Assembly (NCBI GenBank): GCA_963766715.1
Contig: CAVYBH010000012.1
Location: 352,001 to 416,000 of the forward strand
DNA from: an uncultured delta proteobacterium
GTDB taxonomy: Bacteria; Myxococcota; Myxococcia; Myxococcales; Anaeromyxobacteraceae
DNA length: 64,000 nt
Direction: 5' to 3'
A model generated the notes under the pieces. It was not told the origin of the DNA and did not search any database. It worked only from the letters and a program-made list of their open reading frames with translations. Made by a program: the position numbers and the translations under genes. Below, piece by piece: positions 1 to 64,000 of this stretch. Every line of letters begins with the position of its first letter. Position 1 is the stretch's first letter.

Positions 1-164
1 TCCTGGACAGCGACCGGGGCACGGGCGCCATCACCCGCGTCCTCATCGACACGCACATGGGCGACCGGCGCTGGAGCACGGTCGGCGCCTCCACCAACAT
101 CATCGAGGCCAGCTGGCGGGCGCTCAGCGACTCCGTCGAGTACGGGCTCACCGTGGCGACGTAG
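1..164 (+). CDS. cimA: Citramalate synthase / LeuA-family, C-terminal regulatory domain (partial, starts before window)
   Basis: Frame 3 reads [49 protein letters not shown], matching the CimA C-terminal W.TVG.S.NIIEASW.AL.DS.EY pattern; directly upstream of leuB. Confidence 0.8.
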
Positions 165-187
165 GCGCGCGAAGGCGAGGAGACGGC

Positions 188-1246
188 ATGAAGGCGAGGA
201 TCGTGGTGCTGCCCGGCGACGGGATCGGGCCCGAGGTGACGGCGGAGGCGCTGCGCGTGCTCGGCGAGGTGGCCAGGCGGGGAGGGCACGAGTTCCGCTT
301 CGACGAGCGCCTGATGGGCGGCTGCTCCATCGACGCCCACGGGACGGCGCTCACGCCCGAGGTGCTCCGCGACTGCCAGGGCGCCGACGCCGTGCTGCTG
401 GGCGCCGTCGGCGGGCCGAAGTGGGACGATCCGAAGGCCAAGGTGCGCCCGGAGCAGGGGTTGCTCGCCCTGCGCAAGGGGCTCGGGGTCTTCGCGAACC
501 TGAGGCCGGTGCGGGTGCACCCGGCGCTCGTCGACGCGTCGCCGCTCAAGGCCGACAGGCTGGCCGGCGTGGACATCCTGGTCATCCGCGAGCTGACGGG
601 CGGCCTCTACTTCGGCGAGCCCAAGGGGCGTCACGTGAAGGACGGCCACGAGCACGCCGTCGACACCCTCGACTACGCCGACTACGAGGTCCGGCGGGTC
701 ACCGAGCTCGCCTTCCGGCTGGCGAAGGGAAGGCGGCGAAAGGTCACGTCGGTGGACAAGGCCAACGTGCTGGAGTCGTCGCGCCTCTGGCGCCAGGTCG
801 CCACCGCGGTGGGGGGCGAGAATCCCGACGTGGCGCTCGACCACATGCTGGTCGACACCGCCGCCATGCGGCTCGTGCAGGCCCCGGCCAGCTTCGACGT
901 GCTCGTCACCGAGAACATGTTCGGGGACATCCTCACCGACGAGGCGGCCGTGCTGGCCGGGTCGATGGGGATGCTGCCGTCCGCGTCGCTGGGAGCCGGG
1001 GGCCCCGGGCTCTACGAGCCCATCCACGGCTCCGCGCCCGACATCGCGGGGAAGGGCATCGCCAATCCGCTGGGGACGATCCTCTCGGCGGCCATGATGC
1101 TCCGCCACTCGCTCGGGCTCGAGTCGGAGGCTGCCACGGTGGAGCGGGCCGCGGACGCGGCGATCACCGGCGGCGCCCGGACGGCCGACCTGGGGGGCAA
1201 GCTCACCACCCGGGCCATGGCCGACGAGGTCCTCCGCCGGCTCTAG
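188..1246 (+). CDS. leuB: 3-isopropylmalate dehydrogenase
   Basis: [50 protein letters not shown] motifs. Confidence 0.97.
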
Positions 1247-1258
1247 GGCTCCGGGGGG

Positions 1259-1450
1259 TCAGTCCTCCGGGATGGGCTGCGGTCCGGGGACGATGCCGGC
1301 GATGTCCGGATCCTCGCCGGGAGCGAGCGGGCTGCTCGGCTGCTCGCCCTTCTCGCGCTTGCGCTGCTCCTTCTTCTCGTCCTTCTTGCGCTGCTTGTCG
1401 CGGCGGGCTGCTTCCTTCTGGCGCTTCGTGGATCCCGGGTTGAAGACCAT
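1259..1450 (-). CDS. Small basic hypothetical protein (63 aa) downstream of csp
   Basis: GGAGG RBS upstream; K/R/E-rich helix followed by EDPDIAGIVPGPQP tail. Confidence 0.7.
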   Translation of the reverse strand: MVFNPGSTKRQKEAARRDKQRKKDEKKEQRKREKGEQPSSPLAPGEDPDIAGIVPGPQPIPED

Positions 1451-1493
1451 GGGACCTCCTCGCTGTGTGGGCCACTCGGCCCGGGAAATGCGA

Positions 1494-1516
1494 AGGCCCG
1501 GCCGACGGCCGGGCCT
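1494..1516 (-). terminator. GC-rich hairpin after csp, possible terminator or RNA-stabilising stem
   Basis: AGGCCCGGCC-gac-GGCCGGGCCT inverted repeat; weak U-tract on the minus strand. Confidence 0.45.
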
Positions 1517-1540
1517 CCACCGAACGGCTCGGCTCGCTGC

Positions 1541-1744
1541 CTACAGCGGCCGGACGTTGGCGGCCTGAAGACCCTTCGGCCCCTTCTTGACCTCGAACTC
1601 CACCCGCTGCCCTTCCTTCAGGGTGCGGAACCCTTCCGTCTGGATGGCCGTGTGGTGGCAGAAGACATCCTCACCACCGCCGTCCTGCGTGATGAAGCCA
1701 AAGCCCTTCGCATCATTGAACCACTTCACGACTCCACTGGCCAT
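1541..1744 (-). CDS. csp: Cold-shock protein (CspA family)
   Basis: [34 protein letters not shown]. Confidence 0.97.
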
Positions 1745-1857
1745 CCAGCACTTCCTTCTCGTTCGCGCGGGAACCGTTCCCGCCGGGCCCGGGCCACCCG
1801 AGTAGCGCGGGTCGCCAAATTTTTTAGCGCGCCTGCAACGGTTTGTCGAGGGACCGC

Positions 1858-3927
1858 TCAGCCGACCCGGTCGAACCGGGCGAAGCGCATGGTGAACACG
1901 GCTCGCCCCTGGGTGGACGAGCGGAGCTCCGTGGCGTAGCCGAACATCCGCCGCAGGGGGGCCTCCCCCTCCACGACCTTGACCGCCTGTCCCCGGTCGG
2001 AGACGTCGAGGATCGCCCCCTGGCGCCGGTCGAGGCTCGCCAGGACCTCGCCCAGGTACTCCTCGGGGAGGACCACCTCGGTCTGCATGATGGGCTCCAG
2101 GATGACGGGCCCCGCCCGGGTCGCGCCGTCGCGGACCGCGTCGGCGACCGCCACCTTGTAGGCGAAGGGCTTGGAGGCTCCCTCCCGCCAGGTGGCCCCG
2201 AGGAGGGTGACCTCGACGTCCTGGAGCGGGTGGCCTTCCAGGACGCCCGTCTCGGCGGCCTCCCGGGCGCCGGCCTGGGCCATCTCGAGGACCTCGCCCC
2301 GGAGGAACGGAAGGGCCTGGGCCTCGGGGGCGACGGTGAAGCGGAAGCCGGCGCCGCGCGCCAGCGGGGCCACCCGGACGCGGGCCTGGCCGAAGATCTC
2401 GTCGTCCTCGAGGGAACGCTCGAACTGGGCCTGCCCCTCGGCCACCGCCGTGAGGGTCTCGCGGAGCAGCACCTGGGGCTCACCGGTCCGCACCTCGAGG
2501 TGGAACTCCCGCTTCAGCCGCTCGGCCACGATCTCGAGGTGGAGCTCGCCCATCCCGGAGACGAGAAGCTGGCCGGTGTCGGCGTTCTCGCCGAAGCGGA
2601 AGCTGGGGTCCTCGTCGGCGATGCGGGCCAGTGCCTCGAGGAGCAGCTCGCGGTCCCGGAGGCTCCTGGCCTCGACGGCGGCCGAGATCACCGGCTCGTA
2701 GGCGGAGATGCGCTCCAGCACGACGGCCTGCCCCGGAGTGGTCAGGGTATCTCCCGTCCTCGTGTCCTTGAGCCCCATGACCGCGAAGATCTGCCCGGCG
2801 CCCAGCGCCGGCATGCGCCGCTTCTGGGAGGCGTGCATGAGCAGCACCCGCGAGACCCGCTCCTTCTTGCGCTGGCTGGCGTTCCAGACCTCGTCCCCTT
2901 CCGCGATCCGCCCGGAGTAGACGCGGAGGAAGACGAAGCGGCGAAGCTCGTCGAGCAGCGAGACCTTGAAGGCGAGCGCGAGCAGGGGGCCGTCGTCGGC
3001 CGGGGGCGGCCCCTCGACCTCGCCGCCCTTCGCGTCGACGCCTCGTGGGGGCGGGACGTCGAGCGGAGAGGGGAGCCAGGCGCAGACCGCGTCGAGGACC
3101 TGGGGAACGCCCTTGTTGCGGAGCGCCGACCCGCAGAGGAGGGGCACGAACCTGCCGCCCAGCGTGGCCCGGCGGACCGCGGCCCCCAGCGCCTCGGGCG
3201 CGAGGTCCACGTCCGAGAGGAGCGCGTCGGCGGCTCCGTCGTCGACGTCCGCGAGGGTCTCCAGCAGGTCCCGCCGGGCCGCCTCGCCTTCCGGCGAGAG
3301 GCCGGGCGTCACCACGAAGGCGCGGGGATCGTCGCCGTCGGTGAAGGTCACGGTGTGCCGGCCCACCAGGTCCTCGAACCCGGAGAACTCCACGCCGGCC
3401 CCGAGCGGCCGATGGACGCCCGCGCACCGGTGGTCCGGGAAGTGGGCGCGCATGGAGCGCAGGGTCTCGGCGAAGTCGGCGCCGACCCGGTCCATCTTGT
3501 TGGCGAGCGCGATGCGGGGAACCCGGTAGCGGTCGGCCTGCCGCCAGACGGTCTCGCTCTGCGGCTCGACCCCGTTCACGGCGTCGAACACCACCACCGC
3601 GCCGTCGAGGACCCGCAGGCTCCGCTCCACCTCCACCGTGAAGTCGACGTGCCCCGGGGTGTCGATGAGGTGGATCTCGTGGCCGTCCCACTCGAAGCTG
3701 CTGACCGCGGAGGTGATGGTGATCCCGCGCTCCCGCTCCAGGTCCATCCAGTCCATCACGGCCAGCCCGTCGTGGACCTCCCCCATCTTGTGGGTCCGGC
3801 CGGCCGCGAAGAGGAACCGCTCCGACAGGGTGGTCTTGCCGGCGTCGATGTGGGCCATGATCCCGATGTTGCGGATGGCCCGGATCCGGCGTTGCGACGG
3901 TGGCTCCCGCGATCCCTCGCCCGACAT
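1858..3927 (-). CDS. fusA: Elongation factor G paralogue (EF-G-like GTPase)
   Basis: [48 protein letters not shown]; not in an rpsL-rpsG-tuf operon; start taken at ATG 3927. Confidence 0.9.
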
Positions 3928-4009
3928 GGCGCACGAGTATACCCATCCAGGCAGAGCCAGGGGCCGCGTTCCCGCGACAGAATGAGGGGCCCACTCCCGA
4001 GGTGAAACG

Positions 4010-6170
4010 ATGGCCCAGTCCCCGACGACGTCTCCCCACCGCTGGCGCTTCCACCGGCTCGGCGGCCTCGACCAGGTCCAGCTCGACCGGGCGGAGGATC
4101 TGCGGAACCTCGATCGGCTGGACCAGAAGCTCTGGGTGGCGCTCGCCTGCCCCACGAAGGGGCTCGAGATCGACCCGGCCACGCTCGCGCTGCTCGACGC
4201 GGACCACGACGGGCGCGTGCGGGCCCCCGAGGTCATCGCCGCGGTGAAGTTCGCGGACCTCCGGCTCAAGGACCTCGCCGACGTGGTGAAGCGGAAGCAG
4301 ACCCTCCCGCTCTCCGACATCCGCGAGGACACCGCGGAGGGACGGGCGCTCCTGGGAGCGGCCCGCCAGAATCCTGACGGCGGGGGGAAAGCCCGACGCG
4401 AGCGAGGTCACCTTCGACGACGTGGCCGACCTGTCCCAGGTCTTCGCGAAGAGCCTGTTCAACGGGGACGGCGTGGTGATCCCCGAGTCGGCGCCGGAGG
4501 GCGACGTCCGGCAGGTGATCGTCGACGCCATGGCCTGCGAGGGAGAGGTCGTCGATCGGAGCGGCAAGCCCGGTCTCGATCGCGCCCGGCTCGAGACCTT
4601 CTACTCGGACCTCGGCGAGTTCGACGCCTGGTGGAAGGAGGGGCGAGGTCCACAGGTCCAGGTCCTGGGCGACGCCACCGGTGCGGCCTGGGAGGCCGTG
4701 AAGGCCGTCCGCGCCAAGGCGGACGACTACTTCACGCGGACCGGTCTCGCCGCGCTCGACGACCGCATGCCCCCGCTGCTGGCGCGGCCCGAGGCGGAGA
4801 TCGCCGCCATGGCCGGCAAGGACCTGGCGCCGGGCAGCGCCGAGGTCTCCTCGCTGCCCATGGCCCGGATCGGGGCCGGACGGCCCTTGCCCCTCGCCGA
4901 CGGGCTCAACCCGGCCTGGGCGGGCGCCGTGGCCACCCTGCAGAAGGATGCCGTCACGCCGCTCCTCGGCGCCGGGCGCACGAGCCTCACCGCAGCCGAC
5001 TGGGAGTCGCTGAAGGCGAAGCTCGTGCCCTACGAGGCCTGGATGGCGGCGCGGAAGGGCGAGCGGGTCGCGCCGCTCGGCGCGGCGCGCGTGCTCGCGC
5101 TCCTCTCCGGAACCGGCAAGGCCGACGTCGAGGCGCTCATCGCCCGGGACGAGGCGCGCAAGGACGAGGCCGAGGAGGTCGTCGGCGTCGCCCGGATGGT
5201 CCGGTACCGGCGAGACCTGCTCCTCCTGCTGAGGAACTTCGTCAACTTCGCCGACTTCTACGACCCGCGGACGCCGGCCGTCTTCCAGGCCGGCACCCTC
5301 TACCTGGACGGGCGAGCCTGCCACCTCTGCGTGAAGGTCGACGACCCGGCCGCCCACGCCGCCATCGCCACGCCGAGCCGCATGTTCATCGCCTATTGCG
5401 ACTGCCGGAGGCCCGGCGGAGAGGCCATGAAGATCGCCGTGTGCATCACCCAGGGAGACGCCGACTTCCTGTCGGTGGGGCGCAACGGGCTCTTCTACGA
5501 CCGGAGCGGCAAGGACTGGGACGCGACGGTGAGCAAGATCGTCGACAATCCGATCAGCCTTCGCCAGGCCTTCTGGTCGCCCTACAAGCGGCTGGCCAAG
5601 TTCGTCGGTGACCAGGCCGCCAAGATGGCCGCGGCCAAGGACAAGGAGGCCGAGACCAAGCTCGCCTCCGCCGCCGAGAAGACGGCCGGCGCGGCCACCG
5701 GCGCGAAGCCGGCCAGGCCCGAGCCGGTCGACGTGGGCAAGATGGTCGGGATCATCGCCGCCCTGGGCGTCGGCGTCGGGGCCATCGGGACCATCTTCGG
5801 CGCGGCGGTCTCCGGGTTCATCGGCCTGCAGCCCTGGTGGGCGAAGGTCCTCGCGCTCGTGGGCATGGTGCTCGTCATCTCCGGACCCGCGGTGCTGCTC
5901 GCCTGGCTGAAGCTGCGGCAGCGGACCGTCGGGCCGGTCCTCGACGGCAACGGGTGGGCGGTGAACGGGCGGGTCGCGGTGAACATGCCGCTGGGGAGCG
6001 TCCTCACCGACCGGGCCACGCTCCCGGCCGGTGCTTCCCGCTCGCTCCAGGATCCCTACGTCGACGCCGGAGCCCGGCGCCGTCGCATGCTCCTCTGGCT
6101 GCTCGCCGTGGTGGCCATCGCCGCCCTCGGCTTCGCGCGATACCAGCACCTCTGGCCCTTCCGGAAGTAG
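4010..6170 (+). CDS. Conserved hypothetical membrane-anchored protein, ~720 aa (frameshift near 4371)
   Basis: ORFs 4010 and 4422 join through one extra base; EF-hand-like DADHDGRVRAPE; C-terminal hydrophobic helices. Confidence 0.75.
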
Positions 6171-6185
6171 GGGCCGGAGGCCCCG

Positions 6186-6680
6186 TCACTGGGGGAGGAC
6201 GCGCTCCTTCACGACCGAGCCGGTGGCCGGGTCGGTTCCCTCGATGTCCGCCCAGGCCACGCTGGGGATCAGGCCGCCCCCGCTCTCGGCCTGGACGAAG
6301 ATCCGCCGGAGCAGCGCCGGCCGGCCGGCGATGGTCACCAGGGCCGCGGGGCAACCTCCGCGCATGGTCAGCCGGACCGGACGGTCCTTCTTCGCCTTGA
6401 GCACGACCGTGAATCCCTCGCCGGACTCGGCGGGGTCGACGCTGAAGCCGTAGGCCATGAGCTTCTCGATGAAGTTGAGCCCTTCCCGGTGGCCGTCCTC
6501 GGCGAGCATGTGCCACTCGGCCTCGATCGGGTCGTCCGGATCGAGCGCGCCGTCGGGGACGGTCCGCGCCGCGTAGACCACCTCGTTGGCGTTGGTGCTC
6601 CGGCCGATCCGGAAGAGCTCCGGGGCGCAGGCGCTGGGCGCCGCGGAGAGGACCATCGCCAGGTAGAGAGAACCGACCAT
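6186..6680 (-). CDS. DUF4833-like exported protein
   Basis: AAGGAG RBS, signal-like N-terminus, LFRIGRSTNANEVVY and LNFIEKLMAYG motifs. Confidence 0.7.
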   Translation of the reverse strand: MVGSLYLAMVLSAAPSACAPELFRIGRSTNANEVVYAARTVPDGALDPDDPIEAEWHMLAEDGHREGLNFIEKLMAYGFSVDPAESGEGFTVVLKAKKDRPVRLTMRGGCPAALVTIAGRPALLRRIFVQAESGGGLIPSVAWADIEGTDPATGSVVKERVLPQ

Positions 6681-6718
6681 CGACTCCTTCCAGTCCGGCG
6701 CAGGCCGGCCCCTCCGTG

Positions 6719-7525
6719 CTAGCCGACGCGGGGGATCGGCGCAATGGCCGGGTGGGGCATCGGGCTGCCTCGTCCCCGGCCCACCGAGAAGGAGCGCCGC
6801 AGCGCCTCGGTCAGGTAGGACTTGGCTCCGCGGACGGCCTCCGCCACGCCGTCTCCCAGGGCGAGCCGGGAGGCGATCGCTGCGGACAGGGTGCAGCCCG
6901 TCCCGTGCGTGTTCTCCGTGTCCACGCGGGGGGCCGAGAGATCCAGGACGCTCTCGCCGTCGAAGAGCACGTCGAGCGCATCCCGGGACCCCGCGATCCC
7001 GCCCCCCTTCACGACCACGGCCCCGGGCCCCAGCGCGTGGAGATCCCGGGCGGCGCGGCGCATCCCGTCCAGGTCCCGCACCGGGTATCCCAGCAGGGCC
7101 TCCGCCTCCCGGACGTTGGGCGTGAGGACCGTGGCCAGCGGGAAGAGGAGCTCCACGTAGGCCCGCTCGGCCGAGGGGTCGAGCAGGCGGTCTCCGCTGC
7201 GCGCCACCATGACCGGGTCGACGACCAGCGGTCCGATGGCGTGCCGCCGAACGGCGTCCGCCACGGCCGAGATGATCGCGACCGTGGCGAGCATCCCGGT
7301 CTTGGCGGCCGCCACCGTCATGTCGGACGCCACCGCGTCGATCTGGGCCGTGACGAGGGACGGGTCGACCGCCGACCAGGCGACGACGCCGCGCGTGTTC
7401 TGCGCGGTGATGGCCGTGATGGCGGACGTCCCGTGCAGCCCGTGGGCGGCGAAGGTGTGGAGGTCGGCCTGGACGCCGGCGCCGCCGCCGGAGTCGGACC
7501 CCGCGATGGTGAGAACGACCTTCAT
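6719..7525 (-). CDS. thiD: Hydroxymethylpyrimidine/phosphomethylpyrimidine kinase
   Basis: [44 protein letters not shown]. Confidence 0.95.
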
Positions 7526-7790
7526 CAGGCGGAGGTACGGCGTTTCCGGCTGGCGCGCAAGGGCCCCGGCGCCGGGTCGTCATGCCCTCAGCCCGGGTGG
7601 CGCGAGCCCCGGTGTGGGTCTGGCCCCGGGCGCCCATGCAGGGGAACGCGTCGTGGTCCTCAGGCCAAGCATGGGGAAACAGGACGGAAAGGACGTCCAC
7701 CCCTTGTCGTGGACCGCGGCCACCCGAGGCGCCGAATGGCACGTTCGGTGCTGATGAAGAAGTCAGTGCCATCCCTGGCTCAAGTCGACC

Positions 7791-9852
7791 GTGCGCGACG
7801 GGCGCGCAACACCCGGGCAGTCGCCCTCGTGGCCGTGGTGGGCTCGCTCGCCGCGGCGCCGGTCGGGCTTGGCCCTGGGGCTCCCTCCGCTGGTCGCGGC
7901 GAGCTTCGTCGCGCTGGCCCTCGTGGCGGCGGGCGTGGCCTGGCTGGCGCCGAGCATGGCGAGCGATTGGCTGCCCTGGATCCTCCTCGCCGCCACCCTC
8001 GCCACGGCGCTCTTCGTGGCGTTCCCCGACCGGCAGTTGCGGGCGGCGCAGCTCACGCTCCTGGCCGGGATCGCGGTGGCCGGGGTCCTCCTCCCGGCGG
8101 TCCAGGTGCTGGTCTTCGCCGCCCTCGCCATCGCCGTCGAGGCGGCACTCCTCCTCGCGGCGGGGGGAACCGTCAGCGGGTCCCCGAGCTCGATCGCCCT
8201 GACGGTCGCCGGGCTCGGACTCTCCGTCGCCGTCGCGATCGCCGCGGCCCTCGGCGCCAGGGGTACGCGACTGGCGCTCGGCGACCAGCTGGGCAGCGAC
8301 GTGCGGGCGCGGGAGGCGGAGGTCCGGAGCGAGGAGAACGCGGCCGCCTTTCGCCTGCTCGCCACCTGCTCCTCCGACCTGGTCTTCCTCGTCGGCCTGG
8401 ACGGACGGGTGCTCTACGCGAGCCCGTCGGTCGAGCGGCTCTTCGGGGCCAGCCTCCCCGCCATCCAGGGCAGGTCGTTCACCGACCGGATCCTGGAGGC
8501 CGACCGGGCGCTCGCGCTGCAGATGGCGGAGCGGGCGATGGGCGGGGGAGCCGCGCGAGGGACGCTGCGCCTCGTGCTCCTGGACGGCAAGGTGCGGGCC
8601 TACGACGCCGCCTTCGACGCGTCCACGTCGGGCGACGTCCGGGTCGTGGCCATCGCCGCGCGGGACGTCACCGAGCAGCTGCGCCTCGCCGAGCAGCTGC
8701 AGCAGTCGCAGAAGCTGGAGGCGGTGGGGCGGCTGGCGAGGGGTGTGGCCCACGACTTCGCGAACCTCCTCACGGTGGTCCAGTCCGGCACGACGCTGGC
8801 TCGCGAGTCGCTTCCTCCCGGTCACGCCGCGCACGCGGACCTGGCCGACGTGTCCGCGGCCGCCGATCGCGGGGTCGCGCTGGCGCGGCAGCTTCTCGCC
8901 TTCACCCGACCGGAGGGCCAGGGCCCCCAGCGGGCGGAGGTCGGGTTGGTCCTGGGACAGCTGGCTCGATTCATCCCCCGGCTCATGGGCGCCGGCATCC
9001 GGGTTCGCATCTCCGAGGAGGTGAAGGTCGGGGAGGTGCCCGTCTCCGCCACCCAGCTCGAGCAGATCATCCTGAACCTCGCCATCAACGCGCGCGACGC
9101 CATGCCCAGGGGCGGCTGGATCCGGATCGAGGCGAGGCGCCGCGAGCTGCGCGAGGGAGAGGCACGCGCGCTCGCCCCCGGCCCGCACGTGGAGATCGTG
9201 GTCCGCGACGAGGGCTGCGGGATGAGCGAGGAGGTGCGGAGCCACCTCTTCGAGCCCTACTTCACCACCAAGGGACCCGGGCGCGGCTCCGGGCTCGGGC
9301 TCGCTACCTGTCTCGGCATCGTGGAGCGGGGCGGGGGCACGATCGAGGTGGAGTCGGAAGCCGGCAAGGGAAGCACCTTCCGCGTGCTGCTGCCGGTCGC
9401 CTCGTCTCTCGAGGTGGCCGCCCCGGCTCCGGCCACGGCGCTCTCCGCGGCGCGGCGCTCCCGGATCCTGATCGTGGACCACGACCCGGCGCTCGTGGCC
9501 CTCCTCTCCCGACTCCTGGCGGCGCCGCCAGCACGAGGTCTCCACCGCCGCATCGGCCATGGAGGCGCGCCAGCAGGCCGCCTCGTTCCCGGGCGCGGTC
9601 GACGTGGTGGTCACGGGACTCGACCTGGGAGAGGACCACGGCGTGGCCATCATGGGCGAGGTCCGGAGGACGAGCCCCCAGGCGCGCGCGGTGCTCGTGA
9701 CCGGCGAGGTGCGGGACCCGGCCGACGTCGAGCACCTCCTCGAGGCCGGCGTGGAACTGGTCCGGAAGCCGGTCACCGCGGAGGCCCTCGCCGAGGTGGT
9801 GGAGCGGGTGGCGAGCCGGGCGCCGGTCCCGCACGCGCAGGCACTGGCCTAG
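7791..9852 (+). CDS. Membrane PAS hybrid sensor histidine kinase with receiver domain (frameshift near 9530; start uncertain)
   Basis: N-terminal TM helices, PAS, GVAHDFANLL H-box, NARDA, EPYFTTK, GSGLGL; receiver completed in the 9559..9852 frame. Confidence 0.85.
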
Positions 9853-10900
9853 AGCGGGGCGGGCTCCTGCTGCGTCATGCAGTGGAGCGTCCCGAGCCCC
9901 CAGACCAGGTCGAGCGCGTGGATCGCCCACGACGGGCCGGTCGGCGGAAGAGCTCGCCCAGGATCCCCAGCGCGTACCGGTCGGCCCGGTCGTTGAACGT
10001 CGGCACCAGGACCGCCGCGTTTCCCACGTAGAAGTTGGCGTAGCTGGCCGGGAGCCGCTGCCCGTCGAAGACGACCGGGCTCGGCATGGGCAGGTCGATC
10101 ACCTCGGGGCGCGACCCGTCGGCCAGGCGCGCCGAGGCGAGCCGCTCGCGGTTCTCGGAGAGCGCGGCGTGGTTCGGATCCCGCGGGTCGTCCTCCCGGG
10201 CGAGGACGATGGTCGTCGGCGACACGAACCGGGCCAGGTCGTCCACGTGGCCGTGGGTGTCGTCCCCGGCGATGCCCTTGCCGAGCCAGATGGTGTTGGG
10301 CGCGCCCAGCACCTCCGCGAAGGTCGCCTCGTAGTCCGCCCGGCCGAATCCCGGGTTCCGGACCTGCACGGCGGGGTCGAGGAGGCACTCCTCGGTGGCC
10401 AGGATGGAGCCGGCGCCGTTCACGTCGATGGCGCCGCCCTCGAGGACCACGTCGCGCCCCGCCCGCCGCACCGGCAGGAGCGGAACGCCCAGCGCCTTCG
10501 CGGCCCGTCCCGGGATGCGGGCGTCCCGCTTCCAGTCCGGATACTTGCTCCACGCGTCGAAGCGGAAGCCGGCCACCGCGCGTCCGCGCCGGCCCCCGGA
10601 CTTCCGGAGCACGATGGGGCCGCTGTCCCGGGTCCAGATCCGGTCGGTGGGGATGCGACGGAAGTCGACGCGGGCCAGGTCGGCGCCGTGCCGCTCCAGG
10701 ATGCGCCGCGCCCGGGCCTCGTGCGCGGCGTCGTTCACCAGCACCCGGACAATCTCGCCCTCGGCCAGCTTCTTCGCGATGTCGGCGTGGACCCAGGGGA
10801 TCGGGCCGAAGCGCCCGGGCCAGTCGCGCGCGTTGTGGGGCCAGGCGATCCACGTCGCCTCGTGCGGCTCCCACTCGGCGGGCATCGCGTATCCGGACAT
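9849..10900 (-). CDS. aguA: Agmatine deiminase (frameshift near 9935)
   Basis: MPAEWEPH, WTRDSGP, LEGGAIDVNG, DDTHGHVDD, ASYANFY; catalytic GTLHCMTQQEP lies in the adjacent frame. Confidence 0.9.
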
Positions 10901-10907
10901 GGCCACC

Positions 10908-11795
10908 TCAGTCGATGAAGCGCTTCTCGATGCCCTGGTAGGCGTCGATGCGCCGGTCGCGCAGGAACGGCCAGTTGCGCCGGACCTCCTCGATCCGCGC
11001 CAGGTCGACCTCGCCGACCAGGATCTCCTCCTGGTCGGTCGAGCCCTCGAGGAGCACCTGCCCGAAGGGATCGCACAGGAAGCTCGAGCCCCAGAACTCG
11101 AGGCCGGCCTGGCCGGCGGCGCCGGGCTCGAAGCCGACCCGGTTCACCGATCCCACGTAGACGCCGTTCGCGATGGCGTGGGCGCGCTGGACGGTTCGCC
11201 AGGCGTCCCGCTGGGCGGCGCCGAAGCGGGCCTTCTCGGCCGGGTGCCACCCGATGGCGGTCGGGTAGAAGAGGATCGCGGCGCCCTGGAGCGCGGTGAG
11301 CCTGGCGGCCTCCGGGTACCACTGGTCCCAGCAGATGAGGGCGCCCACCCGGCCGGGGGCGAGGTCGAAGGCCCGGAAGCCCAGGTCACCGGGAGTGAAG
11401 TAGAACTTCTCGTAGAAGGCCGGGTCGTCGGGGATGTGCATCTTGCGGTAGGTGCCCCGCAGGGTCCCGTCGGCGTCCACGAGCAGCGCGCTGTTGTGGT
11501 AGAGCCCCGGCGCGCGGCGCTCGAAGATGGGCACGACGACGGCCACGCCCGCCTTCCGCGCCACCTCCTGGAAGCGCCGGCTGCTCGGGCCGGGCACGTC
11601 CTCGGCGAGATCGAAGAAGGCGTGGTCCTCCCGCTGGCAGAAGTACGGGGAGCGGTAGAGCTCCGGGAGGCAGACCACCTCGGCGCCCCGGCGGGCCGCC
11701 TCCTCGACGCGGGCGGCGGCCTTCTCCTCGTTCTCGATCGGGTCGGCGGACATCGCCATCTGCACGAGCCCGACCCGGAAGGTTGGCTTCGACAT
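10908..11795 (-). CDS. aguB: N-carbamoylputrescine amidase (nitrilase family)
   Basis: LPELY, YRKMHIPDDP.FYEKFYFTPGD, ICWDQWYPE, WPFLRDRR; adjacent to aguA. Confidence 0.9.
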   Translation of the reverse strand: MSKPTFRVGLVQMAMSADPIENEEKAAARVEEAARRGAEVVCLPELYRSPYFCQREDHAFFDLAEDVPGPSSRRFQEVARKAGVAVVVPIFERRAPGLYHNSALLVDADGTLRGTYRKMHIPDDPAFYEKFYFTPGDLGFRAFDLAPGRVGALICWDQWYPEAARLTALQGAAILFYPTAIGWHPAEKARFGAAQRDAWRTVQRAHAIANGVYVGSVNRVGFEPGAAGQAGLEFWGSSFLCDPFGQVLLEGSTDQEEILVGEVDLARIEEVRRNWPFLRDRRIDAYQGIEKRFID

Positions 11796-11839
11796 GGTGC
11801 GAGAAGATACGCGTCCCGCGTCCCGGGCGCACCCGGAAC

Positions 11840-12325
11840 CTAGGAACCCCCGAGGGGCGCGTCGTCCTCCTCCTCCCGGCGGCGCCGCGCCCTGCGGATC
11901 GCCCCGGGAAGCCAGGCCTCCAGGCTCCCCACCGCGAGGGTCACCTCCCGCAGGAAGAAGCCGAGCGCGAAGGTGAGCGCCGCCATCGCGGCCACGAACA
12001 GGCCGGCCACGGCCATCGAGAAGTTCACCTTCAGGAGGAACCCGACGAAGGCGATGCCGATGACGAGCGTGACGAAGAGGGCCGCGAAGGTGCCCATGGT
12101 GATGGCCCAGCGCACGAGCTCGCCCCGCCGCCGGAGGATCTCCAGCTCGGCCGGGCTCTCGCCCCCCGTCTCCACCCGCTTCTCGAGGTTGCGCGTCCGG
12201 TCGACGATGCGGGCCAGGCGGGTGGCGAAGACGTTGAGGAGGGAGGCGACGCCGGTGAGCAGGAAGGCCGGGGCCAGCGCGAGCTGGATGACCCGGGCGA
12301 TGTCGTGGATGTGCGACTCTTCCAT
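11840..12325 (-). CDS. DUF2721-like membrane protein
   Basis: IQLALAPAFLLTGV...RLARIVDR pattern, 3 TM helices. Confidence 0.8.
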   Translation of the reverse strand: MEESHIHDIARVIQLALAPAFLLTGVASLLNVFATRLARIVDRTRNLEKRVETGGESPAELEILRRRGELVRWAITMGTFAALFVTLVIGIAFVGFLLKVNFSMAVAGLFVAAMAALTFALGFFLREVTLAVGSLEAWLPGAIRRARRRREEEDDAPLGGS

Positions 12326-12334
12326 GGGACGGCC

Positions 12335-13256
12335 TCAGCGCTCGAAGACGAGGGGGAGGGTGACGCGCGACGGGGCCCGGCGCCGGGGGAATCGCCAGGC
12401 CGAGACGTGGGCGCGGGCGGCCGCGACGAGGCGGCGCCGCTCCGGCTCCGCCGAGGCCGGGACGCGGGTGGTGTCGGAGAGCACGCGCAGGTCGCGCAGC
12501 GCCCCGGCCGGCGTGACCCGGAAGCCGAGCGAGAGCAGCCCGGCCACGGGGAGCCCCCGGACCAGCGGGCGCGATGGCGTCGGAGAGGGCGTCGATCCGC
12601 GGGGTGAGCTCCGAGGCCTCGAGGGCCCCCTCGACGAAGGGCCGGGGCGAGACGAACCAGCCGTGCACCACCACGCGCCCCTGGCGCGGATCGAGCGTTC
12701 CGCGGACCGTTCGCACGCCGTGGGGGAGGCGGGGGTCGAAGACCGTGAGGCGATCGAAGCGGGGCTCGACCACGTCGAAGAGCTCGGCCCGCTCGACGGA
12801 GCGGGTGGATCGGAACCCGTCCCAGTGGTCGAGCACGCCGTCCCGCAGGATCTCGGTCTCGCCACCGCGGAAGGGGCGGCCGCGCCAGCGGGTGAGGGAG
12901 TAGACGAACGCCCACGGGCCGTGGGGGAGGTCGCCGTGCAGCTCCTGGCCGCAGCCGTCGACGTAGCAGGAGAGCCAGGGGGGCGACACGTCGTGGCAGC
13001 CGAGCGTCCTCCGGCCCCACCAGACCAGGCGCTGGTGGAAGCGCTCGTAGAGGCCGCGCGGGAAGTAGGTCCAGGCCGGCGTGCGGAGCGCCGTGTACTG
13101 CCCGGGGACGTGCCAGAAGTCCCAGACGAAGCGCCCGGCGGAGGCCTTGCGCGGGTCCTGGAAGCGGGCGTCGAGGTGGGCGCGCAGGGCGCGTCCCTCG
13201 GGGGCGAAGCGATCGAGGATGGCGAGGCGGCGAACCAAGCGCGAGGAGCCTAGCAC
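12335..13256 (-). CDS. 2OG-Fe(II) oxygenase superfamily protein (frameshift near 12570)
   Basis: LHGD (HxD), [32 protein letters not shown] pattern of the prolyl-hydroxylase-like fold. Confidence 0.65.
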
Positions 13257-13299
13257 GATGGTTGACTTCCACCCGCTCCCGGATAATCCCTTTGGGACC

Positions 13300-20804
<7,505 letters not shown>

Positions 20805-20842
20805 GGCAGGGACACTCTACGATCGACACGGGCCTCCCACAC

Positions 20843-21599
20843 ATGGTTCATTCGGCCCCGTGGCCCCCCCCGGATCTCCGAGCCCTTCGAGGCACACAGC
20901 TACGCGGTGGACGCCTTCGGGCTGCTCTCCGCCCCGGCCCTGTCGGGGTGGCTCCAGGAGGCGGCGGGGCGCCACGCCGAGCTGCTCGGCGTGGGGGTGG
21001 AAGCCCTTCAGGAGAGGGGACTCACCTGGGTGCTCGCCCGCCAGGCCGTCGAGGTGGATCGGCCGGTCCTCCTGGGTGAGCGGGCCGAGGTCGCGACCTG
21101 GCCCAGCGGCGCCGACCGGCTGAGCGCCCTCCGGGACTTCGAGGTGCGGGTCGCCGGCGAGGTCCGGGTCCGGGCCGTCACGCAGTGGATCGTGCTCGAC
21201 CTCGCCACCCGCAAGCCGGTTCGTCCCGGGTCCGTGCTTCCGATCGACCTGATCGAGGAGACGCCCCACGTGCTCCCGCTCCCGGCCGGCCGGCCGCCCC
21301 CGCCGGAGCCGGCCGCGATCGACCGGGTCTTCTCCACGCGCTACCGGGACATCGACCGCAACCTCCACGTCACCAACGCCAGCTACGTCGAGTGGGCCTG
21401 CGAGGCCTTGCCGGAGGCGACCTGGCGCACCGCGCGCCTCCGTTCCTTCGAGGCCTACTTCATCGCCGAGTGCCTCCACGGGAGCGAGGTCCGATCCCTC
21501 TCGGCGCCGGCCGGCCCCGGGACCCACGTCCACTCGGTGAGGCGCGAGGGGGACGGGAAGGAGCTGGCCCGGCTGCGCACCACCTGGGTGGATCGCTAG
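20843..21599 (+). CDS. Acyl-ACP thioesterase (FatA-type double hotdog); start probably frameshifted in the C-run at ~20865
   Basis: LQEAAGRHA, TWVLARQ, RYRDIDRNLHVTNASYVEW. Confidence 0.85.
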
Positions 21600-22081
21600 C
21601 GTTCGCCGGGAGTCCGGACCAGGGCGCGGACCGCCGACGGCAGGTCCGGCCGGAGCCGGAGCAGGTCCTCCGTCCGCGCCATCTCGAAGTCGTCGAAGTC
21701 GAAGCCGGGCGCGACCGTGCAGCCAGCCAGCGCGAAGCGGGTGCCGAGGACCCGGGCCCCCTGCCACCAACCGGCCGGGACGACCACGTGCGGAAGGCCG
21801 CCCGGGCCGATGCGGTGCACCTCGTGGGCGCCGCCCGGGTCCAGGAGGTGGAGCTCCAGCGGGTCGCCGCCGGCGTGCTGCCAGACCTCGTCGGAATGCA
21901 CGCGGTGCATGGCCGAGAAGGTTCCCGCCGGGAGCAGGTAGTGGATGAGGGTCATCGCGGACCGGTCGCCACGGGGGGTGGCGACCCGGGCCGGGGAGCG
22001 CCAGGTCTCCCGGTAGAACCCGCCCTCGGGGTGCGGCGAGAGCGCGAGACGCTCCGTCAGTGATCGAGCCTCAGGGTGCAT
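21596..22081 (-). CDS. Cupin DUF985 family protein
   Basis: PHPEGGFYRETWRS, HRVHSDEVW, VPAGWWQ, GCTVAPGFDFDDF. Confidence 0.9.
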   Translation of the reverse strand: MHPEARSLTERLALSPHPEGGFYRETWRSPARVATPRGDRSAMTLIHYLLPAGTFSAMHRVHSDEVWQHAGGDPLELHLLDPGGAHEVHRIGPGGLPHVVVPAGWWQGARVLGTRFALAGCTVAPGFDFDDFEMARTEDLLRLRPDLPSAVRALVRTPGER

Positions 22082-22196
22082 GTCGGTCAAGCCTCGCCTG
22101 TCACCGGTCCGCCCCCCTTGCACCGGGGCGCGACCTCGCTCATTCTCCACGAATCCGGACGCAGGAACACTCCCGGGAAGGCAGGGAAGGCGGGCG

Positions 22197-24284
22197 ATGG
22201 CGACGACGGCCAGGTCGAAGGCGAAGAAGCGAACGGTCCCGGCTGGAGCGAAGCGCCCCGCCGCCCGTTCAGTGACCGCCCGTGCCGCGTCCCCCCGGAA
22301 GGCGGAGCAGAAGCGCCAGCCGGCCCGCCCGTCGAAGTCTTCGAGGCCCGCGAAATCCGGGAAGGCCGCAAAGACCGGGAAGGCGCGAAAACCGGGAAGG
22401 CCGCGAAGCCCGCGAGTCGCGTCGCCGCGCCGGGGAAGCCTCCAAGAAGGCCGCCCCGGCCAAGGCCGCCCCGCCGAAAGCCGCAGCGCCGAAGGCCGCA
22501 CCACCCGCCAAGGCGCGCGCCTCGGCGACTCGCGCGGCCGAGCCGGTCGCGCGCCCCCGCCCGGTTCCGCCGTCCGTCGGCGCCCAGACCCTGTCGCTTC
22601 CGGCCGGGCTCGCCAGCGAGGTGAAGGGAACGCTCGCCGAGTGGGGAGCCGGGCGAGAAGATGGCGCGGCTCTGGAGGGGCGACGCCTCGCTCTGGACCG
22701 GCAGGGACGAGGACCGGTGGGTGGGCTGGCTCCGGCTCGTGGAGCAGCAGCGGGCGCGTCGCGAGGAGTTCGGCCGCGTGGCCGAGGACGTCCGGCTCGC
22801 CGGGTTCGGTCACGTCGTCGTCCTGGGCATGGGCGGGTCGAGCCTGTGCCCGGACGTCTTCGCCCGGACCTTCGGCCGGCTCCCGGGATTCCCGCAGCTC
22901 CGGGTGCTCGACTCCACCGTGCCCGCCCAGATCCGCGCGCTCGAGCAGGAGATCGACCTCCGCCGCACGCTCTTCATCGTGGCCTCCAAGTCCGGGACGA
23001 CGCTCGAGCCCGCGGTCCTCCTCGCCTATTTCCTCGATCGGGTGAAGAGCCTCCTGGGAACCGGCGCCGGGAGCCGCTTCGTCGCGATCACCGACCCCGG
23101 CACCGACCTGGAGCGGCTGGCGCAGCGCGAGGGCTTCCGGAAGGTCTTCCACGGCGTTCCCAGCGTGGGGGGGCGCTTCTCCGCCCTTTCCCACTTCGGG
23201 ATGGTCCCGGCCGCCGCCATGGGCGTGAGCGTGCCGCGCCTCCTCGACCGGGCGGTCCTGATGGCCGACGCCTGCGCGGCCGATCGCCCCGCCGACGAGA
23301 ACCCGGGCCTCGTCCTCGGGGTCGCCCTGGGTGCAGCGGCGCGCGACGGTCGCGACAAGCTCACCCTGATCGTCTCGCCCCGGCTGGCCGCGCTGGGCGA
23401 CTGGGTGGAGCAGCTGGTCGCCGAGTCGCTCGGGAAGCACGGGAAGGGCGTCGTCCCGGTGGTCGGCGAGCTTCCCGGCGCCCCGCGAGGCACGGGCGAC
23501 GACCGGTTCTACGTCTACGTCCGGCTGGCGCCGTCGGCCTCTCCGGAGCAGGACCGCGCCGTGACCGCCCTCGAGAAGTCGGGAGCCCCGGTCGTCCGCA
23601 TCGAGGTCGGCGACCCCGCCGACCTCGGCCAGGAGTTCTTCCGCTGGGAGATCGCCACGGCGGTCGCCGGCTCCATCCTCGGCGTGAATCCCTTCGACCA
23701 GCCCGACGTGGAGGCGGCCAAGGTGGCGGCCCGCCGGGTGACGGCGGCCTACGAGGAGAGCGGCTCGCTCCCGCCCGAGATCGTGTCGGTGCAGGGGGAC
23801 GGGCTCCGCGCTGATGGCCGACTCGGGAAACGCCCAGGCCATCGCGGCGGCCGCCCGGGAGCAGACCCCCGCCGGGTGGCTTCGCGCCCACGTCGGCCGG
23901 ATCGGGAAGGGCGACTACCTCGCCATCAGCGCCTTCCTCTCCCAGAGCCCGCAGAACGTCGCCGCGCTCCAGGAGATCCGGGAGGCGATCCACCAGTCGT
24001 CCCGGGCCGCCACCACGCTGGGCTTCGGCCCGCGCTTCCTCCACTCCACGGGGCAGCTGCACAAGGGAGGCCCCAACAGCGGCGTCTTCCTGGTGATCAC
24101 GGCGGACGACGGCGAGCCACTCCCCATCCCGGGCCGGAAGTTCGGCTTCGGCGTGCTCGCCCGGGCGCAGGCCCGGGGAGATCTCGACGTGCTGGCCGAG
24201 CGCGAGCGGCGCGTCCTTCGCGTCCAGCTGGGAACGGACGTCAAGGCCGGGCTGGCGGCGCTGCGCCGCGCCCTCGGGAAGTAG
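22197..24284 (+). CDS. pgi: Glucose-6-phosphate isomerase (Tal-Pgi-type PGI domain) with Lys/Ala/Pro-rich N-terminal extension; several frameshifts
   Basis: GMGGSSL, SKSGTTLE, AITDPG, GGRFSALS, EQLVAESLGK, NPFDQPDVE, GPRFLHSTGQLHKGGP. Confidence 0.85.
22357..22408 (+). repeat. Three tandem 18-bp units encoding (S/T)GKAAK
   Basis: ccgggaaggccgcaaaga / ccgggaaggc-gcgaaaa / ccgggaaggccgcgaag; the middle copy lacks one C. Confidence 0.7.
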
Positions 24285-24312
24285 GGGGCGCCCAGGCGCC
24301 CCTCGCCTCACT

Positions 24313-25725
24313 TCACGGCGTGAGCTGGCCGAGGATCTTCGGGTCCTTCTCGTCGACCGCCAGCAGGGAGTGGCAGAGCGAGCAGTCCTGCGAGATGGCC
24401 TTGCCCTGGGCGTCGACGTGCTCGCCGTCGTGGCAGCGGAAGCACCCCGGCGCCTGGTCGTGCCCGAGGTAGCTCGGGTAGGTGCCCCAGGTGATCTTCA
24501 TCGAGGGCCAGACGTTCCAGCAGTAGATGTCGCCGAGCGCCGCGGCCGCCGCCTTCGCGCCGGCCTCGCGGGCCGGGTAGGCCGCCGGGTCGAGCTGGCG
24601 GTAGAAGTCGGTGACCTGCTTCTCGATGCCGGCCCGGGCCGCGTCGTGGCTGGGATAGGCGACCTGGAGCGCCTTCATCCCCTCGCGCTTGATCCACGGG
24701 AGCGTGGCGTCGATGCGGTGGGCCTGGATGGCCTGGTCGATCTCGGGGGCCGCCTCCCGGAAGCGGTGGGTGGGCCGGTTGTGGCAATCGACGCAGTCCA
24801 TCAGCCGCCACTCCGCCTGCGGCGGGAGGGAGGCGGGGGTGGCCTTGGTGCGGAAGACGTTGGACTTCCCGTCGGCCCAGGTCGCCTCCACCGTGTTGAT
24901 CTCCTTGCGGTCGGCGGACGCGAGGTAGCGGATGTGGACGCCCGCGGCGACGTGGGCGTGGATGCCCTGGATCGGGCCGACGGCGGTCTGCCCGCCTCCC
25001 ACGTGGAGCAGGACCACCGACTTCTTCTCCGTGTTCGGCTCGTCGTCCGCGTAGCTCGTGGTGACCCTCAGGCGATCCCCGGTGAACTTGGACGGCCAGT
25101 GACACTCCTCGCAGGTCTCGCGGGCCGGGCGCAGGTTGTGGATCGGCACCGGGATGGGGCGCTGGTAGAGGTCGAAGGAGACCGAGACGAGCTGCCAGGC
25201 GCCGGACAGCTTCGACTTCACGAACCAGCTCGCTCCCTCGCCGATGTGGCAGCCGGCGCAGGAGACGCGCGCGTGCGGCGAGCGCTTGTAGGCCGTGAAC
25301 TCGGGGTCCATGACCGAGTGGCAGGAGCCGCAGAAGGCGGGCGACTCCATCACGTGAAGGCCCTTGTATCCGGCCACCCCCAGGACGAGGAGGTTCACCG
25401 CCGAGAGGACCGCGAAGATGAGGACGCGGCGCCGGGTGAGGTCGTCGTTGAAGTCGATGATGGGGAGGTGGGGAATCTCCTCGCCTCGCTCGGCGGCGAG
25501 GCGGGCCCGCCGCCGGGCCAGCCAGGTCCCGAAGGGGATCAGGACGAGCCCCAGGATGAAGAAGGCCGGGAGCACCAGGAAGGCGAAGATGCCGATGTAG
25601 GGGCTTCCCACGTAGCCCTGCATGGCGGCGGCGGCCAGGCCGAGGATCAGGATGCCCGACACCGTGGTCATCGCGGCGCCGAGGATGCCGAGGGTGGTCC
25701 TGGGGATGCTGGGTGCGTGCTTCAC
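24313..25725 (-). CDS. NapC/NirT-family membrane multiheme cytochrome c (6 CxxCH, 3 N-terminal TM)
   Basis: CGSCH, CAGCH, CEECH, CVDCH, CFRCH, CSLCH; ESPAFCGSCHSVM NapC-like motif. Confidence 0.9.
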   Translation of the reverse strand: MKHAPSIPRTTLGILGAAMTTVSGILILGLAAAAMQGYVGSPYIGIFAFLVLPAFFILGLVLIPFGTWLARRRARLAAERGEEIPHLPIIDFNDDLTRRRVLIFAVLSAVNLLVLGVAGYKGLHVMESPAFCGSCHSVMDPEFTAYKRSPHARVSCAGCHIGEGASWFVKSKLSGAWQLVSVSFDLYQRPIPVPIHNLRPARETCEECHWPSKFTGDRLRVTTSYADDEPNTEKKSVVLLHVGGGQTAVGPIQGIHAHVAAGVHIRYLASADRKEINTVEATWADGKSNVFRTKATPASLPPQAEWRLMDCVDCHNRPTHRFREAAPEIDQAIQAHRIDATLPWIKREGMKALQVAYPSHDAARAGIEKQVTDFYRQLDPAAYPAREAGAKAAAAALGDIYCWNVWPSMKITWGTYPSYLGHDQAPGCFRCHDGEHVDAQGKAISQDCSLCHSLLAVDEKDPKILGQLTP

Positions 25726-25847
25726 GAGGCCTCCGGTGCGGAACTTCGGGGGCGACAGTCTCTCACGCCTTGGAAGGGATGTGTCGGGACGGATGGGGTG
25801 CGGAGTAGCATGCAGGGGCCCGGCCTCGTCCGGAGCGGGAGGCGAAC

Positions 25848-26441
25848 ATGATCGCTGCGCTCATCCTCGCCAGCGGGGCACGACCTGCCGGGCGGGCTTC
25901 CACGGCGAGGTCGGCCTCGGCCGGCTTCGCGCGCCTGGCCGGGCAGTGGCTGGCCCTCCGGTCCGCGGGGCTCGACCCGCTCCGGATCGCCATCGGGAAG
26001 GAGGAGGAGGCCCTGGCCTCGGGATTCGGTCTCTCCCGGGAGAACTTCGTCCTGGACCGGTCCCGGACGCGAAACGCCTTCTCCGGGCTGCAGGCAGGCC
26101 TCGAGGCGCTGCTCGCGGCGGACGACTGGTCCGCGGTGATCGTCCAGCCGGTGGCCTCGTCGCCGCCGCATCCCTCCCTCGTCCTGGCGCTCGTGGAGCG
26201 GTTCGCGGAGGGAGACGCCGCCGCGGTGGTTCCGTCCCACCGCCGCCGGCGCGGGTTCCCGGTGCTCCTCGCCCGCACCACCGCGGAGGCCCTGCTCGAC
26301 CTCGACGCCCGGCAGGCCCGCGTCGACGAGGTGCTGGCCAGCCTCGAGGAGGTGGGCGCCGCCGTCCGGCTGGAGGCGTACACCGACGAGGTCCTTCCGC
26401 CGCGCGCCCGCAGGCGTGCGCCGGGGCGGCGGCGCGGATGA
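25848..26441 (+). CDS. MobA/MocA-like NTP-transferase-fold protein (divergent)
   Basis: GGAGG RBS; IAALILASG start, SGLQAGL, RGFPVLL motif; stop overlaps the next ATG. Confidence 0.55.
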   Translation: MIAALILASGARPAGRASTARSASAGFARLAGQWLALRSAGLDPLRIAIGKEEEALASGFGLSRENFVLDRSRTRNAFSGLQAGLEALLAADDWSAVIVQPVASSPPHPSLVLALVERFAEGDAAAVVPSHRRRRGFPVLLARTTAEALLDLDARQARVDEVLASLEEVGAAVRLEAYTDEVLPPRARRRAPGRRRG

Positions 26442-27463
26442 CCCGTTCCGCGAACGTCGTGGTCGTGGGCGCCGGCGTCTCCGGCCTGGCCTGCGCCCGG
26501 GAGCTGGCCGATGCGGGAATCGCGCCCGAGGTCGTCGACCGGGCGAGAGGCGTCGGCGGGCGGTGCGCGACGCGCCGGCTCGAGGGACTCGCCTTCGACA
26601 TCGGGGTCTCCTTCCTCCATGGAAGCGACCCGGACTTCCTGGCCGCCGTGGCCCGCGTGCCGGGATCGCGGATCGCGGGCTGGCCGCGCGCCATCCGCGG
26701 GACGGGGCGCCCCTGCCAGGCGGAGGCCTTCCAGGGGGGAGAGCAACGCCAGTCGCTCGGCGACGGGGTGAATGCGTTCCCGAAGCACCTGGCCCGCGGC
26801 CTCGCCATCCGCACGCAGGCGACGGTCGAGCGTCTCGACCTGTCCGGCGAGCTGCCGCGGATCGCGCTCGCTGGAGGAGAGACGATCGCGGCGCGCCACC
26901 TGGTGCTCGCGCTGGCCCCGGAGCAGGTGCTGCGCCTCCTCGAGGAGGTCGAGGATCTTCCGCGGCCGCTCGCGTCGGTGCGGGCGCTCCTCGAGACCTC
27001 CGCGAGCGAGCCCTCGCTCTCCCTGTGCGCGGTCTACGCGGCGGGGACCCCGGCTCCCGAGTGGGACGCCTGCTACCCGGAGGACTCGGACGTCCTCCAG
27101 TTCGTGGCGCACGAGTCGCGCAAGCGGGACGCACCTGCGTCGCTCGGGCTCGTCCTGCAGGCGCGGCCGGGCTGGGCCCGGAGGCACCTCGACGATCCGG
27201 ACTGGCCCCAGGCGCTGCTCGCCGAGGCGGGCCGGCTCCTCGGCGAGTGGTCGGCGCGCCCCTCCGCCACCCACGCACACCGCTGGCGTTTCGCCCGCAC
27301 CGATCTCTCCGCCGAGCTGGCGGGTCCGGTCCTCGTCCGGCTCGCGTCCGGCGGCCACGTGGGCATCTGCGGGGATCGATTCGCGCGGGGTGGCGGCGTC
27401 GAGGCCGCCTGGCTATCCGGAAGAGAGCTCGGGCGGCGCATCGCGGCCCTGGAGGTGGCATGA
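26438..27463 (+). CDS. Renalase-like NAD(P)/FAD-dependent oxidoreductase
   Basis: VVGAGVSGLACA, GVGGRCATRR, HRWRFA, CGD, VEAAWLSG. Confidence 0.85.
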   Translation: MTRSANVVVVGAGVSGLACARELADAGIAPEVVDRARGVGGRCATRRLEGLAFDIGVSFLHGSDPDFLAAVARVPGSRIAGWPRAIRGTGRPCQAEAFQGGEQRQSLGDGVNAFPKHLARGLAIRTQATVERLDLSGELPRIALAGGETIAARHLVLALAPEQVLRLLEEVEDLPRPLASVRALLETSASEPSLSLCAVYAAGTPAPEWDACYPEDSDVLQFVAHESRKRDAPASLGLVLQARPGWARRHLDDPDWPQALLAEAGRLLGEWSARPSATHAHRWRFARTDLSAELAGPVLVRLASGGHVGICGDRFARGGGVEAAWLSGRELGRRIAALEVA

Positions 27464-28197
27464 CGTCCCAGAAGGCTCCGGTGGATGCGCTCCAGGCGCT
27501 GGTGATCCGGGATCGCGACCACGAGTGCGATGGATTCGGGCCCTCCCGGGTCTGCGTGCGGGTGGTGGCCGTGGCCGCGCTCCCCACGCGGTTCGGGCCG
27601 TTCCGGCTGGTGGGGTTCTGGAACAACCGGGACGGGAAGGAGCACGTCGCCCTCGTGCACGGCGAGGTGGTGGGCGCCCAGGACGTCCCGGTCCGGCTTC
27701 ACTCGGAGTGCTTGACCGGCGACGTGATGGGCTCCCTGCGCTGCGATTGCCGCGACCAGCTCACCGAGGGGCTGCGCGCCATCCAGCGGGGGGAGCGGGG
27801 GATCCTCCTCTACCTGCGCCAGGAGGGGCGGGGGATCGGGCTCCTCAACAAGATCCGGGCCTACGCGCTCCAGGAGCAGGGCCTCGACACCGTCGAGGCC
27901 AACCAGGCGCTCGGCTTCCGCGACGACGAGCGGGATTACGCGGTGGCCGCCCACATGCTCCGCAGCCTCGAGGTGGGGTCGGTGCGGGTGGTGACGAACA
28001 ACCCCGACAAGATCCGGCAGCTCGAGCAGCACGGGGTGAAGGTGACCGGGCGGATCCCGCACGTCATCCCGCCGAACGAGTACAACCGCTTCTACCTGGA
28101 GACGAAGGCCAGGCGGTCCGGGCACATGATCGACCTCACCGAGGAGCGGATCGCCGAGCAGAGCGACCCGGTGCTCGTCGAGGGGATGCCCCGCTAG
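27460..28197 (+). CDS. ribA: GTP cyclohydrolase II
   Basis: VRLHSECLTGDVMGSLRCDCRDQL, QEGRGIGL, TNNPDK, YLETK. Confidence 0.95.
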   Translation: MTSQKAPVDALQALVIRDRDHECDGFGPSRVCVRVVAVAALPTRFGPFRLVGFWNNRDGKEHVALVHGEVVGAQDVPVRLHSECLTGDVMGSLRCDCRDQLTEGLRAIQRGERGILLYLRQEGRGIGLLNKIRAYALQEQGLDTVEANQALGFRDDERDYAVAAHMLRSLEVGSVRVVTNNPDKIRQLEQHGVKVTGRIPHVIPPNEYNRFYLETKARRSGHMIDLTEERIAEQSDPVLVEGMPR

Positions 28198-28742
28198 CGA
28201 GGGGCTCGCGCTACCGACCGCGCCGGTACGCGCGGATCGACGCGAATCTCGAGCTGGAAGGCGCCGGCCTGCCGGTCGGCCAGCAGCAGCCCGAAGGACG
28301 ACACCCGGGACGGCTCGAGGGCTGGCGCACCCGGCACGGGGCGCCCGCGCCAGGTCGCGTGAAACCCGGCGAGCGGAAGGCGGACCTCCTCCCACTCGCC
28401 CGGCCGGGTGGCGAAGCGGGACTGGTAGGCCACGGCGTCGAACCAGGGGTCGGTCCGGACGGCGAGCTTGTAGACGCGCCCGTCCCCGCGAACCTCGAGC
28501 AGGATCCCCTCGTGCGCGGAGAGGTCGTAGAGCCCGGGCGCGGAGCGGATGGAGGCGAAGCCTCCGCCGCGGTCGAGCGAGAGCACGCCCATGAACCGGG
28601 CGAGGCCGTCCGGGGACGGCTGGAGCCTTCCCGACGAGGCCCCGCCCATCACGGGGTCGCCGACGGATTCCCAGGCCTGCGCCAGCAGCGGGTCGTCGAA
28701 GTCGAACAGGGTGTCGAGCAGGTCGCTCGCGGTCCGGAGCAT
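28194..28742 (-). CDS. CIA30/NDUFAF1-like family protein
   Basis: W.SVGDPVMGGAS, GGFASIRS, VRGDGRVYK, FHATWRG; C-terminus possibly frameshifted. Confidence 0.85.
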   Translation of the reverse strand: MLRTASDLLDTLFDFDDPLLAQAWESVGDPVMGGASSGRLQPSPDGLARFMGVLSLDRGGGFASIRSAPGLYDLSAHEGILLEVRGDGRVYKLAVRTDPWFDAVAYQSRFATRPGEWEEVRLPLAGFHATWRGRPVPGAPALEPSRVSSFGLLLADRQAGAFQLEIRVDPRVPARSVARAPR

Positions 28743-28802
28743 GCCCCGGTCTTATGATCCGGCGGCCCGGGGCGCCAATCCCCAGGGGAGGGTGGACATC
28801 GA

Positions 28803-29657
28803 ATGCACGTGCTCGTGGCGGGTGCCGGCTGGCTGGGACGGATTGTGGCCCGCAGGCTGGCGGAGGGAGGGCACCGCGTCACCGCGGTTCGCCGGGATCC
28901 GGCGCTGGCGGCGGCGCTCGCGTCTCCCGGGGTGGAGCCGCTGGCGCTCGACCTCTCGGCTCCGGGAGCGTGGGAACGGCTGCCTGGAGATCTCGACGCG
29001 GTCGTCGCCTGCCAGAGCCCGGGAGGCGCCGGGCTACCGGCGTACAGGCGCGCCTACGTCGACTGCAACCGGCTCTTGCTCGAAGGGCTGCGGCGCGCGG
29101 GGCGGCCGGCGACGCTCCTCTACACCAGCTCGACCGGCGTCTTCGGCCAGCGGGATGGCGGCGAGGTCGACGAGGAGACGCCGCCTTTGCCGACCAGCGC
29201 GGAGTCGGAGGTGCTGGTCGAGGCGGAGCAACTGGTCCTCGCCGGGGCCGGCCCGGGGGTTCGCGGCCTGGTCCTGCGCCTCTCCGGCCTCTACGGGCCC
29301 GGGAGGTACTGGCCGCTCGACCGGGTTCGCTCCGGCCACATCGCGCTCGGTCCGGGAGACGGTGCGTGGCTCAACCTGTGCCATCTCGAGGACGCGGCCT
29401 CCGCCGTGCTGGCGGGGCTCTCTCGCGGCGCGGCGGGCCGGGTCTACCACGCGACCGACGCGGAGCCCGTCCGCCGGCGCGACCTGGCGCGATGGGTCTC
29501 CGGCCGGCTGGGGACCCCGCCGCCCAGGCTTCCAGCGGACGCCCAGGCGCCCCCGATGCCGGACCGCCGTGTCCGGGGCGAGCGCAGCCGGGAGGAACTC
29601 GGGCTCGTGCTCCGCTTCCCGACCTTCCGGGAGGGGCTCGCCGAGGCGCTCGCCTAG
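28803..29657 (+). CDS. NAD-dependent epimerase/dehydratase (atypical SDR)
   Basis: AGAGWLG, YTSSTGVFG, LRLSGLYGPGR, FPTFREGL. Confidence 0.85.
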   Translation: MHVLVAGAGWLGRIVARRLAEGGHRVTAVRRDPALAAALASPGVEPLALDLSAPGAWERLPGDLDAVVACQSPGGAGLPAYRRAYVDCNRLLLEGLRRAGRPATLLYTSSTGVFGQRDGGEVDEETPPLPTSAESEVLVEAEQLVLAGAGPGVRGLVLRLSGLYGPGRYWPLDRVRSGHIALGPGDGAWLNLCHLEDAASAVLAGLSRGAAGRVYHATDAEPVRRRDLARWVSGRLGTPPPRLPADAQAPPMPDRRVRGERSREELGLVLRFPTFREGLAEALA

Positions 29658-29658
29658 A

Positions 29659-30579
29659 CTAGCGACCGTTCCGGACGGGCAGGTCCTGCGCCGCGCCGCC
29701 CTCGCCGAACAACTGGCGCAGCAGCTTCACCGCGAGAGGGATCGACGCGGCCAGGATCGCGCCCGCCACCAGGTCGATCGCGTAGTGCAGGGAGAGGTAG
29801 ACGGTGGCGAAGATGATGCCCACCACCGAGAGGGCGAGGGGGACCCGGACCTTCCAGCTGGGGAAGAGGCGCCAGCCGTACCCGAGGTAGACGAGGGAGA
29901 GCGCCGTGTGGCCGCTCGGGAAGGCGTCGAGCTGGTTCACCTCGGCGGCGCGCAGGAAGTCGCGGACCCGGGCGCTGAAGGTACCGCCCCCGAGCACCTG
30001 GAGCTCGAGCTCGGTGGGCACGCGCGGGCCGGAGGTGGGCACCAGGAAGTACCCCACGTAGGAGAGGAGCAACGTGGAGATGAGGACGAACCCGAGGTCG
30101 TCGAAATCCTTCCACCGTCCCTGGACCCAGAGCGCGATGCACATGCCGAAGGGGATGAAGTAGTAGCTCACGTAGAAGAGGGAGGCGCCGTCGGTGAGCC
30201 AGTTGGGGCGCCCGAGGAGGTGCCTCCAGGCCGGGACGAGCGGCCCGAACCACGCCGCGTCGATCGAGGCCATGGTGGCGTCCCACCGCGCGGGATTGAG
30301 CACGCCGATGAGCGGCCCGGCCACGTTGAAGATGACGACGACGATGGGCAGGGGAAGGAAGGCGTGGGCCACCCGGCCGAGCTCGGAGTGGCGCGCCCAG
30401 GCCGCGGCGGCGACGAAGAGGGTCGACAGGATGCCGAGCAGGACGAGGAAGTGCAGCGGCTCGTCGTGCGCGAAGGCCGCCACCAGGGCCAGGAAGCCCA
30501 TGAAGGCGAGCATCATCTTGTCGAGGGGGGCGAACCACGAGAGGAATCCCACCCGCTCCGCCCGGCTTTCCAGCTCCAT
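29659..30579 (-). CDS. PAP2-family membrane phosphatase/transferase
   Basis: PTSGPR, AFPSGHTA, VYLSLHYAIDLVAG; multiple TM helices. Confidence 0.85.
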   Translation of the reverse strand: MELESRAERVGFLSWFAPLDKMMLAFMGFLALVAAFAHDEPLHFLVLLGILSTLFVAAAAWARHSELGRVAHAFLPLPIVVVIFNVAGPLIGVLNPARWDATMASIDAAWFGPLVPAWRHLLGRPNWLTDGASLFYVSYYFIPFGMCIALWVQGRWKDFDDLGFVLISTLLLSYVGYFLVPTSGPRVPTELELQVLGGGTFSARVRDFLRAAEVNQLDAFPSGHTALSLVYLGYGWRLFPSWKVRVPLALSVVGIIFATVYLSLHYAIDLVAGAILAASIPLAVKLLRQLFGEGGAAQDLPVRNGR

Positions 30580-30731
30580 TCGCGTTCCGTCCTCAGGCCA
30601 AAAGGTCGCGCAGTCTACTCGATCGTCCGCGGGCCAAGGCAAGGGCGCCGGGCGCAAAGTGGACCCAATGGGGTGTGTTTGGGTCGAATCCGTGGAAACG
30701 AATCGGCAAATTCGACAATTCCTTGGCTGGG

Positions 30732-31559
30732 ATGACCCATCGGCTGCTCACCAGCGCTGAAGTCGCGAAGATCCTCGGAGTCACGGCAGGTTCCGTGAAG
30801 CGATGGGCCGATCTCGGACTCCTCCGGTGCGCCCGCACGGTCGGCCGGCACCGGCGCTTCGACCCCGTGGAGGTCGAGAGGTTCCGCAAGGACCAGACCG
30901 GCGAGGTCCAGCCCACCCACGGACCGGACGTGGAGGGCTGGCTCGACTTGCTGCTCTCCGACTCCGACCCGCACCAGCTCCTCGCCACCCTCTACTCGGA
31001 GCGGGCCCGGCTCGGCGCCTGGTGGAAGGTCGCCGAGTCCCTCTCGGCGGTCCTGGAGGAGATTGGGGAGCGCTGGACGGAGGGGTCGCTCTCCATCCTC
31101 GAGGAGCACGTGGCGAGCGAGAGGCTCTCCCGGATCCTGGCCCAGGTGTCGGACCAGCTTCCTTCCCGGCCCGGCGCGCCGCGCCTGCTCTTGACCACCG
31201 CCGAGGGGGAGGAGCACACCCTCGGGCTCTCCCTCGCGGAGATGGTCATCCGCGAGCACGGCTGGCCCGTCCTCTGGGCGGGGCGGCGGGTGCCGCTCTC
31301 CGAGATCGTCGCCCACGTGGCGAGCGGCGCGGTCGACGCCGTGGCCGTGTCGGCGAGCGGGATCGCGGACCCGGGCGACCTGCTGGCCCAGACCGAGCGG
31401 CTCGGCGCGATCTGCCGGGCGGGTGAGGTCCACCTCCTGCTCGGCGGGTCCGGACCCTGGCCGGAGTGGATTCCCTACGGCGCCCGCGTCGTGACCTTCC
31501 AGGAGCTGCGCGGCTGGCTGAAGGTGGTGGAGACCGGATCGGCGCCGGAACCGGCGTGA
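30732..31559 (+). CDS. CarH/LitR-type regulator: MerR-like HTH + cobalamin-binding domain
   Basis: N-terminal HTH (AEVAKILGV..KRWAD..TVGRHRRF), W-x9-EH (WTEGSLSILEEH) and ExHxxG (GEEHTLG) motifs. Confidence 0.85.
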   Translation: MTHRLLTSAEVAKILGVTAGSVKRWADLGLLRCARTVGRHRRFDPVEVERFRKDQTGEVQPTHGPDVEGWLDLLLSDSDPHQLLATLYSERARLGAWWKVAESLSAVLEEIGERWTEGSLSILEEHVASERLSRILAQVSDQLPSRPGAPRLLLTTAEGEEHTLGLSLAEMVIREHGWPVLWAGRRVPLSEIVAHVASGAVDAVAVSASGIADPGDLLAQTERLGAICRAGEVHLLLGGSGPWPEWIPYGARVVTFQELRGWLKVVETGSAPEPA

Positions 31560-32813
31560 CCGCCGCCCGGCGCGAGCGGACGGTCCTCCTCCTCGTCTCG
31601 GCGGTGCAGTTCGTCAACGTCCTCGACTTCATCATGGTGGTTCCGCTGGGTCCGGATTTCGCGTCCGCCCTCGGGATCCCCATGTCCCGCCTCGGTCTCG
31701 TCACCGGCAGCTACACCCTGGCGGCGGCGGTCGCCGGCGCGGTGGGGTCGAGCTTCCTGGACCGCTTCGATCGGCGCTCGGCGCTGGCCGTGGCGATGAC
31801 CGGCCTGGTGGCGGCGACCGCGGTCGGAGGGCTCGCCTCCGGGCTCGGAACGCTGCTCGCCGCCCGGGTGGCGGCGGGACTGTTCGGCGGCCCAGCCACC
31901 TCCCTCTCGTTCGCGATCGTCGCCGACACCGTTCCTCCCGAGCGGCGCGGCCGCGCCATGGGCGTCGTCATGGGGGCCTTCTCGGTGGCGTCCGTGCTCG
32001 GCGTCCCGACCGGACTCTGGCTCGCACAGGCGGGAGGGTGGCGCCTTCCCTTCCTGGCGGTGGCGGGGCTCGGGGCGGTCGTCGGGGCCCTGGCGCTGTT
32101 CCTGATGCCGTCGCATGCGGGGCCATCTCGAGCACGCGGCCAGCGCGGCGCTCCGCGGCTACGCCTTTCTCCGGGAGCCCGCCGCGCTCCTGTCGCTGGC
32201 CGCCACCGGCACGACCATGGCCGCCACCTTCGCCCTGGTCCCGAACCTGGCCGCCTTCCTCCAGTTCAACGCCGGGTGGCCCCGGGAGCGGCTCGGGCTC
32301 CTCTACATGGTGGGCGGGGTGCTCTCCTTCGCCGTCCTGCGGGGCGTGGGCCGGGCCGTCGACCGCTACGGGGCGCCCCGGACCGCGGCGGTGGGGACCG
32401 CCGTCCTGCTCGCCAACCTGGGACTCGACTTCGTTCCGCCCGTCCCGCTCCTGCCGGCCTGGGGGCTCTTCCTGCTCTTCATCCTCGCCAACTCGATCCG
32501 GAATCCCGCGCTCAGCGCGCTCGCCTCCCGCGTTCCGCGCGCCGACGAGCGGGCCCGCTTCCAGTCCACCCAGTCTGCGGTGCAGCACCTCGCCTCCGCG
32601 GCGGGCGCGCTGCTCTCCTCGGCGCTGCTCGCCACGGGGGAGGGGGGACGCCTCGAGGGGATGTGGAAGGTGGCGCTCTTCAGCGGAACCCTGGCGCTGG
32701 CGCTGCCGCTCCTGCTCGCGAGGGTCCACCCGCGCGTCCTTCGACGCGAGAAGGAGGAGCGAGGGTCCGTGGCGCGGGCGGAGGCGATGGCGCTGACCGC
32801 CATCGAGCCGTGA
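31556..32813 (+). CDS. MFS transporter (frameshift near 32115)
   Basis: LDFIMVVPLGP, DRFDRR, RVAAGLFGG, ERRGRAMG; second half in the 32115 frame. Confidence 0.85.
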
Positions 32814-32825
32814 CGGGAGTCCGAC

Positions 32826-33095
32826 TCAGGGAGCCGGGATCTCGCCGCGCAGGATGGGGTCGAGCTTGCCCTGCTGGTCGAGCGCGTCGATGTCGGTGAA
32901 TCCGCCCAGCGGCCGCCCGTCGACGAAGATCTGGGGAACCGTCTTCTGCCCCGAGGCCTCGGCCAGCCAGGTCCGGAGCTCGTCGTTGCCTTCCGCGTCG
33001 ATCTCCTCGTACGCCACGCCCTTGCGGTCGAGGAGCGCCTTGGCGCGCACGCAGTAGGCGCAGTTCTTCTTGGAATACACCTGGACCTTGGCCAT
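32826..33095 (-). CDS. grxC: Glutaredoxin 3-like
   Basis: CAYC, TVPQIF, GGFTD. Confidence 0.9.
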   Translation of the reverse strand: MAKVQVYSKKNCAYCVRAKALLDRKGVAYEEIDAEGNDELRTWLAEASGQKTVPQIFVDGRPLGGFTDIDALDQQGKLDPILRGEIPAP

Positions 33096-33107
33096 CCTGG
33101 GATCCTA

Positions 33108-34035
33108 ATGACGCGCAAGCCAGCCGTCACGTCCCGCCGGAGGACGTTGCACGTTCCGCGGGAGCTCGCTGGCGAGCGGCTCGATCGCTTCCTCGCGCGT
33201 GCGCTGCCGGCCAGCCCGGAGCGCACCCGGGCCCTCATCGCGGGTGGCCACGTCCGCATCCGCGGGAAGACCTGCTCTCCCCATCCGCAAGCTGTTCGGG
33301 GGCGAGGCGATCGAGCTCGATCTCCCGGCCCCGGTCCCGGCGGCGGTCTCCGCGCAGGACCCGGACCTGCCGGTCCTGTACGAGGACGCCGACGTGCTCG
33401 TGGTGGACAAGCCGCACGGGCTCGCGGTCGAGCCCTCCTCGCCGGGCGCGGCCTCCGCGGTCGGCGCGGCCAGCCGGCGCGGCGGGTTCGACGTGGACGG
33501 CAGGGCGCTCCCGGGCCTTCCCCACCGGATCGACAGGGACACCACCGGGTGCCTGCTGCTCGCCCGCTCCGACGCCGGCCCTGGCGGCGCTGCGCCGGGC
33601 GTTCGAGGAGGGGCAGGTGGACAAGGAGTACCTGGCGCTCGTCGCCGGGGAGCCACCCGACGAGGGCCGGATCGACACCCCGTACGGCCGCGACCCGGCC
33701 AATCCGCGGAAGTTCACCACCCGGCGGGAGTCGCCGCGGCGCGCCCGGCTGGCCTTCCGGGTGGAGCGCCGCCTCGCCGGGGGGGCGCTCCTCCGGGTGA
33801 CGCTCGAGACCGGGCGCACCCACCAGATCCGCGTGCAGCTCGCCGAGGCGGGCTGGCCGATCCTGGGAGACGCGGTCTACGGCCGTCCGTCGCCCCTCAT
33901 CGGCCGGCAGGCGCCTCCACGCCTGGCGGCTCTCCTTCCCGACGGCCGTCCGACGGCGCGCGGGTGCAGGTCGAGGCGCCCGTGCCCGCGGATCTCGCCG
34001 GGGCCGCGGAGGTCATGGCCCGATCGGCACCGTGA
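33108..34035 (+). CDS. RluA/RluD-family pseudouridine synthase with S4 domain (3 frameshifts)
   Basis: GERLDRFL, VVDKPHGL, HRIDRDTTG, LETGRTHQIRV, PILGDAVY spread across frames. Confidence 0.85.
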
Positions 34036-34855
34036 ACGGGCCAGCCACGGCCTGGCCGCCCCGCAGGTCGAGGGCGACGATCCAGATCTCGGCCGACGTC
34101 TGGCCGGGGAGGAGGTCCGTGCCCTCGAGGTTCACCGTGGTGTCGGTGCCGGTGGCGAGGCCGTCCGAGAAGCGTCCCGCGGTCGAGTAGTAGTAGCCGG
34201 TCATGGTCTCGGTCTGCTGGACGCCGGCGGCGTCCACGTAGGTCTGCACGCTGGACGGGTCGATGAGGAGCCGCACCGGCAGCTTGCCGTTCACGGCGAG
34301 CGGGGGGGTGGGCACGCCCACCTGGGCCGGGACGCCGCCGATCTCGACGCCGGTGATGACGGGCGGGAGGTTCGGGTCGGCCGGGGCCTGCCGGGTCCAC
34401 TGGGGGATCTGCAGCACCGCGTCCCGCGACGCGCCGTCGGCCGTCGCCACGCGGTAGCGGAAGACGGTGAGGATCTGCGCCGGGAGGTCGGCCGGGATCG
34501 TGCCGCCCGCCGCGCCCAGGCACTGCGTGACGAGCTGGGTGGGGTTGGCGGTCACGGAGCCGTCCGCCGCCGGGGCGAGGTCCACCTCGCACTGCGGCAC
34601 GGCGCAGGCGTAGGCCGAGACCGAGCCGGCGGAGAGGGGGCAGAAGGTCCACCGCTGCGAGGCGATGGACGAGCCGGGCGGAAGGTAGTCGCGCGGCTGG
34701 ATGGTCACCGACTGTCCGGGTGCGAGCTCCAGCGGGTCGGCCACGAGCGCGAGGACCCGGAGCCCCAGCAGGTCGCTCTGCGGGGCGAAATCGTTCGTGC
34801 AGCCGGTCACGACGAGCAGGGCCCCGAGGAGCGCCGGCGCGAGAGCGCGGTTCAT
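34013..34855 (-). CDS. Lipoprotein associated with the TonB-dependent receptor
   Basis: MNRALAPALLGALLVVTG-C lipobox; LRVLALVADP; start abuts the receptor stop. Confidence 0.8.
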   Translation of the reverse strand: MNRALAPALLGALLVVTGCTNDFAPQSDLLGLRVLALVADPLELAPGQSVTIQPRDYLPPGSSIASQRWTFCPLSAGSVSAYACAVPQCEVDLAPAADGSVTANPTQLVTQCLGAAGGTIPADLPAQILTVFRYRVATADGASRDAVLQIPQWTRQAPADPNLPPVITGVEIGGVPAQVGVPTPPLAVNGKLPVRLLIDPSSVQTYVDAAGVQQTETMTGYYYSTAGRFSDGLATGTDTTVNLEGTDLLPGQTSAEIWIVALDLRGGQAVAGPFTVPIGP

Positions 34856-37429
34856 CACCACTCTCCCTTCAGCCCGAGGATGGGCAGGATGGGCAGGCCG
34901 GTCGTGGCCGTGCGATCCGTGTAGTCGTAGTTGTACGTCCAGCCTTCCTGGTTCTTCCGGTTGGTCACGTTCTGGGTGTCGAGGTAGAGGGTCAGGGTCC
35001 AGTCCTTGAAGGTCCAGATCTTGTCGATGCGCAGGTCGAGGGCCCAGAAGCTGGCCAGCCGATCGGAGTTGGTGTCGCCGTAGACGGGGACGAAGACCCC
35101 GGTGGCGGAGTCGAAGACCGAGCCGACGACGGGCGTGGAGGGGTTTCCCGAGACGTAGCGGAAGCGCGCCCCCGCCGACCAGCCCCTCCCGAGCTGGTAG
35201 GTCCCGAGCACGGTCAGGTTGCTCGGCTGGTCGAAGTCGAAGGGGCGCTCCCCGTCGGGCGGGTCGGTGCGCAGCGAGCGCTGGTAGGTGTAGGCGAGCC
35301 ATCCCGCGAACCGATCCCCGATGGCCACCTTGAGCAGGGTCTCCACGCCGTAGATGGTGCCGGTTCCGGTGCTGGTGTACCGCGGCGCGTTCGGGTCGTA
35401 GTTCGAGCTCGAGTTCGCGATGGCCTGCCGGGTGAGCGACTTGTAGAAGGGGGTCACGTCGAGGGTGATGCCGTCGACGATCCGCTGTCCCAGGCCGAGG
35501 GAGACCTGGAGGCTGCGCTCGGGCAGGAGGAACGGGTTGCCGGTCACCGTGTTGCTCTTCTGGGCGGCGGGCGCCTGCTGGTACATGCCGACGCCCGCCC
35601 GGAGGACGGTTCCCGGGACGACCTCCCACCGGGCCAGGAGGCGCGGGTCGACGGCCCACTCGTTGATCTCGGAGAACCAGTTCGCGCGGACGCCGGGCAG
35701 GATCGAGAGGTTCGGGATCGGGGCCCAGCGCAGCTCGGCGAAGGCCGCGGGGGACTGGATCCAGGTGGTGAGCTGGGCGCCGATCTGCGGCAGCGACGAG
35801 GGCGGCAGGGGATTGGGCCCCGTGGAGCTGGGCAGGTTCACGGAGATCCTGGCCCGGTCGAACTCGAGGTCGAGGCCGCCGCGCAGCTGCCACTGCGCGT
35901 CGAAGTCGTAGCTCCAGGTGCTGCGCAGGGCCAGCCGCTGCAGGTTGAGGTCGAAGAAGTACTGGGGCCCGAGCTGGGTGCTGATCTCCTGCAGGCCGAT
36001 CACCATCGACGTGTCCTGCCGGAAGCGGGGCGAGAACGTCTTCGAGTACTCCGCCTGCAGGTTGTAGAAGGAGACCCGCGCGTCGATCTGGCCGGTGATG
36101 GTGGGGTCGTTCATCGGCTTGTCGAAGAGGCCGACCAGCCGGTCCATCGATCCGTAGAAGATGATGCGAAGGTGCTGGCTCGCGTCGGGGTTCCAGGCGG
36201 CGATGAACTGGAAGTCGTAGAAGCGCGGGGCGGTGCTGAAGGAGAGGTTCGAGTCCTTGGGCAGGAAGAGCGGGAGCACGGTGTCGATCCAGGAGCGCCG
36301 GAACGCTCCTCCGAGGGACCAGCCCTTGCCGAGGCCGCCCTCCATCTCCACGCCCACGTCGTAGACGTTCACGTCGGCCTGGCCGTGGAAGCCGTCCTGG
36401 CGCGGGTCGCGGACCCGGACGTCGATGATGCCGCCCTGGGCGCGTCCGTAGTCGACCGAGAAGTTTCCCGGGACGAACTCGACCGACTGGAGGAAGGCCG
36501 GGGCGAACGTGCTCCGGATCCCGCCGAAGTGATAGAGCTGCGGAATCTGCTGGGACTCGAGGAAGACCTTGCTGTCCCCCGGGGCCGAGCCGCGCAGCAC
36601 GAGGAGCCCCGCGCCGAAGGGAGCGCGCGCCGCGCCCGGCAGGTTGAGGACCGCCTTCAGCGTGTCCCCGGCCGACCCGGGCACCGTGGCCACCTGCTGC
36701 GCGGTGAGCACGTCCTTCATCACCTCCCGCTGGATCGCGGCGGCGCTCACCACGGTCTCGTTCGCGCCCCCCACGGTCTCGAGCAGGTAGTTCTCCTCCC
36801 GGGTCTCGCCGGACCGGGCCTTCACGAACAGGTCGAGCTTCTGGTGATCGGGCGGAAACGCCAGGAGCTGGAACTCCGCGTCCGGCACCTCGATCTGGAA
36901 GCGGCCCGAGCCGTCGGTGGTGGCGCGGGCGGCCACCCGGTCGCCGACCTTCGCCTCGACCGGAACGTTGGCGAGCGGGAGCCGCGAGCCCCGCTCCAGG
37001 ATGAAGCCGGTGAGCTTCACGGGGGCGGGCGCGGGGGGCGGAGGCGGCTCCTGGATCCGCAGCCGGAAGGTGACCGTGACCGGGACCGCCTCGCCGGTGG
37101 AGAGGCGCCCCGGCTCGAAGTCGAACCGGCGAGCCGCCGCCAGCGCGGCCCCGTCGAAGGGCTCGCCGGCGCCGCTCTCGACGGCGGCCTTCTCCACCTT
37201 GCCGTCGGCGCCGACGTCGAGCGAGAGGACGACGACCACCTCGGGGGAGGGGAACCTCGTGCCGGCCGGGACGTCGGCCGGGACGAGCTCCTTCAGCCGG
37301 GGCGGGCTGGCGAGCGTCGGCTCCTCGGGAGCGGCGGGTCGCCGCGGGCTGCTGCGCGAGGGCCGCGGCCGGGACGCCGAGGAAGGCGAGGAGCGCGAGG
37401 AGACGCACGGGGTGGACGGCTCGCTTCAT
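34855..37429 (-). CDS. TonB-dependent outer-membrane receptor with N-terminal TonB_C-like and carboxypeptidase-regulatory-like domains (frameshift near 37330)
   Basis: Signal peptide, FDGAALAAARRFDFEPG, plug (NLPG..VLRG..YGRAQGGII), C-terminal LGLKGEW. Confidence 0.88.
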
Positions 37430-37433
37430 CGGT

Positions 37434-38176
37434 TCATCCCTCGAGGCGGAACTTGTAGGTCCAGGGAACGGTGGCGGGAACGGCCTTTCCCCCCCGGGTG
37501 GCCGGCCGGAAACGGAAGCGGCGGACCAGCTTCTGGGCCACCTCGTCGAAGCCGCTGCCGGCGGAGCGTATCACGCGCGATCCGGTCACCTCGCCGGTGG
37601 CCGAGACCGTGAGCTCGAGACGGACGTCCCCCTCGAGCCCGGCGCGGCGGGCCGACTCGGGGTAGAGCGCGCGCATCTCCGAGAGGTCGGGCTGGGCGAT
37701 CAGGCTCGGCGCCGAGTCCGGCTCCACGGCGTAGGCCGGGGCGTCGGGGCTCGTGCTCGTCCCGCCGGGCGTGGCGCGAAGCGCGGGGGCCGTTCCCGGG
37801 GGCGCGGTGGGAACCGCGATGCCGCCGCCGGGGACGGTGGCCTCGAGCGACACGGCGAAGCGGCGCGGGGCCGCGGGGGGAGGCGGGGTCGGGCTCGCGG
37901 GCGTGGGCAGGAGCGGCGCCGGCGCGACCGGCTGCTTCGCGGGGGCGCTCCGGGCTGGCTCCATCCGCTTCGGAGGGGGCTCCTTGGGCGGCGGAGGAGG
38001 CGGAGGGGGCTCGGGCTCGGCGGGGCGGCTCTCCACGAGGCGAACCCGCGTCGGGGGCCGGGCGCTCCGACGCACGGCGCACCGGCGGCGAGAGCAACGC
38101 CCAGGCGAGGAGGGCCGCCGTAGAGGGCGAGCGCGAGGGCCCAGCCCTGCGCTCCGGTGTGCCCGACCCGCTTCAC
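37434..38176 (-). CDS. tonB: Energy transducer TonB (frameshifted N-terminus)
   Basis: Pro-rich linker, YPESARRAGLEGDV, FRFRPA. Confidence 0.85.
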
Positions 38177-38610
38177 TTCTCGGGAGCCTCGACCGGCTTG
38201 GTGTCGAGCGCGATGTCGGTCACGCCCTCCTGGCGGAGGCGGTCGACCACCTGCGCGAACCGCCCGTACGGGGCGGCGACGTCGGCCGAGACGAAGCCGG
38301 TGAGCTTCTGCCCCTGCTGGAGCCGGCTCCGGGCCTCGCCCACGGCGCGGGGGATGTCCTCCAGGCGGGCAGGCTGGCCGTTCACGTAGAGATCGCCGGT
38401 GCGGGTGACGACGAAGGCGAGGAGGCCCACCGCCGTCTCCGACCCGGTGGCGGCCCGCGGCACCTCGACCTGGATGCTCTTCGACACGATGAGCGAGGAG
38501 GTCACCAGGAAGACCACGAGCAGCACCAGCGCCACGTCGACGATGGGCGTGATGTTCACGCCGGTGACGAGCTCGTCGGCGGGGTCGGTGCCGAAGCCGC
38601 CGGTGTTCAC
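38173..38610 (-). CDS. exbD: ExbD/TolR
   Basis: VNITPIVDVALVLLVVFLVT, ADVAAPYG. Confidence 0.9.
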   Translation of the reverse strand: MNTGGFGTDPADELVTGVNITPIVDVALVLLVVFLVTSSLIVSKSIQVEVPRAATGSETAVGLLAFVVTRTGDLYVNGQPARLEDIPRAVGEARSRLQQGQKLTGFVSADVAAPYGRFAQVVDRLRQEGVTDIALDTKPVEAPEK

Positions 38611-39271
38611 GGCGACTCCTCCCCGTCCTGCCGCTCCACCGATCCCAGGTTGGCCAGCAGCTCGCGCATGACCGCCTCGGCCTGGCGCAGGCGGACGCGC
38701 CATGTGCGCGCGCAGGAGGTTGTAGGAGATCACGCCCGGGACGGCGACGAAGATGCCGAAGGCGGTCGAGGCGAGCGCCTCGGCGATGGAGACCATCACC
38801 TGGGGATTCCCGGCCGACTGGGTGCTCCCCGCCTGGCCGAGGCCGTAGAAGGCGCCGACGATCCCGATGATGGTCCCGAGGAGGCCGACGAGCGGCGCGA
38901 TGTTGGCGATGGTGGTGAGCCAGGCCACGCGCGCGTCGTACCGGGACCGCTCGGCGGCCAGCGAGGCCAGCATCTCCTCCTCGACGGCCTTCGGATCGCG
39001 CTCGCCGCGCTGCACGGAGTCGAGCCCGGAACGCAGGACGTTCCGGATGAGCGTGTCCCGCTGCACGAGCGCCAGGGCCCCGCCGAGGTCCCGCCGGCGC
39101 AGCGCCTCCTGGAAGGCGGCCTGCAGGGCGGCGAAGCCCTCGCGGGTCCGGAAGTACAGGAGGACGCCGGTCGGCGGTGATGGCGACGCCGATGAGGGAG
39201 AAGGTCACCAGGACCCAGTTCACCCATTCGGCACCGAGGAGGTTCAGCTGGAGGAATCTCTGCGTCAGCAT
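38607..39271 (-). CDS. exbB: ExbB/MotA/TolQ proton channel (frameshifts near 39170 and 38700)
   Basis: APLVGLLGTIIGI, IAEALASTAFGIFVAVP. Confidence 0.88.
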
Positions 39272-39296
39272 CCGTGCACCCCGTCGAGGTCGCAGA

Positions 39297-39331
39297 TATA
39301 ATGAATCACGTGACCGATACTAATTCGCATT
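39297..39331. promoter_or_regulatory. AT-rich divergent promoter region: TATAAT (39297-39302, +) and Fur-box-like site (39313-39331)
   Basis: Minus strand AATGCGAATTAGTATCGGT matches AATGATAATCATTATCATT at 13/19, just upstream of exbB. Confidence 0.5.
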
Positions 39332-39365
39332 CTACCGCGCCGGCCAGCGGAAGGAGGGCGTCTGA

Positions 39366-40065
39366 ATGGGGCGCAGGGCGGGCTCGAGGAACCTGGACTA
39401 CGCCTCGACAAGGGAGCAGATCGTGGCCCGCCTGGCGACCGGAATATTGGCGAGCAATCGGTCGCATCTGAGCTTCCGCGAGCTGGCCCACGCCGCCGGC
39501 GGTTCCGCCGTCCACCCTCCGGCACTACTTCCCGGATCGCGGACGGGTGCTCGAGGCCGTGCTCGAGCGGGTGCACGACCTCGGGCTCCGCTACGTGGCC
39601 GAGGGAGCGACCGCCGAGCGCGGCGACGTCCGCGCGTCCCTGCGCTGGTTCCTCGGATTCCTGGTGGAGGGCTGGAGCCACGGCGTGGGACGCGCCCACG
39701 CGCTCGGGCTGACCGAGGGCATCGGGGACGAGGCGATCGGTCCGGCCTACCTGCGCACCCTGCTCGAGCCCACCCTCCACTCGGCCGAGGCGCGGATCGC
39801 GCTTCACATGGCGCGCGGGGAGCTCGGTCCCTGCGACGCCCGGCTGGCCGCGGTCGAGCTGGTGGCGCCGCTCGTCCTCGTCCTGCTCCACCAGCGCGCG
39901 CTGGGGGGCGCCTCGGTCCGGCAGCTCGACGTGGACGCGTTCCTCGACGAGCACGTCGCTCGGTTCCTGCGGGCCTTCGCGCCCACCGCGGTCGCGAGGG
40001 AGACCCCGCCCGCGCACGCAGGGCGAGGGGGCCCGGCGCCGCTCGACGCGATGAGTGGTATGTAG
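39366..40065 (+). CDS. TetR/AcrR-family transcriptional regulator (frameshift near 39505)
   Basis: LSFRELAHAAG..TLRHYF HTH across the frameshift; helical C-terminal domain. Confidence 0.75.
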
Positions 40066-40077
40066 CAACGGGAACGA

Positions 40078-41043
40078 ATGCACTCCGTCGGCACGCCAGC
40101 GCTCTGGATCGGCTTCCTGGTCTTCGTCCTGGGCATGCTCGCCCTCGACCTCGGCGTGTTCCATCGCAGCGATCGGATCCTCGGCCTGCGCGAGGCCCTG
40201 GGCTGGAGCCTCGCCTGGGTGACGCTCTCGCTCCTCTTCGGGGCGGGGGTCTTCCTCTTCCTGGGGCACGGCGCCGGCCAGGAGTTCCTCACCGCCTACG
40301 TCGTCGAGAAGTCGCTGTCGGTCGACAACCTCTTCGTCTTCGTCGTGCTCTTCGGGGCGCTGGGAATCCCGCGCGCGCTCCAGCACCGGGTCCTCTTCTG
40401 GGGAATCCTCTCGGCGCTCGTCCTGCGGGCGGCCATGATCCTGGGCGGGGTGGCGCTGCTCGCCCGCTTCCACTGGCTCACCTACGTCTTCGGCGCCTTC
40501 CTGGTCTTCACCGGCTGGAAGCTGTGGGCCCAGGAGGAGGACACGGGCTCCGGGGCGACGCGGATCCTCGACGCGGTCCGGCGCGTCCTCCCCACGACGA
40601 ACGACCTCCGGGGCCATGCCTTCTTCGTCCGCGAGGACGGGAGGATCCGCGGCACGCCGCTCCTCCTGGCGCTCGTCGCCATCGAGATCGCCGACGTCGC
40701 CTTCGCCGTGGACTCGATCCCGGCGGTCTTCGCCGTCAGCACCGATCCCTTCATCGTCTTCACGTCCAACATCTTCGCCATCCTCGGCCTGCGCTCCCTC
40801 TACTTCCTGCTGGCCGACCTGGTGGGACGCTTCGTGTACCTCCGGCCGGGGCTCTCGGCCGTGCTGATCTACGTGGGCGTGAAGATGTTGATCGTCAGCT
40901 GGGTGAAGATCCCGCCGTCCATCTCGCTGGCCATCATCCTGGGAATCCTCTCCGTCGCGGTGCTGGCGTCCTGGCTCGTCACCGGACGCACCCGGAAGGC
41001 GGAGCCCGAGGGCGAGGACGAAGGCGTGAACCCGCCGCCGTAG
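40078..41043 (+). CDS. TerC/Alx family metal-homeostasis membrane protein
   Basis: EKSLSVDNLFVF, FAVDSIPA, SNIFAILGLRSLYF. Confidence 0.93.
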   Translation: MHSVGTPALWIGFLVFVLGMLALDLGVFHRSDRILGLREALGWSLAWVTLSLLFGAGVFLFLGHGAGQEFLTAYVVEKSLSVDNLFVFVVLFGALGIPRALQHRVLFWGILSALVLRAAMILGGVALLARFHWLTYVFGAFLVFTGWKLWAQEEDTGSGATRILDAVRRVLPTTNDLRGHAFFVREDGRIRGTPLLLALVAIEIADVAFAVDSIPAVFAVSTDPFIVFTSNIFAILGLRSLYFLLADLVGRFVYLRPGLSAVLIYVGVKMLIVSWVKIPPSISLAIILGILSVAVLASWLVTGRTRKAEPEGEDEGVNPPP

Positions 41044-41065
41044 GACCGGCGCCGGAGCGGACGCC

Positions 41066-41953
41066 TCAGGCCCAGTCGCGAGGCGTCCGGATCACCTCGA
41101 GCAACCGCGCCTCCGGGCTGCCGGGCTCCGGCTGGTGGTCGTAGCGCCAGCGCACCACCGGGGGAAGCGACATCAGGATCGACTCGGTCCGGCCGCCGGT
41201 CTCGAGCCCGAACACGGTGCCCCGGTCGTGGAGGAGGTTGAACTCGACGTACCGCCCGCGCCGGATCTCCTGCCAGATCCGCTCCGGCTCGCCGAACGGG
41301 AGGTCCCGTCGCCGCTCCACGATGGGCAGGTAGGCCCGCGAGAAGCTGCGCCCGACGTCCTCCACGAAGGCCAGCTCCCTCCACGGGTCGCCGCCCAGGT
41401 CCTCGAAGAAGATCCCGCCCACGCCCCGGTGCTCGGCCCGGTGGGGCAGGTAGAAGTACTCGTCGCAGGTGCGCTTGAAGCCCGCGTAGCTGCCCGGCCG
41501 GTAGCGCTCGCAGGCCCCCCGGAGCTCGGAGTGGAAGTGGGCCGCGTCCTCCTCGAAGAGGTAGTAGGGGGTCAGGTCGGCGCCCCCGCCGAACCAGGCC
41601 TTCGAGCCGCGGGCCAGGAGCCGGACGTTGGCGTGCGTGGTCGGCACCCAGGGATTCCGGGGGTGGAGCACCAGCGAGATCCCCACGGCGGCGAACTCGT
41701 CGCCGTCGCCGGGGAGGCGAGCCGCCATCCGGGGAGGGACCTTGCCGTGGACGCGGGACACGTTGACGCCGGCCTTCTCGAGCAGGGCGCCGTCGGCCAG
41801 CACGCGGGTGAGTCCGCCTCCGCCTCCGGGGCGCTCCCAGGCGTCCCGCAGGAACCGGGCGCCGCCGTCGATCGCCTCGAGCTCGGCGGTGATCCGCTCC
41901 TGGAGGGCGCGGACCATGACCTCCATCTCGTCCACCAGTCGCGCGTGCTCCAT
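41066..41953 (-). CDS. hemF: Oxygen-dependent coproporphyrinogen III oxidase
   Basis: EKAGVN, HPRNP.VPTTHAN, WFGGGADLTP, RRGRYVEFNL, RTESILMSLPP. Confidence 0.95.
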   Translation of the reverse strand: MEHARLVDEMEVMVRALQERITAELEAIDGGARFLRDAWERPGGGGGLTRVLADGALLEKAGVNVSRVHGKVPPRMAARLPGDGDEFAAVGISLVLHPRNPWVPTTHANVRLLARGSKAWFGGGADLTPYYLFEEDAAHFHSELRGACERYRPGSYAGFKRTCDEYFYLPHRAEHRGVGGIFFEDLGGDPWRELAFVEDVGRSFSRAYLPIVERRRDLPFGEPERIWQEIRRGRYVEFNLLHDRGTVFGLETGGRTESILMSLPPVVRWRYDHQPEPGSPEARLLEVIRTPRDWA

Positions 41954-41967
41954 GTTCCTCCCCGGAC

Positions 41968-42819
41968 TCAGGCAAAGACGATGGTCTTGTTCCCGTGCAC
42001 GAGCACCCGGTCCTCGCAGTGCCAGCGGACGGCCCGGAAGAGCACCCGGCGCTCCAGGTCGCGGCCGAGCGCCCGCAGATCCTCGACCGAGTCGCGGTGG
42101 CTGACGCGGGCCACGTCCTGATCGATGATCGGCCCGGCGTCGAGCTCGGCGGTGACGTAGTGGGCCGTGGCCCCCACGATCTTCACCCCGCGGTCGTAGG
42201 CCTGGCGATACGGGTCGGCGCCGGCGAAGGCCGGGAGGAAGGAGTGGTGGATGTTGATGATCCTCCCGGCGAAGCGCTCCACGAACGAGGCCGAGAGCAC
42301 CTGCATGTAGCGCGCGAGCACGACCAGGTCGGCCTTCTCCTCGAGCACCGCGAGCATCCGGGCCTCGGCCTCCGCGCGGATGGCGGGCGCGTTGGGCACG
42401 TGGAGGAAGGGGACGCCGAAGGACTCGACCGACGGACCCAGGTCCGGGTGGTTGGAGAGGACGAGCGGGATGTCGGCGCGGAGATCCCCCCGGCGCCAGT
42501 TCCAGAGCAGGTCGAGCAGCGCGTGATCGTGGCGCGAGACCAGCACGGCCACGCGACGGCGGTCGCCGTGGCTGGCGAGCCGCCACGCCATGCCCATCCG
42601 CTCCCCCACCTCCGCGGCGAAGAGCCGTCCCAGCTCGTCCAGGGGCACGTCGAGCCCGCCGGTCTGGAACTCCAGCCTCATGAAGTAGCTGCCAGGCGCC
42701 TCCTCGGTGGAGTGCTGGTCCAGGTCCACCACGTTGGCGCCGTGGCGGAAGAGGAAGGTGGAGACGGCCGCGACGATTCCGGGCCGGTCGGGACAGCGGA
42801 TGAGGAGGACCGCGTGCAT
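41968..42819 (-). CDS. purU: Formyltetrahydrofolate deformylase
   Basis: CPDRPGIVA ACT domain, LARYMQVLS, INIHHSFLP, GATAHYVT. Confidence 0.95.
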   Translation of the reverse strand: MHAVLLIRCPDRPGIVAAVSTFLFRHGANVVDLDQHSTEEAPGSYFMRLEFQTGGLDVPLDELGRLFAAEVGERMGMAWRLASHGDRRRVAVLVSRHDHALLDLLWNWRRGDLRADIPLVLSNHPDLGPSVESFGVPFLHVPNAPAIRAEAEARMLAVLEEKADLVVLARYMQVLSASFVERFAGRIINIHHSFLPAFAGADPYRQAYDRGVKIVGATAHYVTAELDAGPIIDQDVARVSHRDSVEDLRALGRDLERRVLFRAVRWHCEDRVLVHGNKTIVFA

Positions 42820-43103
42820 GCCGCCCTCTCTACCGCGCCCGGGCGCTCCGGGGAACCTGCTGGGTCGGGTTGATTCGGGACAATGGACGTTTACGGCGAG
42901 GGGAGTAGGGTGACCCGAAGTTTCACACGCGGGGAGGTCAGGGGTGCGGGAGGGGTCGTCGAGCGATTCGGGCGGAGGCGGGGAGTCGTCGCCTTCCGTG
43001 CCGGCGAGAGTCGGGTCCGGGGAACGGGCAGCCGAGGCGGCACGACCACGCCGCGCTCGACTCGATCCCGTGGCGCGACCGGCTCTCCACCCAGCTCCTG
43101 GCC

Positions 43104-44644
43104 GTGGCCGGCGCCCTGATGCTGGCCGCGATCGCGGCCTTCGCCTTCGTGGAGATGGCCATCGCCCGGCAGCGCCTGGCCGGGGTGAACGCCTCCACCG
43201 CGCTCCTCAGCGAGACCATCTCGGCCTCGGTTCGCCACGCCATGATGCGGGACGAGCGCGGCGAGGCCTACGCCATCATCGACAACATCGGGCGCCAGTC
43301 CCAGATCGCCCACATCCGCATCATCAACAAGGAGGGGCGGATCACCTTCTCCACCGTCCCGGGCGAGAAGGGGACGCTCGTCGACAAGCGGGCCGAGGGG
43401 TGCCGCGCCTGCCACGAGGGGGAGAACGAGAGCCTCACGGTCCCGGTCGACGCCCTTCGCGCCCGGATCTACGAAGGGCGGGGCGGGCGGGTGCTCTCCA
43501 CGGTGACGCCCTTCCGGACCAGTCCCGATTGCACGACGAGCGCCTGCCACGTGCACCCCAGGGAGAAGACGGTGCTCGGGGTCCTCGACGTGGGCGTCTC
43601 GCTCGCCCCGGTCGACCGCGACCTGGCGTCCTTCCGGCGGGTCAGCCTCATCGTCACCGCCATCCTCGCCCTGCTGCTCGGTGCGTTCTTCTGGTACGTG
43701 GCCAACCACCGGGTGGTCCGTCCGGTGGAGGCGCTCGTGCAGGCCACGCGCCGGGTGGCCCACGACGAGCTCGACACCGAGATCCACATCGACGCCAAGG
43801 GCGAGCTGGGCCTGCTGGCGGCCTCGTTCAACGAGATGATCCGCTCGCTGCGGCGGGTGGAGGGAGAGCTCCGCCTGCTCACCGAGCAGCTGGAGGAGAA
43901 GGTCGAGGAGCGCACCGGCGAGCTCCGGGCCGCCCAGGACACGCTCGTGCGCACCGAGAAGCTCTCCTCCTGGGCAAGCTCTCCGCCTCCATCGCCCACG
44001 AGATCAACAACCCGCTGGCGGGCATCCTCACCTTCGCGAAGCTCATGATCCGGACCATCGAGCACGGACCGGTGGGCGAGGCCGAGCGGCGCACGCTGGT
44101 GAAGCAGCTGGCGCTGGTGCAGCGGGAGACCGAGCGCTGCACGGCCATCGTCCGCAACCTCCTCGACTTCGCGCGGGAGCGTCCGCTGCAGCTCAAGGAC
44201 GTGGACGTGAACCAGGTGGTGGACGAGGTCTTCTCCCTGGTGGCGAACCAGACCGCCATCCTCGGGGTGCAGGTGGAGAAGGACCTGGCCAAGGTCCCGA
44301 TGGTGGACGCCGACTTCGGGCAGCTCCGCCAGGCCTTCATCAACATCGTGATCAACGGCATCGAGGCCATGGGCAAGGGGGGGCACCTCCGGGTCGCCAC
44401 CCGGCCCCTGCCCGAGGAGGACGCCGTCGAGATCACCTTCCAGGACGACGGGCCCGGCATCCCGCCCGAGCTGATGCAGAAGATCTTCGATCCCTTCTTC
44501 ACGACGAAGGAGAAGGGCACCGGGCTGGGACTGTCGGTCGTCTACGGCATCGTCGACCGCCACAAGGGACGCGTTTCGGTGGAGAGCGAGCCGGGCAAGG
44601 GCACACGCTTCACCATCCAGCTCCCGGCGGCGCGCGGGTCGTGA
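43104..44644 (+). CDS. Sensor histidine kinase with periplasmic heme-c motifs and HAMP (frameshift near 43968; start uncertain)
   Basis: CRACH and CTTSACH between two TM helices; IAHEINNPL, DPFFTTK, GTGLGL. Confidence 0.9.
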
Positions 44645-44645
44645 C

Positions 44646-45175
44646 GTGGAGGCCATACACCTTTGGTGGATCGGTGAGAAGGATCCCGGCCTCAGGACGC
44701 TCGAGCACGTCCGCCTGCACCTGGAGCGCGCCCTGGGCGCGCCGGCGCGCATCTGGGACGACCCCGAGCGGCCGCCCGACGCCTACGACCACCGGCGGAA
44801 GCAGTGGTCCACGGCGCGGATCCTGGCATGGCTCGGGAAGGCCGGGCCTCCCGGCAAGGTGCTCGCCGTGACCGACCAGGACCTCTTCATCCCCATCCTC
44901 ACGTTCGTCTTCGGCGAGGCCCAGCTCAACGGAAGGGCGGCGGTGGTCTCCACCGCCCGGCTCGGGGAGCCCGGGCTTCCCGATCCCCGCGTGGCGCTCG
45001 AGCGGCTCGCCAAGGAGAGCGTCCACGAGATGGGGCATTGCTTCGGGCTCGTCCACTGCGACAGCCCGGGGTGCGTCATGGGGCGCTCGCCGAGCGCCCG
45101 GGACGTCGACAAGAAGCGCGGAGAGTTCTGCACCCGGTGTCGAGGCCGCATCATGCGGAGCGGGGGAGAGGGTCA

Positions 45176-45179
<4 letters not shown>
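44646..45179 (+). CDS. Archaemetzincin-family (M54) Zn metalloprotease
   Basis: FVFGEA, HEMGHCFGLVHC (HExxHxxGxxHC), CVM Met-turn, FCTRC. Confidence 0.88.
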
Positions 45180-46561
<1,382 letters not shown>

Positions 46562-46655
46562 CCTCCGGGCCTCGCGGTTTCCGTGCGGCGCGGCCGGCAT
46601 CGGCCCGCGCCGCTCTCCCTTTTTGCTCCGTGAAGTCGGGCGGCACCCTGCCGGG

Positions 46656-46787
46656 TGCCGAGAATTTCGACGCATGGTGAGATTCCAAACAACCCCGAAG
46701 GATCGACACAAAACCCTGCGATACCGGCCCGTTGAGCTTCCCGGCGGCGCGTCCGGGGCCGTTGAGGAATTCTTCGAGCGACCCATT
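46656..46787 (+). promoter_or_regulatory. Candidate enhancer (bEBP-binding) sites upstream of the sigma54 promoter
   Basis: Degenerate TGTCGA-N4/5-TCGACA-like units (tgccga-gaatt-tcgacg; ccccga-agga-tcgaca) and two ccgttgag half-sites ~100-220 bp upstream of the -24 element. Confidence 0.35.
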
Positions 46788-46876
46788 CGGGACGAAGGGC
46801 GCGATTTCGCCGGGGCCTCTCGTAACCCTCGGTGAACTGCGGGGAAATCCGGGCCTCCAGCCGCGGCCGCCCACTC

Positions 46877-46891
46877 TGGCCCACCCCTTGC
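46877..46891 (+). promoter_or_regulatory. Sigma54 (-24/-12) promoter of the redox operon
   Basis: TGGCCCACCCCTTGC: GG-N10-GC, 25 bp before the ATG at 46916, right after a bEBP gene. Confidence 0.75.
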
Positions 46892-46915
46892 GAAGGGAGA
46901 AGGGGAGGAGGCCGC

Positions 46916-47140
46916 ATGACTTGCCCGTACCTCACCGAAGTGACGATGGTCTTCTGCCAGGCATCTCCGCAGAAGAAGCTCATCCCCAGCGACCGGATCA
47001 GCACGGCGTCGGCCTGCGAGGGAGACGCCTTCAACGGCTGCGCCCTGTACCGCGAGGCCCTGGCCCGAGCCCTCCACACCATCGAAGAGCTCGAGACCGA
47101 GATCAAGGCCTCGACGGAGAAGAAGGGGGCGCACTCGTGA
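46916..47140 (+). CDS. Small Cys4 protein (74 aa), unknown function
   Basis: GGAGGAGG RBS; MTCPYL..FC..SAC..GCALY with a C-terminal coiled-coil-like tail. Confidence 0.75.
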   Translation: MTCPYLTEVTMVFCQASPQKKLIPSDRISTASACEGDAFNGCALYREALARALHTIEELETEIKASTEKKGAHS

Positions 47141-47205
47141 TCGCCGCCACCGCCCTCGCAGCCGCTGGACTGGTCGTCGTCGGATTCATCAACTGCATCC
47201 CCTGA
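47137..47205 (+). CDS. Putative 22-aa hydrophobic micropeptide
   Basis: GTG overlaps the previous TGA (GTGA), purine-rich RBS; MIAATALAAAGLVVVGFINCIP*. Confidence 0.45.
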   Translation: MIAATALAAAGLVVVGFINCIP

Positions 47206-47231
47206 CCAAAGCGAAGCACGGAGAGAACACC

Positions 47232-48146
47232 ATGAAGCTCGGCAGACGAACCTTCCTGCAGATCGCCGGCGCAACGGGAACCGCGGCACTCGTCACCCTC
47301 CCGGGGCGGGCGCAGGCGAACGGCACCATTCCCATCGCCGGCGAGGACGAGAGCTCCGTCCTCGTCGACACCACCAAGTGCGTCGGCTGCCGCGGCTGCG
47401 AGGCCGCCTGCGCCGAGGCCAACAAGCTGCCCGACCCGCCCACCGACGGCGCGGCCTTCGCGGCCATGCGCCCCACCGGTCCCGACTGCTTCACCGTCGT
47501 GAACCGGACCGAGAAGCGGGACGGCACGCCGCGGTACGTGAAGCGCCAGTGCATGCACTGCGTCGAGCCGGCCTGCGCCTCGGCCTGCCCGGTCCGCGCG
47601 CTCGACAAGCAGGCCACCGGCCCGGTGTCCTACGACGGCAGCAAGTGCATGGGCTGCCGCTACTGCATGGTCGCCTGCCCGTTCTCGGTGCCCAAGTACG
47701 AGTACAACTCGGCGCTGCCGGTGGTCCGCAAGTGCACGTTCTGTGCGGGCCGCCAGGCCGAGGGCAAGCGCCCCGCCTGCATCGGCGTCTGCCCGAGCGG
47801 CGCGCTCACCTACGGGACGCGCGGCCGGATGGTCGAGGAGGCGCGGCGCCGGGTGTACGGCAACCCGGACAAGTACACGCAGCACATCTACGGCGAGCAC
47901 GAGGCCGGCGGGACGAACTGGCTCTACATCACGGACGTCCCGTTCGAGAAGCTCGGGTTCGAGGTCGCCGTCAACGACAACTCCTACCCGAAGCTGGTCA
48001 AGGGCGCGCTCGGCGTGCCGCCGGTGGTCATGACGCTGTGGCCGCCGCTCCTGATGGGGCTCTGGGCGTTCTCACACCGCGACAAGAGCAAGTCGCACGA
48101 CACCGATCACGGCGGCGGCAAGGCCGACGGAGGCAACCATGTCTAG
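47232..48146 (+). CDS. Tat-exported 4x[4Fe-4S] protein (HybA/HmcB/NrfC-like) with C-terminal TM anchor
   Basis: GRRTFLQ Tat motif; CVGCRGCEAAC, CMHCVEPAC, CMGCRYCMVACP, CTFC..PACIGVCP; YGEHEAGGT. Confidence 0.92.
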   Translation: MKLGRRTFLQIAGATGTAALVTLPGRAQANGTIPIAGEDESSVLVDTTKCVGCRGCEAACAEANKLPDPPTDGAAFAAMRPTGPDCFTVVNRTEKRDGTPRYVKRQCMHCVEPACASACPVRALDKQATGPVSYDGSKCMGCRYCMVACPFSVPKYEYNSALPVVRKCTFCAGRQAEGKRPACIGVCPSGALTYGTRGRMVEEARRRVYGNPDKYTQHIYGEHEAGGTNWLYITDVPFEKLGFEVAVNDNSYPKLVKGALGVPPVVMTLWPPLLMGLWAFSHRDKSKSHDTDHGGGKADGGNHV

Positions 48147-49363
48147 CATCGTGACCACGACCACCCCCGAGCGCTCGGGCGGTTGGGTCCAGGAGCGCAT
48201 CTTCCTCGGCATGACGTTCCGGGAGTACCTGAAGTCCCTCTGGACGCCCTTCAACATCGTCTGCGCGGCCATCCTCGCCGTGGGCCTGCCGGTGATCTTC
48301 TTCCGGTTCTACCTGGGGCTGGGCGCCACCACGAACCTCTCCCAGACCCAGCCGTGGGGTCTCTGGATCGGGTTCGACATGATGACCGGCATCGCGCTGG
48401 CCGCCGGCGGGTTCACCATCGGTGCGACGGTGGAGATCTTCGGGCTCGAGGAGTACCACGCCATCGAGCGGCCGGCGATCCTGACCGGCTTCCTCGGCTA
48501 CATGATGGCGGTCATCGGCCTCATCGCCGACCTGGGCAAGCCCTGGAACATGGTCGGCATCTTCTCCAACAACGGGACGCAGTCGGTCCTCTTCGAGGTC
48601 GCCTGGTGCGTGTGCTGCTACACCACCGTCCTCATGCTGGAGTTCGCCGTGCCGTTCTTCGAGTGGCTGGGCTGGGAGCGCTTCTACCGCCCGCTCAAGA
48701 AGGCGCTGCTCGCCCTCACCGTGCTGTCCGTCATGTTCTCGACCATGCACCAGTCGGCGCTCGGCTCGCTCTTCATCATCGCCCCGGGCAAGCTCCACCC
48801 GCTCTGGTACTCCAGCCAGATCTTCCTGTTCTTCTTCATCAGCGCCATGATCGCCGGCATCTGCATGGTCATCGTGGAGAGCACCATCTCCCACAAGGTC
48901 TTCTCCGAGCAGTTCAAGGGGCAGCACATCGACGTGGAGAAGCTCTCCATCGGCCTGGCCAAGGCCGGCGCGGTGGTGATGTTCGCCTACTTCTTCCTGA
49001 AGCTGCAGGGCGTCATCGACAACCACGCGCTCGGGCTCATCGGAGTCGGCTTCTACGGCAAGTGGTTCCTGGTGGAGATGCTGGGCTTCGTGCTGCTCCC
49101 CTCGCTGCATGTTCGCCTGGGGCGCCCGGAACGAGAAGATCCTCCCGGTGCGCATCGCCGCCATCCTGGGCGTGCTCGGAATCGTCCTCAACCGGCTCAA
49201 CGTCTCGCTCATCGCCTACAACTACAACCAGCCGGTCCGCTACTGGCCCAGCTGGATGGAGGTGTCGGTCTCCCTGATGCTGGTGGTGGTCGGCATCCTG
49301 GCCTTCCGCTGGATCGTGAACCGCATGCCCGTGCTCCGGCCGCTCCCTGGCGCGGAGCACTGA
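48139..49363 (+). CDS. NrfD/PsrC-family integral membrane quinone-interacting subunit (HybB/HmcC-like; frameshift near 49105)
   Basis: PWGLWIGFD, ALAAGGF, DLGKPW, SVLFEVAWC, STMHQSALGSL, KLHPLW. Confidence 0.92.
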
Positions 49364-49370
49364 GGACGCC

Positions 49371-50060
49371 ATGCACGGCAACGAATTCCTGAGCGGGTAC
49401 GCCGCCAAGCTGGTCGAGTACGGGCTGGCGGTCACCTACCTGGTCCTGTTCGTGGGCTTCTGGCGCTACGTGCAGGGCGGCAAGGGGGCCGAGCGGGCGG
49501 TCGAGGTGGCCGAGCCGGAGCAGGCCGTGGCGACCGGGTGGTTCTCGGTGCCCACCGGCGTGGCGCTCCACCCGGGTCACACCTGGGCGCGGATGGAGGC
49601 CGACGGCTCGGTGGCCGTCGGGCTCGACGACCTCGGTCACCGCCTCGTCGGCGACGTGGACCGGGTGACGCTCCCGGCCCGGGGAGCCCGGGTGGAGCAG
49701 GGAGAGCCCGCGGTCTCGCTCGCCGCAGGGGGACGGAGCGTGAAGGTCGTGTCCCCGGTGGACGGGGAGGTCATCGCCTACAACTCCGCCCCGGACACGC
49801 ACGACGACCCGTACGGCCAGGGCTGGCTCTTCCGGGTCCGCCCGGAGAACTGGAAGCGCAGCCGCGCGCAGCTCCTGGAGGGAGCGGCGGCGCGCGAGTG
49901 GCTCGAGGAGCAGGGGCGGCTGCTCGCCTCCCGCCTGGGCTCCGAGCCGGTGCCCGTCCTCCAGGACGGCGGCGCCCCGGTTCACGGCATCGCCCGCGAG
50001 ATCGACCCGGAGCACTGGGACGCCATCGCGCGAGAGTTCTTCCGCACGCAGGAAACCTAG
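49371..50060 (+). CDS. Membrane-anchored GcvH-like protein 1, lipoyl Lys absent
   Basis: N-terminal TM; HPGHTWA, VGLDD, SPVDGEV, DDPYGQGWL; C-terminal LQDGG..W..EFF. Confidence 0.85.
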   Translation: MHGNEFLSGYAAKLVEYGLAVTYLVLFVGFWRYVQGGKGAERAVEVAEPEQAVATGWFSVPTGVALHPGHTWARMEADGSVAVGLDDLGHRLVGDVDRVTLPARGARVEQGEPAVSLAAGGRSVKVVSPVDGEVIAYNSAPDTHDDPYGQGWLFRVRPENWKRSRAQLLEGAAAREWLEEQGRLLASRLGSEPVPVLQDGGAPVHGIAREIDPEHWDAIAREFFRTQET

Positions 50061-50069
50061 GGGACAGAC

Positions 50070-50415
50070 ATGACCATCCAGGGAAAGACGTTCCGCCTCC
50101 TCGCCGTCCTCGCCTCCGCGGTGCTGGCCACCGCGGCGGCCGCCGACGGGCTCGAGAAGCTGCCGCCCGACTACACCTTGCCGCAGTCGGAGGGCAGCCC
50201 GGGCAAGGTGATCTTCAGCCACTCGAGCCACGTCGACGTGAAGGCGCCGGGCTGCACCCGGTGCCACCCCAAGCTCTTCAAGACCCTCGAGAAGGGCGCC
50301 ACGGCCGACGGGCAGCGGATCACGCCACAAGGTCATGGAGGCTGGCGGCCAGTGCGGAGCCTGCCACGGGAAGGCCGCCTTCAACTTCGAGAGCTGCGAC
50401 CTCTGTCACCGGTAG
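50070..50415 (+). CDS. Triheme cytochrome c7-type protein (frameshift near 50325)
   Basis: Signal peptide, VIFSHSSH, CTRCH; CGACH and CDLCH in the shifted frame. Confidence 0.85.
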
Positions 50416-50419
50416 TGTC

Positions 50420-51118
50420 ATGGCCCCGGCGCTCGACCTGCTGACCGCGATGGGCGTCTTCCTGGCCGGGCTCCTCGCCCGGCTGGGAATCGTGGTGGGG
50501 GTCCTGCTCCTCCTGGCGGTGCCGGTGGCCTTGCTGGGCGGCGGCGTGCGGGCCTTCCGCGCGCTGCGGCTCCGGGCGATGGGCTACCGGAGCGCCGGGG
50601 CGCTCCGCTTCCGGGATGGCCTGCGCTACGCGCCGGGCCACACCTGGATCCGGCCGGACGGGCAGCGCTTCCGCGTCGGGCTCGACGACCTCGCCCAGAA
50701 GCTCCTGCCCTGGGCGGTCGCCGTGGAGTTGCCGCGCCCGGGCCAGCCGGTGCAGGCGGGGGAAGCCGTGGCGCGGATCTCCTGCGGTGGCCAGGAGGCG
50801 CGGGTCGCCGCCCCGTTCTCGGGCCGGATCGTCGCGATCAACACCGACGTCCTGGGCGAGCCGACGCTCGTGAAGAGCGAGAGCTACGGCCGGGGCTGGC
50901 TGTTCGCGATCGAGCCGGTCGACGGGGCCTGGAGAGGGTTGCCCGACGGCGAGCGCGCGCGCGGCTGGATGCGCGAGGAGGGCGAGCGGCTGGCGCGCTT
51001 CTACGAGCAGCACCTCGGGTACGCGGCGGCGGACGGGGGCGATCTCGTCGGCCCGCCCGCGTCGCTCCTCGGGGAGTCGGGGTGGAGGGCGCTGACGCGG
51101 GCCTTCCTCCGGACCTGA
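50420..51118 (+). CDS. Membrane-anchored GcvH-like protein 2, lipoyl Lys absent
   Basis: N-terminal TM; YAPGHTWI, VGLDD, APFSGRIVAIN, SYGRGWL; C-terminal AADGG..W..AFL. Confidence 0.85.
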   Translation: MAPALDLLTAMGVFLAGLLARLGIVVGVLLLLAVPVALLGGGVRAFRALRLRAMGYRSAGALRFRDGLRYAPGHTWIRPDGQRFRVGLDDLAQKLLPWAVAVELPRPGQPVQAGEAVARISCGGQEARVAAPFSGRIVAINTDVLGEPTLVKSESYGRGWLFAIEPVDGAWRGLPDGERARGWMREEGERLARFYEQHLGYAAADGGDLVGPPASLLGESGWRALTRAFLRT

Positions 51119-51141
51119 AGACGTTGTGGTGCGGGAGGGGT

Positions 51142-51175
51142 GGGGCGCTCCCGAAAGGGAGCGCCCCTGTTTCTT
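51142..51175 (+). terminator. Rho-independent terminator
   Basis: GGGGCGCTCCC-GAAA-GGGAGCGCCCC perfect 11-bp stem followed by TGTTTCTT. Confidence 0.85.
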
Positions 51176-51433
51176 GCGCAAGCTCGCGCGAATTCCTTGC
51201 GTCGCCGGGCCCGTTCCAGGGTTCCGGCGCGCGGTTCGTGCGTCTTGGGGCACCAGGCCCAAGTCGACTGGATGGGTCCATGAAGAAAACCGAATTTGCT
51301 CGGCAAAATCATGGCTGTCGACGATCGTTACCCTGGCTTGGCGCCGAGGGATCTGCTACAGGCGTCGAGGCCGAACCGACGGTCCGTCGTCCATGCATCC
51401 CGGATGGGCGTGCGAGACCAGGGGGTAATCGTG

Positions 51434-52474
51434 ATGAAGAGGTTCTTGCTGGCGCTCGTGGTCGCTCTCGTGGCCACCGCGGGGCGCGCAGAGATCCCTG
51501 CCGAGCAGGACAGCTGCCTGGGCTGCCACGGCAGCGACCCGTCCATGTCGATGGACCTGCCGAGCGGCGAGAAGCTCCCGCTCTACGTGGACCAGGCGCA
51601 CTTCGGCAAGTCCGTGCACGGCGACATGCTTCGCTGCACCGACTGCCACACCGACAAGGGCGACTACCCGCACGAGTCGAAGCCCTTCAAGACCCGCCGC
51701 GACGTCACGGTGGCCTATTACGAGCAGTGCAAGAAGTGCCACTTCTCGAACTACACGAAGACGCTCGACGGCGTTCACTACCAGCTCGCGCAGAAGGGCA
51801 ATCGCCAGGCCGCGCTCTGCGTCGACTGCCACGGGTCGCACGGCATCGGCCGGCCGGGCGAGCCCCGCACGCGGGTCTCCGAGACCTGCTCGACCTGCCA
51901 CAAGGAAGTGTTCGAGGTCTACAAGGGCAGCGTGCACGGCAAGGCCGTCACCCAGGGCAACGGCGACGTCCCGGTCTGCACCGACTGCCACCGCGCGCAC
52001 GACGTGGCCGACCCGCGGGCCGGCGCGCTGTCGCTGCGCACCGCCGAGATCTGCGGCCGCTGCCACACCGACCAGAAGCTCATGAAGCGCTACGGGCTCT
52101 CCACCAACGTGGTCGACAGCTACCTCTCCGACTTCCACGGCATGGCGGCGTCCCTGCAGAAGGGCAAGAAGGGCAAGGGCGATCGCCTCGCGGCAGGCTG
52201 CACCGACTGCCACGGGGTGCACGACATCCAGCGCCCCAACGACCCGCGCTCGTCGGTCATGCAGGCGAACCTCGTGAAGACCTGCGGCAAGTGCCACGTG
52301 GGCGCCACCGCCGACTTCCCCAAGGCCTGGATGTCCCACTACGAGCCCAGCCTGAAGAAGTCGCCGCTCGTGTGGAGCGTCCAGCTCTTCTATTACATCC
52401 TCATCCCGTTCATCCTCGTCAGCCTCGCCATCCAGATCGCGCTGCACCTCTGGCGCGTCGTGGTGAACCGATGA
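51434..52474 (+). CDS. Nonaheme cytochrome c with C-terminal membrane anchor
   Basis: Signal peptide MKRFLLAL..; CLGCH, CTDCH, CKKCH, CVDCH, CSTCH, CTDCH, CGRCH, CTDCH, CGKCH. Confidence 0.92.
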   Translation: MKRFLLALVVALVATAGRAEIPAEQDSCLGCHGSDPSMSMDLPSGEKLPLYVDQAHFGKSVHGDMLRCTDCHTDKGDYPHESKPFKTRRDVTVAYYEQCKKCHFSNYTKTLDGVHYQLAQKGNRQAALCVDCHGSHGIGRPGEPRTRVSETCSTCHKEVFEVYKGSVHGKAVTQGNGDVPVCTDCHRAHDVADPRAGALSLRTAEICGRCHTDQKLMKRYGLSTNVVDSYLSDFHGMAASLQKGKKGKGDRLAAGCTDCHGVHDIQRPNDPRSSVMQANLVKTCGKCHVGATADFPKAWMSHYEPSLKKSPLVWSVQLFYYILIPFILVSLAIQIALHLWRVVVNR

Positions 52475-53233
52475 GCGGCGACTCGGCAGGGGTGGGAGAA
52501 TCCGGCGTGAGGAGCGCGACGATGAGCGACGAGGCGGTGAAGGAGCGGGCGTCCTACCTGATGCGCTTCACGGCGGCGCAGCGCGTGGAGCACTTCATCA
52601 CCATGATCGACTTCGTGGGGCTCGTGGCCACCGGCCTGCCCCAGAAGTTCTACACGGCCAAGTGGGCGCAGTGGGTCATCGGCCTGATGGGCGGGATCGA
52701 CAGCGTCCGGTGGGTCCACCGCTTCTTCGGCGTGGTCCTCATCTTCGCGGTCGTCTGGCACGGCATCGGGGCCCTGCGGGCCATCCTCTCCCGCAAGGTC
52801 GGCTTCAGCATGGCCGTGAACAAGCGCGACTTCAGCGACGCGGTCCAGACGCTCCGCTACTACCTGGGCCTCGAGGATCACCCGGCCGCCTTCGACCGCT
52901 ACGACTACAAGCAGAAGTGGGAGTACTGGAGCCTCATGATCGGCAACGTGATCGATGATCCTCTCCGGTCTCACGCTGATGTACCCGACCATCGTGGCCC
53001 GCCTGGGGCCGGGCGAGATCATCCCGGCCGCCAAGGTCGCGCACTCGAACGAGGGGCTGATGGCCTTCCTCGTCATCACGGTCTGGCACGTCTTCAACGC
53101 CCACCTGCACCCGGACGTCTTCCCGTTCGACGCGTCGATCTTCACCGGGAAGATCAGCCGCGAGCGCATGGAGCACGAGCACCCGCTCGAGCTGGCGCGC
53201 GCCGAGGGACGGGAGCCCTCCGGCCACCACTAG
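52471..53233 (+). CDS. Di-heme cytochrome b (FdnI/HydC-like) membrane subunit (frameshift near 52954)
   Basis: RFTAAQRVEH, TGLPQ, HRFFG, YKQKWEYW, AHSNEG, WHVFNAH, MEHEHPLE. Confidence 0.88.
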
Positions 53234-53245
53234 GCCGGGCCGCGC

Positions 53246-54238
53246 ATGACCGGCCAGAGGTGGATGGACTTCGCCGGCCAGGCGATCTTCCACACGCTGG
53301 TCGCGGCGCTGGTGATCGAGGCGCTGGTGCGCCTGTGGGGCGTCCGGGAGCCGCTGCAGCGGACCGGCTTCCGCCTGCTCGCGCTGGCCTGGCCGCTGAT
53401 CGTGGTCCCGGCGCTCTTCCTCCTCTTCCCCGGCCGGGAGGGCGAGGCCTTCCGGGACGCCCGGTCCCTCTTCGCGGGGCACCACTGGAACGACCTGTCG
53501 TTCCTGGGCATCGGCCTCTACGCCTGGTGGATCGCGGGGATGGCGGCGATGGGGCTCGCCCTCTTCCTCCTCGACCTCGTCCCCTGGCTCCGGGCGCGCA
53601 GCGCGGAGCCGCCTCCCTGGCTGGCGCGGAGCGCGGAGGGCGAGCGGGCCCTCGAGGCGCTCGCGCGCGCCGCCGCCTCCCTGGGCATGGAGGCGCCGCC
53701 GCTCGTCTTCGTTCCCGATGGGCCGCCGGTGCTCTACTGCACCGGGACGCGCCGCCCGTCGGTGGTCATCTCCCGCGGGGCGGTCGACCTGCTCGACCCC
53801 GCCGAGCTGACCTGCGCGCTGGCCCACGAGCTGGCCCACCTGGAGCGCCGGGACCCGGCGCTCTCCTGGGCGCTCATGGGGGCTCGCGCGCTCATGTGGT
53901 TCAACCCCGGCGTGCAGGTCCTCGTCCGGGCGCTGGCCCGCGACGCCGAGCGGGTGGCCGACGAGCGCGCCGCCGCTGCGAGCGGGGACCGGCTGGCGCT
54001 GGCGAGCGGCCTGCTCCAGCTCTACCGGGCCACGGAGGGGCGCATCCCGTCCCGCGCGGCCGAGCCCTTTCCGCTCTCGGCCTCGCTCGCCGAGCCCATC
54101 GCCCGGGCCCGGGCCCACGACATCGAGCAGCGCTGCAGGGCCCTCCTCATCCCCCCGCCCGAGCCGGTGCGCCTGGCGGGCCTGCGGTTCGCCGCCGCGG
54201 CGGGCGGCCTCGGCCTGCTGCTGTTCTTCGTGGTATGA
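53246..54238 (+). CDS. BlaR1/M56-like membrane Zn metallopeptidase
   Basis: TM helices, LAHELAHLERRD, WFNP, ERVAD. Confidence 0.85.
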   Translation: MTGQRWMDFAGQAIFHTLVAALVIEALVRLWGVREPLQRTGFRLLALAWPLIVVPALFLLFPGREGEAFRDARSLFAGHHWNDLSFLGIGLYAWWIAGMAAMGLALFLLDLVPWLRARSAEPPPWLARSAEGERALEALARAAASLGMEAPPLVFVPDGPPVLYCTGTRRPSVVISRGAVDLLDPAELTCALAHELAHLERRDPALSWALMGARALMWFNPGVQVLVRALARDAERVADERAAAASGDRLALASGLLQLYRATEGRIPSRAAEPFPLSASLAEPIARARAHDIEQRCRALLIPPPEPVRLAGLRFAAAAGGLGLLLFFVV

Positions 54239-54807
54239 CGGCCGCCGGGGCCGCGGCCATGGGAAGCACGGTGAGCGAGGGCGCACGCGCGCTCTGGACC
54301 TTGACCCTCGTCCTGGGGGGAGCAGCGCTCGCCCTCGCGACGCTCGACTCCGTGCCGACCTGGCTCCACGGCGAGCCGCGCGGCGTCCGGCGCGCCGCGA
54401 GCGTCGAGGACGCCGAGCGCCGCCTGCAGGCCAAGGTGCTCCTGCCCTCGTATTTCCCCGACACCTTCCGCTGGCCGCCGTCGGTGGTGCGCTTCACCCG
54501 CGACGAGGGCGGGGCGGTGGGGCTCTCCTTCCTCGGCACGGACGGCGCTCCCGCGCTCTTCCTGGCGCAGACCGCAGGCCCGGGAGGCACGCTCCCGCCG
54601 GCGCTGCTCGGCCGGCTCGCGGTGATCCAGCAGCAGAGCGCCCCGCTCGGCGACGGCGCCCAGCTGGCCCGCGTGGTCGCGGAGGACGGGACGCTCTGGA
54701 ACCAGCTGGAGTGGAACGCCGCGGGCCGTCGCTTCCTCCTGCGCGGGCGGGGTTCGCTCGAGGACCTGATCCGCATGGCGCGCAGCGTTCACGGAGGGGC
54801 GAGATGA
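54235..54807 (+). CDS. Hypothetical single-pass membrane protein
   Basis: ATGA overlaps on both sides; N-terminal TM, LLPSYFP motif, LEDLIRMARS tail. Confidence 0.7.
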   Translation: MTAAGAAAMGSTVSEGARALWTLTLVLGGAALALATLDSVPTWLHGEPRGVRRAASVEDAERRLQAKVLLPSYFPDTFRWPPSVVRFTRDEGGAVGLSFLGTDGAPALFLAQTAGPGGTLPPALLGRLAVIQQQSAPLGDGAQLARVVAEDGTLWNQLEWNAAGRRFLLRGRGSLEDLIRMARSVHGGAR

Positions 54808-56657
54808 ACGAGGGTTCACTCCGGGAGCGCCTGCGCGGATCGCTGCAGACGCGGGTCTACCTGCTGCTCGTCTTCTCCGCGGTCCTCCCGGTGGCCCTGC
54901 TCTCGTGGGCCTTCAGCGCGCGGGTCGCGCAGCTCGACCAGCAGCTCGTCGCCGCGCGGCAGTGGTCGGCGCGAACCGTGGCCGGACAGGTCGAGGAGGA
55001 GCTGAACCAGGGATTCGAGGTCCTGCAGCGGGCGGCCACGGCCGCCCACGTGAACCTCGACGACCCGGAGGTCGGGCCGGAGCGGGAGGCGCTTCGCGAT
55101 CCGCGGGTCCACCTCCAGTACCCGGGAGGCGCCTTCTTCCTCGACACGCGAGGGAAGGTGGTGGCCGAGGAGCCGGAGCGCGGGTCGCGATCCATCGCGC
55201 CCGCGCCCGACCTGCCCGAGGTGCGCAGCGCGATCGAGACCGGTCGCCCGGTGGTGACCCCCTTCGTCCGGGGCCTCTCCGGCGAGCACGTCTACGCGCT
55301 CGTGCCGGTCCGCAACTGGGAGGGGAAGATCACCGGCATCGTCGGCGGGGTGATCGACACGAGCCAGCACCACCTGCTCGTGATGCTCCGCTACCTTCGC
55401 CAGAGCTCCGGGGGCTCCGCGGAGATCGTCGACCGCGGCGCGCGGGTGGTGGCCACGACCGATCCCGGGCGCCCGGCCACCTCGACCGCCTGCACCGGCA
55501 TCCGGAAGCGAGATCGCCGAGGGGAAGGGGCGGCTCGCGGATGTGCCGCGACTGCCACGCCGGACGGGCGGAGGACGCCAAGGGCCGCTCGGTGGTCACC
55601 ACGGCCTCGATCGCCAATGCGCCCTGGATGATCCTGGCCCGCGTGCCGGCGACCGAGGTCCTGGGGGCGTCGGGGGCCTTCCCCACCTGGCTGGCCGGGA
55701 TCATCCTGGCCGCCCTGGGCGCCGGCGCGCTGCTCGCCTGGGGAGCCGCCCGCAGCATCGCCAAGCCGGTGGTGGCCCTGACCGGGGCGGCCGAGAACAT
55801 CGCGGCCGGCGACCTCTCCGGCGCCCATCCCGCAGACCGGGGAGGACGAGGTGGGGCGCCTGGCCATGGCGCTCGAGAAGATGCGGGAGTCGCTCGCCTC
55901 CCTCATCGGGGCCGTGGCCCACGGCCAACGCGGAGCTGGAGCAGCGGGTGGTCGAGCGGACGGCGCAGCTGGCCGACGCGAACGAGCAGCTCCGGGACCG
56001 GGAGGCCGCGCTCGGCCGGCTCTACGAGAAGGTGGTGTCGGCGCAGGAGGACGAGCGCAAGCGCATCGCGCGGGAGCTGCACGACGACACCAGCCAGAGC
56101 CTGGCGGTGCTGGTGATGGCGCTCGACGGCGCCCTGACCGCCCTCAAGGCCGGGCTTCCCCCCGCCTGGAGGAGGCGAAGGCGCTCGCGGTCCGGACCAT
56201 CGAGGAGGTCCACCGCATGATCCTCGACCTCCGCCCGTCGGTGCTCGACGACCTGGGCCTCCAGTCGGCCGTCCGCTGGTACGCCGAGCGGCACCTGGTG
56301 TCCCGGGGGCTCTCGGTGCGGTGCGAGTTCGAGTCCGAGGACCGGCGCTTCCCGGCCGCCTTCGAGACCGCGCTCTTCCGCATCTGCCAGGAGGCCATGA
56401 GCAACATCGCCCGGCACGCCCAGGCCGAGTCCGTGCTCATCCAGATGGGCGAGTCGGATGGTGTGATCCGCATCGAGATCGAGGATGATGGCCGCGGCTT
56501 CGACCCCGGGAACGTCTCGCACGCCGAGCGGCGCCATTTCGGGCTCATGGGGATCGAGGAACGGGTGGAGATCCTGGGCGGCAAGGTCCGCATCATCTCC
56601 GCACCGGGGCAGGGGACCCGGATCGAGCTCGAAGTCCCGCTCCCCAAGGAAGGGTAG
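54804..56657 (+). CDS. NarX/UhpB-type sensor histidine kinase with Cache domain, CxxCH and HAMP (about 4 frameshifts)
   Basis: Cache-like periplasmic region, MCRDCH before TM2, QEDERKRIARELHD, NIARHA, DDGRGF, HFGLMGI. Confidence 0.85.
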
Positions 56658-56660
56658 GCG

Positions 56661-57314
56661 ATGTCGAAGATCCGCGTGCTCCTGGCCGACGACCACGCCA
56701 TCCTCCGGGAAGGGGTCCGGGCGCTGCTCGCCCTCTCCGACGACATCGAGGTCGTGGGCGAGGCGGTGGACGGCCAGCGCGCCGTCGAGGCCACCCGGCA
56801 GCTCGATCCGGACGTGGTCGTCATGGACATCGCCATGCCGGGGCTCGGCGGGCTCGAGGCCACGCTCGAGATCAAGAAGGCGGGGCTGCGCTCCAAGATC
56901 CTCATCCTCTCCCAGTACGAGGACCGGGAGTACGTGCGGCGCCTGCTCAAGGCGGGCGTGTCCGGCTACCTCCTGAAGAAGTCGGCGGGCGCCGAGCTCG
57001 CGAACGCCATCCGGGCCGTCCACCGCGGCGGCCTGGTCCTCGACCCCGAGGTGGCCCGGACCGCGATGGAGGACTCCGGGCCGGCGTCGCCCGGCGGCGC
57101 GGATCCCTACGAGACGCTCACCGACCGGGAGAAGCAGGTGCTGAAGCTGGTCGCGGAAGGGCTCGCCAACAAGGAAGTGGCCGAGGTGCTGGGCATCAGC
57201 GTCAAGACCGCCATGTCCCATCGCGAGAAGGTGATGGAGAAGCTCGGCCTGCACAACCGGACCGAGCTCGTGCGCTTTGCGCTGCGGCGCGGCGTGATTC
57301 GCGTCGATCCTTGA
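56661..57314 (+). CDS. NarL/LuxR-family response regulator
   Basis: [28 protein letters not shown]. Confidence 0.95.
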
Positions 57315-57447
57315 CGTTGGGCCATATCCCCCGTTTCCCGATGGACTGCGCGGGATCCCCCACCCACCCGGTGGAGGGAGGCGCCGCGATCGTCGAAACA
57401 CGGCCCATTTCGTCGGGTCCGCGCGCTCCCGGCGCCCGGACCGATTC

Positions 57448-59020
57448 TTGCTGCTGGAGCGGCTCGCCGTGATCCATGGGGATCGGGATCGTTCACGGCC
57501 CGAGGGCGGGGAGAGATTGCGGGTTCTGTTCACGAGTGCGCCGGAACCGAGCTGTGCGGCCGAGTCCGCGGGGGCCTGGCTCCCGCTCGCGCTCGTCCAC
57601 CTGGCCGGTGCGGTCCGGGCCGCCGGGCACGAGGCCGAGCTCGTCGACGCGCTCTCCCTGGGGCTGACCGCTGCCGACCTGGGCCGCATCATCCAGGCCA
57701 GCGCGCCCGACGTGGTCTGCGTCTCGTCGGCGACCGCCGGCTTCCCGGCCGCCCTGGATACCTGCCGGCGCGCCCGCGGGCTCGGCTGCACCACCGTGGT
57801 CGGCGGCATTCACGCCTCGTTCATGTATTCCGAGTTCCTGCCCACCGGTTCCGTGGACTTCGCCGTCGTCGGGGAGGGGGAGGAGACGCTTCCGGAGCTC
57901 CTGGCCTGCCTCGAGGCAGGCGACGACCCGGCGCGGGTGGCCGGGATCGCCTTCTCCCTGGGCGGGCGGGTCGTCCGGACCGCGCCGCGCCCCCGGATGT
58001 CGGTGCTCGACCCGATGCCCAAGGCCTGGGACCTCCTCGACTGGTCCCAGTACACGTGGGCGGGCCGGCCTGGCTCCCGCATGGGCGCCATCACCACGTC
58101 CCGCGGATGCCCGCGGAGCTGTGCGAGCTGCTCCCAGGCGACGCAGTTCGAGGGAACCTGGCGCTCCCGGACCCCGGGGTGCGTGGCCTACGAGCTGGCC
58201 GGCCTTCGCCGCGACCACGGCGTGGACGTGGTCGGCTTCTTCGACCACGCCCCCACCGCCGACGCCGGCCGGTTCGCCGAGCTGATCACCCGGGTGACCG
58301 AGGCGGAGCTCGGGCTCGACCTGGTGCTCTGGTCGAGCGTCCAGGACGTCCTCCGGGACGAGGCCGCGCTCGCTCGCTGGCGCGCGGCCGGGGTGGTCCA
58401 CGTCGGGACTCTGCCGCGATCCGTCCGAGGATCGGCTCGACGGACTGGAGGCGGACCGGTCGCTCGTCGCCGGAAGGCGCGCGGTGAAGGCGCTGCGGGA
58501 CCACGGCATCACCTCCGAGACGTCCTACTGGATGGGGTTTCCCGACGAGACGTCCCGCCGGGTCGAGGAGTTGCTGGAGCGGGCCCGGGCCTGGGACCCG
58601 GACGTCGCCCACTTCTCCCTGCTCGCGCCGCTTCCGTACACGCCGGCCTGGCGGGTTCACGGCACGCACGTGGCGACCCGGGACTACCGGCGCTTCAACC
58701 ACCGCGACCCGGTGGTGAAGCCGCGGGAGATGTCGCTCGACGAGGTCGGCCTCGAGGCGGCGCGCTGCTACCGCCGGTTCTACGCGGAGCGCGCCCGCCG
58801 GGAGTCGGTGCGCGACGGGCGGCAATCCGGCCCGTGGCACGTGCACCTCGGAGCCCCGGCGCTCCGGGCCCGGATCCTGGCAGGTGCGACGGACGAGGAG
58901 TTGCGCGCGCTCGCCCCCGTGGCTGCGATTCCCCCGGGCCTGAGGGCCGGCCGCATCCCTTTCGCGGGGGGGCCCGGCCGGGGCGCTTCGGGCGCAACCG
59001 CTGCGCGAGGCACGGAATAG
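57448..59020 (+). CDS. Cobalamin-binding radical SAM protein, BchE-like but divergent (frameshift near 58410; start uncertain)
   Basis: [51 protein letters not shown]. Confidence 0.75.
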
Positions 59021-59022
59021 AA

Positions 59023-59039
59023 ACTGTAGTAAATACAGT
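59023..59039. promoter_or_regulatory. AT-rich palindromic operator-like site
   Basis: ACTGTA-GTAAA-TACAGT perfect 6-5-6 inverted repeat 10 bp upstream of the -24 element. Confidence 0.6.
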
Positions 59040-59048
59040 ATGTTGTGT

Positions 59049-59064
59049 AGGCACGCGCATTGCT
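59049..59064 (+). promoter_or_regulatory. Sigma54 promoter of hemA
   Basis: AGGCACGCGCATTGCT, near-consensus GGCAC-N5-TTGCT. Confidence 0.8.
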
Positions 59065-59088
59065 AAGGTCACGGAGCCGGAGGGGTCG

Positions 59089-60363
59089 ATGCTCGTCGCC
59101 ATCGGGGTGGACAGGAAAAGGGCTTCGGTTGCTTCGCGGGAGAGGCTCGCCGCCGGCGGCGACGACCTCGCCGACGTCATCCGGTCGTACGGCGCGCTCG
59201 ACGGCGTCGACGAGGCGTTCGTGCTCTCCACCTGCTACCGGGTCGAGGTCTACGCCGCGTCGTCCTGCCCTGCCGCCGCCGCCGCCAGCCTCACCGAGGC
59301 GCTCCGGGCCCGCGCCGGCGACGCCGAGCTTCCCGTCTTCGACCTCCGGGGCGAGGAGGCGTTCCGCCACCTCTCGCGCGTGGCCTCCAGCCTCGAGTCC
59401 GGGGTGGTCGGGGAGCCGCAGGTCCTCGGCCAGGTGAAGGAGGCCTTCGGCCGTTCCGCCGAGGCCGGCACCGTCGGCAAGGAGCTCTCGGCCGTCATCG
59501 CGCGCGTCCTCCAGGTCGCGAAGCGGGTCCGGACCGAGACCGCCATCGGCCGGGCCGGCGTCTCGTGGGGACACGCCTCGGCCGATCTCGCCGAGAAGGT
59601 CCTCGGTCCGCTCGAGGGGCGTCGCGCCGTGGTGGTGGGCGCCGGCGAGATGGCGCGCCTCTCGGCCCAGCACCTGCGCGAGGGCGGGATGGAGGTGGCG
59701 GTCGTCAACCGCACCTTCGCCAACGCCGAGGCGCTCGCCCGGGAGATCGGCGGCACCGCGCACCCCATCGAGGCGCTCGCCGAGGAGCTGGTCCGCGCCG
59801 ACGTGGCCGTGGTCGCCGCCCCGGTCGCGCTCGCGGCGCTCGAGCCCTCCGGGGCGCCGGCGCTCATGAAGCGGCGCCGGCACCGGCGCCTGCTCCTCAT
59901 CGACCTCGCCGTCCCTCGCGCCGTTCCTCCCGCGCTCGGCGACGTCGACGGCATCTACGTCTGCGACGTGGACGACCTGGCGCGCATCCAGCGCCAGGCG
60001 CAGGAGGCCCGGGTCGGCGCCATCCAGGACGCCGAGCGGGTCATCGACGAGGAGGTCACCCGCTTCGCCCGCGACCTCGCCGAGCGGCGCGCCGCGCCCC
60101 TCATCGCCGCGGTCCGGACCCGGGCCAGCGCGATCGCCCGGGAGGAGGTCGAGCGCACCGTCCGCCGCCTGGGAGGCGATCCGGAGCTCGAGCGGCGGCT
60201 CGACGCCCTCGCGGGCGCGATCGTCGCGAAGCTCCTTCACCAGCCCAGCGTCTGCCTTCGCCGGGCGGGGCACGACGCCGAGGGGGGCGACGAGCTGATG
60301 GCCGCCGCGGCCCGGATCTTCGACGTCGGCGCCGACGCCGGGCCGGCCTCGCTGGCGGGCTGA
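59089..60363 (+). CDS. hemA: Glutamyl-tRNA reductase
   Basis: [48 protein letters not shown]. Confidence 0.92.
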
Positions 60364-60438
60364 GGCCCGGGCAGGGACGCCGCGCGCGGCAAACCTTGCG
60401 TTCCGGCCAGCAAGGGCGCAGAACGAGCGAGAAACGAC

Positions 60439-60462
60439 CCCTCCGAGAGGCCTCTCGGAGGG
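60439..60462. repeat. Perfect 24-bp palindrome between hemA and the next kinase
   Basis: CCCTCCGAGAGG|CCTCTCGGAGGG. Confidence 0.8.
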
Positions 60463-60527
60463 TCTCCTTGACCCGGCCGTCCGAAAAGTCACCCTTTTAC
60501 CGGTGACTTGGCGCCAGGTGGGTGATA

Positions 60528-60542
60528 TGGCGCGCTCCTTGC
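60528..60542 (+). promoter_or_regulatory. Sigma54 promoter candidate for the third two-component system
   Basis: TGGCGCGCTCCTTGC (GG-N10-GC) 35 bp before ATG 60577; AAGTCACC-N8-GGTGACTT inverted repeat at 60486-60509. Confidence 0.6.
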
Positions 60543-60576
60543 GAAACGACCCACCCGGCAGGACCGGGACCGGCCC

Positions 60577-62082
60577 ATGAACCAGATCGCCAATCTATGG
60601 AGCAAGCTGGCCCGGAGCGTTCGCGCCCGGATCATCCTGCCCACGGCGGTGCTCTTCGCGGCCGTCCTCGGGACCATGGTCTACGTGGCCGTCAGCGCCT
60701 ACGGGAGCGACATCGAGAAGGTGCAGCGGGAGCGGGCCGAGATCTTCGCCGCCAACGTGGCCTCCGGTGTCACCCAGACGATGATGGAGGGGCAGCCGAA
60801 CCAGGTGCCGGACCTCCTCGAGCTGGCCCGCAGCCACCGCGCCGACCTGGAATCCATCAGCCTGCTCCGGCCGGACGGGCAGGTGGCCTACTCGACGGAT
60901 CGGCGCCTCATCGGCAACCAGCTCTGGAACGGGATGTCGAGCTTCAGCCAGGCCCGCGTCGTGTCCGCGCCGGGCGGCGTGGAGTCGCAGTACGCGGTGG
61001 TCCGGCCGATCGCGAACGTGGAGAAGTGCGCCTCCTGCCACGGGCGGGAGTCGCGCATCAACGGCTGGGTCGACCTGCGCTTCACGCGCGCCCCTGCCAT
61101 GGCGGCCCAGGGAGAGCTGGCGCGCACGCTCGGAATCAGCACGGGGGTGGCCCTGCTCATCCTGCTCGCCATCGCCTGGTGGCTCATCGGCCGCGAGGCC
61201 GTGACACCGCTCAAGCGACTGGTGGCGGCCATGAGCCGCGCCGAGGCCGGGGATCTCTCGGTCCGGGCCGACGAGGGGCGCCCCGACGAGCTGGGCGTGG
61301 CGGCTCGCGGCTTCGACGCCACGCTGGCCGCCTTGCGCCGGAGCCAGGCCGAGCTCGAGGCCTTCTACCGGGAGCGCATGGTGCGGGCCGACCGCTTCGC
61401 CACCGTGGGCGAGATGGCCACAGGCCTGGCGCACGAGATCAAGAACCCCCTGGCCGGCCTCTCGGGCGCGCTCGAGCTCCTCGCCGAGGACCTGAGCGGG
61501 AACCCGCGCCAGGCGGACGTGGTCGGAGAGATGCGCCACCAGGTCGCGCGGCTCACGAACACGATGGAGAGCCTGCTCTCCTTCGCCCGGCCGCCCAAGG
61601 CCCGGCTGCGGGACACCGATCTCAACGCGGCCCTGGAGAAGGTCCTCTTCCTGGTGCGGCAGCAGCGGCGGCTCGCCGCCGTCCACGTCGAGTCCGAGCT
61701 CGGGGAGATCCCCCACGTCCTCGCGGATCCCAGCCAGCTCGAGCAGGTCTTCCTCAACATCTGCCTGAACGCCTGCCAGGCCATGGGACCGGCCGGCGGG
61801 CGGCTCACCGTCCGCTCCCGGGCGACCGAGGGGCGGGTCGTCGTGGACGTCGAGGACACCGGGCCGGGCATCCCCGAGAACGTCCGCCCCAACCTCTTCA
61901 AGCCGTTCTTCACGACCAAGCGCGAGGGGAACGGGCTCGGTCTCGCCATCTCCGCGCGCATCGTCGCCGAGCACGGCGGAAACATCGGATACCGGTGCCC
62001 GCCCGGCGGGGGGACGATCTTCACCGTCGCCCTCCAGCCCTCGAGGAGCCCGGCGGAGCGCCCCTCGGAGATGACGGCATGA
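60577..62082 (+). CDS. Sensor histidine kinase with periplasmic CxxCH and HAMP
   Basis: PIANVEKCASCH, GLAHEIKNPL, NACQA, KPFFTTK, GNGLGL. Confidence 0.92.
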   Translation: MNQIANLWSKLARSVRARIILPTAVLFAAVLGTMVYVAVSAYGSDIEKVQRERAEIFAANVASGVTQTMMEGQPNQVPDLLELARSHRADLESISLLRPDGQVAYSTDRRLIGNQLWNGMSSFSQARVVSAPGGVESQYAVVRPIANVEKCASCHGRESRINGWVDLRFTRAPAMAAQGELARTLGISTGVALLILLAIAWWLIGREAVTPLKRLVAAMSRAEAGDLSVRADEGRPDELGVAARGFDATLAALRRSQAELEAFYRERMVRADRFATVGEMATGLAHEIKNPLAGLSGALELLAEDLSGNPRQADVVGEMRHQVARLTNTMESLLSFARPPKARLRDTDLNAALEKVLFLVRQQRRLAAVHVESELGEIPHVLADPSQLEQVFLNICLNACQAMGPAGGRLTVRSRATEGRVVVDVEDTGPGIPENVRPNLFKPFFTTKREGNGLGLAISARIVAEHGGNIGYRCPPGGGTIFTVALQPSRSPAERPSEMTA

Positions 62083-63471
62083 CGAACAACCCGGCACGCA
62101 TCCTGGTCGTCGACGACGAGAAGCTCGATCCGCTGGTCCGTGGGAGAGCGGCTCCAGCGCGGCGGGTACGAGGTGCTCTCGGCGGAGTCCGGCGAGGAGG
62201 CCCTCGAGGTCCTGGCCGCCCAGTCGCCCGACCTCATGCTGCTCGACGTCCGGCTGCCCGGCATCGACGGCCTCGAGGCGCTGCAGCGGGCGCTCACCCA
62301 GTCGCCGGAGCTGGCGGTGCTCATGATGTCCGCCCACAGCACGGTCGACATCGCCGTCGAGGCCATGAAGCACGGCGCCATCGACTTCCTCGTGAAGCCC
62401 TTTCCGTTCCAGGCCCTCGACGCCGCCGTGGAGCGCGCGCTGGCCGCGGCCCGGACCCGCCGCCAGATCCAGGCGCTCACCCAGGAGCGTCGAGGGGGAG
62501 CCGAGGCCCTCTCCGCGCTGGTGGGGCAATCGTCGGCGGTGGAGCAGGTCCGCGCCATCGCCTCCCGGCTGGCCGGAAACGAGGCCACCACGGTGCTCAT
62601 CGAGGGGGAGAGCGGGGCGGGGAAGGAGGTGGTGGCGCGTGCCATCCACTTCTCCGGCGCCCGCGCCGACCGGCCCTTCCTGCAGGTGAACTGCGCCGCA
62701 CTCCCGGAGCACCTCCTCGAGAGCGAGCTCTTCGGCCACGAGCGCGGAGCCTTCACCGACGCCCACGCCCAGAAGCGCGGCCTCTTCGAGAGCGCCGAGG
62801 GCGGCACCGTGATGCTCGACGAGATCGGCGACCTCCACGCCGGCGGCCAGGCCAAGCTCCTGCGCCTGCTGGAGAACAAGACCTTCCGGCGCGTCGGCGG
62901 CGTGACCGAGCTGCGCGCCGACGTGCGGGTCCTCGCCGCCACCAACGTGAACCTGGAGGAGCGGGTCTCGGAGGGGCGCTTCCGCGCCGACCTCTTCTTC
63001 CGCCTCAACGTGGTCCGCATCCTGATGCCGGCGCTGCGGGAGCATCCGGAGGACATCCCCACGCTCTGCGCCCACTTCATCGCCCGCTTCAACCAGGAGA
63101 TGAAGCGGCACGTGAAGGGCGTGAGCGCCAACGCACTCCAGATGCTGCAGGCCTACCACTGGCCGGGCAACGTCCGCGAGCTCCGCAACGTGGTGGAGCG
63201 GGCCTTCATCCTCCACGCCGGTGCGGAGGAGTTTCGCCCCGAGCACCTGCCGCCCGAGCTCCGGGGTGCGGCCGCAGCGGCCGCCGCGAGGCGCACGGAG
63301 AGGCCGGCCGCTGTGGCTCCGCCCGAAGGGCTGGTCCTCGAGGACGTGGAGAAGAAGCTCATCCAGGAGGCGCTCGACCGGTCGAGCGGCAACCAGTCGC
63401 GGGCGGCGCGCCTGCTCGGCGTCAGCCGGGACACGCTCCGCTACCGCCTGAAGAAGCACGGGATGGCCTGA
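62079..63471 (+). CDS. Sigma54-dependent response regulator (frameshift near 62126)
   Basis: ILVVDDE, LDVRLP, GESGAGKE, GAFTDA, WPGNVREL, Fis HTH. Confidence 0.92.
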
Positions 63472-63495
63472 CCGAGCTCCCCGGCCCGGCGAAGC

Positions 63496-64000
63496 TCAGC
63501 CGGCCGCGAGCAGTGCCTGGGGCTCCTCGTCCCGCTCGCCGTGCGGGGCGAACCCCTGGAGCGCGGCGCGGAGCTTGCCGCGGGCGCGGATCTCGATCTG
63601 CCGTGCCCGCTCGCGCGAGAAGCCGAAGCGGCTTCCCAGCTCCTGGAGCGAGGTCGGCTCGTCCGCCATCAGCCGCTGCTCGATGATGTGCCGCTCCCGC
63701 TCGTCGAGGAGGGACAGGGCGAGGCTCACGCGGCTCTCCCGGTCGGCTGCCTCGCGGGCCGCTCCGAGCTGCTCGTCGGCCGGCATGGCGGAGGAGGGGA
63801 CGCGGTCGAGCTGGGTGCTGCCGCCGTCGAGGTCGGGTGCGTCGAGCGACACGTCGCGCCCCTCGATGCGCCGGGACACCTCGCGCAGGGCGTCGGGGGC
63901 CACGTGGAGGACGCGCGCGACGTTCTCGTCGACGTCGCCTTCCTCGCCCGAGCGCTCGATCTCCCGGCGCGTCCTGGCCAGGGCGAAGAAGAGCCGCCGC
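63496..64000 (-). CDS. rpoH: RpoH/sigma32-family RNA polymerase sigma factor (partial, 5' end outside window)
   Basis: RRLFFAL (RpoH-box-like), DVSLDAP, LDERER, SRERARQIE region 4. Confidence 0.8.
   Translation of the reverse strand, partial: RRLFFALARTRREIERSGEEGDVDENVARVLHVAPDALREVSRRIEGRDVSLDAPDLDGGSTQLDRVPSSAMPADEQLGAAREAADRESRVSLALSLLDERERHIIEQRLMADEPTSLQELGSRFGFSRERARQIEIRARGKLRAALQGFAPHGERDEEPQALLAAG

Follow-up and report, generated by a model that had tools for sequence, protein, structure and literature searches.

What does a respiratory operon do with two genes for proteins of the GcvH fold, and where is its catalytic enzyme? The locus lies in a stretch of 64,000 nucleotides (C12:352001-416000), here called the window, in which all features described are on the plus strand. 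A previous reading of this DNA, made from the sequence only, had named a promoter, seven genes and a terminator. It proposed a sigma-54-controlled complex linking periplasmic haems to quinone, with lipoyl-less, cytoplasm-facing GcvH-like proteins among its subunits, and treated the lack of a catalytic subunit as an anomaly. All of the named elements were found. The genes encode, in order, a Cys4 protein, a 22-aa peptide, a HybA/HmcB-like protein, an NrfD/HmcC-like protein, GcvH-like 1, a trihaem cytochrome c7 and GcvH-like 2, and are followed by the terminator. The unit is a genuine respiratory operon, widely conserved and uncharacterised. It combines an ordinary quinone-to-cytochrome membrane module with a separable tiny membrane peptide and two tethered, cofactor-less H-protein folds.

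A -24/-12 element (TGGCCC-N5-TTGC, 46877..46891) was found 25 nt ahead of the Cys4 start codon, with GG at -24, GC at -12 and the spacing of a sigma-54 promoter. The pattern TGGC-N7-TTGC matched twice in the 64 kb window, against 1.15 matches expected by chance. Upstream of the Cys4 gene in relatives, the element was exact in 31 of 38 cases and present in 34 when the pattern was relaxed; the remaining four had TTGA or GTGG at -12. Its conservation, together with the adjacent gene for an enhancer-binding activator, indicates that the operon is sigma-54-dependent, as had been proposed. The activator (45176..46561) is of the NtrC type, with receiver, AAA+ and HTH_8 domains (Response_reg 2.3e-32, Sigma54_activat 1.4e-71, HTH_8 1.9e-17). 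It is preceded by a sensor histidine kinase (43104..44644; HAMP 1.7e-13, HisKA, HATPase_c 2e-30) with two CXXCH motifs between its two membrane helices (CRACH and SACH in translation), and by an archaemetzincin-like peptidase M54 (44646..45179; PF07998 6.4e-22), whose gene always stands between kinase and activator in relatives. In the assembly the kinase frame has one break, near 44000; the gene is syntenic in relatives. The operon ends at an intrinsic terminator (51142..51177). In its 11-bp stem 10 pairs are G-C, and TGTTTCTT comes after the stem; hairpin and T run were placed at 51142-51167. Beyond it lies a pair of genes (51434..53233). The first encodes a multihaem cytochrome c, with nine CXXCH motifs and a C-terminal membrane helix, and the second an FdnI-type cytochrome b with a frame break near 52950. 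An M48/HtpX/BlaR1-like membrane zinc protease (53246..54238) follows, and keeps this position behind the bc pair in Anaeromyxobacteraceae.

The first two genes encode small proteins. The Cys4 protein (46916..47140; 74 aa, cytoplasmic) has four invariant cysteines, C3, C14, C34 and C42. Profile searches matched it to no known family, and its structural model (pLDDT 70) gave no matches at E<=0.001. The micropeptide (47137..47205) is hydrophobic and forms a single helix. Its start codon, GTG, overlaps the stop of the Cys4 gene, its pattern occurs once across the whole window, and it is kept in relatives, where it is linked to GcvH1-type genes. From the HybA-like gene onward, neighbouring genes either overlap by 8 nt or are 4-10 nt apart.

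The HybA/HmcB-like protein (47232..48146) has the features of a polyferredoxin of this type: a twin-arginine signal (RRTFL after the start), 16 cysteines in four [4Fe-4S] motifs and a C-terminal membrane helix. Fer4_11 matched at 6.6e-20, and TAT_signal, at 0.0037, stayed under its Pfam cut-off. The best NCBIfam model was HmcB (337.3 bits, cut-off 420), ahead of HybA (232.6 bits, cut-off 263); neither equivalog cut-off was reached. The quinone-binding subunit (48139..49363; PF03916) is read in two parts, of which the N-terminal one scored 44.5 bits (2.1e-11) against a PF03916 cut-off of 25.8. It matched HmcC (NF045714) best, with 337.7 + 85.2 bits against a cut-off of 550, and the HybB model with 217 + 42 bits. 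It is thus a member of the NrfD family and not an HmcC equivalog. Because the HmcB, HmcC and HybA scores all lie below the equivalog cut-offs, we regard the quinone module as a distinct subfamily and infer its partners. The third component is a periplasmic cytochrome c7 with a signal peptide (50070..50415), whose CXXCH motifs are spread over two frames, CTRCH in one and CGACH and CDLCH in the next, which ends at 50415. Three CXXCH in about 70 residues and the match to the c7 model (TIGR04257/PF14522) identify the family: an intact orthologue from locus L027 scored 63.7 bits against the TIGR04257 cut-off of 40, and the N-terminal part of the window protein alone scored 27.8 because its frame is broken. 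By homology, the HybA/NrfD pair and c7 would form a quinone-to-periplasmic-cytochrome module, in agreement with the link between quinone and periplasmic haems drawn before.

Both GcvH-like proteins matched PF01597 well above its cut-off of 22.2 bits (GcvH-like 1, 49371..50060, 63.6 bits, 2.2e-17; GcvH-like 2, 50420..51118, 70.6 bits, 1.4e-19), and neither reached the GcvH equivalog cut-off of 116 (57-64 bits). In GcvH-like 1, an N-terminal membrane helix is joined by a linker to an H-protein barrel without the lysine, and the protein ends in a helical extension of 60 aa. GcvH-like 2 has the same barrel type and extension behind an Arg-rich stretch and a hydrophobic N-terminus of about 40 aa with an invariant Arg, which is probably a helical hairpin. 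An AlphaFold2 model of a GcvH-like protein (pLDDT 86) was compared with known structures using Foldseek. The barrel matched E. coli GcvH (6.6e-12, TM-score 0.84 on target), TM-scores on E. coli and Thermus GcvH were 0.84-0.86 on target, and no match was found outside the barrel. The lipoyl position was mapped by profile alignment to E. coli GcvH (3a8i_E). Lysine occupies it in one of 35 GcvH1 and none of 35 GcvH2 proteins, and the window GcvH1 has glycine there; cysteine is absent from 34 of the 35 GcvH1. The best-conserved part of GcvH1 is its N-terminus and membrane helix, with 69% mean pairwise identity, compared with 63% for the barrel and 31% for the linker.

Natural fusions bear on topology and role. 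Two proteins (P0263 and P0307) join a signal peptide and four CXXCH motifs to a membrane helix and then a GcvH-like domain. This order, periplasmic tetrahaem cytochrome before helix before GcvH-like domain, places the H-fold on the cytoplasmic side. Others couple a membrane-anchored GcvH-like domain to a further membrane helix and c7 (P0230), a receiver domain to a GcvH-like domain (P0275), or a Cys-rich domain to a GcvH-like domain (P0321 and P0362). The tetrahaem-cytochrome and receiver-domain fusions suggest that the fold may serve as an adaptor or in signalling.

The order of the cassette is preserved in Anaeromyxobacteraceae and Thermoanaerobaculia, so that GcvH-like genes stand beside the NrfC/NrfD pair in two phyla. 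Among 79 GcvH1 loci, a set in which linkage to NrfD is inflated by selection via GcvH1, NrfD, c7 and GcvH2 occurred in the same order at 42; eight had NrfD and c7 only, two NrfD and GcvH2, and two NrfD only. One of the 79 is interrupted by a contig end. In a less biased sample of 23 genomes of the family, not chosen by GcvH but small and made up of kin, a full GcvH1 adjoins the NrfD orthologue in 17, a GcvH2-like gene lies about 740 nt downstream in two, and four have no full GcvH alongside. Three loci of the same genus (L088, L090 and L092) carry Cys4, HybA, NrfD, c7 and the bc pair without GcvH genes or micropeptide; identity to the window's proteins is 86-89% for NrfD and 91-94% for the activator. 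Judged by gene content, then, the GcvH-like genes appear not to encode core subunits.

The reading that we favour, with about even confidence, is that one sigma-54 promoter drives a quinone oxidoreductase together with a separable GcvH/peptide accessory module that probably docks on NrfD. The first part would be a menaquinol:periplasmic cytochrome c oxidoreductase of the Hmc/Nhc/Cbc4 class. Its NrfD-like subunit would bind quinone, the Tat-exported, membrane-anchored 4x[4Fe-4S] protein would connect that subunit to the periplasm, and soluble c7 would be the point of electron entry or exit. Activation of the module would come from the neighbouring sensor kinase, with its two periplasmic haems, and the NtrC-type activator. 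In Anaeromyxobacteraceae the module stands beside a CbcBA-like bc cytochrome, in parallel with the BccR-controlled low-potential branch of Geobacter. The second part would comprise the 22-aa peptide and both GcvH-like proteins, which a small helix bundle probably anchors in the membrane, with lipoate-free barrels in the cytoplasm. Where the two parts share an operon, docking would probably be through the highly conserved GcvH1 helix. The barrels most likely serve as adaptors or as regulatory output domains, reporting or adjusting the state of the electron-transfer chain; a role as carriers of electrons or acyl groups is unlikely.

It is possible, if rather unlikely, that the peptide and both GcvH-like proteins are an autonomous transmembrane redox-signalling complex, which senses the membrane or periplasm, informs a cytoplasmic partner and is co-regulated with the quinone module without being attached to it. 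Loci that contain only the GcvH pair have a sigma-54 promoter, micropeptide, GcvH1 and GcvH2 in 12 of 12 cases. Where GcvH1 has its own upstream region (n=11; eight lone genes and three with NrfD further upstream), the promoter was found in nine and the peptide in ten, the background of the promoter pattern being 0.06 per 400 nt. A second peptide/GcvH pair unit is present in the window's own genome, on contig C15. Such units, the three GcvH-less operons and the receiver-domain and tetrahaem fusions are all consistent with autonomy, and pair-only units and GcvH-less operons would fit an absence of physical contact with NrfD equally well. Against it stand the tight 4-10 nt junctions in the operon, the NrfD-GcvH1-c7-GcvH2 order kept at the 42 loci over two phyla, and two operons that retain, exactly beside NrfD, only a 52-aa ORF carrying the GcvH1 helix.

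We consider it doubtful that both H-fold proteins are core to a fixed six-protein complex, as scaffold or docking subunits required for its assembly or activity. The strong conservation of the GcvH1 helix and the synteny (42 of 79 loci, 17 of 23 less biased genomes) would suit obligate subunits. The same-genus operons that do without the GcvH-like genes, the eight loci lacking GcvH2 and the GcvH units with no NrfD nearby argue against it. GcvH-less genomes (G237, G226 and G075) have pair-only units elsewhere, and the pair could therefore be needed in trans. Of the overall picture given by the sequence-only reading, the quinone-haem module, sigma-54 control and lysine-less cytoplasmic H-folds are retained. 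The status of the GcvH-like proteins as complex subunits finds no support in the form proposed, in view of the GcvH-less operons and of GcvH/micropeptide units that stand alone behind their own sigma-54 promoter; nor does the catalytic anomaly.

No NiFe hydrogenase or molybdopterin gene was found in the window, the nearest being at G000:C12:335617 and C12:500959. Quinol:cytochrome c modules of the Hmc/Nhc/Cbc type normally lack a catalytic subunit, and need none where the substrate is the periplasmic cytochrome pool. It is very unlikely that HybA and NrfD serve a hydrogenase or molybdoenzyme encoded elsewhere as its membrane anchor, so that the operon would be half of a known system. The scores with the HybA and HybB models, and the two NiFe hydrogenases and several molybdopterin genes in the genome, would be compatible with such an anchor. 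Against this, a separate cytochrome b is encoded at one hydrogenase locus, and a separate HybA-like gene, next to a HybB-like match, at the other; no catalytic gene belongs to the conserved synteny in either phylum, and a periplasmic redox partner, c7, is supplied by the operon itself.

Two genes of the operon are broken in the assembly, on which the sequence-only reading was silent. The NrfD frame jumps at about 49105 (N-terminal part 48139-49104, C-terminal part 49109-49363) and the c7 frame at about 50320. In relatives, NrfD is a single ORF of 402-415 aa in nearly all cases, and c7 a single ORF of 110-118 aa with three CXXCH in 57 of 57 called c7 ORFs. Three shorter NrfD ORFs and one 657-aa read-through were also seen. 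In short-read contigs from near-identical strains exactly one base is missing at each break: at 49108 in run X5, and at 50325 in run X2, where the piece is 184 nt long and has two mismatches. The host assembly has 18 contigs and is only 84.6% complete. Intact ORFs, strain contigs and assembly statistics together lead us to read the 1-base insertions in NrfD (~49108) and c7 (~50325) as probable assembly errors. That the frameshifts are real and the unit a decaying pseudogene cluster is very unlikely: two breaks in the unit and more in the nearby kinase and cytochrome b would fit decay, but the extra bases are precisely what contigs from other runs do not have, few contigs with low completeness are typical of indel-rich long-read assemblies, and similar breaks occur in other long-read bins (L060, L070).

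Among known systems, E. coli hydrogenase-2 has members of the same two families in HybA and HybB, and the HybA-like protein shares the Tat signal and C-terminal anchor. The window unit differs in having no hydrogenase and scores below the cut-offs, and a HybA-like gene of its own accompanies a separate hydrogenase locus of the genome. With the Desulfovibrio Hmc and Nhc complexes (HmcABCDEF, NhcABCD) the unit shares a periplasmic class-III-type cytochrome c, an HmcB-type Tat 4x[4Fe-4S] protein and an HmcC-type NrfD protein. Hmc and Nhc also include small hydrophobic extra subunits. The cytochrome is a 3-haem c7 here and a 16- or 9-haem protein there, and the scores are 337 against 420 for HmcB and 423 summed against 550 for HmcC. 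The ORFs of the unit include no 16-haem HmcA, cytochrome b HmcE or CCG protein HmcF, so that it is not an Hmc complex; sigma-54 and two-component control and the GcvH-like addition set it further apart.

Cbc4 (CbcSTU) of Geobacter sulfurreducens, a proposed quinol:cytochrome c oxidoreductase, combines a 4x[4Fe-4S] protein and an integral membrane subunit with a small cytochrome c (bioRxiv 10.1101/2025.04.14.648717). The window unit has the same three kinds of component, a likeness of architecture only. CbcS is described there as a membrane-anchored, NrfH-like tetrahaem protein (an NrfH/CymA-like subunit), whereas the c7 of the window is soluble, with three haems and a cleavable-looking signal peptide. 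The downstream bc pair resembles Geobacter CbcA/CbcB in architecture, by description rather than by sequence alignment (bioRxiv 10.1101/2021.04.15.440034). According to that source, cbcBA has a sigma-54 promoter, begins with two small hypothetical genes and needs an NtrC-type activator, and Anaeromyxobacter is said to have homologues close to such regulators. The available parts of the Cbc4 and cbcBA descriptions make no mention of a GcvH-like gene.

GcvH, and LbpA of sHdr systems, have the same barrel fold as the GcvH-like proteins of the window. The latter differ in lacking the lipoyl lysine, in being tethered to the membrane and in adding the 60-aa C-terminal extension, which has an invariant DGG, and neither glycine-cleavage nor Hdr genes are nearby. 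What is new in this locus is that the GcvH-like genes are separable, with the micropeptide, from the quinone module.

Within the window, which has a G+C content of about 70%, genes for a sensor kinase, an M54 peptidase and an NtrC-type activator precede a match to the sigma-54 consensus on the + strand (46877-46891). From this element a close-packed set of ORFs, all on the + strand, extends to a strong hairpin terminator (51142-51167). The first ORF encodes a protein of 74 amino acids with four cysteines (Cys4), and its stop codon is overlapped by a hydrophobic ORF of 22 amino acids, the micropeptide. These are followed by a HybA/HmcB-like protein with a twin-arginine leader and four Fe-S motifs, an NrfD-family protein, and two membrane-tethered PF01597 proteins, GcvH-like 1 and GcvH-like 2 (GcvH1 and GcvH2), with a c7 cytochrome gene between them. 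The gene set, promoter and terminator described in the sequence-only reading were thus all recovered, as ORFs, consensus match and hairpin respectively. The 64-kb window contains two sigma-54 consensus matches in all. The other TGGC-N7-TTGC match, at 60528-60542 on the + strand (TGGCGCGCTCCTTGC), is the only one besides that of the operon, and may be a further sigma-54 promoter. When 55 promoter regions were compared, no shared upstream activator site was found: the palindrome GGCACCC-N4-GGGTGCC, located 236 nt before the window's promoter, was not common to them, and no inverted repeat near the promoters recurred in more than four loci.

The reading frame changes near 49105 in the NrfD gene and near 50320 in the c7 gene, and also in the kinase and the downstream cytochrome b. 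In relatives NrfD is a single ORF, of 402-415 amino acids in nearly all cases (the exceptions are three shorter ORFs and one read-through of 657 amino acids), and c7 is a single ORF of 110-118 amino acids, with three CXXCH motifs in 57 of the 57 called c7 ORFs. Two contigs of near-identical DNA from public sequencing runs cover the breaks. One (X5) has one base fewer at 49108, and the other, a 184-nt piece with two mismatches (X2), has one base fewer at 50325. The host genome is assembled in 18 contigs, yet its completeness is only 84.6%. On these three grounds we concluded that the NrfD and c7 frame breaks are assembly indels and that the operon should be intact in nature. RNA contigs from another public run (X17) showed 90-98% identity to parts of HybA and NrfD and covered the GcvH genes only thinly; they derive from relatives and carry no evidence on transcription of the window's operon.

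When one genome per species was searched with a GcvH1 profile, 401 loci were obtained. The best 79 were kept, and their content was sorted by tblastn with the window's proteins. By record title, all of these best 79 of 401 loci come from Anaeromyxobacteraceae or related Myxococcota, or from Thermoanaerobaculia/Acidobacteriota. NrfD, c7 and GcvH2 accompanied GcvH1 in the window's order at 42 of the 79 loci, in both Myxococcota and Acidobacteriota, so that the expected neighbourhood of GcvH-like genes beside NrfD was borne out in other genomes. NrfD and c7 were found without GcvH2 at eight loci, NrfD and GcvH2 without c7 at two, and NrfD alone at two; one locus was cut by a contig end after NrfD and c7, and another, with c7 and GcvH2, was cut on its upstream side. 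The remainder comprised 15 GcvH1-GcvH2 pairs with no NrfD detected (two of them cut on the upstream side) and eight lone GcvH1 genes. The kinase, M54 peptidase, activator and Cys4 genes are syntenic in both phyla. The sigma-54 element before the Cys4 gene was exact in 31 of 38 loci and fitted a relaxed pattern in 34; the remaining four have TTGA or GTGG at -12. We found no paper on this cassette or on membrane-tethered lysine-less GcvH proteins, including GcvH with NrfD or c7.

In a sample that was not chosen by GcvH, 23 genomes of the family were scored with both the GcvH1 and the NrfD profile. A full GcvH1 gene adjoins the NrfD orthologue in 17 of them; in two the only such gene is GcvH2-like and lies about 740 nt downstream, and four have no full GcvH gene at the NrfD orthologue. 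Five exceptions were taken for a closer look. Three loci from the same genus (L088, L090 and L092) have the order Cys4-HybA-NrfD-c7 followed by a multiheme cytochrome c and an FdnI-type cytochrome b (the bc pair), with no GcvH gene, and their NrfD proteins are 86-89% identical to the window's. In these loci HybA starts directly after the Cys4 stop codon and the micropeptide is missing. The other two (L091 and L089) carry between NrfD and c7 an ORF of 52 amino acids that represents only the N-terminal helix of GcvH1. The reverse arrangement was also observed. A sigma-54 element lies 119-182 nt upstream in 12 of 12 pair-only loci; after it come a 22-amino acid peptide that differs very little from the window's, GcvH1 and GcvH2. 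GcvH1 genes that have an upstream region of their own (eight lone copies and three with an NrfD gene further upstream) are preceded by a promoter in 9 of 11 cases and by a related peptide in 10 of 11. The promoter pattern has a background rate of 0.06 per 400 nt. The window as a whole has a single match to the degenerate peptide pattern, and in the loci the + strand matches to it fall at only two kinds of position, after Cys4 in the operon or before a stand-alone GcvH1. The window's own genome has a second peptide-GcvH1-GcvH2 unit (G000:C15:156522-157948; loci L081-L083), in which GcvH1 is 64% identical to the window's and is likewise interrupted by a frame break. We infer that the peptide and GcvH genes are a co-inherited, sigma-54-controlled accessory module, which is either inserted in the operon or stands alone. 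The claim that the GcvH-like genes form one unit with the quinone module therefore held as to adjacency, but not as to their being a fixed part of the operon.

Six loci of an Anaeromyxobacter subclade (L025, L034, L053, L056, L065 and L067) have the full operon with both GcvH-like genes and a Cys4-HybA spacing of only 22-25 nt. No match to the peptide pattern was found in these six, which are an exception to the linkage of peptide and GcvH. Two of them (L025 and L034) have a gap of about 450 nt between NrfD and GcvH1.

In a profile alignment to E. coli GcvH, glycine occupies the position of the lipoyl-lysine. Lysine is found there in 1 of 35 GcvH1 and 0 of 35 GcvH2 sequences, and 34 of 35 GcvH1 sequences lack cysteine. 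Annotation pipelines call these genes "glycine cleavage system H protein", a label that is wrong for metabolic reconstruction. An AlphaFold2 model (pLDDT 86.1) consists of a long N-terminal helix, a disordered linker, an H-protein barrel and a structured C-terminal helical extension, and its Foldseek matches cover the barrel only. A library-wide search with the GcvH-like profile gave 9147 matches, with 430 clusters (50% identity) at E<=1e-30, most of them 220-245 amino acids long and aligned over their full length; an ESM Atlas search returned nothing beyond GCV_H clusters from Myxococcota, Bacteroidota and Acidobacteriota. Fourteen longer matches were scanned for fusions. Two consist of a signal peptide, four CXXCH motifs, a transmembrane helix and the GcvH-like part, and one joins a membrane-tethered GcvH-like protein through a further transmembrane helix to c7. 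One has a receiver domain and no transmembrane helix, two have a Cys-rich N-terminus (P0321 and P0362), one is a tandem of two GcvH-like units, and six have GCV_H alone. The last (P0268; 1391 amino acids) combines three GCV_H domains with an FAD-linked oxidase, a 4Fe-4S dicluster domain and two CCG (HdrD-like) domains, and is by its domain content a different way to couple H-protein folds with a redox enzyme. As the cytochromes of the fusions are periplasmic, they fix the predicted topology of the GcvH-like proteins, with the barrel inside and the N-terminus outside.

The most conserved part of GcvH1 is the N-terminus with the helix (69% mean identity; barrel 63%, linker 31%). Most likely, the GcvH1 helix is what attaches the peptide/GcvH set to the NrfD module, and the set would serve as a cytoplasmic adaptor or regulator. 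Nearly as good an explanation is that the set is an autonomous signalling device. A rather unlikely further proposal is that the micropeptide and the membrane-tethered, lysine-less H-fold proteins are a new class of sigma-54-controlled transmembrane signalling module. A conserved helix bundle would then sense whether the quinone pool or the periplasmic cytochromes are oxidised or reduced, and the cytoplasmic barrel with its DGG extension would be the output domain and bind a cytoplasmic target. The target might be a protein that interacts with genuine H-proteins or lipoyl domains, the module acting as a lipoate-free decoy that throttles carbon oxidation, or it might be the sigma-54 activator, in a feedback loop. 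Such a module would account for the fusions to receiver, Cys-rich and periplasmic tetrahaem cytochrome domains as well as for the stand-alone copies. In soil bacteria that respire metals or electrodes, the external redox potential decides which of several inner-membrane quinol oxidoreductases is used; as far as we know, it is poorly understood how the cells sense this and tie it to their metabolism. The cassette is widespread, has its own sensor kinase, predicted to contain haem, and its own sigma-54 activator, and has brought to the cytoplasmic side of the membrane an old carrier-protein fold that lacks its cofactor. A role of the H-fold module as regulator or adaptor, if confirmed, would connect respiratory electron flow with the cytoplasm in a new way.

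The sensor kinase (43104-44644) probably senses redox state in the periplasm by c-type haem, since two CXXCH motifs (CRACH and SACH) lie in the segment that separates its two membrane helices. The kinase frame is broken once, near 44000, probably by another assembly indel. Between kinase and activator lies the gene for an archaemetzincin-like M54 peptidase (44646-45179), which keeps this place in both Anaeromyxobacteraceae and Thermoanaerobaculia; a third gene of this sort is unusual for a two-component pair. The model of Cys4 (pLDDT 70) had no PDB match by Foldseek at E<=0.001. A homologue search with Cys4 gave 94 matches, only in close relatives and all hypothetical, with no bridge to the Geobacter GSU0597 gene. 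Kinship to the Cys-rich N-termini of P0321 and P0362 was rejected (hhalign probability 0.2%).

The best NCBIfam models for the quinone module were HmcB (337 bits) and HmcC (338 + 85 bits), with HybA and HybB lower and all four under their equivalog cut-offs. By these scores the quinone module forms a new subfamily within a kind of module that is already known. The literature treats modules that combine a small cytochrome, a polyferredoxin and an NrfD-type protein as quinol:cytochrome c oxidoreductases, Geobacter Cbc4 being an example (bioRxiv 10.1101/2025.04.14.648717), and a review lists several complexes of this type with unknown role. The host genome has two NiFe hydrogenases, one with its own cytochrome b and the other with its own HybA-like gene and an adjoining HybB-like match. 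The sequence-only reading had stressed the lack of a catalytic subunit. No molybdopterin genes were indeed found within the window, but the absence is not an oddity, since comparable modules are described as quinol:cytochrome c oxidoreductases and the hydrogenases have their own cytochrome b or HybA-like gene.

The genes beyond the terminator (51434-54238) encode a nine-CXXCH cytochrome c with a C-terminal helix, an FdnI-type cytochrome b that has a frame break near 52950, and an M48/BlaR1-like protease. In 25 Anaeromyxobacteraceae loci, and not in Thermoanaerobaculia, such a bc pair comes after the operon, in most of them with an M48 protease behind it. In one relative (L089, 4270-6399, minus strand) cytochrome and cytochrome b are fused in a single ORF of 709 amino acids. 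No sigma-54 element was found before the bc pair in the window; candidate elements occur there in some relatives among the first eight loci scanned. The Geobacter cbcBA operon, as described, depends on sigma-54 and on the activator BccR, and its first two genes are small and hypothetical; the same work points out homologues close to regulators of this kind in Anaeromyxobacter (bioRxiv 10.1101/2021.04.15.440034). Likened by description, the bc pair resembles CbcA/CbcB in architecture, although the window's cytochrome has nine CXXCH motifs whereas CbcA has seven haems.

Follow-up and report, generated by a model that had tools for sequence, protein, structure and literature searches.

A respiratory operon with two GcvH-like genes

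The window, a stretch of 64,000 nucleotides from an uncultured member of the Anaeromyxobacteraceae, contains a compact operon that lies on the plus strand, as do all window features described here. Its genes encode, in order, a small four-Cys protein, an HmcB-like protein, an HmcC/NrfD-like subunit, GcvH-like protein 1, a c7-type cytochrome, GcvH-like protein 2, a nine-haem cytochrome and a cytochrome b. Both GcvH-like reading frames proposed in the original prediction are present, at 49371..50060 and 50420..51118, and the genes around them are tightly packed. The HmcC stop at 49363 precedes the first GcvH-like start at 49371, the stop of that gene at 50060 precedes the c7 start at 50070, and the c7 stop at 50416 is followed by the second GcvH-like start at 50420.

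The first gene of the operon (46916..47140) encodes a 74-aa protein in which C3, C14, C34 and C42 are invariant in 17 orthologues. It matched no family in Pfam or NCBIfam, and BLASTP found no similarity to the Cys-rich N-terminus of a 614-aa fusion protein (P0392), so a kinship between the two was dropped. A sigma-54 type -24/-12 promoter-like element, TGGCCCACCCCTTGC (46877..46891), lies 25 nt before this gene and has one mismatch to the consensus. Read by eye, an element of the form TGG(C/T)-N7-(T/G)TG(C/A) occupies the same place in 17/17 loci that carry the small Cys gene; across the whole window, the count of sigma-54-like matches is not above chance.

The next two genes resemble a quinone-reactive module. 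The HmcB/HybA-like periplasmic four-cluster Fe-S protein (47232..48146) has a Tat-like signal, with Pfam matches to Fer4_11 and, weakly, to TAT_signal, and scores 337.3 bits against NCBIfam HmcB (cut-off 420) and 232.6 bits against HybA. The HmcC/HybB (NrfD-type) membrane subunit (48139..49363) matches NCBIfam HmcC with 332.8 plus 85.2 bits on two pieces (cut-off 550); one extra base at about 49108, which contigs of run X4 omit, interrupts its frame, and relatives are in frame. Further along, the small periplasmic c7-type cytochrome (50070..50416) has three CXXCH motifs and is likewise interrupted by one extra base, at about 50325, that X2 and X4 contigs omit; the intact orthologue at locus L002 matches Cytochrome_C7 with 44.3 bits. 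The nine-haem c-type cytochrome (51434..52474) has nine CXXCH motifs, matches Pfam multihaem families and ends in a C-terminal transmembrane anchor, a CbcA-like build. The CbcB-like cytochrome b of PF01292 type (52471..53233) has one extra base at about 52954, omitted by contigs of 4/4 runs compared, and its intact L002 orthologue matches Ni_hydr_CYTB with 46.6 bits. After it comes a peptidase M56/M48-like membrane protein (53246..54238; Pfam Peptidase_M56, 57.6 bits), conserved in L002, L008, L010, L011, L012, L014 and L015. Contigs of the metatranscriptome run X16 match parts of the operon at 90-99% likeness, a likeness that cannot show transcription in this particular organism.

Three regulatory genes lie upstream of the operon. 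A sensor histidine kinase (43104..44644, frame broken near 44045) has HAMP in its N-terminal piece and HisKA and HATPase_c in 43952-44641, and its periplasmic part carries the haem-c motifs CRACH (residue 100) and CTTSACH (residue 143) between two hydrophobic stretches. It is followed by a 178-aa archaemetzincin-like M54 peptidase (44643..45179; PF07998, 78.9 bits) and by a BccR-like sigma-54-dependent response regulator (45176..46561) with Response_reg (REC), AAA+ (Sigma54_activat, 240 bits) and Fis-type HTH_8 domains.

Two known systems help to place this gene set. Desulfovibrio HmcB/HmcC and E. coli hydrogenase 2 HybA/HybB are the best NCBIfam matches of the neighbour genes, sharing the combination of a periplasmic Tat-type four-cluster Fe-S protein with an NrfD-type membrane subunit, yet the HmcB and HmcC scores fall under the equivalog cut-offs. 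No 16-haem HmcA and no HdrD-like HmcF were found between 43 and 57 kb, and no HmcE or hydrogenase gene was found. To our knowledge, neither the Hmc complex nor hydrogenase 2 has a subunit with the GcvH fold. The second likeness, in architecture only, is to CbcBA/BccR of Geobacter sulfurreducens as described in the available part of its report: a sigma-54 operon with a receiver-type activator alongside and small hypothetical genes in front, encoding a multihaem cytochrome with a C-terminal transmembrane segment and a dihaem-type cytochrome b (bioRxiv 10.1101/2021.04.15.440034). In that part of the report, CbcA has seven haem motifs rather than the nine of the window cytochrome, and the cbcBA operon as described includes neither HmcBC-like nor GcvH-like genes; the word glycine is absent from the text. 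The same text states that in Geobacter this system determines how low in potential metal respiration can go and that homologous clusters near BccR-like regulators exist in Anaeromyxobacter.

Fold, hairpin, anchor and tail of the GcvH-like pair

GcvH-like protein 1 (type 1, P0001) has 229 aa, a transmembrane helix at residues 4-36, a hairpin Gly-Gly at 49728-49733 and a DGG motif at 49965-49973. GcvH-like protein 2 (type 2, P0002) has 232 aa, a transmembrane helix with an invariant Arg21, a hairpin reading SCGG with its Gly-Gly at 50786-50791, and DGG at 51032-51040. Alignment to Pfam GCV_H (PF01597) gave 63.6 bits for P0001 and 70.6 bits for P0002, both above the gathering score of 22.2, and superposition on GcvH showed that the AlphaFold2 model of P0001 (pLDDT 89.8) has the H-protein fold, with Foldseek TM scores of 0.82-0.85 against the E. 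coli H protein (3a8i, 3ab9). Along with the fold, the core motifs GHxW, GxDD(F/L)A, SPVxGxVxxVN and PYxxGW are shared with GcvH. Unlike GcvH, the pair has no lipoyl-Lys, carries an N-terminal transmembrane helix and a 40-aa DGG...W...F tail, and sits in a respiratory rather than a gcvT/gcvP context. Scores against NCBIfam gcvH (TIGR00527), 56.9 bits for P0001 and 63.6 bits for P0002, are far under the cut-off of 115.85, and the same two proteins reach only 35.1 and 33.6 bits against GcvH_rel_desulf (NF045810; cut-off 150) and 29.3 and 30.0 bits against not_gcvH (TIGR03077; cut-off 144).

The original prediction held that Gly replaces the lipoyl-Lys in both paralogues, and three independent alignments agree on this. 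When phmmer aligns P0002 to the pea H protein (1dxm), the first Gly of SCGG takes the Lys column; in profile alignments the second Gly does, so that Gly occupies the position in P0001 and P0002 whichever alignment is used. Among 370 relatives with lengths of 180-280 aa, only 4 have Lys in either candidate column. The absence of lipoylation from both proteins is a likely inference from this pattern. Two candidate sites were considered and rejected: a catalytic thiol at the type-2 hairpin, where Cys is kept in only 31/40 sequences (A, G or S in the other 9/40, and no Cys there in type 1), and a metal site formed by H67 and H70, since H67 is confined to type 1 and Ala takes its place in type 2. 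No set of Cys or His residues was conserved across both the type-1 and the type-2 alignments.

As also predicted, glycine-cleavage and lipoate ligase genes are missing from the surroundings of the pair: no gcvT, gcvP or lipoate ligase gene was found near it. The genome has a gcvT, gcvH, gcvP operon on another contig (C17:171963-174730), where the canonical gcvH has an ESTKA hairpin and a Pfam score of 154.7 bits, and the sole BPL_LplA_LipB match lies at C12:236038, 116 kb before the window. On sequence grounds, the window pair is best regarded as not belonging to glycine cleavage.

The membrane segment is followed by basic residues in both types, which had suggested a cytoplasmic domain. In type 1, K+R averages 3.1 after the helix and 0.67 before it, with more after than before in 100/111 proteins; in type 2, the values are 3.15 and 1.05, with more after than before in 40/40. 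Natural fusions of the order multihaem cytochrome c, transmembrane helix, GcvH-like domain (P0178, P0205), together with P0138, put a periplasmic cytochrome and the GcvH-like domain on opposite sides of the helix. These statistics and fusions support a predicted N-out/C-in topology with the GcvH-like domain in the cytoplasm. The type-1 helix keeps the polar residues K13 and E16, each in 76/125 proteins, R21 is present in 40/40 type-2 sequences, and the N-terminal FATKGIEYL motif is retained even by cytochrome-fused forms; such conservation is more than a plain membrane anchor requires.

The DGG...W...F extension, proposed to be common to both proteins and missing from true GcvH, proved nearly invariant. 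Conservation in the 370 relatives reaches 361 for D199, the Asp that the original prediction held to be possibly functional, 361 for G200, 363 for G201 and 355 for W216, and the type-2 alignment has R21, D205, G206, G207 and W222 invariant in 40 sequences. Type-1 and type-2 profiles align on through the tail (hhalign probability 100%, E 2.5e-51). W216 and F223, behind the DGG loop, are conserved, and the model gives their segment as packed helices (pLDDT above 87). Confidence in the loop itself is low, with pLDDT near 67 for P0001 and below 50 for a tandem model, so its place in the fold is only predicted; a search of PDB sequences with the profile returned no solved chain extending over the tail.

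Taken together, P0001 and P0002 are, we think, diverged paralogues within a large family of GcvH-fold proteins that probably no longer carry lipoate. A repurposed, non-lipoylated H-protein family is well supported by sequence, given the family-wide loss of the acceptor Lys, the low NCBIfam scores, the respiratory context and the separate canonical gcv operon. The interpretation offered in the original prediction therefore stands in part, namely for the non-lipoylated repurposed family and for the cytoplasmic side. Pfam curators may already have defined part of the family, as precomputed tables give some members the accession PF28260.1.

H-protein folds have likewise been recruited outside glycine cleavage in LbpA of the sHdr sulfur-oxidation system, GcvH-L (PDB 5a35), NF045810 and TIGR03077. 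GcvH-L keeps and uses its lipoyl-Lys, and we know of no membrane-anchored member in any of these four families. LbpA works with a redox (Hdr-like) complex and, in the available parts of the reports, keeps and uses its lipoyl-Lys (PMC6067878; bioRxiv 10.1101/2023.12.18.572138), a residue that the window pair has lost. The annotated part of the window showed no hdr-like genes.

Recurrence and natural fusions of the family

A search with P0001 returned 3502 representatives at E up to 1e-3, ordinary H proteins included, and 87 at E up to 1e-30. With thresholds set so that ordinary H proteins drop out, the family profile matches 36/40 Anaeromyxobacteraceae genomes and 43/201 Acidobacteriota genomes. 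HmcB and HmcC genes adjoin a GcvH-like gene in 31/52 loci (11/20, 5/12 and 15/20 by locus set), and at two further loci HmcC lies at a contig end. These HmcBC-GcvH-like loci span Anaeromyxobacteraceae, other Myxococcota, Acidobacteriota and KSB1. The two types, which the original prediction saw as a possible heterodimer, are adjacent in many loci, but a single copy is found in 11/20 Acidobacteriota loci.

Regulatory genes recur in the same 52 loci, with a kinase sensor in 29/52, an M54 peptidase in 30/52 and a near-full-length sigma-54 activator in 31/52, and regulators also occur at loci without HmcBC (L059, L060, L066, L067, L068, L086). GcvH-like domains without an HmcBC neighbour include the second pair of this genome (C15), L004-L007, L020 and L066, the last of which has a small Cys gene directly before its type-2 gene. 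Orphan GcvH-like pairs have no kinase, M54 or activator-type regulators nearby. At L065 the gene after type 2 encodes a radical-SAM protein, and L066 has a radical-SAM gene close to its type-2 gene.

Besides the cytochrome fusions, the domain is joined to a REC domain in P0183, in L019 (7356-8519) and in L067. In P0183, the GcvH part shares about 80% identity with transmembrane-anchored 231-aa proteins, which indicates that anchor and REC were exchanged recently. Soluble Fe-S (Fer2/Fer4) fusions lie beside NuoE/NuoF-like genes in L059 and L060, and in L057, L058 and L068 the domain is fused to a 420-aa part of unknown kind beside a HydS-like/PHP/HATPase cluster. Tandem fusions are duplications of type 1 rather than type 1-type 2 fusions, the halves of P0123 having a support of 0.997 (FastTree SH-like, as for all tree supports). 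The AlphaFold2 model of a natural tandem fusion, P0406 (pLDDT 80.6, pTM 0.72), consequently says little about the type 1-type 2 pair.

Possible roles of the pair

The explanation that we favour, with about an even chance of being right, is that the pair forms cofactor-less cytoplasmic-face subunits or adaptors of a quinol-cytochrome module; both complex membership and the adaptor role are inferred from gene context and domain architecture. The two proteins would be co-translated from a sigma-54-type operon together with an HmcB/HmcC (HybA/HybB, NrfC/NrfD-type) quinone module, the c7 cytochrome and the CbcA/CbcB-like pair. Each has one predicted N-out/C-in helix, a cytoplasmic H-protein barrel with a Gly-Gly hairpin tip and the 40-residue extension. 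The helix would dock the GcvH-like protein to the NrfD-type subunit, and the barrel with its DGG loop could offer a surface that binds a cytoplasmic partner. The closest working analogy is NqrA and RnfC, whose barrel-sandwich, lipoyl-like domains hold no prosthetic group and sit on respiratory membrane complexes at their cytoplasmic face. They belong to another family, lack a transmembrane anchor and a DGG tail, and give a faint sequence signal (NqrA E 0.26-0.38, RnfC_N E 0.15). It seems that an iron-reducer-like bacterium has put an old cofactor-carrier fold to a new use in a respiratory operon, with the Lys lost and the tail gained. Open-access papers yielded no account of such a GcvH-like protein, whether linked to NrfD/Hmc-type modules or from Anaeromyxobacter.

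Several observations count against a subunit or adaptor role: the domain also occurs at loci with no HmcBC neighbour, linkage to the kinase, M54 and activator genes is about as frequent as linkage to HmcBC, and the DGG loop is modelled with low confidence. In addition, the REC and soluble Fe-S fusions are not explained by a purely structural membrane subunit. The main alternative, tentative and less likely, is that barrel and DGG tail form a signalling output or feedback domain of a kind not recognised before. By binding or releasing the haem-sensor kinase, the M54 peptidase or the sigma-54 activator, it would report to this dedicated system the redox state of its input, which could be the NrfD-type quinone module, a fused multihaem cytochrome, a fused Fe-S/NADH module or a receiver in its phosphorylated form; the system, in turn, would switch low-potential respiration on. 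The joining of one domain to input-like modules as different as REC, multihaem cytochrome with helix, Fer2/Fer4 and the 420-aa part fits such a role, as do the recent exchange seen in P0183 and the regulator linkage, which extends to some loci without HmcBC. However, regulators normally adjoin the operons that they control, so linkage shows no contact with the GcvH-like proteins, whose genes lie inside a structural operon between membrane subunits; the orphan pairs, moreover, stand apart from such regulators. A part in assembly or maturation, for instance as chaperones for the Tat-exported Fe-S or the NrfD-type subunit that stay outside the finished complex, is unlikely. It would suit cytoplasm-facing, cofactor-less proteins whose genetic linkage is with HmcB and HmcC and not with one particular cytochrome, but the conserved transmembrane residues and the fusions to mature periplasmic cytochromes fit a permanent membrane protein better, and comparison with Pfam and NCBIfam showed no likeness to known Tat chaperones.

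Two further alternatives keep a carrier function. It is quite improbable that the proteins bear some other group or modification, for which the DGG loop or the type-2 hairpin Cys would be the site, with the tail perhaps cut at Gly-Gly by M54. The near-invariance of D-G-G (361 to 363 of 370), the frequent M54 gene, the radical-SAM gene at L065 and L066 and the Cys of most type-2 hairpins speak for it, but the conserved W216 and F223 in confidently modelled packed helices are unlike a cleavable leader, the Cys is replaced in 9/40 type-2 proteins and absent from type 1, and such a carrier has no known precedent. Hardly credible is the reading that the pair are lipoylated H proteins, ordinary or of an alternative kind, and that a shift in the alignment merely hides the acceptor Lys. 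It would accord with the database name and with Lys in 77/370 relatives at the column after the hairpin, yet that Lys is not fixed, the same column holding Arg in 185 and Gln in 35 relatives, with Arg in P0001 and Gln in P0002. The agreement of the three alignments on Gly and the canonical ESTKA gcvH within its own gcvT-gcvH-gcvP operon also oppose it.

Every source database name seen for family members is "glycine cleavage system H protein". Such names may cause metabolic reconstructions of soil, wetland and sediment anaerobes to over-count glycine cleavage. If the pair are subunits or regulators of a CbcBA/BccR-like module, they would fill a gap in the inner-membrane electron transfer of Anaeromyxobacter-like iron reducers and clearly exemplify the reuse of a cofactor-carrier fold that has lost its cofactor. 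Family members exist in cultured Anaeromyxobacter strains, which makes the role directly testable.

An H-protein fold without the acceptor lysine

P0001 and P0002, two membrane-anchored GcvH-like proteins encoded in the window (G+C about 72%), have the H-protein fold without its acceptor lysine and carry a conserved C-terminal tail. Their genes lie on the plus strand at 49371-50060 (P0001, type 1; 229 aa) and 50420-51118 (P0002, type 2; 232 aa). The proteins share 34% identity over 173 residues, and the type-1 and type-2 profiles can be aligned from the linker to the very C-terminus (hhalign probability 100%, E 2.5e-51). Both match Pfam GCV_H (63.6 and 70.6 bits, respectively; gathering score 22.2); both fall well short of the NCBIfam GcvH cut-off of 115.85 (56.9 and 63.6), and both also score under the cut-offs of two curated "GcvH-related" NCBIfam families. 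An AlphaFold2 model of P0001, built from 112 relatives (mean pLDDT 89.8), has a helix at 4-36, connected by a low-confidence linker to an H-protein barrel at 61-160. The C-terminal helix typical of H proteins follows at 171-188, and after a loop at 189-206 the model closes with two short helices. Its top Foldseek matches are the H proteins of E. coli, Thermus, and pea, with target-normalised TM scores of 0.81-0.85.

The original prediction placed glycine at the lipoyl-lysine position of both paralogues, and pairwise and profile alignments agree with it. The lysine faces the first glycine of the P0002 motif SCGG in a pairwise alignment with the pea H protein and the second in profile alignments with the genome's canonical GcvH and the Thermus H protein; both candidate columns are glycine in P0001 as in P0002. 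Among 370 relatives of 180-280 aa aligned to the family model, lysine occupies either column in four. The column after the hairpin contains Arg in 185 of these relatives, Lys in 77, and Gln in 35 (P0001 has Arg, P0002 has Gln), which rules it out as a conserved acceptor. The DGG...W...F tail, an extension of about 40 aa predicted to be common to both proteins, is also confirmed, with D199 kept in 361 of the 370 relatives, G200 in 361, G201 in 363, and W216 in 355 (type-1 numbering). No solved PDB chain extends past approximately position 184 of the family profile. The DGG loop is conserved yet modelled with low confidence, a combination that, speculatively, would be compatible with a partner-binding loop.

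Glycine cleavage genes and a lipoate ligase had been described as absent nearby, and this holds. A canonical gcvT-gcvH-gcvP row, whose H-protein hairpin reads ESTKA, is found on another contig of the genome (C17), and the genome's sole match to the lipoate/biotin ligase family is 116 kb ahead of the window. Together with the scarcity of hairpin lysines, this separate row supports the proposal of a repurposed H-protein family that is probably not lipoylated. The genome also encodes a second lysine-less pair of types 1 and 2, about 62% identical to the window pair (contig C15, 156522-157948, minus strand); its type-1 copy shows a frame change.

Charge counts and natural fusions both bear on membrane orientation. 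Over the 15 positions that follow the hydrophobic helix, type-1 proteins average 3.1 Lys and Arg, compared with 0.67 before it, and the excess follows the helix in 100 of 111 sequences; the type-2 means are 3.15 and 1.05, with the same direction in 40/40. P0178 and P0205 consist of a signal peptide, four CXXCH motifs, the family helix, and the GcvH-like domain, in that order, and P0138 continues from a GcvH-like protein through a second hydrophobic segment into a c7 cytochrome. These features of the sequences place the barrel on the predicted cytoplasmic side. The overall interpretation offered earlier stands in part, namely for a putatively non-lipoylated, repurposed, and cytoplasmic domain.

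Family distribution and domain fusions

A search with P0001 against a 50%-identity representative library returned 3502 matches at E<=1e-3, ordinary H proteins included, and 87 at E<=1e-30. Most of the best 150 have lengths of 220-245 aa and align from end to end. The relatives consistently bear the source name "glycine cleavage system H protein", and the family is found in cultured strains such as Anaeromyxobacter sp. K and A. oryzisoli. Among 301 sampled Myxococcota genomes (one unpublished, G196), family-level matches, defined by a best E of 6e-42 or lower, occur in 36/40 Anaeromyxobacteraceae compared with 14/261 others; in the largest other family, all 115 scored genomes stay at the canonical-GcvH level. 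Acidobacteriota contribute 43 of 201 sampled genomes at E<=1e-38, about 7 of them without tail coverage, and Atlas clusters add Bacteroidota. Many acidobacteriotal loci have one GcvH-like gene directly 5' of HmcB, and two or three copies occur at others.

In a FastTree phylogeny of 63 domain sequences rooted on the genome's own GcvH, type 2 forms a single clade (22/22 sequences, SH-like support 0.987), and deeper nodes are weakly supported. P0123 and P0406 each join the domain to a second copy of itself; in the tree, tandem halves come out as sisters (0.997), which identifies such self-fusions as internal duplications. Precomputed Pfam tables assign PF28260.1 to a subset of members, so Pfam curators may have begun to define the family.

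Several other fusions extend this repertoire. Barrel and tail are joined to receiver domains in P0183, whose GcvH part shares about 80% identity with TM-anchored proteins of 231 aa, and at loci L019 and L067; in L019, from KSB1, the fusion lies between the kinase and HmcB. At L059 (8710-13453) and L060 (6448-11537), a 2Fe-2S plus 2x[4Fe-4S] module is fused to a lysine-less GcvH-like domain; kinase, activator, and M54 genes precede this fusion, and another GcvH-like gene follows it, as do NuoE- and NuoF-like genes. These two loci belong to another Myxococcota family and have CCG (HdrD-like) and DsrE genes nearby. Proteins of 605-614 aa at L057 (8423-10237), L058 (8272-10113), and L068 (6397-8211) combine a Cys-rich N-terminus, an uncharacterised part of 400-420 aa, and a GcvH-like domain whose tail reads DGA; their genes diverge from a cluster that comprises HydS-like ([FeFe]-hydrogenase-type), PHP, HATPase, and DRTGG genes. 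No hairpin lysine occurs in the receiver, Fe-S, 420-aa-part, or tandem fusions. In the representative library, P0227 (1391 aa) contains three GcvH domains, all lysine-less and lacking the DGG tail, fused to an FAD-linked oxidase (GlcD-like) and an Fe-S plus CCG (HdrD-like) part.

Conserved linkage to an NrfD-type module and a regulatory set

The linkage of the GcvH-like genes to genes of an NrfD-type quinone module and to a dedicated set of regulators is conserved. In the window, a sensor kinase whose periplasmic part has CRACH and CTTSACH motifs (43104-44644; frame change near 44045) is followed by an archaemetzincin-like Peptidase_M54 protein (44643-45179) and a sigma-54-dependent response regulator (45176-46561). 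A -24/-12-like element, TGGCCCACCCCTTGC (46877-46891), precedes a gene (46916-47140) whose 74-aa product has four invariant Cys (CPYL...C...C...CP) and no Pfam or NCBIfam family. Then come genes for an HmcB/HybA-like Fe-S protein, which has a Tat-like signal, and for an HmcC/HybB membrane protein of the NrfD type. P0001 and P0002 follow, with a three-haem c7 cytochrome between them, and the row continues with a nine-haem cytochrome anchored at its C-terminus, a PF01292-type cytochrome b, and an M56-like peptidase. Gaps from HmcC through P0002 measure 3 to 9 bases. Further on, a single long open frame (57448-60360) spans a B12-binding domain and a complete glutamyl-tRNA reductase; it may represent a genuine fusion, or the high-G+C open frame or an indel may have run two genes together.

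The promoter-like element is not significant within the window, where 39 matches with <=2 mismatches would be expected and 23 occur. Scored by eye, TGG(C/T)-N7-(T/G)TG(C/A) recurs at the same spot upstream of the small Cys gene at each of the 17 loci where that gene is present, as exact TGGC-N7-TTGC in 13. The small gene always comes first behind the sigma-54-like promoter, and at L066 its sole partner is a type-2 GcvH-like gene.

HmcC, c7, and cytochrome b each contain one frame change in the window and are in frame in relatives. Compared with close relatives, c7 and cytochrome b have an extra base adjoining GATC. Near-identical contigs from public sequencing runs skip exactly one base at 49108 (run X4) and 50325 (X2 and X4), and those of all four runs compared skip one at 52954; the breaks thus look like assembly (base-calling) insertions, not pseudogenes.

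With window proteins as tblastn queries, 52 loci with flanks (20 + 12 + 20) were compared. HmcB and HmcC adjoin a GcvH-like gene in 31 (11/20, 5/12, and 15/20), and HmcC reaches the contig end in two more. A near-full-length sigma-54 activator is present in 31/52, M54 relatives in 30/52, and the kinase sensor part in 29/52. Regulators occur without HmcBC at six loci (L059, L060, L066, L067, L068, and L086). Thirteen loci, two of them very short contigs, have neither; five of these (L004-L007 and L020) hold "orphan pairs" resembling the C15 pair, lack HmcBC-like neighbours, and share no common theme in their surroundings.

Likely role and related systems

P0001 and P0002 could be cofactor-less subunits or adaptors at the cytoplasmic face of the NrfD-type module, a role to which we give about an even chance. 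It is favoured because the genes are packed between those of membrane subunits, because no structural neighbours are more constant than HmcB and HmcC, and because the helices conserve polar residues for which a simple anchor would have no use (K13 and E16 in 76/125 type-1 proteins, R21 in 40/40 type-2 proteins). The motif FATKGIEYL is kept even in fused forms. The main rival, that the domain is a signalling output, better accounts for the fusions to receivers, cytochromes, and Fe-S modules and for loci with regulators only; we consider it possible, if rather unlikely. A function as assembly factors seems improbable, as does, a little more so, the carriage of another group. That they are ordinary lipoylated H proteins is scarcely credible.

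Lipoylated H-protein relatives outside glycine cleavage have been described, such as LbpA; a search of the open-access literature for a lysine-less, membrane-anchored form found none. The variant belongs to a known fold family, and the cassette of respiratory and regulatory genes is widespread and apparently undescribed. At the level of architecture, its cytochrome pair, receiver-type sigma-54 activator, and sigma-54 promoter resemble Geobacter cbcBA/BccR. The cbcBA operon, in the preprint's description, includes two hypothetical genes and a stand-alone receiver and, unlike the window, no GcvH-like gene (bioRxiv 10.1101/2021.04.15.440034). GSU0596 is termed a "response receiver" (PMC10599522). 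The same preprint states that Anaeromyxobacter has clusters similar to cbcBA close to BccR-like regulators (bioRxiv 10.1101/2021.04.15.440034).
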